Both the position numbers and the translations under genes were made by a program. A stretch of DNA of 34,181 bases from a virus (Duplodnaviria; Caudoviricetes): the IMG/VR virus record IMGVR_UViG_3300008264_000009, positions 1-34,181 of that record. One strand, given 5' to 3'. The notes beneath the pieces were generated by a model that was given only the letters and a program-made list of their open reading frames with translations, had not been told where the DNA came from and made no database searches. The stretch's first letter is position 1, and every line of letters starts with the position of its first letter. Below, piece by piece: positions 1-34,181 of the stretch.

Positions 1-1
1 C

Positions 2-448
2 GCCTACGACCAAGCAATGCAGGACTTGGCAAATAACTATGTTTCTCCACAATTCGCCACTTCAGCCGCCGCCCAAGGTCTAACCTTAAAACAGGGCTTA
101 GATGCGGCAAGGGCTGGTCTTTTGGTCAACGCCATAACTGGTGACCCACTAGGTTTGAATGATGTAACTGGAAGCGGTGGGAATACATTTGCCAATCAAG
201 GATTCGCACAAGTGCCGATTCCAGAAGATTGGACTTCTCCGACCTACACTTACAGCCCTGTGCAGAATGTCACTTTTGAGGACTTATTCCCAGGCGTTTC
301 CTTACAGGGAACACAATGGCAAAATATGCCTCAAGCACAGACATTCAATGAGATGTTTGCCTCTGGTCAACAGCAGACCCCAATGGGTTCTCCTGTGGAC
401 ATAAATCAAATTGTGGGGTCAATCCTTGGACAAAGCGCAACGAGCTAA
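2..448 (+). CDS. C-terminal part of Ala/Gln/Gly-rich virion-associated protein (probably the same gene as 33792-34181)
   Basis: Frame is open from base 2 (AYDQAMQDLANN...). Composition and the 'AYDQAMQDLA' unit resemble 'AWDAAAIDLA' at the other contig end. Confidence 0.7.
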   Translation, partial: AYDQAMQDLANNYVSPQFATSAAAQGLTLKQGLDAARAGLLVNAITGDPLGLNDVTGSGGNTFANQGFAQVPIPEDWTSPTYTYSPVQNVTFEDLFPGVSLQGTQWQNMPQAQTFNEMFASGQQQTPMGSPVDINQIVGSILGQSATS

Positions 449-656
449 AAACCTAATCTCCGATGAGTTTTTCATGGGAGAGATTGAGAAGCTAAAGAAC
501 GCAGAACTGGCGGTTATTGTCAATTCTCAGCCTCACAATATTGATGAGCGAGAGGTTGCATATTTGAAAATAAACGCATTACAATCAGTCATAGCGCATT
601 TTGAATCTATGGCAGCTACGAGCGAGATAGCTAAAAAGCGCTGGAAAATCCTCTAA
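426..656 (+). CDS. small helical protein preceding scaffold
   Basis: TTG start at 426 after GGGG (415-418) gives MDKAQRAKNLISDEFF...; this is a typical position between portal and scaffold in podoviruses. Confidence 0.7.
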   Translation: MDKAQRAKNLISDEFFMGEIEKLKNAELAVIVNSQPHNIDEREVAYLKINALQSVIAHFESMAATSEIAKKRWKIL

Positions 657-699
657 CGAGGCGGTGGCCTACTGTTTAGGCTGACAATTTGGGAATCAA

Positions 700-1644
700 A
701 TGAGCGAAAACACGACACCGCAAGGTAGTGGAACGCTGACTGTGGACACAGCAGCAGCAGCATTTCTAGGGATGATGGATTCAGCAGAGGGAGCCGAGAG
801 CCAACCCGAAACTGAGGAAGCGCCAGAGGAATATGTTGATGCCGATGAGCCAGAGTTGGTAGATTCTGAAGAAGCTGAAGAACAGCCTACTCGTACATTC
901 AGGGTGAAAGCCGCTGGAGAGGAGCGAGAAGTAACTGAAACTGAGCTTATTGAGGGCTACCAATTAGGCGCAGATTACACAAAGAAAACCCAAAAACTTG
1001 CTGAAGAACGCAAAGCGGTGGAAGCCGAAAGAGCGAAGATTCAGGAAGCGACAAAATTAAGAGACCAATACGCCCAACGACTGCAAATGATGGAGCAATT
1101 TCTCCAGCAACAGAACAAGGGTGAAAATTTGGAAGCGCTAAAGGAAGTCGACCCTATCGGTTATGCCGTGAAGGTGGCTGAACAGGCACAACGAGAGAAA
1201 CAATTAGCTATTCTGCAACAAGAACAGCAACGCATTGCACAACAGCAACAAGCGGAGCAATCTGAGCGTTTACAGCAACACCTCGCTGAAGAAAGTCAGA
1301 AACTGACTAGCCTAATTCCTGGTTACGGCGACCCTAAGTCTGGCGACCAAATCCGCAAGGATATTCGTGAGTATGCCAAGTCTATCGGTTGGAGTGACCA
1401 AGAGCTTTCAAATCTGTATGACTCTCGGGCTGTTTTGAGTCTGTATCAGGGAATGAAGTACGCCAAACTTCAGAGCAATAAACCCGCAATCGCTAAAAAG
1501 GTTGAGGCTGCTCCGAAGATGCTAAAGGCAGGTACATCAGTTCCTCGAAATGCAGAAGCAGAACAGAACAAAAAACTTCACCAGAAGTTGCGTCAATCTG
1601 GCAAAGTCCGTGATGCAGCTTTACTCTTTGAAAAATTCTTGTAA
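700..1644 (+). CDS. capsid scaffolding protein
   Basis: Acidic N-terminus, 'KAAGEEREV..EL..GY...ADYTKKTQKLAEERK' motif and Gln-rich coiled coil; lies directly upstream of the capsid gene. Confidence 0.85.
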   Translation: MSENTTPQGSGTLTVDTAAAAFLGMMDSAEGAESQPETEEAPEEYVDADEPELVDSEEAEEQPTRTFRVKAAGEEREVTETELIEGYQLGADYTKKTQKLAEERKAVEAERAKIQEATKLRDQYAQRLQMMEQFLQQQNKGENLEALKEVDPIGYAVKVAEQAQREKQLAILQQEQQRIAQQQQAEQSERLQQHLAEESQKLTSLIPGYGDPKSGDQIRKDIREYAKSIGWSDQELSNLYDSRAVLSLYQGMKYAKLQSNKPAIAKKVEAAPKMLKAGTSVPRNAEAEQNKKLHQKLRQSGKVRDAALLFEKFL

Positions 1645-1653
1645 GGAATCGAA

Positions 1654-2604
1654 ATGGCTACCTATCAAACCTACCAATCTATCGGCAATCGTGAAGACTT
1701 GTCGGATGTTATCTATAACATTTCTCCAACAGACACTCCCCTGTTGAACACTTTGGCTCGTGGCAAAGCTACCGCCGTTTACCATGAGTGGCAAACTGAC
1801 AGCCTGTCAGCCGCTACTACTGCAAACGCCGCAGTTGAAGGTGCTGACGCTTCTGACGCCACTATGTCTCCCACAACCCGTTTGGGCAACTACACTCAAA
1901 TCGTTCAGAAAACTATCAAGATTTCTGGCACTTTGGAGTCTGTTGACAAAGCTGGTCGTAAGAGCGAAAAAGCCTACCAATTGAGCAAGGCTTCTGCTGA
2001 GTTGAAGCGTGACATTGAAACCATCTTGACTGCTAACCAAGGCCGTTCTGCTGGTGATGCCTCGACTGCTCGTACTATGGGCGCAATGTTGTCTTGGATT
2101 AAGACCAACACTAACAAATCGTCTGGTACTACCGCAGGTGTTGACCCCACCACTATCGGTGTGTCTACCCGTACCGATGGCACTCAGCGTGCTTTCACCG
2201 AAACCATCTTGAAGGATGTGGTTCAGAAGGTTTATTCTTCTGGCGGCAACCCCAAGATTTTGATGGTTGGCCCATTCCAGAAGCAAGCCGTTTCGTCTTT
2301 CGCTGGTATCGCAGCACAGCGTTACATGGCTCCTGGCAACGAACCCACCACCATTATCGGTGCGGCTGATGTGTACATGAGCGACTTCGGCACTATGTCT
2401 GTGGTTCCTAACCGCTTCATGCGTACCCGTGACGCTTTGGTGCTTGACCCAGAATACGCAGCAGTTGCTTACTTGCGCCCATTCTCCACAATCGAATTGG
2501 CTAAAGCTGGTGACGCAGAGAAAACTCAGATTTTGGCTGAGTTGACTTTGGAAATGCGTAACGAAGCTGCTCACGGCATTGCCGCTGACTTGTCTACTTC
2601 TTAA
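1654..2604 (+). CDS. major capsid protein (DUF5309/SU10-like)
   Basis: 'GNREDLSDVIYNISPTDTP', 'HEWQTDSL', 'ELKRDIE' and 'DFGTMSVVPNRF' motifs; strong SD (TAAGGA) and strongly biased codon use. Confidence 0.92.
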   Translation: MATYQTYQSIGNREDLSDVIYNISPTDTPLLNTLARGKATAVYHEWQTDSLSAATTANAAVEGADASDATMSPTTRLGNYTQIVQKTIKISGTLESVDKAGRKSEKAYQLSKASAELKRDIETILTANQGRSAGDASTARTMGAMLSWIKTNTNKSSGTTAGVDPTTIGVSTRTDGTQRAFTETILKDVVQKVYSSGGNPKILMVGPFQKQAVSSFAGIAAQRYMAPGNEPTTIIGAADVYMSDFGTMSVVPNRFMRTRDALVLDPEYAAVAYLRPFSTIELAKAGDAEKTQILAELTLEMRNEAAHGIAADLSTS

Positions 2605-2610
2605 TCACAC

Positions 2611-2636
2611 GGGGGGCTAATCACCCCCCTTCTTCT
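2611..2636 (+). terminator. probable intrinsic terminator/attenuator after capsid gene
   Basis: GGGGGG-ctaatca-CCCCCC hairpin followed by TTCTTCT, 7 nt after the capsid stop. Confidence 0.6.
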
Positions 2637-2945
2637 ATGCGCCACATAGCAACACAAAACGGTAAAGAAACTAATTTCCACGATGTTGATGGGAATCACT
2701 TTATCGAGACCAAGCAGGATATTTCTGCGATTCTCGAAAGCAACAAGGCTCAATTCAATGCTATTGATGAACGAGCCAAATGGGGTGAATGGACAAAGAT
2801 TGCCAGCTTGCCTAATGTTGTGATTGATGACTTGAACAGACAAGGAATCATGCGAGGTTTTGCTGTTGTGGATGAGAAAAGATTTCGGACTTTCTTAAAT
2901 AACCCTGATAATCGGTTCTTCAGAACTCGACCAGGACAGATATGA
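2637..2945 (+). CDS. conserved phage hypothetical protein
   Basis: 'KIASLPNVVI' and 'FLNNPDNRFFRT' motifs; coupled to the next gene by ATGA overlap. Confidence 0.75.
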   Translation: MRHIATQNGKETNFHDVDGNHFIETKQDISAILESNKAQFNAIDERAKWGEWTKIASLPNVVIDDLNRQGIMRGFAVVDEKRFRTFLNNPDNRFFRTRPGQI

Positions 2946-3562
2946 AAGTTGCCATTTGCGTACCCTGCCGTGACACAGTTATGACAGGGTTTGCTTTTGA
3001 CCTAGCGAAACTCTGCGCTTATGAAGGCGTGACAAGATGTGCAAAAGGTGGCTCGTTGATGATTTATCAAGTGCCTGGCACTTTGATATTCAACCAGCGT
3101 GAGCGACTTGCGGAAGAAGCACTCAAAGATGGTGCGGATGCGATTCTTTGGATTGACTCAGATATGAGGTTTCCTAAAGATGCGCTTCAGATTCTTCTCT
3201 CCCGTAAGTTACCCATTGTTGGGGTCAATGCGACTACCCGCCGTTTCCCTGTTTTGCCGACCGCTTTGGACTACGACCAAGAAACAAAAGACTTGGTTAA
3301 GGTAACGAGCAAGGACAAGACGGGTCTTGAGCAAGTGTTGGGTTTAGGTTTTGGGATGGTTCTTATCAAAAAAGAAGTGTTCCAGAAAGTCGAAAAGCCT
3401 TGGTTTTGGTTTGAACAAACCGACAAAGGTGGGACAATTGGGGAAGATATTTACTTTTGTGTGAAAGCGTTTGACAAAGGGTTTAAGACTGTTTTAGACC
3501 ACGACCTTTCAAAGCACATCAGGCATATCGGAACTTACGAATATGGTTGGGATGATGTATGA
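2942..3562 (+). CDS. GT-A fold (GT2-like) glycosyltransferase
   Basis: N-terminal 'VAICVP', DxD motif 'LWIDSDM', 'GFGMVLIKKEVF', 'GEDIYFC' and C-terminal 'HIG'. Confidence 0.8.
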   Translation: MKVAICVPCRDTVMTGFAFDLAKLCAYEGVTRCAKGGSLMIYQVPGTLIFNQRERLAEEALKDGADAILWIDSDMRFPKDALQILLSRKLPIVGVNATTRRFPVLPTALDYDQETKDLVKVTSKDKTGLEQVLGLGFGMVLIKKEVFQKVEKPWFWFEQTDKGGTIGEDIYFCVKAFDKGFKTVLDHDLSKHIRHIGTYEYGWDDV

Positions 3563-4179
3563 GCATAGCGACTTACTCAGATTTGAAAACTAAGGTTGCC
3601 TCTTACTTGGCTCGTACAGACTTGACTAGCCAAATTGAGGATTTCGTTCGGTTCGCAGAGTTACGCTTGCGTAGAGAGTTGCGAATCAGACAAATGTTGA
3701 AATCTGTCACAACTACCACGACAGGCGGTGATTCGACTGTTGAGCTACCAAGCGACTTTCTAGAGGTTAGAGACTTTTATGTTTCTACCAATCCGATTCA
3801 GCCTTTGACTTTCTCTAGCCCTGCTATTTTTAGTCGAAACACTAAGACCACTCAGAGTGGCAAGCCATTAGATTACACAGTCTTGGCTTCAGAGTTTAAG
3901 TTGGCTCCTGTGCCTGACTCCACTTATACATTGGAACTGCTTTACTACGCAGCGCCCACATTTATGAGTGACTCAAATTCAAGTAATGTGTTCATGGCAA
4001 ATGCGCCTGATGCGTTACTTTACGCCTCGTTGTTAGAGGCCGAGCCTTATTTGATGAATGATGCTCGAATCCAAACATGGGGTTCTTTGTACGACAGAGC
4101 AATCTCCACACTTTCCACATCCGATGAGAGTTCTCAATATTCGGGTGTTCCTCTTTCAATGTCTTTCGCAACGAGGTAA
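3559..4179 (+). CDS. head-tail adaptor / tail tubular protein A-like
   Basis: 'TYSDLKTKVASYLARTDL', 'LPSDFLE', 'LAPVPD..Y' and 'PDALLYASL' motifs; position after capsid. Confidence 0.75.
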   Translation: MSIATYSDLKTKVASYLARTDLTSQIEDFVRFAELRLRRELRIRQMLKSVTTTTTGGDSTVELPSDFLEVRDFYVSTNPIQPLTFSSPAIFSRNTKTTQSGKPLDYTVLASEFKLAPVPDSTYTLELLYYAAPTFMSDSNSSNVFMANAPDALLYASLLEAEPYLMNDARIQTWGSLYDRAISTLSTSDESSQYSGVPLSMSFATR

Positions 4180-4182
4180 ATC

Positions 4183-4569
4183 ATGGCTGAAATGTCAAAT
4201 TATCTAGAGAACGCTCTTATTAACGCTACCCTGCGTAATACGAGCTACACAAGCCCAACGACTGTTTATGTGGCGCTTTACACAAGCGACCCAACTGATG
4301 CTGATTCAGGTACTGAGTGCTCTGGCACTTCATACGCTCGTCAGGCTGTGACTTTCGGCGCTCCTTCTAACGGAGTGTCGACAAACTCAGCCGCTGTTGA
4401 ATTCCCTCAAGCTGGTGGCTCATGGGGAACGATTACCCATATCGGTATTCGTGACGCATCGACCTCTGGCAACCTTCTGTATCACACAGCCCTAGATGCT
4501 TCTAAAACCATCGCCACGGGTGATGTGTTCAAGATTGCCTCTGGTTCTCTGAGCGTTACATTGGCGTAA
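4183..4569 (+). CDS. virion structural / tail-associated protein
   Basis: 'SNYLENALIN', 'YVALYTSDP', 'YARQAVTF' and 'WGTITHIGIRDASTSGNLL' motifs, common in phage tail-associated proteins. Confidence 0.75.
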   Translation: MAEMSNYLENALINATLRNTSYTSPTTVYVALYTSDPTDADSGTECSGTSYARQAVTFGAPSNGVSTNSAAVEFPQAGGSWGTITHIGIRDASTSGNLLYHTALDASKTIATGDVFKIASGSLSVTLA

Positions 4570-5456
4570 TGGCTGACCTGCTCCCACCTTGGTCAATTGA
4601 CTCGCTTGACAACTTAAAAGCGAGTATTGACCAACTTACCCTGTCGTTAGATAGTCCTCTTTATCAAACCTCGGTAACTTTGTGGGATGCGTATGGTTCA
4701 GTTAACGCCTCGGCTACTGTTTCCGCTGATGCGATAAGAGTTCAGTTAGCCGCCGCCTCGATTACAGCCTCTGCAAGCGCTTCATGTGATGCGACTAGAG
4801 TTCAGTATGCCTCTGGAGATATATCGGCTTCTAGCACCGTTTCCTGCGATGCAACGAGGGTTCAGTTTGCTTCTGGTTCTGTTGACGCTTCTGCCACAGT
4901 AACAGCGGCTGGAACAAGAGTTCAGTTTGGTTCTGGTGCGGTTGATGCGTCAGCTACTGTAACGGCTCAAGGCATCAGAGTTCAATTCGGTGCTGGTTCT
5001 GTTACCGCTGACGCTACTGTTACTTGTTTAGGTGGCATTGTAGCGAGTGGAAGTGCGGATATATCTGCTGCGGCTACTGTAACGGCAGAGGCTATCCGAG
5101 TCCGTGAGGCTGTTGGGTCAATAACTGGAACGGCAACAGTAAGCGCCTTGGGTGGCATCATTGCTGATGGCACAGCCCAAATCTCTTGTGAAGCAACAGT
5201 CGAGGCTAACGCTTATGGAATATTTGACTTTTCTGCGAGTATTTCTGGCAACTCTACTGTTACTTGCAATGGGGTGCGTCTGGGCGATAATTGGTCTGAC
5301 ATTTCTGTTGGCGACAATACTTGGGATGATGTGTCGCAAAATAACAACACATGGACACAAATTAGCGTAAGCGATAACACATGGTCGGATGTTTCAGCCA
5401 ACTCAAACACATGGTCTGAAGTGTCGCAAAATAACAACACTTGGTTAAGGCAATGA
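4569..5456 (+). CDS. repetitive Ala/Ser/Thr-rich virion protein (fibre/spike-like)
   Basis: About ten 20-aa repeats followed by about six 10-aa W-containing repeats; TAATG coupling with the upstream gene. Confidence 0.8.
   Translation: MADLLPPWSIDSLDNLKASIDQLTLSLDSPLYQTSVTLWDAYGSVNASATVSADAIRVQLAAASITASASASCDATRVQYASGDISASSTVSCDATRVQFASGSVDASATVTAAGTRVQFGSGAVDASATVTAQGIRVQFGAGSVTADATVTCLGGIVASGSADISAAATVTAEAIRVREAVGSITGTATVSALGGIIADGTAQISCEATVEANAYGIFDFSASISGNSTVTCNGVRLGDNWSDISVGDNTWDDVSQNNNTWTQISVSDNTWSDVSANSNTWSEVSQNNNTWLRQ
4700..5285 (+). repeat. 60-nt (20-aa) tandem coding repeat, RVQFxSGxVxASATVTxxxx
   Basis: Sequence at 4741, 4801, 4861, 4921 and 4981 each begins TTCA and is preceded by AGAG/AGGG; the period continues in degenerate form. 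Confidence 0.9.
5287..5445 (+). repeat. 30-nt (10-aa) tandem coding repeat, NTWxxVSxxx
   Basis: DNWSDISVG/DNTWDDVSQN/NNTWTQISVS/DNTWSDVSAN/SNTWSEVSQN/NNTW; exact 20-mer GTGTCGCAAAATAACAACAC at 5331 and 5421. Confidence 0.9.
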
Positions 5457-5457
5457 T

Positions 5458-7104
5458 ATGCAAAGAATCGCAATGGGTGAATGGCTACCCGACCAGCCTG
5501 GTCTAATCGGTGGGATTACTGTTGCATCGAATTGCTATCCCACATCTACTGGTTACGCTCCTTTTCCTCAAGAGGCTGATTTCTCTGCCGCTGCCGCTGA
5601 GAATCTCAGTTCTCTTGTGTATGTCAAGAATCAATCTGGTACTGCAAAACTCTACGCTGCTGGTCTGACAAAAATCTATTCTGTGGATTCTGTTGGTGCG
5701 CTTACTCAGGCTTGGTATCAGACAGGTACTTACTCACAAAGTGGAAGCACGACTTTGACTGTGACAGCTACGGCTCACGGCTTTAAGACGGGGGATTCTG
5801 CTTATCTGAACTTCACAAGTGGAACAGCCGCTGATGGTCAATTTACTGTAACCAAGGTGGATGCCAACAGTTTCACAGTTACGACCACTTCAGCGACAAC
5901 TAGCGGTAATGTGCAGATTTCTCAGACTGTGAACGGATATAGCACTCCTGCTAACAATATCTTCAGATTCACAAAGTTCGGTAGTCTTGTTATCGGAACA
6001 AACTTCTCCGAAAGATTGCAGTATCTCAATGCTGATGGTGGGACTTCGTTTAAGAATCTCTCCGATGATGCGCCTGTTGCTAAGTTCATTACTGTGGTTC
6101 GTGACTTTGTAGTGGTTGCTCACTTGCAAGAATCCTCAACTACTAAGCCGTTTAAGGTTCAATGGTCTGGCATTAACGCTGAATCTAGTTGGACAGCAAG
6201 CCAAACCACTCAATCAGATTCTCAGGAACTGGCAGATGGTGGACATATCAAAGGTATCCGTGGCGGTGAATATGGCCTCATCCTGATGGAAAAAGGCATT
6301 TACCGCATGACTTATGTCGGAACGCCTTTCGTATTCCAGTTTGACAACATTTCCCGTGGTAAAGGATGTGTGGCTGAAGGCTCAATCTGTCAGTATGACG
6401 CATTGACTTTCTTCTTGTCTGACGATGGTTTTTATGTATGCGATGGTCAGCAAGTCGTACCAATCGGTGCGGAAAAGGTCGACCGCTTTTTCTTTGAGGA
6501 TGCAGACTTAGACCTAACCACAATGTCCTCTGCGGCTGACCCTATCCGTAAACTCGTTATCTGGAACTACAAGAATAAGTTTGCGGTTCGTAAGATGATT
6601 GTTTACAACGTGGTTACTAAGAAGTGGAGCCAACTAGACGCTACCGCTGACTATATTTCGGATGCCTCAACCGCCTCGGTGACTTTGGAGCAATTGGATA
6701 GCGTGAGCGCCTCTTTAGATGCTTTGCCTACCCCAATGGATTCGCCACTTTATGCTGGTGGTAAGTTCTTCTTAGGTGGGACTGACGGGACTAAAGTGAT
6801 TACTTTTAACGGATTGCCAAAGTCTGCTGTTTTGGAGACAGGTGACATTTCCACAGGTGGAATGGCGATGGTTAACCTTGCCAAACCTCAAGTGGACAAT
6901 GGTTCTGCGACTGTTGCCTTGGCTTCTCGACTTCTCCTAAACGAGAATGTCACTTACGGAAGCGATGTGGCGGCTGACTCTGACAATCGTGTTTCTATGC
7001 GGGGTGCAGGAAGATACCACCGACTGCGAGTTAAGCCTACTGGTGACAACTGGAAAATGGCTGTGGCGGTAGATGTTGAAGTTATCCCGATGGGGTCTCG
7101 ATAA
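5458..7104 (+). CDS. tail tubular B / DNA stabilisation (P22 gp10-like) protein
   Basis: 'GEWLPDQP' start, beta-propeller-like 'VQWSGIN', 'FQFDNISRGKGC' and 'FFLSDDGFY..DG....IGAEKVDRFF', C-terminal 'GRYHRLRV'. Confidence 0.8.
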   Translation: MQRIAMGEWLPDQPGLIGGITVASNCYPTSTGYAPFPQEADFSAAAAENLSSLVYVKNQSGTAKLYAAGLTKIYSVDSVGALTQAWYQTGTYSQSGSTTLTVTATAHGFKTGDSAYLNFTSGTAADGQFTVTKVDANSFTVTTTSATTSGNVQISQTVNGYSTPANNIFRFTKFGSLVIGTNFSERLQYLNADGGTSFKNLSDDAPVAKFITVVRDFVVVAHLQESSTTKPFKVQWSGINAESSWTASQTTQSDSQELADGGHIKGIRGGEYGLILMEKGIYRMTYVGTPFVFQFDNISRGKGCVAEGSICQYDALTFFLSDDGFYVCDGQQVVPIGAEKVDRFFFEDADLDLTTMSSAADPIRKLVIWNYKNKFAVRKMIVYNVVTKKWSQLDATADYISDASTASVTLEQLDSVSASLDALPTPMDSPLYAGGKFFLGGTDGTKVITFNGLPKSAVLETGDISTGGMAMVNLAKPQVDNGSATVALASRLLLNENVTYGSDVAADSDNRVSMRGAGRYHRLRVKPTGDNWKMAVAVDVEVIPMGSR

Positions 7105-7898
7105 TGTTTAGGCTTCTTCCGATATTCGGTTCAGACCCGAGGGCTACCGCTGAGATAGTCAACGGGATTATGAATGGCAAGACGAACAATCATGGGACTG
7201 TGACGCTTGCCACGGGAAACGCCACGACCACAACTTTGACTGACGAGCGAATCAGCCCAACGACAAAGATTATTCTGATTCCGTTCTCGTCTGCGGCTTT
7301 TACTGACTCGACTCCTTATGGGGCTTTTCAGGATTCCACAGACCAAACAGCGGCATCGACCACGGCTGCTTATGCGGTAACTTTTAACACCACAGACTTT
7401 TCTCACGGGATTTCTGTTGTCAGTAATTCTAGGATTACAGCTAAAAGTTACGGAATCTACAACGCACAATTCAGCCTTCAGTTCGCCAATACTGACAGCC
7501 AGATTCAGGATATTGATATTTGGTTTACCAAGAATGGCACGAATATAGCCAACTCAAACAGCCGTTTTTCTGTTCCTAACTCTCATGGTGGAACTGATGG
7601 GCATTTGATTGCTGCCCTGAATTTCTGGATTGAACTGAACGCAAACGACTATTTTGAGCTAATGTGGCGCACGACTAGCACAGCGGTTTCTATCCAGCAG
7701 ATTCCGACCCAGACTAGTCCGACAAGACCCGCCACCCCGTCTGCGATTTTGACTGTGAACTTTGCCTCGTCAAATGGGACAAATGCCGCAGGGGATTACG
7801 GGGTTTACGCAAGCGCCCAGACTAAGGGAAGTGCGACCTTAACCCACTTTGCAAACTCAACTTCCGACAAAACTTATGCTTACATTTTGGTAGGCTAG
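7104..7898 (+). CDS. tail-associated protein with central C1q/TNF-like beta domain
   Basis: 'PYGAFQD..DQ......AVTFN', 'GIYNAQFSLQF' and 'L.ANDYFELMW' pattern; TAATG coupling. Confidence 0.65.
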   Translation: MFRLLPIFGSDPRATAEIVNGIMNGKTNNHGTVTLATGNATTTTLTDERISPTTKIILIPFSSAAFTDSTPYGAFQDSTDQTAASTTAAYAVTFNTTDFSHGISVVSNSRITAKSYGIYNAQFSLQFANTDSQIQDIDIWFTKNGTNIANSNSRFSVPNSHGGTDGHLIAALNFWIELNANDYFELMWRTTSTAVSIQQIPTQTSPTRPATPSAILTVNFASSNGTNAAGDYGVYASAQTKGSATLTHFANSTSDKTYAYILVG

Positions 7899-7908
7899 TG
7901 TATATAAT
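7879..7908 (+). promoter_or_regulatory. candidate sigma70 promoter for ejection genes
   Basis: CTTACA (7879-84), 18 nt, then perfect TATAAT (7903-08), at the start of one of the few intergenic gaps of the structural operon. Confidence 0.45.
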
Positions 7909-7958
7909 TGGCTCCGTGGATGACCCGCCTCGGAGTCCCTTGAAAGAAAGGTGCTTTT

Positions 7959-8840
7959 ATGGCAATCGAAACCGCAACAACATCATCCACAACACAGATT
8001 GACCCAACAGTTCAGCCGTTCATAAAGTACGGCCTAACAGAGGCGCAACGCCTTTACCAAGCTGGTGGGCCTCAGTTCTTTACAGGTCAGGGTTATGTTG
8101 GCCCATCACAGGCTACCCAAACAGGTTTAGCGGCACTTCAAGCCAGAGCCGCTGCTGGTAGCCCTTTAACTGGTGCTGCACAGAATCAACTTTACGGAAC
8201 GATTCAGGGTGATTATCTTGGTGGAAATCCTTTCTTTCAGGGTGCTTTTCAACCTGCTGCACAAGCCGCTACAACTCAGTTCAATAAAGCAATTGGTGAC
8301 ATTTCGTCAGCCGCTTCAAAGGCTGGTCGTTACGGCTCTGGTGCAATGACAAACCTTCAGAATCAAGCTGCCACTACTTTGGCAAATAGTCTGACAGGCA
8401 CAGCAGGACAATTGGCTTATCAGAATTACGCCGCAGAGCGTGCTCGTCAGCAATCAGCAACAATGGCGGCTCCTGAATTGGCTCAAGCTGATTACGCAGA
8501 CATTAACAAGATGTTGGCAGCAGGTCAGTTTGGTGAAGGCTATGAACAGCAAGCACTAGAGGCGGCTAAACAGAAGTTTGCTTACGAGCAGAATCTGCCA
8601 CAAGCACAACTCCAAACCTACTTGTCGAATATTGGTGCGGTTCCAAGAGGAACAACCTCAACATCACAAACGCCTTTCTACACTAACCCTCTGGCGACAA
8701 ACCTCGGAACAGGTTTGTTAGGGCTTCAGCTTTTGAACAAAGCCTCTCCATATCTTCAGAGTGGTTACAACTTCTTAACTGGTGGTGGTTCGTCATACAC
8801 AGGTTCAAGCGACCTTGACCGTTTGATTGGATTAGCATAA
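7959..8840 (+). CDS. internal virion / DNA ejection protein
   Basis: Gly/Ala/Gln-rich helical protein, 'GRYGSGA' motif; first of three genes between tail and fibre, as for P22 ejection proteins. Confidence 0.7.
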   Translation: MAIETATTSSTTQIDPTVQPFIKYGLTEAQRLYQAGGPQFFTGQGYVGPSQATQTGLAALQARAAAGSPLTGAAQNQLYGTIQGDYLGGNPFFQGAFQPAAQAATTQFNKAIGDISSAASKAGRYGSGAMTNLQNQAATTLANSLTGTAGQLAYQNYAAERARQQSATMAAPELAQADYADINKMLAAGQFGEGYEQQALEAAKQKFAYEQNLPQAQLQTYLSNIGAVPRGTTSTSQTPFYTNPLATNLGTGLLGLQLLNKASPYLQSGYNFLTGGGSSYTGSSDLDRLIGLA

Positions 8841-10174
8841 TGGCATTACTTGATTCACTTTTTGGACAAACCCCAAGCTACTATGGTGGCTTGTTGGGTG
8901 AAGATGAGCTTTCTCGCTTACGCCAACAGGCTCAAGAGCAAGGAACTCTGAACACAGCAATGGCGCTACTCCAAGCGGGTGCGCCTAGCCGTACACCTGG
9001 CGGTGGCGCTTTGGCTATCGCACAAGGTCTGCAACAAGGTCAACAGGCTTATCGTCAGGCTTTGAACCAAGGCTTGCAAGAAAAGATGGTTGGTCTGCAA
9101 ATTGGCGAACAAATGCGTAAAACGCAAGAAGCACAGCGTATGCGTGAAATGTTCCCTCAAGTTTTCCAAGTCACTCAAACGCCAGAACAACTCACAATGT
9201 ACGGACAGCCAACACAAGGCGTTATCCGTGATGATGAGGGTAATTTGATGCCTGGCGGTGGCGTAACTCCAGCAAGGCAAAATGTTTCCATTGATACCAA
9301 CAAATTGGCTGCTTTAATTAGTCAGTCAAGCAATCCTTTGGAGTCATTGGCAACAGTCTCTAAATTGATTCCTGATTTGCGTAAGGCTGGACTTACTGGC
9401 GGCATGACACAAGGAGAAAACCCATTCTCTGTTTATGCAAATGACCCAACTGTTCCGACAGCTTTGCGTCAAGTTGCCGCAAACTACCAACAAAGCTACG
9501 CCAGAGGTTTGATTGACCAAGAAACTGCTGACAAGCGTTTGGCTGACTTGGGTGCTCGGGTTCAGTCTGCTCAACAATTCCAACAATCTCAAGCTGGATT
9601 AGAGGAACAACGCAGAGCTTCAAATTTGTTGGCTCAAGGACAGCAAGCAATTAGCGGAATGATGGCACAAGAGAAGCTGGATGCGGCAAAAGAAAAGCGT
9701 GAGCTTGCCGCTACAACTAAATCTGAAGCCAAATCACAACTTACAGACATTGTTGGTTCTTTGAAGAAGAACTACGAAACTCTGAAAGAGCAAGGCGGCA
9801 TTGTTAGCACCTCTGAGTCTGGAATCGGAAACATTGGCGCTCGATTGAGTTCTTCTGGTTTGGGTCAGGCTATTGGCGGTGCTGTTGGTGCTAGAACTCA
9901 AGAAGAACGCCAAAAGATTGAGCAAACTCGGCCTTTGTTGCTGAACTTGATTAAAAACGCCACAGGCATGAGCGCACAGCAAATGAACTCTAATGCCGAA
10001 ATGCAACTTTACTTGAACGCAGCTACAAACCCACAACTAAGCTATGAGGCCAACTTAGAAGCCTTGAAGAACTTAGACAGTTTGTATGGTTTAGGTGTTG
10101 TTGCTAAAGACATTGAGAAAGAGCTAAAGAATCCCGCCAAGCCTTCTGGCCCATCTAAAAGTTCTTGGAAATAA
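8840..10174 (+). CDS. internal virion / DNA ejection protein
   Basis: Gln/Gly-rich, coiled-coil; position and TAATG coupling. Confidence 0.7.
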   Translation: MALLDSLFGQTPSYYGGLLGEDELSRLRQQAQEQGTLNTAMALLQAGAPSRTPGGGALAIAQGLQQGQQAYRQALNQGLQEKMVGLQIGEQMRKTQEAQRMREMFPQVFQVTQTPEQLTMYGQPTQGVIRDDEGNLMPGGGVTPARQNVSIDTNKLAALISQSSNPLESLATVSKLIPDLRKAGLTGGMTQGENPFSVYANDPTVPTALRQVAANYQQSYARGLIDQETADKRLADLGARVQSAQQFQQSQAGLEEQRRASNLLAQGQQAISGMMAQEKLDAAKEKRELAATTKSEAKSQLTDIVGSLKKNYETLKEQGGIVSTSESGIGNIGARLSSSGLGQAIGGAVGARTQEERQKIEQTRPLLLNLIKNATGMSAQQMNSNAEMQLYLNAATNPQLSYEANLEALKNLDSLYGLGVVAKDIEKELKNPAKPSGPSKSSWK

Positions 10175-10176
10175 AT

Positions 10177-11775
10177 ATGGCTGATATTACAGTTTCTTTT
10201 GCTGACGGAACATCTCATATTTATGAGAACGCACCAGATTCTCTGAGCCGTGACGATGTTTTAAAGCGTGTTTCTAGCGACTTTCCAGATAAGCGTGTAG
10301 AAGGCTTATCCCGTGAGTCTTACAAGGAAATGGGCGCACTTGATGTAGCAACAAAAGCAGTTAAAAACCTGCCATCGTCAACAGCCAAAATGGTTGGGGA
10401 CATTGTTTCTGCTATCTCAAGCCCACTCCAAACAGGCAAGGCCATTCTTGATGTTGGTGCTGGAACTTTGCAAAACATTCTCCCTGAAAGTCTTGTTAAG
10501 GCTATCGGAGAGGATAAGCCATCACGCCAAGCCGCAAGCCAAGTGGCTCAAATGTATGTTGACAAGTATGGTTCAGCAGAAAGCGCTAAACGAGCGATTG
10601 CTACTGACCCTGCTAGTGTCATGGCTGACATTTCAACCATCTTAACTGGTGGCTCAATGGCTGCCGCAAAAGCCCCGCAAGTGGCTTCTGCGCTATCAAA
10701 AGCAGCTACTGCTGTTGACCCTTTGGCTTTAACTGCAAGAGGCGCTACTGCGGCTGTAAAAGGTGCCGGCGGTGTTGCTGAAAAGGTTTTAGGCGTTACC
10801 ACAGGTGTTGGTACTGAGCCGATTACACAGGCTTTTAAGGCTGGTGTGGAAGGTGGTCAGCGTGGTCAACAGTTCTCGCAGAATTTGCGTGGAACTGCCG
10901 ACATGATGGAAGTTTTGGATATTGCAAAACAGAATCTTGACCAAATCCGTCAAGACCGTGGCGCAACATATCGAGCAAACATGGCAAATATCAAGGGCGA
11001 CAAAACCGTTCTTGACTTTGCTGGTATTGATAAAGCGCTTGGTGAGGCTTTTGACAAAGTTTCTTTCAAAGGCCAGATTAAAAACCAAGAAGCTGCCACC
11101 AAATTGTCAGAGGCTCAATCCATTATTGACGATTGGAAGAAACTAGACCCTGCTGAGTATCACACCCCTGAAGGTATTGATGCTCTGAAGCAAAGCGTGG
11201 GGCAGATTCTTGAGGGTTTACAACCTCGCACAACATCAGACACCGTTGTTAAGGGCGTTTATAACTCAATCAAAAACGAGATAAATAAACAGGCTCCAAC
11301 TTACGCAAAAACAATGAAGTCTTACTCTGATTCAACTGAGTTGATTCGTGAGATTGAGAGGGCATTGTCTTTGGGTGATAAGGCTTCTGCTGATACCGCA
11401 ATGCGTAAATTGCAGTCTTTGATGCGTAACAATGTGAATACAAATTACGGTCAAAGATTAAAACTTGCCCAACAATTAGAAGCCCAAGGTGGTCAGCAAA
11501 TGATGCCTGCTTTGGCTGGACAAGCATTGTCTGATTGGACTCCAAGAGGAATTCAAAGAGCCACAGCGCCTTTGGGTGGTGTTGGTCTGTTCTCTGTTGG
11601 TGGCGCTCCTGCTGTGATTGGTGGCGCTATGGCTTCTTCACCCCGCATGGTTGGTGAGGCGGCTTATGGTGCTGGTAGAGCGACTAGAGGGTTATTGGAT
11701 GTTGGTCAGCGTATTCCTGAACTTGACTATCCAACAATGTTTAATTTGCTTTATCAAGCAGAACAAATGAAATAA
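10177..11775 (+). CDS. large internal virion / DNA transfer protein
   Basis: ATG 3 nt after the upstream stop (MADITVSFADG...); Ala/Gly-rich with C-terminal 'SSPRMVGEAAY' motif. Confidence 0.75.
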   Translation: MADITVSFADGTSHIYENAPDSLSRDDVLKRVSSDFPDKRVEGLSRESYKEMGALDVATKAVKNLPSSTAKMVGDIVSAISSPLQTGKAILDVGAGTLQNILPESLVKAIGEDKPSRQAASQVAQMYVDKYGSAESAKRAIATDPASVMADISTILTGGSMAAAKAPQVASALSKAATAVDPLALTARGATAAVKGAGGVAEKVLGVTTGVGTEPITQAFKAGVEGGQRGQQFSQNLRGTADMMEVLDIAKQNLDQIRQDRGATYRANMANIKGDKTVLDFAGIDKALGEAFDKVSFKGQIKNQEAATKLSEAQSIIDDWKKLDPAEYHTPEGIDALKQSVGQILEGLQPRTTSDTVVKGVYNSIKNEINKQAPTYAKTMKSYSDSTELIREIERALSLGDKASADTAMRKLQSLMRNNVNTNYGQRLKLAQQLEAQGGQQMMPALAGQALSDWTPRGIQRATAPLGGVGLFSVGGAPAVIGGAMASSPRMVGEAAYGAGRATRGLLDVGQRIPELDYPTMFNLLYQAEQMK

Positions 11776-11784
11776 AGGAAAATC

Positions 11785-13080
11785 ATGTCAAAAGACAAAA
11801 TCAGCGATTACAGCAGTACCGCAAACTCAAACACGGACATTGCTGGCATTAACATAGACGAGGGTTGCGCTCCTTCAGGGATTAACGATGCCATTCGCAC
11901 ATTGATGGCTCAGTTAAAGACATGGCAAAGCGGTGGGCAGGATGTTTACATTCACCCTGCTGGTTCTGCTTCGGCTCCTTCTATTACAGCGAATGGAGAC
12001 ACCAACACAGGTATCTTCTTCCCTGCTGCTGACACTATTGCCTTTGCTGAAGGTGGTGCGGAGATTGCACGGTTTGACAGTTCTGGTAACTTAGGTTTAG
12101 GTGTTACGCCTAGTACATATTCAATAGGTAAAGTTGTTGAAGTGGGTTTCGCTGGTAATTCATTTTGGGGCTACGCTGCAAACACAAACTTAGTAACACA
12201 AAACGTTAATTTAGCATCTGGTGCTTTGAGATATTCAAGTACTAACCCCGCTTCTTTCTATCAGCAATCTTCAGGTGTTCACACATGGGGTGTTGCCCCA
12301 TCAGGCACAGCAGGTAACGCCATCACCTTCACCCAAGCAATGACGCTTAATGCTAGTGGGAATTTGGGTGTTGGTCTAACCGATCCTTCTGCTTATGGCT
12401 CAAGTGTTCGCTTGCAGCTTTATAGAACATCTTTTCCTGAATTGTGTTTTGCTGATGATGCAACACCGTCTGCTACTGCTGCACCGAGAATTTCCGGTGG
12501 TAACGCTGAAATGCGGTTTAGCACCAACGGCTCAGAACGCGCCCGTATCGACTCCAGCGGTCGATTGCTGGTGGGAAAAACCTCAGCTGGCGATACTGTA
12601 CTAGGTACTCAAATAGGTGGTGACGGATATATTACAGCCACTCGTTCAGACTCTACAAACGCGAATACTACATACCACGTTTATTCAACTGCTGCTGGTG
12701 CGTATCGTTTCTATGTTGGCATGGCTGGTACTGTTTTTGCAACATCTACAACAATCAGCGCAATTTCTGATATTCGCTTTAAAGAAAATGTCCGTGACTT
12801 GAATGTAGGTCTTGCTGAAGTGATGGCGTTAAAGCCTCGCTTGTACGATTGGAAAGAAGGTAAAGGCGCTGACATTAAGAATGCCCGTGGTTTTATCGCC
12901 CAAGAGTTTGAGGAAGTATTTCCTGACCTGATTGACGAATGGAAAGAAGCGCCACCAGAAGGTGAAGAACCCTACAAGTCAGTTCGTGCAGACCTGATTC
13001 CTGTTTTGGTCAAAGCCATCCAAGAACTCAAAGCAATCGTAGACGCACAAGCTGTTGAAATCGCAGCATTGAAAGGTTAA
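11785..13080 (+). CDS. tail fibre with C-terminal intramolecular chaperone (Peptidase S74) domain
   Basis: N-terminal anchor 'NIDEGCAPSGINDAIR', 'ERARIDSSGRLLVG' repeats, 'SDIRFKENV', 'GFIAQE' and 'LIPVLVKAIQEL' plus coiled coil. Confidence 0.9.
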   Translation: MSKDKISDYSSTANSNTDIAGINIDEGCAPSGINDAIRTLMAQLKTWQSGGQDVYIHPAGSASAPSITANGDTNTGIFFPAADTIAFAEGGAEIARFDSSGNLGLGVTPSTYSIGKVVEVGFAGNSFWGYAANTNLVTQNVNLASGALRYSSTNPASFYQQSSGVHTWGVAPSGTAGNAITFTQAMTLNASGNLGVGLTDPSAYGSSVRLQLYRTSFPELCFADDATPSATAAPRISGGNAEMRFSTNGSERARIDSSGRLLVGKTSAGDTVLGTQIGGDGYITATRSDSTNANTTYHVYSTAAGAYRFYVGMAGTVFATSTTISAISDIRFKENVRDLNVGLAEVMALKPRLYDWKEGKGADIKNARGFIAQEFEEVFPDLIDEWKEAPPEGEEPYKSVRADLIPVLVKAIQELKAIVDAQAVEIAALKG

Positions 13081-13085
13081 GCATT

Positions 13086-13397
13086 ATGACAATCACATGG
13101 AAAATCAATAACCTAGAACGCCAAACCTCTGATGGTCTTGTAACAGTAGTGCATTGGGGTGTTACTGCAACTGAGGCTAGCAATGACCCTGAGAAGCCCT
13201 ATGGTGCAGGTGTCTACAACACACAAGCCCTAGAACGTGGTGACTCATTCGTGAACTACGACACCCTGACTGAAGAAACAGTTCTTGGTTGGTTGTGGGG
13301 CAAGATTGACAAAGAAGCTGTGGAAGCTGCTCTAGAGGCTCAGATTGAGGCTCAAAAAGCGCCAGTAACCGCTAACGGCTTGCCTTGGGGTGAGTAA
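13086..13397 (+). CDS. tail-fibre-associated small protein
   Basis: 'TWKINNLER..DG.V..VHW', 'FV.YD.LTEE.VLGW' and 'GLPW' motifs; family typically found beside fibre genes. Confidence 0.75.
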   Translation: MTITWKINNLERQTSDGLVTVVHWGVTATEASNDPEKPYGAGVYNTQALERGDSFVNYDTLTEETVLGWLWGKIDKEAVEAALEAQIEAQKAPVTANGLPWGE

Positions 13398-13600
13398 TGG
13401 CAACCATTGACGCAACAGACGCTCGTCTGTCTACGCATGAAGAAGTGTGTGCGATGCGTTATGAGTCTATTAACAAGGCTCTAGAGCATGGCGAAAAGCG
13501 CATGACTAAGATTGAATATCTGCTTTATGCGGTGATGGCTGTTGTACTGCTCGGCCCTGGTGTCGGGGCTGAGTTCTTCAAGAAACTTCTGGGGATTTGA
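13397..13600 (+). CDS. small membrane protein (XhlA-like / holin-associated)
   Basis: 'HEEVCAMRYESI' coiled coil plus one C-terminal TM segment; first gene of the lysis region. Confidence 0.7.
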   Translation: MATIDATDARLSTHEEVCAMRYESINKALEHGEKRMTKIEYLLYAVMAVVLLGPGVGAEFFKKLLGI

Positions 13601-13601
13601 T

Positions 13602-14411
13602 ATTGACCCGATTTCTGCAATGCTCATGCTGTCAAGCGCACTCAAGGGCATACGCTCTTGCTGTGAGATGCTGTCAGAGGGCAAAGCAGAGATTCAGCGA
13701 ATAAAGAAGGGGATTTCTGATGCTAAAGAGATTGCAAAGGAAGTTTCTGGCTTTTGGTCTTGGATTCAAGGGCTTTTCTTACCGAAGGATAAACAGCCTA
13801 GCGTTGTTGTCAAGGTTGAAGAACCGAAGAAGAAAGTAAAAGATGAATATGTTGATTACATCCCTGATGAAGATGCTGTAATCGACCAATTCATTCGCCA
13901 TGTTGGAGACTTCTTTAAAGCGCAAGCCTATTTGGTGGCCTATAAAGAGGATTTAGAAAGAAAGGTCTTTAGTTCGTCACATGGAGACAATAACATTGGC
14001 GCATTGGAACTTATCTCGATTGAGACAAAGTTGGTCAAGTGTGGTGCGGAACTAAGGGAGTTGATGAACGAGGCTCCTGCTCAACTCGGGCCTTTGTACA
14101 GTCGTTATAAAGCGATGTACTCTAAGATTCTTGATGAACAAAAGAAAGCTAGGGAAAGGGACAGAAGAAACGAAAAGCAGAGGCGCATAGACCAAATTAA
14201 GACGGAGAATGACAGGGTTGACCGCTGTGTTCCGCATTGGGTAACGCTTGGGCTAATCATTATCTTTTGGGTGTTTGTATGGCTAATATCGCAGAGTACG
14301 ATGCAAAAATCTACTTTTGGGGGATGGTCTTATTCGCCACAGTTAGTTTTATCGCACTCCCTGCCGTTGCCTTTATCTATCTCGATAACAAGATTCTCTC
14401 TGAGCAAATGA
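13602..14411 (+). CDS. coiled-coil membrane protein of the lysis region
   Basis: Open frame with coiled coils and a TM segment (WVTLGLIIIFWVFVWLI). Start is uncertain: ATT at 13602 giving MDPISA, or ATG near 13620. Confidence 0.7.
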   Translation: MDPISAMLMLSSALKGIRSCCEMLSEGKAEIQRIKKGISDAKEIAKEVSGFWSWIQGLFLPKDKQPSVVVKVEEPKKKVKDEYVDYIPDEDAVIDQFIRHVGDFFKAQAYLVAYKEDLERKVFSSSHGDNNIGALELISIETKLVKCGAELRELMNEAPAQLGPLYSRYKAMYSKILDEQKKARERDRRNEKQRRIDQIKTENDRVDRCVPHWVTLGLIIIFWVFVWLISQSTMQKSTFGGWSYSPQLVLSHSLPLPLSISITRFSLSK

Positions 14412-14575
14412 AGGCAGACAGAAAGAAAACAGAGCAACTTAAACAGAAACTTGAAGAACAACTGAAAGAGGTAAAGCGTGAGACTCCTACCAATCCTAAT
14501 CCTGATGGCGCTAGTGGGGTGCGAGGACAGATACCGATACACCTGCCAAAACCCCGACAAGTTCAATTTACCTGA
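14279..14575 (+). CDS. N-terminally anchored coiled-coil membrane protein (i-spanin-like topology)
   Basis: TM segment FWGMVLFATVSFIALPAVAFIYL followed by a K/E/Q coiled coil. Confidence 0.6.
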   Translation: MANIAEYDAKIYFWGMVLFATVSFIALPAVAFIYLDNKILSEQMKADRKKTEQLKQKLEEQLKEVKRETPTNPNPDGASGVRGQIPIHLPKPRQVQFT

Positions 14576-14687
14576 GTGCCAAAAGCCTCGGTGTTTGTTT
14601 ACCCAGACTTGCCCAGAATATTTAGTTGCACCTATCTTGGAGAAGAAAATTGAACAACCCCAACAAGCCGCCTCTGAGTCCAAGTGA
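14478..14687 (+). CDS. Cys-rich lipoprotein
   Basis: GTG start after GAGG; signal MRLLPILILMALVG-C (lipobox LVGC); four further Cys in the mature part. Confidence 0.8.
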   Translation: MRLLPILILMALVGCEDRYRYTCQNPDKFNLPECQKPRCLFTQTCPEYLVAPILEKKIEQPQQAASESK

Positions 14688-15099
14688 GATTGAGGTTAGG
14701 GTGTGGGCCTTTGTGGTCGGCATCGTGACTGTCATTCTTGCTGGAATCGTATTCTTCATGCTGTATTCGGTGACCTTCGTGACACAGCCGATTAAAAGCA
14801 TGGCTCCCATCGACCAAGGTTATCTCAAGATGCTGAACGACATTGTTTTGCTGATTGTTGGTGGCATTGGTGGGGTGATGACTAAACGAGCCGTTAGCTC
14901 ATCTAGCTCACCTAGTGAGCCACCAAAGGGAGAATCGCCCCCAAAGCAAAGTGACCCATCAGGTGCGTTGCCTGTATGGGTCAATCCTGAACTAGATGAG
15001 ACTTGGGTTCCACCACCACCGCCAACCACTCCAGCAGACCATTTGGAGCCTGACCATGAGCGTGAGGAATTGGCACTTGCAAGGGCAGAACTGAAATGA
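14650..15099 (+). CDS. 2-TM membrane protein, candidate holin
   Basis: Two hydrophobic segments (VWAFVVGIVTVILAGIVFFML; IVLLIVGGIGGVM) and a Pro/acidic tail; TTG start after GGAG. Confidence 0.6.
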   Translation: MNNPNKPPLSPSEIEVRVWAFVVGIVTVILAGIVFFMLYSVTFVTQPIKSMAPIDQGYLKMLNDIVLLIVGGIGGVMTKRAVSSSSSPSEPPKGESPPKQSDPSGALPVWVNPELDETWVPPPPPTTPADHLEPDHEREELALARAELK

Positions 15100-15554
15100 T
15101 AAATCCGTGGCTGATTATTGGCGGTATTTGTATCGTTCTCGGAACTTACAAGTATGGCACTCATACTGGTTACAAAGAGCGTGATGCTGAGATGCAAGCT
15201 GAGATTGCTCGGTTAAATGAGGAATCTCGTGCCAAAGAACAGAAACTCGCCCAAGACTTAAACAACACATCTTCACAACTGAGAGAGGCTAACGATGTTG
15301 TCACTAAAAAACAAACTGATTTGGATGCTGCCATTCGTGCTGGTCGGGTGCGGCTCAACTCCTCAAGTTGCGTACAAGCCGCCACAAGTGCCGCCTCTGC
15401 CAGCGGAAATCAAACCGAAGCAAGCGAATCTGAGCGAGAGACTCTCCGACTTATTGCTCAACTCGCAGCAGAAGGGGATAGGGCAATCAACGAACTCAAC
15501 GCCTGTATCGCAGCCTACAACCAAGTAAGGGATACGATAAATGGTCAACGCTGA
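15096..15554 (+). CDS. Rz-like inner-membrane spanin
   Basis: N-terminal TM segment, coiled coil, 'AAIRAGRVRL' and 'EGDRAINELNACIAAY'; directly upstream of the endolysin. Confidence 0.85.
   Translation: MINPWLIIGGICIVLGTYKYGTHTGYKERDAEMQAEIARLNEESRAKEQKLAQDLNNTSSQLREANDVVTKKQTDLDAAIRAGRVRLNSSSCVQAATSAASASGNQTEASESERETLRLIAQLAAEGDRAINELNACIAAYNQVRDTINGQR
15295..15528 (+). CDS. Rz1-like outer-membrane lipoprotein spanin (embedded in Rz)
   Basis: Lies in the +1 frame fully inside Rz; lipobox LVG-C; Pro-rich mature part (KPPQVPPLPAE); GAGG upstream. Confidence 0.85.
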   Translation: MLSLKNKLIWMLPFVLVGCGSTPQVAYKPPQVPPLPAEIKPKQANLSERLSDLLLNSQQKGIGQSTNSTPVSQPTTK

Positions 15555-16161
15555 ACAACTGGCAAAACTCCATATCGGTGCTGAATGGGTTGATGCGCTT
15601 AACGAGACTTTCCACAGGTTTAATATTGACACTAAGCGCAAACAAGCCGCCTTTATTGGTCAATGCTCACATGAGTGCGGAAACTTCAGGATTCTTGAAG
15701 AAAACCTAAACTATCGTGCCGCCACCTTAATGAAGCTGTGGCCTAAACGCTTCCCAACTCAAGAGATTGCCAACAGCTACGAAAAAAATCCTAAACGCAT
15801 CGCCAACATGGTTTACAGCGGTCGTATGGGAAATCGTGACGAGGCTTCTGGCGACGGGTATCGTTTCCGAGGCCGTGGATGTATCCAATTGACAGGGCAT
15901 AGCAACTATTTCCACGCAGGAAAAGCTCTCGGAGTTGACTTCGTGATGGAGCCTGACCTTGTAGCAACTCCAAAGTTTGCCGCCCTGACTGCTGGATGGT
16001 TTTGGTCAACCCACAACTGTAACGAGCTTGCAGAAAACGGAACGCCTTTAGACTCGGCTGGAGAGTCCACTTGGGCTAACCTGACCAAGAAAATCAATGG
16101 TGGGACTATTGGACAGGCTGATCGAATAAAGCATATCCGTGAGGCTCTAGCCGTTCTCTGA
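15541..16161 (+). CDS. endolysin, glycoside hydrolase family 19
   Basis: 'AAFIGQCSHECG', 'EENLNY', 'GDGYRFRGRGCIQLTG..NY', 'AGWFW' and 'TKKINGG' motifs. Confidence 0.93.
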   Translation: MVNAEQLAKLHIGAEWVDALNETFHRFNIDTKRKQAAFIGQCSHECGNFRILEENLNYRAATLMKLWPKRFPTQEIANSYEKNPKRIANMVYSGRMGNRDEASGDGYRFRGRGCIQLTGHSNYFHAGKALGVDFVMEPDLVATPKFAALTAGWFWSTHNCNELAENGTPLDSAGESTWANLTKKINGGTIGQADRIKHIREALAVL

Positions 16162-16291
16162 TGCTTTCAACGGCTAGGATGTAACCCTGAATAAAGAACT
16201 CACGCTCTGTCGGGGTGCATTTTGTCCCGCCCAACATCGTCTCTAGGGCTTTCTGGGCTTGTAGGTAAGTCTGTTTTGTCTGGCTTATCAT
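16106..16291 (-). CDS. hypothetical protein
   Basis: Last ORF of the leftward operon; overlaps the endolysin 3' end convergently. Confidence 0.5.
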   Translation of the reverse strand: MISQTKQTYLQAQKALETMLGGTKCTPTEREFFIQGYILAVESIRERLEPHGYALFDQPVQ

Positions 16292-16379
16292 CTAAGTCCC
16301 TGCCAAATATTGCATCCCAACGGGAATTATATTCTTCCTGAGAAACGCTGATTGGGCGTGGTGCGCTGCCTTTACTCAT
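16200..16379 (-). CDS. small hypothetical protein
   Basis: MSKGSAPRP...EEYNSRWDAIFG motif, which I recall from small phage proteins; GGAG upstream. Confidence 0.6.
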   Translation of the reverse strand: MSKGSAPRPISVSQEEYNSRWDAIFGRDLDDKPDKTDLPTSPESPRDDVGRDKMHPDRA

Positions 16380-16476
16380 TTGACGCACTCCAAATCGCCA
16401 TGAGAGCAATAAATATCAATCCAACTATAAGAGCGCCCAAACCAAGAATCGTTACAAGAATCAAGATATTCGTCAT
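16372..16476 (-). CDS. 34-aa single-TM peptide
   Basis: Read manually: GGGGAG-ttgt-ATG, MTNILILVTILGLGALIVGLIFIALMAIWSASNE*. Confidence 0.55.
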   Translation of the reverse strand: MTNILILVTILGLGALIVGLIFIALMAIWSASNE

Positions 16477-16515
16477 ACAACTCCCCTATGAGAATCATTC
16501 CAAAGACTAAGAAAA

Positions 16516-16809
16516 TCATTTAGCCACCATCACTCTCTGCTGTCTACCTGACTTTCCTACCCTTGTGCCGTTTATCTGAATAAAGCCTTTGTCTAAAAGC
16601 GCCTTGTATCTTGCCGTTATCGAGGAATATGGCATAGAAGGAAACATCTCAAGAATCTGGTCGCTGATGCAACCAGCCTCGCCAAAGCCTTTAATCGCCT
16701 CATAGACGAGCTTTTCTAACCTTGATGTGTCAACCTTCTCTGCCGCCTCAAAAGAGGTTTGTGGGTCGTTTTTACGAAACAATTTACCGAAAAATGTGCC
16801 AAATTCCAT
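16516..16809 (-). CDS. winged-helix DNA-binding protein
   Basis: 'RKNDPQTSFEAA', 'SSITARYKALLDKGFI' and 'GKSGRQQRV' wHTH pattern; GGAG SD. Confidence 0.7.
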   Translation of the reverse strand: MEFGTFFGKLFRKNDPQTSFEAAEKVDTSRLEKLVYEAIKGFGEAGCISDQILEMFPSMPYSSITARYKALLDKGFIQINGTRVGKSGRQQRVMVAK

Positions 16810-16844
16810 GTGTCTTACTCCGTCTTAAGTTGGCTTGAATTTTC

Positions 16845-17075
16845 TCAAAAATCTATATCTTCGTCTTTAGGAAAGTCGTTTTTTTCCTTTGGTTGGTTCA
16901 GATAACACCAACCAGACCAACCGCCCTCAACTACTGGAACTTGGTCAATCTTGAGCATTGGCCCGTTCTTTGTCTCAATGACTGAGCCGATTCGCTGATA
17001 GCGGTTCTTTTCCTGACCTTCAGAATTTGTGTATTTGCCCACGATTGTGGAGACTTCATATTGTGTTTTAGCCAT
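16845..17075 (-). CDS. SSB-like protein
   Basis: Beta-rich 'GKYTNSEGQEKNRYQRIG' core with acidic SSB-type tail 'DEDIDF'; follows the exonuclease. Confidence 0.65.
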   Translation of the reverse strand: MAKTQYEVSTIVGKYTNSEGQEKNRYQRIGSVIETKNGPMLKIDQVPVVEGGWSGWCYLNQPKEKNDFPKDEDIDF

Positions 17076-17691
17076 TGTTTTCTTTCAAATCATTTAGTTT
17101 GCTTACTTTTACATCCAATTCCATCAGAAACGACAGAACTTCTTTCTCCAGCATTGATATGTAATCTTCATCCCTTTGGACTCGCTTAATAAACAACTGG
17201 AGTTCTTTTGGCATCCGTGGGTCAAAACTCACGAAATCGCACCATTGTCGGTCGGTGCAAGACATTTGCCATTGCATCTGAGTGACATATTTGCCTGGCA
17301 CAGTCTGCGTCAGCAAGGTATCAATATGCGTAGCTGTGTTTGGGCATTTGATTTCCACCAGACCATCATCCCCAACAATCCCATCAGGTGATGCGCCAGC
17401 CTGTTCAATGCGTGGGTGGGTAATCATGGCTACCTCATCCACTAAAACATCCATCTTTGCCTCATACGCTGCCCTAGCAAGCGGTTCGTTATCCGTACCC
17501 CATTGCATTGCGGCATTTGTGTAGGACTCTGCCACAGTTCCTGTCATGCGCTCACAGACCAATTGCGCCATGTAATTCTCACGGCTGGTTGAATATCCTG
17601 TTTTGGTCTTGGCAATCACATCAGCTACTCGGCTTGCGGTTACTTTACCCAAGCGCTGTGCGAACCATTCTGGTGTTCCCTGTTCAATCAT
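17068..17691 (-). CDS. YqaJ-like viral recombinase exonuclease (lambda Exo family)
   Basis: 'QGTPEWFAQRLGKVTAS', 'WG...EP.AR..Y', 'GASPDG', 'EIKCP' and 'QMQWQM' motifs. Confidence 0.93.
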   Translation of the reverse strand: MIEQGTPEWFAQRLGKVTASRVADVIAKTKTGYSTSRENYMAQLVCERMTGTVAESYTNAAMQWGTDNEPLARAAYEAKMDVLVDEVAMITHPRIEQAGASPDGIVGDDGLVEIKCPNTATHIDTLLTQTVPGKYVTQMQWQMSCTDRQWCDFVSFDPRMPKELQLFIKRVQRDEDYISMLEKEVLSFLMELDVKVSKLNDLKENNG

Positions 17692-18074
17692 TCTTGACCT
17701 TTCAATTTCAATCCATGTTCAGCCATGGCTTCTCTAACAAGTTGTACGCCTTTTGCGCCCAAGTTAGGAATTCTTTTTAAATCTCGTATATCCCATTTAC
17801 ATAACTGTTCTTTTGTATAAATATCTTCTGCTCTTAAGCAACGAAAATATCTAACTGGTAAATTTAACTCATGCAAATCAGCATTTTTATATAGTTGCTC
17901 TCGTTCTTTTTCTGCCACCCATTCCGCATGGATTCTGTCGCGATGATTTACCATTTCAATCGCTAACCGATAAGCTGTTTGAGCCAATGCAAATGGATTG
18001 GTAATTCCAAATTTTTCAACTTGTGCTGTCATTGCGTTTGTCGCAAAGTGATCTAACAATTCTTCTTTAGTCAT
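17688..18074 (-). CDS. protein with C-terminal RNA polymerase alpha-CTD-like domain
   Basis: C-terminal 'LHELNLPVRYFRCLRAEDIYT..QL......DLKRIPNLGAKGVQLVREAMAEHGLKL' aligns by eye with the RpoA CTD '[25 protein letters not shown]......[27 protein letters not shown]'. Confidence 0.85.
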   Translation of the reverse strand: MTKEELLDHFATNAMTAQVEKFGITNPFALAQTAYRLAIEMVNHRDRIHAEWVAEKEREQLYKNADLHELNLPVRYFRCLRAEDIYTKEQLCKWDIRDLKRIPNLGAKGVQLVREAMAEHGLKLKGQE

Positions 18075-18625
18075 GCCAAACTCGCTTTCTTTTCGTCTTT
18101 AGCTGCAATGATTTTCTTCTGCCAGTTGGCATCAGTCCCACAAGCCTTGTAAGCCGCTGTGTAAGCCGCCTTTAGTTCGTCAGAATCTTTTGCGTCTTGG
18201 ATTGCAATCAGGTGGTCAGCCATTGCGCTTGAATCCACAGTTGTCTTTTTAGGTCTGACAGCAGCCTCACCATCGTCATCCTCTGGAGCGATGCCGCAAG
18301 CTGCCATGAGTGACGCTCTGCGACCATAAGTCAAAGCTGACATAAAGCCTTGTGGGTCGTTCTTTTGTGCAGGGAAGAACAGGCAACCACACTCAAGCAT
18401 TTCACCTGATTCGTGGACAAACACAGTCTCAACCATGATGCCGTTCTGATGGTCGTAATTCTTCTGAAGCAAGAAGATGCCATTGTTATTCAATGCGTCA
18501 ATCACGGCCTCAACGCAGTTTGAGAGATTTGCGTATTTGCTACGGAAGTGTGGATTAGTTGCAGTCTTGAGTGCAGGGCCAAATTCTTTTTGTGCTTTGA
18601 CCAAAGCTGTTGCGATATTTTTCAT
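18071..18625 (-). CDS. erf: ERF-family ssDNA annealing protein
   Basis: 'NPHFRSKYANL', 'ETVFVHESGE' and 'QGFMSALTYGRRASL...GIAPEDDDG' ERF signature. Confidence 0.9.
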   Translation of the reverse strand: MKNIATALVKAQKEFGPALKTATNPHFRSKYANLSNCVEAVIDALNNNGIFLLQKNYDHQNGIMVETVFVHESGEMLECGCLFFPAQKNDPQGFMSALTYGRRASLMAACGIAPEDDDGEAAVRPKKTTVDSSAMADHLIAIQDAKDSDELKAAYTAAYKACGTDANWQKKIIAAKDEKKASLA

Positions 18626-18813
18626 TTTGTACCCCACACAAAAATGTCCAAGATAACAACAGCGAAAGCCACCAAGCTGACAGCAATCATTACTTTGTCA
18701 ACGAGAGGCATTGTGTCGCTTGGGACTTCTATTGCTGCGCCATTCTCAAGTGTGGCAGGGAACGCCTCATTGAGTGTGCGTGGGAAAGTGCGGGTGGTGT
18801 CATTGATTTCCAT
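18622..18813 (-). CDS. small membrane protein
   Basis: 'TRTFPRTLNEAFP' plus C-terminal TM segment; strong TAAGGAG SD. Confidence 0.75.
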   Translation of the reverse strand: MEINDTTRTFPRTLNEAFPATLENGAAIEVPSDTMPLVDKVMIAVSLVAFAVVILDIFVWGTK

Positions 18814-18819
18814 AAGTTA

Positions 18820-18882
18820 CTCCTTAAAAGACCTTCGGCGAAGGCATGACTAGATATTACTTGATTCCAGCTTATGTGTGAC
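18820..18882 (-). promoter_or_regulatory. leftward promoter plus hairpin leader, copy 2
   Basis: On the minus strand: GTCACA, 17 nt, TAATAT, 6 nt, ATGCCTTCGCCGAAGGTCTTTTAAGGAG. Confidence 0.65.
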
Positions 18883-19041
18883 CATAAAGCCAAAAATAAA
18901 TCCGATTGCTGTTGTCAAAATGCGACATTCCATTGTCCACTCAGCAGGGTTAAAGCTAACCGAGATGAATGAACCGATGAGATAGAAGAACGCAAGAGTC
19001 ACAGCGAACGGGAGCAGGGTTAGGGCGATTGTCTTTATCAC
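18850..19041 (-). CDS. 2-TM small membrane protein
   Basis: Two hydrophobic segments; GGAG upstream of the GTG start. Confidence 0.65.
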   Translation of the reverse strand: MIKTIALTLLPFAVTLAFFYLIGSFISVSFNPAEWTMECRILTTAIGFIFGFMVTHKLESSNI

Positions 19042-19058
19042 GGCGTTTTCTCCAACCT

Positions 19059-19313
19059 TTAGCGATAAACATTATCAAGAGCCTTCAAATTGAGAGTGTC
19101 AATTGCGTAATCAATCTCTCGCTGAATTGCATCGTCTTTCTGATACTTTGCGTATTGGCGCTCAAAGTCCTCGATGACGCTTTCAGAGAGAAGGTTGTAA
19201 ATGCAATCTTCAGAATTGATGTAGACATTCCACAAGCTGCCTGTGTACTGTTCAAAGTGACACACGAACTTAGCGCTGGAATCGTGGTGGGTGAGGGTAA
19301 GAATATCGAACAT
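19059..19313 (-). CDS. hypothetical early protein
   Basis: TAAGG SD; acidic 84-aa ORF in the leftward operon. Confidence 0.7.
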   Translation of the reverse strand: MFDILTLTHHDSSAKFVCHFEQYTGSLWNVYINSEDCIYNLLSESVIEDFERQYAKYQKDDAIQREIDYAIDTLNLKALDNVYR

Positions 19314-19337
19314 ATAGATACCTTATTCGATGAAATA

Positions 19338-19553
19338 TTAAGACTCAAGATAAACAGAAGGGGCAACTTCAACCTGAAATTCGTTGATTGCCCAATACAT
19401 TGTTTTTACAGCATCACGCTGAGATTCCAAGGATTTGTAAAGCTCAACTTGACCATTGTTGTGCGCTTGGATAAGTTCTGCGTTGATTGCGTTGTATTTT
19501 TCAACAAGCAATTGATACGCTTGGTCTAATGTTTCAAGAATTTGTGTTTCCAT
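19338..19553 (-). CDS. helical-hairpin early protein (first gene of leftward operon)
   Basis: Strong TAAGGAG SD within the repeated leader. Confidence 0.75.
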   Translation of the reverse strand: METQILETLDQAYQLLVEKYNAINAELIQAHNNGQVELYKSLESQRDAVKTMYWAINEFQVEVAPSVYLES

Positions 19554-19560
19554 CTAAATG

Positions 19561-19624
19561 CTCCTTAAAAGACCCTCACAGCGAAGGCATGAATAAATCA
19601 TAAGACAAAAACAACGCCTTGCAA
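19561..19624 (-). promoter_or_regulatory. leftward early promoter plus hairpin leader, copy 1
   Basis: On the minus strand: TTGCAA (19624-19), 16 nt, TATGAT (19602-597), 6 nt, ATGCCTTCGCTGTGAGGGTCTTTTAAGGAG. Confidence 0.7.
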
Positions 19625-19687
19625 AAATATTTTTAGTGTGTTGTAAAAACCAAACAGTTTTGTCGCCTTTTTGATACACAATAAATT

Positions 19688-19897
19688 ATGTACTTCCCAA
19701 AATGCTTTCCTGACCACAAAACTTATAGAGAATGGGTGGGTTACGCCAAACAAGCGAGAGAGAATGTTTCTCCCTGCGAGGACTGTCTTGTTTCCTATGA
19801 ACTCAAGATGAAATCACAGGGTAGATGCGAGAGGAATTGGTTAACAAAAAACTTAGTCATTGGCAGAAAATCATTATCCCAAGGAATGTTTGAATGA
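19688..19897 (+). CDS. small Cys-containing protein (first rightward gene)
   Basis: 'FPKCF', 'PCEDC' and 'GRC' suggest a Zn site; no SD visible, so possibly leaderless. Confidence 0.7.
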   Translation: MYFPKCFPDHKTYREWVGYAKQARENVSPCEDCLVSYELKMKSQGRCERNWLTKNLVIGRKSLSQGMFE

Positions 19898-20274
19898 AAC
19901 TCAGAAACGCTCACAAAGACCTATTAAAACGCCTGACCTATGGCCCGAAATCCACAAAGTCTTTCACTCACGGAGACTCAGGAAACAGCCAGCTTGGTGT
20001 TCACTTTCAGAGATACCTAGACGAAATGGCGCAACAGGGTCTCGTTGTTGTAATTTCGCAACACGGAGAAGATATGTGGCATATCACAGAGCATGGTCGG
20101 AAAAATCTCGATGCTCCGAAGATAGCGACAACAAGAAAAATCGTAGCTGGCACGACTGTCGGCAATTACGATGGTAGAGAATTGACTAGGACTTGTCAGC
20201 GACCTGGTGCGTATGAATTCCTAGACTATCCCTCGCTCATGGGTGATGAGCGTATTTACAGAGGTGTTTTATGA
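19894..20274 (+). CDS. winged-helix-like protein
   Basis: 'RYLDEMAQQGLV......WHITEHGRKNL' is a wHTH wing pattern; ATGA coupling at both ends. Confidence 0.65.
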   Translation: MKLRNAHKDLLKRLTYGPKSTKSFTHGDSGNSQLGVHFQRYLDEMAQQGLVVVISQHGEDMWHITEHGRKNLDAPKIATTRKIVAGTTVGNYDGRELTRTCQRPGAYEFLDYPSLMGDERIYRGVL

Positions 20275-20423
20275 AAACTTTGATTGGACTCTCACTAGCC
20301 TTAGCTTCTTTTGTCGCACAGGCTCAAATGTCAACCCACACCTATTGGGTGAATGGTAAGGCTGTCACTTGCACCACATCGTGCTTTGGCAATGGTCAAT
20401 CTTGCACAACTAACTGTTTCTGA
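20271..20423 (+). CDS. 50-aa secreted Cys-rich peptide (absent from ORF track)
   Basis: GAGGT SD; MKTLIGLSLALASFVAQA|QMSTHTYWVNGKAVTCTTSCFGNGQSCTTNCF*; ATGA and TGATG overlaps with its neighbours. Confidence 0.8.
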   Translation: MKTLIGLSLALASFVAQAQMSTHTYWVNGKAVTCTTSCFGNGQSCTTNCF

Positions 20424-20728
20424 TGAGCTACGCTGACATTGAAATGAAGGTTGTGCAATGGGGAGAGAAGCGAGGAATCGTGCAAAACTCTACCCCAGAG
20501 GCACAAGCCACAAAGACTCAGGAAGAACTCAACGAGCTTATCGAGGCCATTAAATCTGGCGATAGGGCGGCTATGGCTGATGCCTACGGAGATATTCTGG
20601 TGACTTTAGTCATGGGCTGCGCCTGTGCTGACTTAGACCTTGTGGAGTGCTTCAAAGGCGCTTATGAGGAAATCAAAGACCGCAAGGGTTATCTCGGGGC
20701 TGATGGAATCTTTGTGAAAGAGGTATAA
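20423..20728 (+). CDS. MazG-like NTP pyrophosphohydrolase
   Basis: 'KTQEELNEL' and 'DAYGDILVTL' (EExxE...DxxxD) motifs, 'AYEEIKDRKG'. Confidence 0.85.
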   Translation: MSYADIEMKVVQWGEKRGIVQNSTPEAQATKTQEELNELIEAIKSGDRAAMADAYGDILVTLVMGCACADLDLVECFKGAYEEIKDRKGYLGADGIFVKEV

Positions 20729-20820
20729 TGTTTTGAAACAGGGCTAGGTCTGAAGTCATGAGCAGACCGAAAAGCGAACCTCCCGCCTGCCTGCGTTTCT
20801 TTTCTGGAGGGTTTGCGAGG
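20724..20820 (+). ncRNA. candidate structured leader RNA upstream of replication initiator
   Basis: TATAAT at 20724; GGC-TA-GGTCTG(10)CAGACC-GAAAA-GCG(AACCTCC)CGC-CT-GCC three-way junction; loop is complementary to 20806-16. Confidence 0.55.
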
Positions 20821-20827
20821 ATGCCTT

Positions 20828-21634
20828 ATGGCCACAAAAGTCGATATATGGATGCCGCTATACATTGCGGATTATTTGTCTGCCACCTCACGGCTGACTA
20901 CCGAACAACATGGAGCATATTTGCTTCTTCTAATGGATTATTGGAAAAATGGCGCTCCGCCTGACAATGATTCAGTTCTTGCACAAATAACGAAACTTTC
21001 ACCAGATGCTTGGGCTAATGCTCGGACTATGCTTCAACCATTCTTTGAAATACAAGATGGAGCATGGTTTCAGCCTAGAGTTGAAAACGAAATGGCAAAA
21101 GCCAATCACAACAAACAGGCTAACAAAGAGCGTGGTTTAAAGGGTGCTCAGGCTAGATGGGGTAATAAAAATACTCCAAGCATAGTCCAAGCATACTCTG
21201 AGCAATGCTCGGCAGATAGCACATCACCTTCACCTTCATCTTCAAAAAATAAAAAGAAAGAGAAAGCAACTAGCGTTGCTTGTCCTGATTCTGTTGATAA
21301 ACAGGTTTGGAATGATTGGATGACAGTACGCAAAGATAAAAAAGCCAAGACGCTCACCGAAACTGGATGGAATCAGTTTGTTAAGCAGGTAGAAAAAGCT
21401 GGCTGGACTATTGAGCAAGCAATTAGCCATTGTTGTTTAAAGCAATGGGTCGGTTTTGAAGCTGATTGGGTAGCCAAAAAGACTAGTTATCAGGATGTTA
21501 TCCACCAGACTACCCCAACACCTGCCAACCATGACGCTGCCCTACGCAAGATTGAGGAAGATGCAAAGAAGGCTGTTAAACCAAACTCTGAGGTTCAGGC
21601 CAAGATTGCTGAACTTTTAAGGGGTAGAGCATGA
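20828..21634 (+). CDS. replication initiator, DUF1376/YdaU family
   Basis: 'WMPLYIADYLSATSRLTTEQHGAYLLLLMDYW', 'KGAQARW', and C-terminal 'VWNDWMTVRK.KK....T' and 'WVGFEADW'. Confidence 0.88.
   Translation: MATKVDIWMPLYIADYLSATSRLTTEQHGAYLLLLMDYWKNGAPPDNDSVLAQITKLSPDAWANARTMLQPFFEIQDGAWFQPRVENEMAKANHNKQANKERGLKGAQARWGNKNTPSIVQAYSEQCSADSTSPSPSSSKNKKKEKATSVACPDSVDKQVWNDWMTVRKDKKAKTLTETGWNQFVKQVEKAGWTIEQAISHCCLKQWVGFEADWVAKKTSYQDVIHQTTPTPANHDAALRKIEEDAKKAVKPNSEVQAKIAELLRGRA
21006..21266. repeat. iteron-like 11-bp repeats, probable replication origin within initiator gene
   Basis: ATACTCCAAGC/ATAGTCCAAGC/ATACTCTGAGC in tandem at 21171-21203; inverted copies ATGCTTGGGCTA/ATGCTCGGACT/ATGCTTCAACC at 21006-39; A-rich tract at 21244-66. 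Confidence 0.7.
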
Positions 21635-21643
21635 TTTATAAAA

Positions 21644-21838
21644 ATGGACTTAGAACACCTGAAAAACTGCGAAGCAAAAGAATGGCTGAACCGCTACGCA
21701 CAGAAGAAATCGACTCTAGGCTCAAGAAAAGCGCTTGCATGGTGGATGGGCGTATTAGAGGACTTGCGGAGAATCAGAGGCGAGTCCGCTACTTTGGATT
21801 TGAGGCAGCGCATGAACAAATTGAAAGGTCAAAAATGA
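21644..21838 (+). CDS. hypothetical protein
   Basis: 'EHLKNCEAKEWLNRY' and 'RIRGESATLDLR' motifs; follows the initiator. Confidence 0.7.
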   Translation: MDLEHLKNCEAKEWLNRYAQKKSTLGSRKALAWWMGVLEDLRRIRGESATLDLRQRMNKLKGQK

Positions 21839-22053
21839 TTTATAAAACTTTTGAAGATTGGTCAAATGGCAGGTTTTTAGAAACAGGTGAGCATAGAAAA
21901 AAGGCATACTCAAAAGAAGAATTAGACCTAATTGAGATGGGTTGGAATTATGGGCATGATGCTGGTGTAGAGTGGCAAAAAAGACAGTTAGCATTAGATA
22001 AAAAGGCAGATAACGCAAGAGAACTTGGTTTAGATTACGAGGTGAAGTCATGA
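21835..22053 (+). CDS. hypothetical protein
   Basis: ATGA-coupled start; C-terminal 'ALDKKADNARELGLDYE' motif. Confidence 0.7.
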   Translation: MIYKTFEDWSNGRFLETGEHRKKAYSKEELDLIEMGWNYGHDAGVEWQKRQLALDKKADNARELGLDYEVKS

Positions 22054-22262
22054 TAGAAATTGAATATGTTTTGACAGTACAAGACACACCGAAAGAAGAA
22101 AACAGTTTACATTGGTACGCATTTAATTATCGTAATGCTTCAACAGAAAATGCTAATGAAATGTTTTTGGCGCTTGAAAACTATGTTAATGAACAGGTTA
22201 AAAAAAGAACTTGTGACGAACTCGGAGTCTGCCAAAAAATAAACTGTGAGGTTTGTTTATGA
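22050..22262 (+). CDS. hypothetical protein
   Basis: GAGGT SD, ATGA coupling, C-terminal Cys cluster; AT-rich. Confidence 0.65.
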   Translation: MIEIEYVLTVQDTPKEENSLHWYAFNYRNASTENANEMFLALENYVNEQVKKRTCDELGVCQKINCEVCL

Positions 22263-22525
22263 GATACGCCGCTAGGGTAGACGCAAACCAAGACCAGATT
22301 GTTTCTGCTTTGAGGGCGGCTGGCGCTTATGTGTGGATTATCGGATTGCCTGTGGATTTGTTGGTTGGATACAACAATAAGACTTTTTTAGTTGAGGTTA
22401 AGACAGATTCAAAGAAAAAACTGACAAAATTACAGACAGAGTTTTTTGAGAAGTGGTGCGGTGGAACTCTCTGCCGCATTGATGGCCCTGAAGCAGCTTT
22501 ACGAATTATTGGAGTGGTCAAGTGA
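22259..22525 (+). CDS. VRR-NUC / PD-(D/E)xK nuclease (resolvase-like)
   Basis: 'AARVDANQ.QIV.ALR..G', 'PVDLLVG', 'LVEVK' and 'LTKLQ..F...W' motifs. Confidence 0.85.
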   Translation: MRYAARVDANQDQIVSALRAAGAYVWIIGLPVDLLVGYNNKTFLVEVKTDSKKKLTKLQTEFFEKWCGGTLCRIDGPEAALRIIGVVK

Positions 22526-22935
22526 GATACGAATTAAGAACACCAGAACAAGCAACATCTCTGATGCAGTCTCTTTGGCCTAAAGTCAAAGAAGCTATCA
22601 AAGGCGGTAAACAGTTATCGCTTGAGATTAAGCCTATCAACAAAAGCCGTGAGCAAGAAGAAAAGTATCACGCAATGATTGGCGAGATAGCAAAGCAAGC
22701 ACAACACTTAGGCGCTAAGTGGATTGCTGAAGATTGGAAACGACTGTTGGTAGACCAATTTTGCAAAGATACAGGATTGACAGGAAGCAAAGTAATTCCA
22801 AATCTTTCTGGTGATGGAATCGTGCAACTTGGCTTTCAAACCCGCAACTTCACAAAAGAACAAGCAAGCGAGTTTGTTGAATGGCTACATTCTTGGGGTG
22901 CAAATAACGGAATCACTTTTACGGAGAAAACATGA
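22522..22935 (+). CDS. ninB: NinB/Orf-family recombination protein
   Basis: 'SREQEEKYHAMIGEIAKQ', 'EDWKRLL' and 'QLGFQTRNFTKEQASEFVEWLHSWGA' motifs. Confidence 0.85.
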   Translation: MRYELRTPEQATSLMQSLWPKVKEAIKGGKQLSLEIKPINKSREQEEKYHAMIGEIAKQAQHLGAKWIAEDWKRLLVDQFCKDTGLTGSKVIPNLSGDGIVQLGFQTRNFTKEQASEFVEWLHSWGANNGITFTEKT

Positions 22936-23039
22936 GCGATATTCAATATTTCATTTTCGGTGCTTTGTTTGTTTTGATTTTCAAAATCTTAGCTGCCGCA
23001 ACAGAAATTCTCATCAAGCACATTGAAAAATACAAATGA
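22932..23039 (+). CDS. 35-aa single-TM peptide
   Basis: GGAG SD; MSDIQYFIFGALFVLIFKILAAATEILIKHIEKYK*; ATGA overlaps on both sides. Confidence 0.65.
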   Translation: MSDIQYFIFGALFVLIFKILAAATEILIKHIEKYK

Positions 23040-23446
23040 AGTTTGTCACGAAAGTAAATCGCAATACTGGCATGAATCCTATTGCCAGAGCGATTGCCAA
23101 GCAGAAACTCAAAGAATCAATAACAAGCCACAGAATCTCAATATTCCTTTTAGACGATGGTGAAGATGCCTCAAGCGAGATGGTCGCTACTTCCCTTCCC
23201 GTCTATGCAATGATGACTTGTTTAGAAGAACTCAAGCAGACAGACTCAGTTGAATATAGAAAGTTAAAAAGTGCAGGACACATTCTTTTACGATGCTCAG
23301 AATCAGGATTCAAGTGGAAACGAGAGTACACAATCACAATCGACAACGCCCTCGAAATCTGTCAAGAACAATGGACAAGAATCCCACCACAAACCCTCAA
23401 CCGAGCGATTAATGCCCTCACTTCAGCGCCTGTTAAGCAGAACTGA
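23036..23446 (+). CDS. hypothetical protein
   Basis: 136-aa ORF in the coupled operon. Confidence 0.65.
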   Translation: MKFVTKVNRNTGMNPIARAIAKQKLKESITSHRISIFLLDDGEDASSEMVATSLPVYAMMTCLEELKQTDSVEYRKLKSAGHILLRCSESGFKWKREYTITIDNALEICQEQWTRIPPQTLNRAINALTSAPVKQN

Positions 23447-23891
23447 AGAAGATGGAGACTGCCTGATTTGGAAATCCACCCTGAACCACAACGGCTATCC
23501 GACCATTCGGTTTTCGCAAAAGACTTGGAATGTCAGAACAGTTATCGGGATTCACTACGGAAAGTCAAAGCGCAAAGGGGATGTTTACACCACAATCTGC
23601 AAAAACAAACTCTGCTTGGCTGAAGGACACATGAGGGCGGTTAGCCGAAAGGTCTTAGCCGAGAAAATGGACAAGTCTTATGCCTCAAATCCTGTGAGGG
23701 CGGCAAAGATTTCAGAAAGCAGCCGTAAACGGGGCAAATTGAGCGTAGAGAAGGCTAATTTAATTCGGTTAAGCCCTGACACCCAGAAAGCACTTGCAGA
23801 GCGCTATGGGGTCTCTAAACGGGTCGTGTGGGAGATAAAGCGTGGAATTAGGTGGAAAGACTACAAATCTAACTTTTGGGGTGGTTTATGA
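23412..23891 (+). CDS. degenerate HNH-family protein with C-terminal HTH
   Basis: 'GDCLIW......GY', 'CKNKLCLAEGHM' and C-terminal 'KLS...A..IR.....QKALAERYGVSKRVVWEIKRG..W'. Confidence 0.75.
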   Translation: MPSLQRLLSRTEEDGDCLIWKSTLNHNGYPTIRFSQKTWNVRTVIGIHYGKSKRKGDVYTTICKNKLCLAEGHMRAVSRKVLAEKMDKSYASNPVRAAKISESSRKRGKLSVEKANLIRLSPDTQKALAERYGVSKRVVWEIKRGIRWKDYKSNFWGGL

Positions 23892-24112
23892 CAAAAGATG
23901 ACATTATCCGTTTTGCAATTAAATGCAAACTTGTAAACACAAATAATCGTGATGGCATTTACATGGATGCGCTTATAGACTTTGCCAAACTGGTAGCAGA
24001 GCGTGAGCGTGAAGAATGTGCAAGGCTTTGTGAAGAAGAACGAATAAATGCTGTTCATTATTCCGCAACAACTCAATCAAACTGGTTAGCTAGAAAGATA
24101 AGAGCAAAATGA
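23888..24112 (+). CDS. hypothetical protein
   Basis: 'TKDDIIR.A', 'FAKLVAEREREECARLCE' and 'ARKIRA' motifs of a common small phage family. Confidence 0.75.
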   Translation: MTKDDIIRFAIKCKLVNTNNRDGIYMDALIDFAKLVAEREREECARLCEEERINAVHYSATTQSNWLARKIRAK

Positions 24113-24846
24113 TTCATTATCATGGTATGCCAATAACTCCTGCCACAGCCGCCGCCAAAGCCGTTGATGCTGGTCATTCGTTTGTGTCGTTTGCCCATCC
24201 TGACCAACTTTCTATTGCAATTGAACTTTGTCAGTCGTTTGCAATTGATAATGGTGCGTTCTCAGCTTGGAAAAGTGGGAATCCAGTAAAAGATTGGGAT
24301 GCTTTTTACGATTGGGCGCTTAATCTTAAAAAAGTACCATCCTGCGACTTTGCGGTGATTCCTGATGTGATTGACGGAACAGAAGCAGACAATGATGCTT
24401 TGCTTAAAGATTGCCCACTTCCTGAATGGTTTGGCGCACCTGTCTGGCATATGCACGAAAGTTTAGAGCGCTTAGAGCAGTTGGCGAACACTTATGTCAG
24501 GGTTTGCATTGGCAGTTCTGGTGAGTTTGCAACAGTCGGAAGCCAGGCGTGGTGGTCAAGAATAGGGCAAGCCATGAGGATTTTGTGCGATGAGATGGGT
24601 AGACCAATGTGCAAACTTCATGGTTTGAGGATGCTTGACCCTGCTATTTTTACTAAATTGCCATTTGCATCTGCTGACAGCACAAATATTGGTCGAAACA
24701 TAGGAATAGATAACAATTGGAAGGTTGGCAACTATTTGCCGCCAACAAAAGAAATGAGGGCTGCCGTAATGCGCTCAAGAATTGAATCTCACAATGCCCC
24801 TGCTGTTTGGGGTTTCCATCAAGTTGAACAAGGACTTTTACTGTGA
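24109..24846 (+). CDS. TGT/DpdA-fold base-exchange transglycosylase-like protein
   Basis: TIM-barrel motifs in TGT order: 'DNGAFS' (cf. DSGG/AF), 'PDVI', 'PVWH', 'CIGS', 'LHGL' and 'SADST' (nucleophile Asp position). Confidence 0.75.
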   Translation: MIHYHGMPITPATAAAKAVDAGHSFVSFAHPDQLSIAIELCQSFAIDNGAFSAWKSGNPVKDWDAFYDWALNLKKVPSCDFAVIPDVIDGTEADNDALLKDCPLPEWFGAPVWHMHESLERLEQLANTYVRVCIGSSGEFATVGSQAWWSRIGQAMRILCDEMGRPMCKLHGLRMLDPAIFTKLPFASADSTNIGRNIGIDNNWKVGNYLPPTKEMRAAVMRSRIESHNAPAVWGFHQVEQGLLL

Positions 24847-25310
24847 TTTATCCAATTATTTACATTTTTGCATTGGTGGCTGCTAACCTTTTGGTTGCCA
24901 CGATTGGCCCGTGGTTTAGCGTAGTAAATTCTTTTGTTTTGATTGGTTTAGACCTGACGCTTAGAGACAAACTACACGACAAATGGAATGGAAATCCAAT
25001 AAAGATTGGTGGATTGATTGTGATTGCTGGCGCTGTCAGCTACTTGTTAAATCCTGCGTCTGGTCAGATTGCAATTGCTAGTGTGGTTGCTTTTACTTTG
25101 TCAATGGTTGCTGATTCCTTTGTTTACCAAAAACTAAAAGAAAAATCTTGGGAAAAACGCACAACAGGCTCAAACTTGGCTGGAGCTGCTGTGGATTCTT
25201 TGACTTTCCCGACAATCGCTTTTGGTGGTCTGATGCCTGAAATCGTTGCAATGCAATTTGCGTCTAAAGTAATTGGCGGTTTTATTTGGTCTAAGTTGAT
25301 TAAAAAATGA
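24843..25310 (+). CDS. yhhQ: YhhQ/VUT-family preQ0/preQ1 transporter-like membrane protein
   Basis: Polytopic; 'LVAAN', 'LRD.LH', 'IAIAS..AF..S...D..VY..L', 'R...SN..GA.VDS..F..IAF' and 'K' motifs of Vut_1. Confidence 0.85.
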   Translation: MIYPIIYIFALVAANLLVATIGPWFSVVNSFVLIGLDLTLRDKLHDKWNGNPIKIGGLIVIAGAVSYLLNPASGQIAIASVVAFTLSMVADSFVYQKLKEKSWEKRTTGSNLAGAAVDSLTFPTIAFGGLMPEIVAMQFASKVIGGFIWSKLIKK

Positions 25311-25618
25311 TACCTAAGTTCAAATATTTCCGTTCAAAGAAGCATTTAAAGAATGTTGCGTCTTTGGCCTGTCAGCATTGCGGACTAGAAGGCTCAACCC
25401 AAGCGGCTCACTCTAATCGTCTGATACATGGTAAAGGCCGAGGCGTGAAGGCAAGCGATGAGTACACAGCGGCTTTGTGTATCCGATGCCACTTTATCCT
25501 TGACCAAGGTTCAAAACTCACAAAAGAGGAACGGATAGATATGTGGGAAAAAGCCCACAGAAAGACGATTGAGAGATTGATAGAGCTTGATTTGTGGCCT
25601 GATGAGGTTAAAATTTAA
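25307..25618 (+). CDS. DUF968/DUF1364-like Zn-binding putative nuclease
   Basis: 'RSKKHL..V..L.CQHCG', 'AAH', 'GKG.G.K..D' and 'ALC.RCH...D' motifs. Confidence 0.75.
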   Translation: MIPKFKYFRSKKHLKNVASLACQHCGLEGSTQAAHSNRLIHGKGRGVKASDEYTAALCIRCHFILDQGSKLTKEERIDMWEKAHRKTIERLIELDLWPDEVKI

Positions 25619-25646
25619 GCGTTGAAACGACTATGTTGTAGAAACA

Positions 25647-25809
25647 GTTGGTGGGTAGTTGGCGCTACCCCCAACACGCATGGGGATTGGGAATTAGGCA
25701 GAGACACGAGTTGAATCGTGACTTTGACGCATCTCACCAGAGGATGTTTGCCGAATATTCTGGTTTTACAGTCCTTATCCGTGTTGGGAATCTGAGCAGT
25801 TGCCAACAT
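25647..25809 (+). ncRNA. candidate multi-stem structured RNA at middle/late boundary
   Basis: 20-bp stem 25670-89/25769-88 (19 pairs, 3 of them G-U) encloses a three-way junction; competing flanking hairpins on both sides. Confidence 0.65.
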
Positions 25810-25811
25810 TT

Positions 25812-25839
25812 AGGCGGTTTACGGACTGCCTCTTTTTTT
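25812..25839 (+). terminator. intrinsic terminator
   Basis: AGGCGGTT-TACG-GACTGCCT hairpin followed by C and T7. Confidence 0.85.
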
Positions 25840-25846
25840 GTAGAAT
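25818..25846 (+). promoter_or_regulatory. candidate promoter overlapping the terminator
   Basis: TTTACG (25818-23), 17 nt, TAGAAT (25841-46); 24 nt before the first late ATG. Confidence 0.55.
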
Positions 25847-25870
25847 GGGATAAAACCCTGAAAGGCTTAT

Positions 25871-26299
25871 ATGGCTGGACTCTTGGCCCCTGCTGCCGAA
25901 ATTAAAATTGAGATTGAAGAAATCGAGGCAGAAAAGCCCGTTATCGAAGGTCTGACTACCGAATCAAACGCAAAAACCCGTGACACATTGGTTGAGACAC
26001 AGATGCTCGGCCCTGTCAAGGTTGACGCTCCAAACTCAGAGTTCTGGCGTGGTTTGGCGAATGTATGGCGCATTTCCCCTGACCAAGCAAAGCGCCGCCT
26101 GTGCGCTAACTGCGAGTATTTCGATGACCAACCAGACACTTTAGAGGCGATGGAAGTCGTGCCTCAAGACGAGTTTGATGCTGATGGTGGTGGTCGTGGT
26201 TACTGCCATAAATTTGAGTTCATTTGCCATAATCTACGAGTCTGCAAGGCTTGGGAAAAGGCTCCCGTTATGAAAGAGGCTGAATATGATGATGAGTAA
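25871..26299 (+). CDS. acidic Cys-rich protein, HiPIP-like motif
   Basis: 'LCANCEYF' ... 'GYCHKFEFICHNLRVCKAW'. Confidence 0.7.
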   Translation: MAGLLAPAAEIKIEIEEIEAEKPVIEGLTTESNAKTRDTLVETQMLGPVKVDAPNSEFWRGLANVWRISPDQAKRRLCANCEYFDDQPDTLEAMEVVPQDEFDADGGGRGYCHKFEFICHNLRVCKAWEKAPVMKEAEYDDE

Positions 26300-26468
26300 A
26301 TCTCAAAAGAAAATCGGCAAAGTCATGGGTGAATACAAATCTGGCAAACTGAAATCATCTTCAGGCCAGAAAGTAAGCAACCCAAAACAAGCTATTGCCA
26401 TCGCCATGTCAGAGGCTAAGATGCCGATGCGTGGTCAGCGCACAGCTAAGAACAAGGCTAAAAAATGA
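26286..26468 (+). CDS. small basic protein (DUF6496-like)
   Basis: 'KIGKVMGEYKSGKLKSSSG.KV..PKQAIAIAMSEA'. Confidence 0.8.
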   Translation: MMMSKSQKKIGKVMGEYKSGKLKSSSGQKVSNPKQAIAIAMSEAKMPMRGQRTAKNKAKK

Positions 26469-26620
26469 AGGGTCTCTATGCCAACATCGCTGCGAAGCGT
26501 GAGCGTATTGAGAAACAGAAAGCCGCAGGTAAGACACCTGAACGGATGAGAAAGCCTGGCACAAAGGGCGCTCCCACGGCTAAAGCCTTCAAAGAAGCTG
26601 CAAAAACCGCCAAAAAGTGA
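26465..26620 (+). CDS. 51-aa basic protein (absent from ORF track)
   Basis: MKGLYANIAAKRERIEKQKAAGKTPERMRKPGTKGAPTAKAFKEAAKTAKK*; ATGA/GTGA overlaps on both sides. Confidence 0.8.
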   Translation: MKGLYANIAAKRERIEKQKAAGKTPERMRKPGTKGAPTAKAFKEAAKTAKK

Positions 26621-27240
26621 TTTCTAAAAAACTTCACTTTGTCTGGATTGGTGACGAAACCAAGCGCCCAGACCATTGCATAAACACTTGGAAAACCCTC
26701 AATCCTGACTACGAGGTCAAGATTTGGGGGAACGATGCCCTCAGAGGGAATAAGTGGTTCAATGCCAAGCACATTCAAGAAAGCCGAGAACTCTGCGGAG
26801 TGGCTGACTTGATGCGGTACGAAATCCTATATAACGAAGGTGGAATCACGCTAGACGCTGATTCTGTCTGCCTTTCTCCTTTAGAAGATTGGTTACTAAA
26901 GCCTGATGCTTTTGCCCATTGGGAGCAGGAAACCCGTAGACCTGGCCTAATAAATGTCAGCGTAATGGGGTCTGTTCCTGAAAATCCGTTCTTTGGTGAG
27001 TGTATTGAGCGCCTCAGAAAGAAAGAAACCCTAAAAGATAGGGCATGGATTGAGACAGGGCCGATGCACATAACTGAGGTCTATCACGAGACCGAATATC
27101 CCCTGACAATCTACCCTTCCCACTATTTCACCAGAGACCATTTTTCTGGTTACAGGTATGAGGGAAATGGGCATTGTTTCGCTACCCAATTTTGGGGTTC
27201 AACTAGAGGTTATGAAAGGCAAGAAGAATGGAAGATTTAA
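26617..27240 (+). CDS. glycosyltransferase, GT32/OCH1-like (Gly_transf_sug)
   Basis: 'KKLHFVWIG', 'W..LNPDYE..W', 'ADLMRYEILY.EGG..LDAD' and 'TGP' motifs. Confidence 0.88.
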   Translation: MISKKLHFVWIGDETKRPDHCINTWKTLNPDYEVKIWGNDALRGNKWFNAKHIQESRELCGVADLMRYEILYNEGGITLDADSVCLSPLEDWLLKPDAFAHWEQETRRPGLINVSVMGSVPENPFFGECIERLRKKETLKDRAWIETGPMHITEVYHETEYPLTIYPSHYFTRDHFSGYRYEGNGHCFATQFWGSTRGYERQEEWKI

Positions 27241-27860
27241 TTGAAAATCGTGATGGCTGGTGGTGGCCCAAGTCTGATGTTGAGGCTTGGAAGTGGATTC
27301 CTGTTGAGATGCAAGCTATCCCTGATTTGGTTAAATGGGTTCCGCACCGAGGTCTGGTGATTCACGCTGGTGGAAACTGTGGGGTTTGGTCAAAGATTTA
27401 CGCCGAACTTTTTTCCAAGGTGGTGACTTTTGAGCCTGACGATGTTAACTTTGAGTGCTTTAAGCGAAATGTCAGCAATGAGAATGTAGAGATTTACAAA
27501 GCTGGACTCTCTGACAAAGAGGGTTTTTGTAAGATGGTTGAGGGAGATGGCGGGGCTAATGCTGGTGCGCTCCAGATTGAGGAAACCCAAGAGGGTATCC
27601 CGATGATGACCATTGACAGCCTGAATCTAAGTCCTGACCTAATCCAGTTGGATGTGGAAGGCTTTGAGGAAAACGCACTCAGGGGGGCAAGAAATACGAT
27701 TATGCGTAGCCGCCCGATTATCATTATTGAGCAGAAGAAACTAGCCAAAAATGGCATGAATGACGCCGAAATCGCTATAATGATTCAACGAATGGGCTAC
27801 TTTTTCGCTGAGAGAGTGTGGTCTGATAATGTCTTTATCCCTGTTGAGAAACTAGCATGA
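27228..27860 (+). CDS. FkbM-family SAM methyltransferase
   Basis: 'HAGGNCG', 'TFEP...NF', 'TIDSL', 'LIQLDVEGFE..AL.GA..TI....P.IIIE'. Confidence 0.9.
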   Translation: MEDLIENRDGWWWPKSDVEAWKWIPVEMQAIPDLVKWVPHRGLVIHAGGNCGVWSKIYAELFSKVVTFEPDDVNFECFKRNVSNENVEIYKAGLSDKEGFCKMVEGDGGANAGALQIEETQEGIPMMTIDSLNLSPDLIQLDVEGFEENALRGARNTIMRSRPIIIIEQKKLAKNGMNDAEIAIMIQRMGYFFAERVWSDNVFIPVEKLA

Positions 27861-28126
27861 AGCGAGGAAACGAATCATTCTCTGGTTACAACAAACCCAA
27901 GAGAACACCTAATCACCCAACCAAGAGCCATGCGGTTCTTGCGAAGGAAGGTGAGACTGTTAGATTGATTCGATTTGGACAGCAAGGCGTGACAGGTAGC
28001 CCACCAAAGAAAGGCGAAAGCGAGGCTGATAAAGCCCGTAGAAAGTCTTTCAAGGCTAGACACGCCGACAACATCGCCAAGGGTAAGATGAGCGCAGCAT
28101 TTTGGGCAGATAAAGTTAAGTGGTAG
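27857..28126 (+). CDS. small basic phage protein
   Basis: 'GYNKPKRTP.HPTKSH.V', 'IRFGQQG' and 'RRKSFKARH......SAA.W....W'. Confidence 0.8.
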   Translation: MKRGNESFSGYNKPKRTPNHPTKSHAVLAKEGETVRLIRFGQQGVTGSPPKKGESEADKARRKSFKARHADNIAKGKMSAAFWADKVKW

Positions 28127-28129
28127 AAT
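28121..28129 (+). promoter_or_regulatory. candidate extended -10 promoter
   Basis: TG-G-TAGAAT at the start of the 39-nt gap before the ParB-MTase. Confidence 0.45.
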
Positions 28130-28165
28130 AAAGTTTTAAACCAACGAGCCGAGAGGAATTGGTAA

Positions 28166-29380
28166 ATGGATAGAAAACTAGTGTGGCGCAAAGTCACAGA
28201 TTTGATTCCTTACGCAAGGAATTCACGCACACATTCTGACGAACAAGTTGCTCAGATAGCTGCAAGCATAAAAGAGTTTGGCTGGACTAACCCAATCCTT
28301 ACCGATGGGGATAATGGCATTATTGCTGGCCACGGAAGGTTAGCCGCTGCCAGAAAGTTAGGGCATGAAGAAGTCCCAACGATTGAGTTGGTCGGGCTGA
28401 CAGAAACCCAAAAGAAGGCTTACATCATTGCCGACAACCGCCTGGCGCTTAACGCAGGGTGGGACAATGAAATGCTCACGATTGAGTTGAACGACCTGAT
28501 GGCAGACGGGTTTGCTTTAGAAATCCTTGGATTTGACCCAAAAGAGCTAAACGCCCTGCTTGAGCCTGAAGTGGTGGAAGGCTTGACCGATGAGGATGCC
28601 GTTCCTGATGTTCCTGAAGAACCAAAGACCAAATTGGGGGATATTTACCAACTTGGTAACCACCGCCTGATGTGCGGAGACTCCACAAGCATTGACGCTA
28701 TTGACAAGCTAATGAAAGGCCAAAAGGCCGATTTAGTTTTAACAGACCCACCATATTCAATTGAAACTCAGGGCGGGTTCAAAGGTGAAATAGGCAAAAG
28801 TCTAAGAAAACAAGCAAGTTCAATAGAGTTTATTGCTAATTTTGAGCCAGCAGAGTTCTTAAACACTTTGCCATTAGTGTTTCAATCAAACAAATTCAAC
28901 GCCTATATTTTTTGCAATAAAGATTTGTTGCCAGATTATTTGGTATGGGCAAGAGACAACAAAATATCGTTCAATGTGTTAATTTGGAAAAAGCCCAATG
29001 CCATTCCAATTGGTGACAGTCATAGGCCAGACATTGAATATTTGTTGTTGTTTAGAAAGTCAGCAATCTGGAACAATGGCATAAAAGGCGTAAATTATTC
29101 AAGATGCTTGGAATATGGTCGAGAAAAAGGCTTGCATCCAACAATGAAGCCAGTTGCATTGCTTGAGAATGAAATTTATATTTCCTCAAACACACAAAGC
29201 ATTGTTCTTGATTTCTTTGGTGGAAGTGGCAGCACACTTATTGCTTGCGAGAAAACAAACCGCCATGCTAGACTGATTGAATTAGACCCCAAATACTGCG
29301 ATGTAATCGTCAAGCGTTGGGAAGATTTCACGGGTAAAAAAGCCGAATTGATTACATTTTCGGAGTTAGAAAATGCCTAA
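28166..29380 (+). CDS. ParB-like N-domain fused to N6A/N4C DNA methyltransferase (beta class)
   Basis: 'LIPYARNSRTH', 'IIAGHGRL.AA' and 'ADNRL'; 'TDPPY', 'HPTMKP', 'LDFFGGSGSTLIA' and 'ELDPKY'. Confidence 0.93.
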   Translation: MDRKLVWRKVTDLIPYARNSRTHSDEQVAQIAASIKEFGWTNPILTDGDNGIIAGHGRLAAARKLGHEEVPTIELVGLTETQKKAYIIADNRLALNAGWDNEMLTIELNDLMADGFALEILGFDPKELNALLEPEVVEGLTDEDAVPDVPEEPKTKLGDIYQLGNHRLMCGDSTSIDAIDKLMKGQKADLVLTDPPYSIETQGGFKGEIGKSLRKQASSIEFIANFEPAEFLNTLPLVFQSNKFNAYIFCNKDLLPDYLVWARDNKISFNVLIWKKPNAIPIGDSHRPDIEYLLLFRKSAIWNNGIKGVNYSRCLEYGREKGLHPTMKPVALLENEIYISSNTQSIVLDFFGGSGSTLIACEKTNRHARLIELDPKYCDVIVKRWEDFTGKKAELITFSELENA

Positions 29381-29708
29381 AAAGATGGGGAGACCAGCCC
29401 ATAAGGTCACAGATGCCAACAAAGTGCTATGCCGAACACTCTCGGCAGTTGGAATCCCGCACGAAGATATAGCCATGAAGATAGGGATTAGCGCAGACAC
29501 CTTGGTTAAGCACTACAAAGAGGACTTAGACAACGGCAGGATTGACGCTAACGCCAGCATTGGGCAAACGCTATTCCAACAGGCTAAGAACGGGAACACC
29601 GCAGCGGCAATCTTTTGGTTAAAGACTCGGGCAAGGTGGAAAGAAACCCAAACCCATGAGATTACTGGCGCTGAAGGTGGGGCGATTAAAGTCCAATGGG
29701 CACAATAA
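29373..29708 (+). CDS. terminase small subunit (HTH)
   Basis: 'GRP', HTH 'EDIAMKIGISADTLVKHY' and 'GN..AAIFWLKTR..W'; immediately precedes TerL. Confidence 0.8.
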   Translation: MPKKMGRPAHKVTDANKVLCRTLSAVGIPHEDIAMKIGISADTLVKHYKEDLDNGRIDANASIGQTLFQQAKNGNTAAAIFWLKTRARWKETQTHEITGAEGGAIKVQWAQ

Positions 29709-30950
29709 CCATCCCGTATGCGCCTCGGGAACACCAGTTAAAGGTGCATGAATTACTGGAAAAACAGCGATTTTCGGTCGTTGTGGCTCATAGACGCTTT
29801 GGTAAAACTGTTGCGGCTTTGAACCACATCATTAAATCGGCTATCCTGAACGAAAAGGAAAACCCTAGATATGCTTATATTGCCCCAACCTACGGACAAG
29901 CCAAGCGGGTTGCTTGGGATTATCTTCTCAAATACACAATCCCACTCGGAGCAACCCCAAACATTGCTGAACTACGGATTGACTTCTGGGGAAGGCGAAT
30001 CCAACTCTACGGCTCAGACAATCCAGACAGCTTGCGAGGTCAATACTTTGACGGGTGTTGCCTAGACGAGATTGGCGACCAAAACCCCGTAATCTGGACA
30101 GATATTATCCGACCCGCCTTGTCTGACCGCATGGGGTGGTGTTTGTTTATCGGAACACCGAAGGGACACAATCATTTCAAAGACCTGAGAGACAGGGCAG
30201 AAACAGAGGATGGTTGGGGACTTCTGGAGTTCAAGGCTAGTCAAACAGGCGTGATTGCCCAGACAGAATTAGACGCTGCCAAGTCCGAGATGGGAGAAGA
30301 TAAGTATCTCCAAGAGTTTGAGTGTTCGTTTAACGCCGCCGTAGAGGGGTCTTATTACGGACAGATACTGAACGACCTAGAGACAAAGAATCACATTCAG
30401 GAAATCCCAAGGGATGACCTGTGCCGTACGATTACCGCATGGGATTTGGGTATGGGACTCAACGGCTATCTGGGTGGCGCAAATAGCTGGTTCAGAGATT
30501 CGATTAGTTGACTACTACGAAAACAACGGGGTTGGTCTGGATAAATATGTTTCTTGGTTGCGGGATAACAATTGGGCGAGTGCCGAGCATATCCTTCCCC
30601 ATGATGTGCAGGTCAGGGAATTAGGGTCTGGAAAGAGCCGTTTAGAGGTTCTTCAGGAAGCAGGGTTAAATGTCCGCATCGCCTCAAGGATGAGCGTAGA
30701 TGACGGGATTCAGGCTGTTCGCCGCCTTCTACCGAGGTGTTGGTTCAATGTCCCTGCTGTGAAACAAGGACTTGACTGCCTGAGAAACTACCGCCGAGAG
30801 TTTGACGAAAAGAGAAAAGTCTTTTACGACCGACCTTTGCACGATTGGTCAAGCCACGGCTCTGATGCTTTCCGCTATCTTGCGATTGGACTCGATGAGG
30901 GTTCTTCATGGGGTAAATCTATCAACCAACCACCGAAATGGGTAATCTGA
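29696..30950 (+). CDS. terminase large subunit, interrupted by a frameshift at about 30455
   Basis: Walker A 'HRRFGKT', Walker B 'CCLDE', 'GTPKG' and 'QEFECSF' in frame 1; nuclease domain 'DSTAIW', 'LPHD' and 'SHGSDAFRY' in the next frame. Confidence 0.92.
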
Positions 30951-31144
30951 TGTATTTCTTAAAACAAGGCGATATTGCTGACGCAAAGAAAATAGCCCGA
31001 ATGGAGCAAACCATTCTTGAGCTTGAAAAGCGGATTGAAATGCTTGAAAATGTGGCGAAACCGCTACAATCGGAGCAACGCCCACGGATGGGCAGACCGC
31101 CAAAGGTCAGGGATGAACAAACCACGGAATCGCAAACAAGCTAA
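30950..31144 (+). CDS. small coiled-coil protein
   Basis: TGATG coupling; 'LEKRIEMLE' coil and AT-hook-like 'MGRPPK'. Confidence 0.7.
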   Translation: MYFLKQGDIADAKKIARMEQTILELEKRIEMLENVAKPLQSEQRPRMGRPPKVRDEQTTESQTS

Positions 31145-31706
31145 GCTGCTAGGTTTACAGACTTACTTTACTGGTAAGCCGTGTAAGCGTGGCGGTTTAG
31201 CCGAGCGCAGATTAAATGGTGATTGTTTGTGTGATGCTTGTTTGACTTTTACAAAACTTCTCAAAAGAGATTGGGCTGTTTCAAATAGGCAAAAAAACCA
31301 AGATTGGCGTGATGCAAATCCTGAAAAGATGAAAGCATACAAAGATGCTTGGTCTTTAAGAAACAAAGAAAAAGCAGCCGAAAACATAAAAAAATGGAAG
31401 GCTGCTAACAAACACAAATTGCTTGCTTCTTTTCATAAACGAAGGGCAACAAAAATTAACGCCACTCCAGCTTGGTATGGTGAGCTTGATGCCTTTGTGA
31501 TGCACGAGGCTTATAGGCTTGCACGACTTAGAGAATCAATAACTGGATTAAAATGGCACATAGACCACATGATTCCGTTACAAGCTAAGATAGCCAGCGG
31601 GTTTCATAGTGCTGACAACATACAAGTAATTCCTGAAGCCTTAAATGTAAGCAAGGCTAATAGGATGATGTATACGGAGCGAAACGAATGGCTACAACAC
31701 CTGTAA
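31113..31706 (+). CDS. HNH homing endonuclease
   Basis: 'YFTGKPCKRG' Zn module, 'ATPAW' and 'WHIDHMIPL......G.H...NIQVI....N..K.N'. Confidence 0.88.
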   Translation: MNKPRNRKQAKLLGLQTYFTGKPCKRGGLAERRLNGDCLCDACLTFTKLLKRDWAVSNRQKNQDWRDANPEKMKAYKDAWSLRNKEKAAENIKKWKAANKHKLLASFHKRRATKINATPAWYGELDAFVMHEAYRLARLRESITGLKWHIDHMIPLQAKIASGFHSADNIQVIPEALNVSKANRMMYTERNEWLQHL

Positions 31707-33787
31707 AAGATGGTTCTTTCTTAAAATCTATTATTGAATCTGAAATAGATAATGCTATTGGATTTTTGGAAACAGAAACGACTCAACAAAGAACTGATGC
31801 GCTTTCTTTTTATCTGCGTCAACCATTAGGTAACGAGATACAAGGTAAATCCTCAATCGTTACTGGCGAAGTGGCTGAAGCCGTAGATGGTGCGCTTCCC
31901 CCATTAGTCCGAATCTTCTCGTCAAGCGATGAGGTGGTTCGTTTCGACCCTCGTGGCCCACAAGATGAAGCTGGAGCCAAGCAAGCGACTGAATACTGTA
32001 ATTGGGTGTTCATGCGTGATAACGCTGGCCTCATCATCATGCACGATTGGTTTAAAGACGCTCTCTTACAAAAGGTTGGCGTGGTTAAAGCCTATTGGGA
32101 AGATAAAGAAGATGTGACCAAAGAGAAATATCGTGACTTGTCTGATGACGAGTTAGCGATGTTGCTTTCTGATGAGACTATGGAAGTGGTCGAAAAAGAA
32201 GTGGTAGAGAATCCAGTTCTTGACCCTGCTGGCAATCCTGTCCTTGACCCGATGGGTCAGCCTGTGATGTATTCATCAAACAGCGTCACAGTCCAGAAAA
32301 AGAAGAAATCAGGCCATGTGGTTGTTGAGAATGTGCCGCCTGAAGAATTCCTCATCTCCAAGAGAGCTAAGAAAAGCCCAAAGGATGCGCCTTTCGTTGC
32401 TCACCGCCGTTTGATTACTCGTAGCGACCTAATCGCAATGGGCTTTGATAAAGACATTGTGGATGGGTTACAGGCTTCTAGTGCGCTGACTTACTCACCT
32501 GAGTACTTAGCCCGTGTTGCGCCTGGCGAGAATCCTGACGATGGAATCTCTGTTGATGAGTCAATGGAGACAATCGAGGTTTTTGAGTGTTATGTCACAG
32601 CCGATATTGATGGTGATGGCATCGCTGAACTGCGTCAAGTTTTTTATGCTTCAAACGAGATTTTGAGCGATGAGGAAACTGACTACATTCCTTTCCACTC
32701 ACTCTGCCCGATTCCTACTCCACACAAGTTCTTTGGCGAATCTCTTGCTGACAGAACGATGGATTTGCAGTTAATCAAGACAACTATCACTCGACAGATT
32801 CTTGACAACCTGTATCTGACGAATAACGCCCGTGTGACCGCTGTTGACGGACAAGTTAACTTAGATGACCTGTTAACTGCCACCGCTGGCGGTGTGGTTC
32901 GGATTAAGTCTCAAGGCGCTGTTCAGCAATTAGCTGTTCAACCCGTGGCTGCTCAAGCCTTCCCGATGCTTCAATATTTGGATTCAATCCAACAGAAGCG
33001 CACAGGTGTTACAGAGGCTTCCCAAGGTCTTGACCCGTCTATTCTCCAGAATGTGACCGCCGCCGCTGTTGCGTCTATGCAACAGTCTGCCGCTGGCAAG
33101 ATTGAGATGATTGCACGAATCTTTGCTGAAACTGGCGTTAAGTCGCTGTTCCAAGGCATTCTCCATCTTCTCTGTAAGTACCAAGACAAACCTCGTATCG
33201 TTCGGATGCGTGGTCAATATGTCCAGTTTGACCCTCGTGAGTGGTCGAATCAGTACGATGTTGATATAAATGTCGGCCTCGGTGCTGGTAACCGCCAAGA
33301 ACAAATGGCTATGTTGAACATGGTTCTTGCCAAACAAGAACAAGTGCTTCAGACAATGGGGCCAGCTAATCCTCTGGTTTCGATGGGTCAGTACCGCAAT
33401 ACTCTTGGTCGTATGGTGGAAGCCGCAGGATTTAAGGATTCTGCTGAGTTCTATAAATCCATCACTCCAGAGCTTGACCAACAACTCTCTAACCCGCCGC
33501 CACAACAGCCACAAATGCCGCCAGAAGTTCAGGCATACATGGCTAAGACACAAGCTGACATTCAGGCTCAACAAGCCAAGGCTCAAGCTGACATTCAGTT
33601 GGCAAGAGAAAAAGCCGCTGCCGAGATTCAGTTAATGCGTGAGAAAGAAGCCGCCAAACTCCAGTTTGAGCGTGAGAAATCTGCCGCAGAACTCCAATTG
33701 AAACAAGAGGAATTCTTAGCCGAAGCCCAAATGAAAGCCATGAAGGTGGGTGCAGGAATTACTTCTAATGTAGAAATACCAGGGTGA
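31688..33787 (+). CDS. portal protein (P22-like, with C-terminal barrel coiled coil)
   Basis: 'EAGAKQATEYCNWVF', 'FKDALLQKVGVVK', 'VPPEEFL', 'D.Q...T...RQ.LDN.Y..N'; Gln/Ala-rich C-terminal coil. Confidence 0.93.
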   Translation: MATTPVKDGSFLKSIIESEIDNAIGFLETETTQQRTDALSFYLRQPLGNEIQGKSSIVTGEVAEAVDGALPPLVRIFSSSDEVVRFDPRGPQDEAGAKQATEYCNWVFMRDNAGLIIMHDWFKDALLQKVGVVKAYWEDKEDVTKEKYRDLSDDELAMLLSDETMEVVEKEVVENPVLDPAGNPVLDPMGQPVMYSSNSVTVQKKKKSGHVVVENVPPEEFLISKRAKKSPKDAPFVAHRRLITRSDLIAMGFDKDIVDGLQASSALTYSPEYLARVAPGENPDDGISVDESMETIEVFECYVTADIDGDGIAELRQVFYASNEILSDEETDYIPFHSLCPIPTPHKFFGESLADRTMDLQLIKTTITRQILDNLYLTNNARVTAVDGQVNLDDLLTATAGGVVRIKSQGAVQQLAVQPVAAQAFPMLQYLDSIQQKRTGVTEASQGLDPSILQNVTAAAVASMQQSAAGKIEMIARIFAETGVKSLFQGILHLLCKYQDKPRIVRMRGQYVQFDPREWSNQYDVDINVGLGAGNRQEQMAMLNMVLAKQEQVLQTMGPANPLVSMGQYRNTLGRMVEAAGFKDSAEFYKSITPELDQQLSNPPPQQPQMPPEVQAYMAKTQADIQAQQAKAQADIQLAREKAAAEIQLMREKEAAKLQFEREKSAAELQLKQEEFLAEAQMKAMKVGAGITSNVEIPG

Positions 33788-33791
33788 AAAT

Positions 33792-34181
33792 ATGGGACTA
33801 GGTAAATTAAATCCCTTTAGGGCATCAAGCCCACTAAACCCATCAAATCTGATTGAAGGCGCTGGAAATATTGGGCAGGATGTTATTGATACCGCCAAAG
33901 ATGTTGGTAAATCAATAGACCAAACAATCCGTGAGCAATTGCCTGGCGGATGGACTACCGCCGCTTTATTGGCTGCTGGTTATTACTATTCACCAGAAAT
34001 CAACGCTTATATCAGCGCTGACGGGGCGACAATGGCTGCTGGCGCTGATGTTGCTGTTGCAGATGCCGCCGCTGCCGCCGCCGCAGAACAAGCCGCCGCC
34101 ACATTAGCTGCTGAACAAGCCGCACAGATTGCTGCACAAAATGCCGCATGGGATGCCGCCGCTATTGATTTGGCGAGTTCA
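33792..34181 (+). CDS. N-terminal part of Ala-rich protein, runs off window end
   Basis: ATG 5 nt after the portal stop; 130 codons with no stop (MGLGKLNPFRASS...AAEQAAATLAAEQAAQIAAQNAAWDAAAIDLASS). Confidence 0.8.
   Translation, partial: MGLGKLNPFRASSPLNPSNLIEGAGNIGQDVIDTAKDVGKSIDQTIREQLPGGWTTAALLAAGYYYSPEINAYISADGATMAAGADVAVADAAAAAAAEQAAATLAAEQAAQIAAQNAAWDAAAIDLASS

Follow-up and report, generated by a model that had tools for sequence, protein, structure and literature searches.

A singleton-type DpdA gene beside a predicted deazaguanine importer in a phage genome, and the partner genes of its close relatives

A phage genome that encodes a DpdA-like guanine transglycosylase next to a small membrane protein, and lacks matches to the genes of preQ0 synthesis, raises the question of which base would be inserted, into which nucleic acid, and from where the base would come. 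For singleton DpdAs, the inserted base, its source, and its purpose are stated as open questions in passages of two earlier publications (PMC6884629, PMC8306585).

Genome and operon setting of the gene pair

The window, that is, the whole stretch of DNA analysed, is an entire phage record of 34,181 bases with a CheckV completeness of 100%. Portal, terminase, major head, endolysin, and recombination genes were present in this genome, and no tRNA gene was found in it. The first gene of the pair (24109..24846, + strand) encodes a putative singleton-type phage DpdA of 245 aa, a TGT-fold guanine transglycosylase without the zinc subdomain, assigned from PHROG 887, the AF2 fold, and its motifs. The second gene (24843..25310, + strand) has a GTG start and encodes a mini VUT/YhhQ (QPTR-family) membrane protein of 155 aa, a predicted importer of deazaguanine precursors, assigned from Vut_1 and phrog_4899.

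The pair lies in a rightward nin-like operon, 3′ of NinB and an HNH gene and 5′ of a DUF968 nuclease gene. The endonuclease and NinB genes (22253..22935, + strand, family matches) mark this nin-like early operon around the module. The neighbours are context: a 78-aa ORF of unassigned function from the ORF list (23876..24112, + strand), which lies outside the module and is ATGA-coupled to dpdA, and the DUF968/HNH-like nuclease gene of the nin-like operon (25307..25618, + strand, family matches), which is ATGA-coupled to the transporter gene. The sequence-only reading had described a 245-aa and a 155-aa ORF coupled by GTGA, and both ORFs and the GTGA overlap of dpdA stop and transporter start were seen. 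All three junctions, including the two flanking ones (24109 and 25307), are four-base overlaps. The GTGA overlap of the pair thus says little alone, because both flanking junctions are also stop-start overlaps. Promoter and terminator scans of the window stayed at chance level (11 vs 10.2 and 8 vs 6.6, respectively).

QueC, FolE, radical-SAM (QueE), QueF, and QueD-like proteins gave no match in this 100%-complete genome, and control genomes did give matches for the four Pfam models. The earlier statement that the genome carries no preQ0 synthesis genes therefore stands. The QueF-L-like partner gene of some relatives, described below, was not found in the window record either.

The enzyme and its published relatives

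The enzyme carries DNGAFS at residue 47, PDVI at 85, PVWH at 111, IGSS at 134, HGLR at 171, and SADST at 188. This is the order of TGT-barrel motifs given in the sequence-only reading, which had also correctly noted that the TGT zinc site is missing: the cysteines are located at 41, 79, 102, 133, 160, and 168, and the CxCxxC motif of canonical TGT is absent, with no C.C..C arrangement. The enzyme matched PHROG 887, "queuine tRNA-ribosyltransferase", with an E value of 3.8e-68. Pfam, NCBIfam, and PADLOC models, including the Pfam and NCBIfam TGT models, gave no match.

The AF2 model, built from 88 sequences (pLDDT 95.7), showed a TIM barrel of the TGT-type (beta/alpha)8 form. In the VIA structure ranking, ranks 1–4 belonged to the TGT superfamily (four of the top five rows): Cap10 at rank 1 (Z 15.4, rmsd 3.9, 230 aligned), archaeal TGT (Z 15.3), bacterial TGT (Z 14.0), and bacterial DpdA (Z 13.9, rmsd 4.3, 217 aligned). 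Unrelated barrels followed closely at Z 13.6 (aldolase) and 13.5. The structure check proposed earlier thus came out in favour of a TGT-type barrel, and the ranking of the model supports this assignment by a narrow margin (15.4–13.9 vs 13.6). Foldseek also gave Cap10 the top TM-score (0.65); as a proof of TGT kinship Foldseek alone was set aside, with other TIM barrels not separated from TGTs and the tryptophan synthase alpha chain at the top E-value. PDB sequence searches with the enzyme and with the 88-sequence profile found no TGT.

Bacterial DpdA has an active set of D95, F99, D130, H181, G206-G207, L236, and D256, and is inactive without D95 or D256 (PMC10164549). Judged from motif order and strand position rather than a printed superposition, D47, F51, D86, H114, G135, L173, and D190 are the probable counterparts in the window enzyme. 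These residues lie at or just after predicted barrel strands and are kept in all six aligned proteins, including those of 7-11 and MED16, and in 107/107 rows of the close clade. Three active-site aspartates, the stacking Phe and Leu, the base-binding His, and the Gly loop are all present in the enzyme.

By sequence likeness, the enzyme is a member of the singleton DpdAs of proteobacteria published in Hutinet 2019 (group 3, gamma-proteobacterial cluster). Tblastn with the enzyme matched 105 phage records, including 7-11 gp032, HK106, SfI, SEN1, SPN3UB, BTP1, PEAT2, and MED16 gp38. The identities were 54% for SPN3UB, 48% for SfI, 42% for SEN1, 39% for MED16 gp38, and 34% for 7-11 gp032 (E 2e-27), whose accession, YP_004782407, is listed as DpdA in the Hutinet 2019 table (PMC6884629). 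The same survey has 7-11, HK106, SfI, SEN1, SPN3UB, BTP1, and PEAT2 as DpdA-only phages (PMC6884629), and MED16 gp38, from a Pantoea phage, is reported under the cluster DpdA/TGT_1 (PMC8306585). The DpdAs of 7-11, HK106, SfI, SEN1, PEAT2, and MED16 align with the enzyme at 34–54% identity over most of its length. This full-length likeness to tabulated DpdAs, with the PHROG 887 match, bears out the TGT/DpdA identity first proposed. Like the window enzyme, the singleton DpdAs have the DNGAFS, PD, WH, G, HGLR, and DS motifs and sit in genomes without synthesis genes. The G135 loop reads GSSG in the window enzyme and MED16 and GCMG in 7-11. The singleton DpdAs were the largest group of the 2019 survey, with 76 phages (PMC6884629), and members of the family are plentiful, since 7,720 of the 8,000 candidates scored reached E ≤ 0.001.

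Two of these relatives have measured DNA. The virion DNA of Salmonella phage 7-11 contains 50 dADG per million nucleotides and <6 dPreQ0 (PMC6884629), and that of MED16 contains 354 dADG and 3 dPreQ0 (PMC8306585). We computed approximately 9 and 33 dADG marks per genome, respectively. In MED16, 0.13% of G is present as dADG, and the DNA was cut by all G-containing enzymes tried except the Dam-sensitive ones (PMC8306585); the suggestion that the mark blocks restriction finds no support here. The tie of dADG to dpdA in both phages is correlative, resting on the presence of dADG, and neither propagation host was sequenced (PMC6884629, PMC8306585). In the Hutinet host table, the DNA (DpdA) column is blank in all 30 of the S. 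Newport rows seen (PMC6884629), which argues against a host Dpd system as the source of dADG in 7-11 and makes a host-derived origin less likely. N48 and HGLR had been taken to imply an unusual base or target. This implication is not supported, as 7-11 gp032 and MED16 gp38 share DNGAFS and HGLR and yield the known dADG. Two targets, the phage's own DNA and host tRNA, had been left side by side; with dADG in the virion DNA of two relatives, DNA is favoured.

The arrangement of the two genes has precedents in print. For phages with DpdA only, Hutinet 2019 already proposed that the precursor is taken up or provided by the host (PMC6884629), and DpdA with YhhQ and without synthesis genes is tabulated there for Sinorhizobium phage phiLM21, Clostridium phage CDKM15, and halophage eHP-6 (Supplementary Data 1, PMC6884629). 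In phiLM21 (gp25/gp26), CDKM15, and eHP-6, dpdA and yhhQ have consecutive accessions. We confirmed the adjacency in phiLM21; its transporter and that of the window share 34% identity. Unlike the window enzyme, phiLM21 DpdA is of another subgroup (DSGAF, HGFG), and it gave no match with the window enzyme query, the broad profile A1, or PHROG 887. YhhQ is described in Hutinet 2019 as present in some phages and uncorrelated with any phage group (PMC6884629). "Import and swap" is thus a plausible description of the dpdA and yhhQ pair and not a new one.

The bacterial DpdABC system (Salmonella Montevideo, PMC10164549; PDB 7UI4) resembles the window enzyme in fold and catalytic set, and its modification is sparse and ends as dADG (PMC10164549). 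However, bacterial DpdA has 413 residues with a zinc site, compared with 245 without one in the window, and it requires DpdB and DpdC (PMC10164549). The PADLOC Dpd models (DpdB/DpdC, bDpdA) gave no match among the 16 window proteins scanned.

The transporter and the alternative partners

The 155-aa protein matched Vut_1 (PF02592) with an E value of 7.9e-14 and 52.7 bits, above the cut-off of 27.2, and has about five hydrophobic stretches in a multi-pass membrane profile. It scored under the curated YhhQ cut-offs (29.8 vs 50.95 bits for TIGR00697; 27.1 vs 252 for NF008406). Of the earlier VUT/YhhQ assignment, the Vut_1 part holds and the narrower YhhQ part does not reach the curated level. E. 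coli YhhQ/QPTR (PMC5372724, PMC11570991) shares the Vut_1 family and the hydrophobic multi-pass profile; the window protein has 155 aa against a model of 201–221 positions, and only the C-terminal half was matched. YhhQ is required in E. coli for preQ0/preQ1 salvage and tRNA queuosine (PMC5372724), and members of the family vary in substrate (PMC5372724, PMC11570991). No solved structure related to the transporter was found by sequence search. Its relatives numbered 2,203 of 2,409 candidates.

The linkage of dpdA and transporter is carried by co-occurrence and not by the GTGA overlap. The co-occurrence check suggested earlier was positive: the IMG/VR loci fetched with the transporter had the family dpdA alongside in 22 of 24 cases, and the other two start at a contig edge. 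Among cultured phages, the transporter is located up- or downstream of dpdA in PEAT2, RCIP0319, and phiLM21, beside dpdA by coordinates in AB3P2, Tbat1_6, Opt-79, LHE71, and Phc, and near dpdA with one gene between in Pam5. In mEp021, a transporter homologue lies between Dam and a cytosine methylase, and no PHROG 887 gene was found in that genome. The transporter kept there without the enzyme gene, and the scores under the curated YhhQ cut-offs, are observations against a joint role of the two genes.

The partner census was restricted to the close clade (67–100% identity), since A1, the broad alignment, held too much diversity to search loci with. The best 80 of at least 599 and the best 80 of at least 536 confirmed matches were merged into 152 loci, which hold 128 distinct dpdA genes. 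Among the matches listed, 124 of the 128 had an adjacent partner: the transporter alone in 61, a cysteine-less QueD homologue (QueD*) in 26, a QueF-L-like protein of 80 aa together with the transporter in 26, and the QueF-L-like protein alone in 11; four had none. The QueF-L-like gene was thus accompanied by the transporter in 26/37. QueD* never occurred with the transporter (0/128 among the matches listed, against 17.7 expected if independent) or with the QueF-L-like gene (0/128, against 7.5 expected); Fisher values for this exclusion are overstated because the relatives are not independent. All three partner types belong to the deazaguanine pathway by Vut_1 match, QueD/PTPS homology, or QueF-L-like fold. 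A PAPS-reductase-like gene was dropped as a candidate partner (10/101 loci, usually non-adjacent).

In a quick tree of 107 full-length, de-duplicated rows, from which 21 to 22 rows were excluded as partial or duplicate and in which many forks are weak, the QueD-bearing enzymes took four or more positions, and three of these fall inside the 12-row group of the window. Next to enzymes 91–93% identical to that of the window, QueD* takes the place of the transporter. Catalytic and flanking motifs were constant in 107/107 rows except for S137, S188, A189, and a few neighbours, and the active-site motifs were the same whichever partner was present. The search for residues tracking the partner type in these rows returned only surface or C-terminal positions, which follow the tree.

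The QueD/PTPS homologue was recognised by clustering neighbour ORFs. Loci fetched with QueD (69 listed of 80 returned) included 56 in which QueD lies no more than 200 bases from dpdA. None of these 56 has the CxxxHGH cysteine, and each reads IHGH or VHGH; the 13 others keep a cysteine and none of these is adjacent to dpdA. The exception is an Acidobacteria bin (L331) with a cysteine-bearing QueD beside dpdA. QueC, FolE, and radical-SAM genes were found in 0/5 QueD*-bearing records, four of them at least 90% complete, so QueD* is not part of a synthesis pathway. QueD* resembles DpdL (Cui 2023, PMC10516641), a QueD paralogue also without the catalytic Cys. It differs in missing the DpdL signature LxxxHRHxF, and DpdL phages encode FolE, QueD, and QueE (PMC10516641), unlike the QueD* carriers.

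The model of the 80-aa partner (pLDDT 97.0) resembled archaeosine synthase QueF-L (Foldseek 5jyx, E 1.7e-4, TM 0.73), and Foldseek ranks 1–10 were all QueF-L chains. With QueF-L (PDB 5JYX) it shares the T-fold and conserved C-P and H-E motifs. Pfam and NCBIfam gave no match to this protein, and dpdA was present in 78/80 loci fetched with its profile. It has Ile where QueF-L has, seven residues past the Cys, an Asp that we take to be catalytic.

In bacterial genomes, 80 loci of the family (44–80% identity) had the QueF-L-like gene in 15, the transporter in 8, both in 2, and QueD in 6 (two of these distant and canonical). The remaining 49, several cut by contig ends, had no partner match, which speaks against a joint role of the pair. 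An adjacent partner is near-obligate among the free phage contigs of the close clade and optional outside it. In genome bins, the closest matches to the window enzyme were on short contigs of lake MAGs with mixed taxonomy; the closest isolate matches (67–71%) were from Achromobacter, Variovorax, Acidovorax, Pseudomonas, Comamonas, and Acinetobacter. QueC was above the cut-off in 47 of the 50 family-carrying bacterial genomes searched, and one further copy was truncated. Supply of the base by the host is thus feasible. The two genomes without a real QueC match are both MAGs and both have the transporter beside dpdA; this is suggestive only, since binning error may explain the link of prophage and host. 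Vut_1 matched in 32/50 carrier genomes, some of these being prophage copies.

The gene pair itself was largely anticipated in print, and the partner census is the addition. The interchangeable slot looks undescribed: QueF-L-like or QueD* partners, the slot, and the exclusion pattern appeared in no paper in a search of titles and abstract openings.

Predicted function and competing explanations

We consider it probable that the singleton DpdA swaps a few guanines of phage DNA for a 7-deazaguanine, with dADG as the likely outcome, and that the transporter imports the base. The enzyme would act post-replication and sparsely. By analogy with bacterial DpdA, exchange would proceed by double displacement, with D190 as the nucleophile forming a covalent intermediate and D47 as acid/base. 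The deazaguanine would be drawn from the host pool, with dADG as the most likely end product, and the YhhQ-family transporter is predicted to top up this pool. QueC forms ADG as an intermediate (PMC5372724 / PMC11570991); ADG may be inserted directly, or the mark may arise by converting preQ0. The three partner types would then be different means of providing or converting the base, and the constant active site across them fits a single base delivered three ways. Unlike the window, 7-11 and MED16 have neither a transporter (Vut_1) nor a QueF-L-like gene, so dADG can arise without a partner.

What the phage would gain from such a sparse mark is the weakest link of this reading. The 354 marks per million in MED16 correspond to about one per 5–6 base motif, which would suit protection from one specific system. 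The mark may act like that of an orphan methylase against one host system and not as a blanket shield, and if it proved motif-specific it would be the deazaguanine counterpart of orphan methylases. Glycosylases attacking deazaguanine DNA exist (bioRxiv 10.1101/2025.10.29.685425), and sparse marking might limit exposure to them. A more specific version, which we put forward tentatively and as rather doubtful, is that the clade is a branch dedicated to ADG whose supply slot accepts different proteins, in which importer, QueF-L-like protein, and QueD* feed one base to a constant active site by three unrelated means and the T-fold pair are undescribed converters of a host intermediate (e.g., hydration of preQ0 to ADG). 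If true, this would account for the dADG seen in singleton-DpdA phages, and the T-fold family would gain two new reactions.

The same chemistry could have a different main product. 7-Deazaguanine and CDG in DNA were described in 2023 (Cui 2023, PMC10516641), and one of these or another base outside the 2019/2021 LC-MS/MS panels may be inserted more densely when a partner is present, with dADG as a by-product, QueD* acting on CDG like DpdL, and the QueF-L-like protein making G+ or another product from preQ0. DpdL, also without the catalytic cysteine, is a proposed CDG decarboxylase, and DpdA2 is promiscuous (PMC10516641), so that partner-specific products are possible. The exclusion of the transporter by QueD* is what an intracellular intermediate would predict, the QueF-L-like gene often accompanies the preQ0-type transporter, and both measured relatives are without partners. 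However, the motifs are identical across partners and QueD* occurs with enzymes 91–93% identical to that of the window, which suits one base better than several, short of a promiscuous enzyme; in QueD* the motif is IHGH/VHGH instead of the DpdL signature, and MED16 DNA was cut normally and is not densely modified. We regard this product as unlikely. It is improbable that the transporter is functionally separate, carrying another purine or vitamin or having a membrane role within a mobile nin-region cassette, with dpdA working on host preQ0 or ADG. The mEp021 transporter between two methylase genes would fit this, as would the stop-start coupling of the entire operon and the carriers, of which 47/50 make their own preQ0 and 32/50 have Vut_1 (some as prophage copies); against it, distant phages (PEAT2, RCIP0319, AB3P2, Pam5) have the transporter on one flank of dpdA or the other, in phiLM21 it accompanies a DpdA of another subgroup, and QueD* excludes it.

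The rank of Cap10 brings up a counter-defence role on host deazaguanine chemistry, in which the enzyme would bind or transfer NDG on defence proteins like Cap10 of type IV CBASS and the partners would drain or divert the CDG/preQ0 pool. Cap10 was the top VIA row (Z 15.4) with the best Foldseek TM-score (0.65), and it binds protein-linked 7-amido-7-deazaguanine (bioRxiv 10.1101/2025.04.06.647259); both T-fold partners look catalytically degenerate and could be sinks or dominant-negative subunits. Nevertheless, at 11% identity Cap10 ties with archaeal TGT (Z 15.3), and no special kinship follows from its rank. The position of bacterial DpdA His181 is His in the family and Lys154 in Cap10, and relatives have dADG in virion DNA. 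In addition, a Cap10-type operon (CD-NTase, Cap9 QueC-like) is not indicated, with no QueC-family gene in the window genome and nin-region neighbours. We hold this role to be quite improbable. An auxiliary TGT acting on host tRNA and tuning translation is the least probable and, in our view, very hard to sustain: the TGT fold, the "queuine tRNA-ribosyltransferase" label of PHROG 887, and the service of YhhQ in tRNA queuosine salvage in E. coli (PMC5372724) agree with it, whereas the zinc motif, a Pfam TGT match, and any tRNA gene in the genome are missing, His rather than the TGT-type residue occupies the base-binding position, and it is the DNA of relatives that is modified.

For the preferred reading, a sparse exchange in phage DNA with imported base, the partner slot offers three small defined constructs around one enzyme and makes singleton DpdA chemistry testable. 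Cultured phages with the transporter pair exist, namely PEAT2, Pam5, LHE71, RCIP0319, and AB3P2.

Partner genes adjoining dpdA in relatives

In relatives of the window phage, two kinds of T-fold or QueD-like gene were found beside dpdA. A cysteine-less QueD homologue lies immediately beside dpdA at L038 (5735-6100) and L012 (4672-5004), and at further relative loci; it may stand upstream or downstream of dpdA. These homologues comprise at least two sequence types. No folE, queE or queC was detected in the five carrier records searched.

A QueF-L-like T-fold protein (phrog_37496) is coupled to dpdA at L010 (4307-4549; 80 aa) and L066 (1059-1337). The 80-aa protein retains the C-P and H-E motifs. 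Genomes of Pseudomonas, Acidovorax, Cupriavidus and Comamonas also encode QueF-L-like proteins of this kind. Further relatives carry a dpdA-coupled QueF-L-like gene.

Other settings of the transporter and dpdA

In the mEp021 genome, a homologue of the window's Vut_1/YhhQ-family transporter (L106, 3956-4468) is flanked by genes for Dam, DUF6378 and a cytosine methylase, and a search of this genome showed no gene of PHROG 887, the family matched by the window DpdA. A single 14.8-kb viral contig carries two dpdA loci (L057 and L058), one with a QueF-L-like gene and the transporter and the other with the transporter only; this contig may be a chimeric assembly. Four dpdA-family proteins (P0178, P0186, P0258 and P0266) are approximately 400-420 aa long and are probably fusions to another domain.

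Other modification and packaging genes of the window

Coupled genes for a DXD glycosyltransferase (Gly_transf_sug) and an FkbM methyltransferase (26617-27860) lie just ahead of the packaging genes, and a weakly matching glycosyltransferase-like gene (2942-3562) follows the major head gene. A fusion of a ParB-like domain with an N6/N4 DNA methyltransferase (28166-29380) is immediately upstream of the small terminase.

The terminase large subunit gene (29696-30950) is split into two frames, whereas the 99% identical record L392 has a single continuous frame of 420 codons in a stretch 2 bases longer. The split may therefore be an assembly error. An Endonuclease VII-like/HNH gene (31017-31706) lies between the terminase and portal genes, and a second HNH gene (23271-23891) overlaps a 136-aa ORF.
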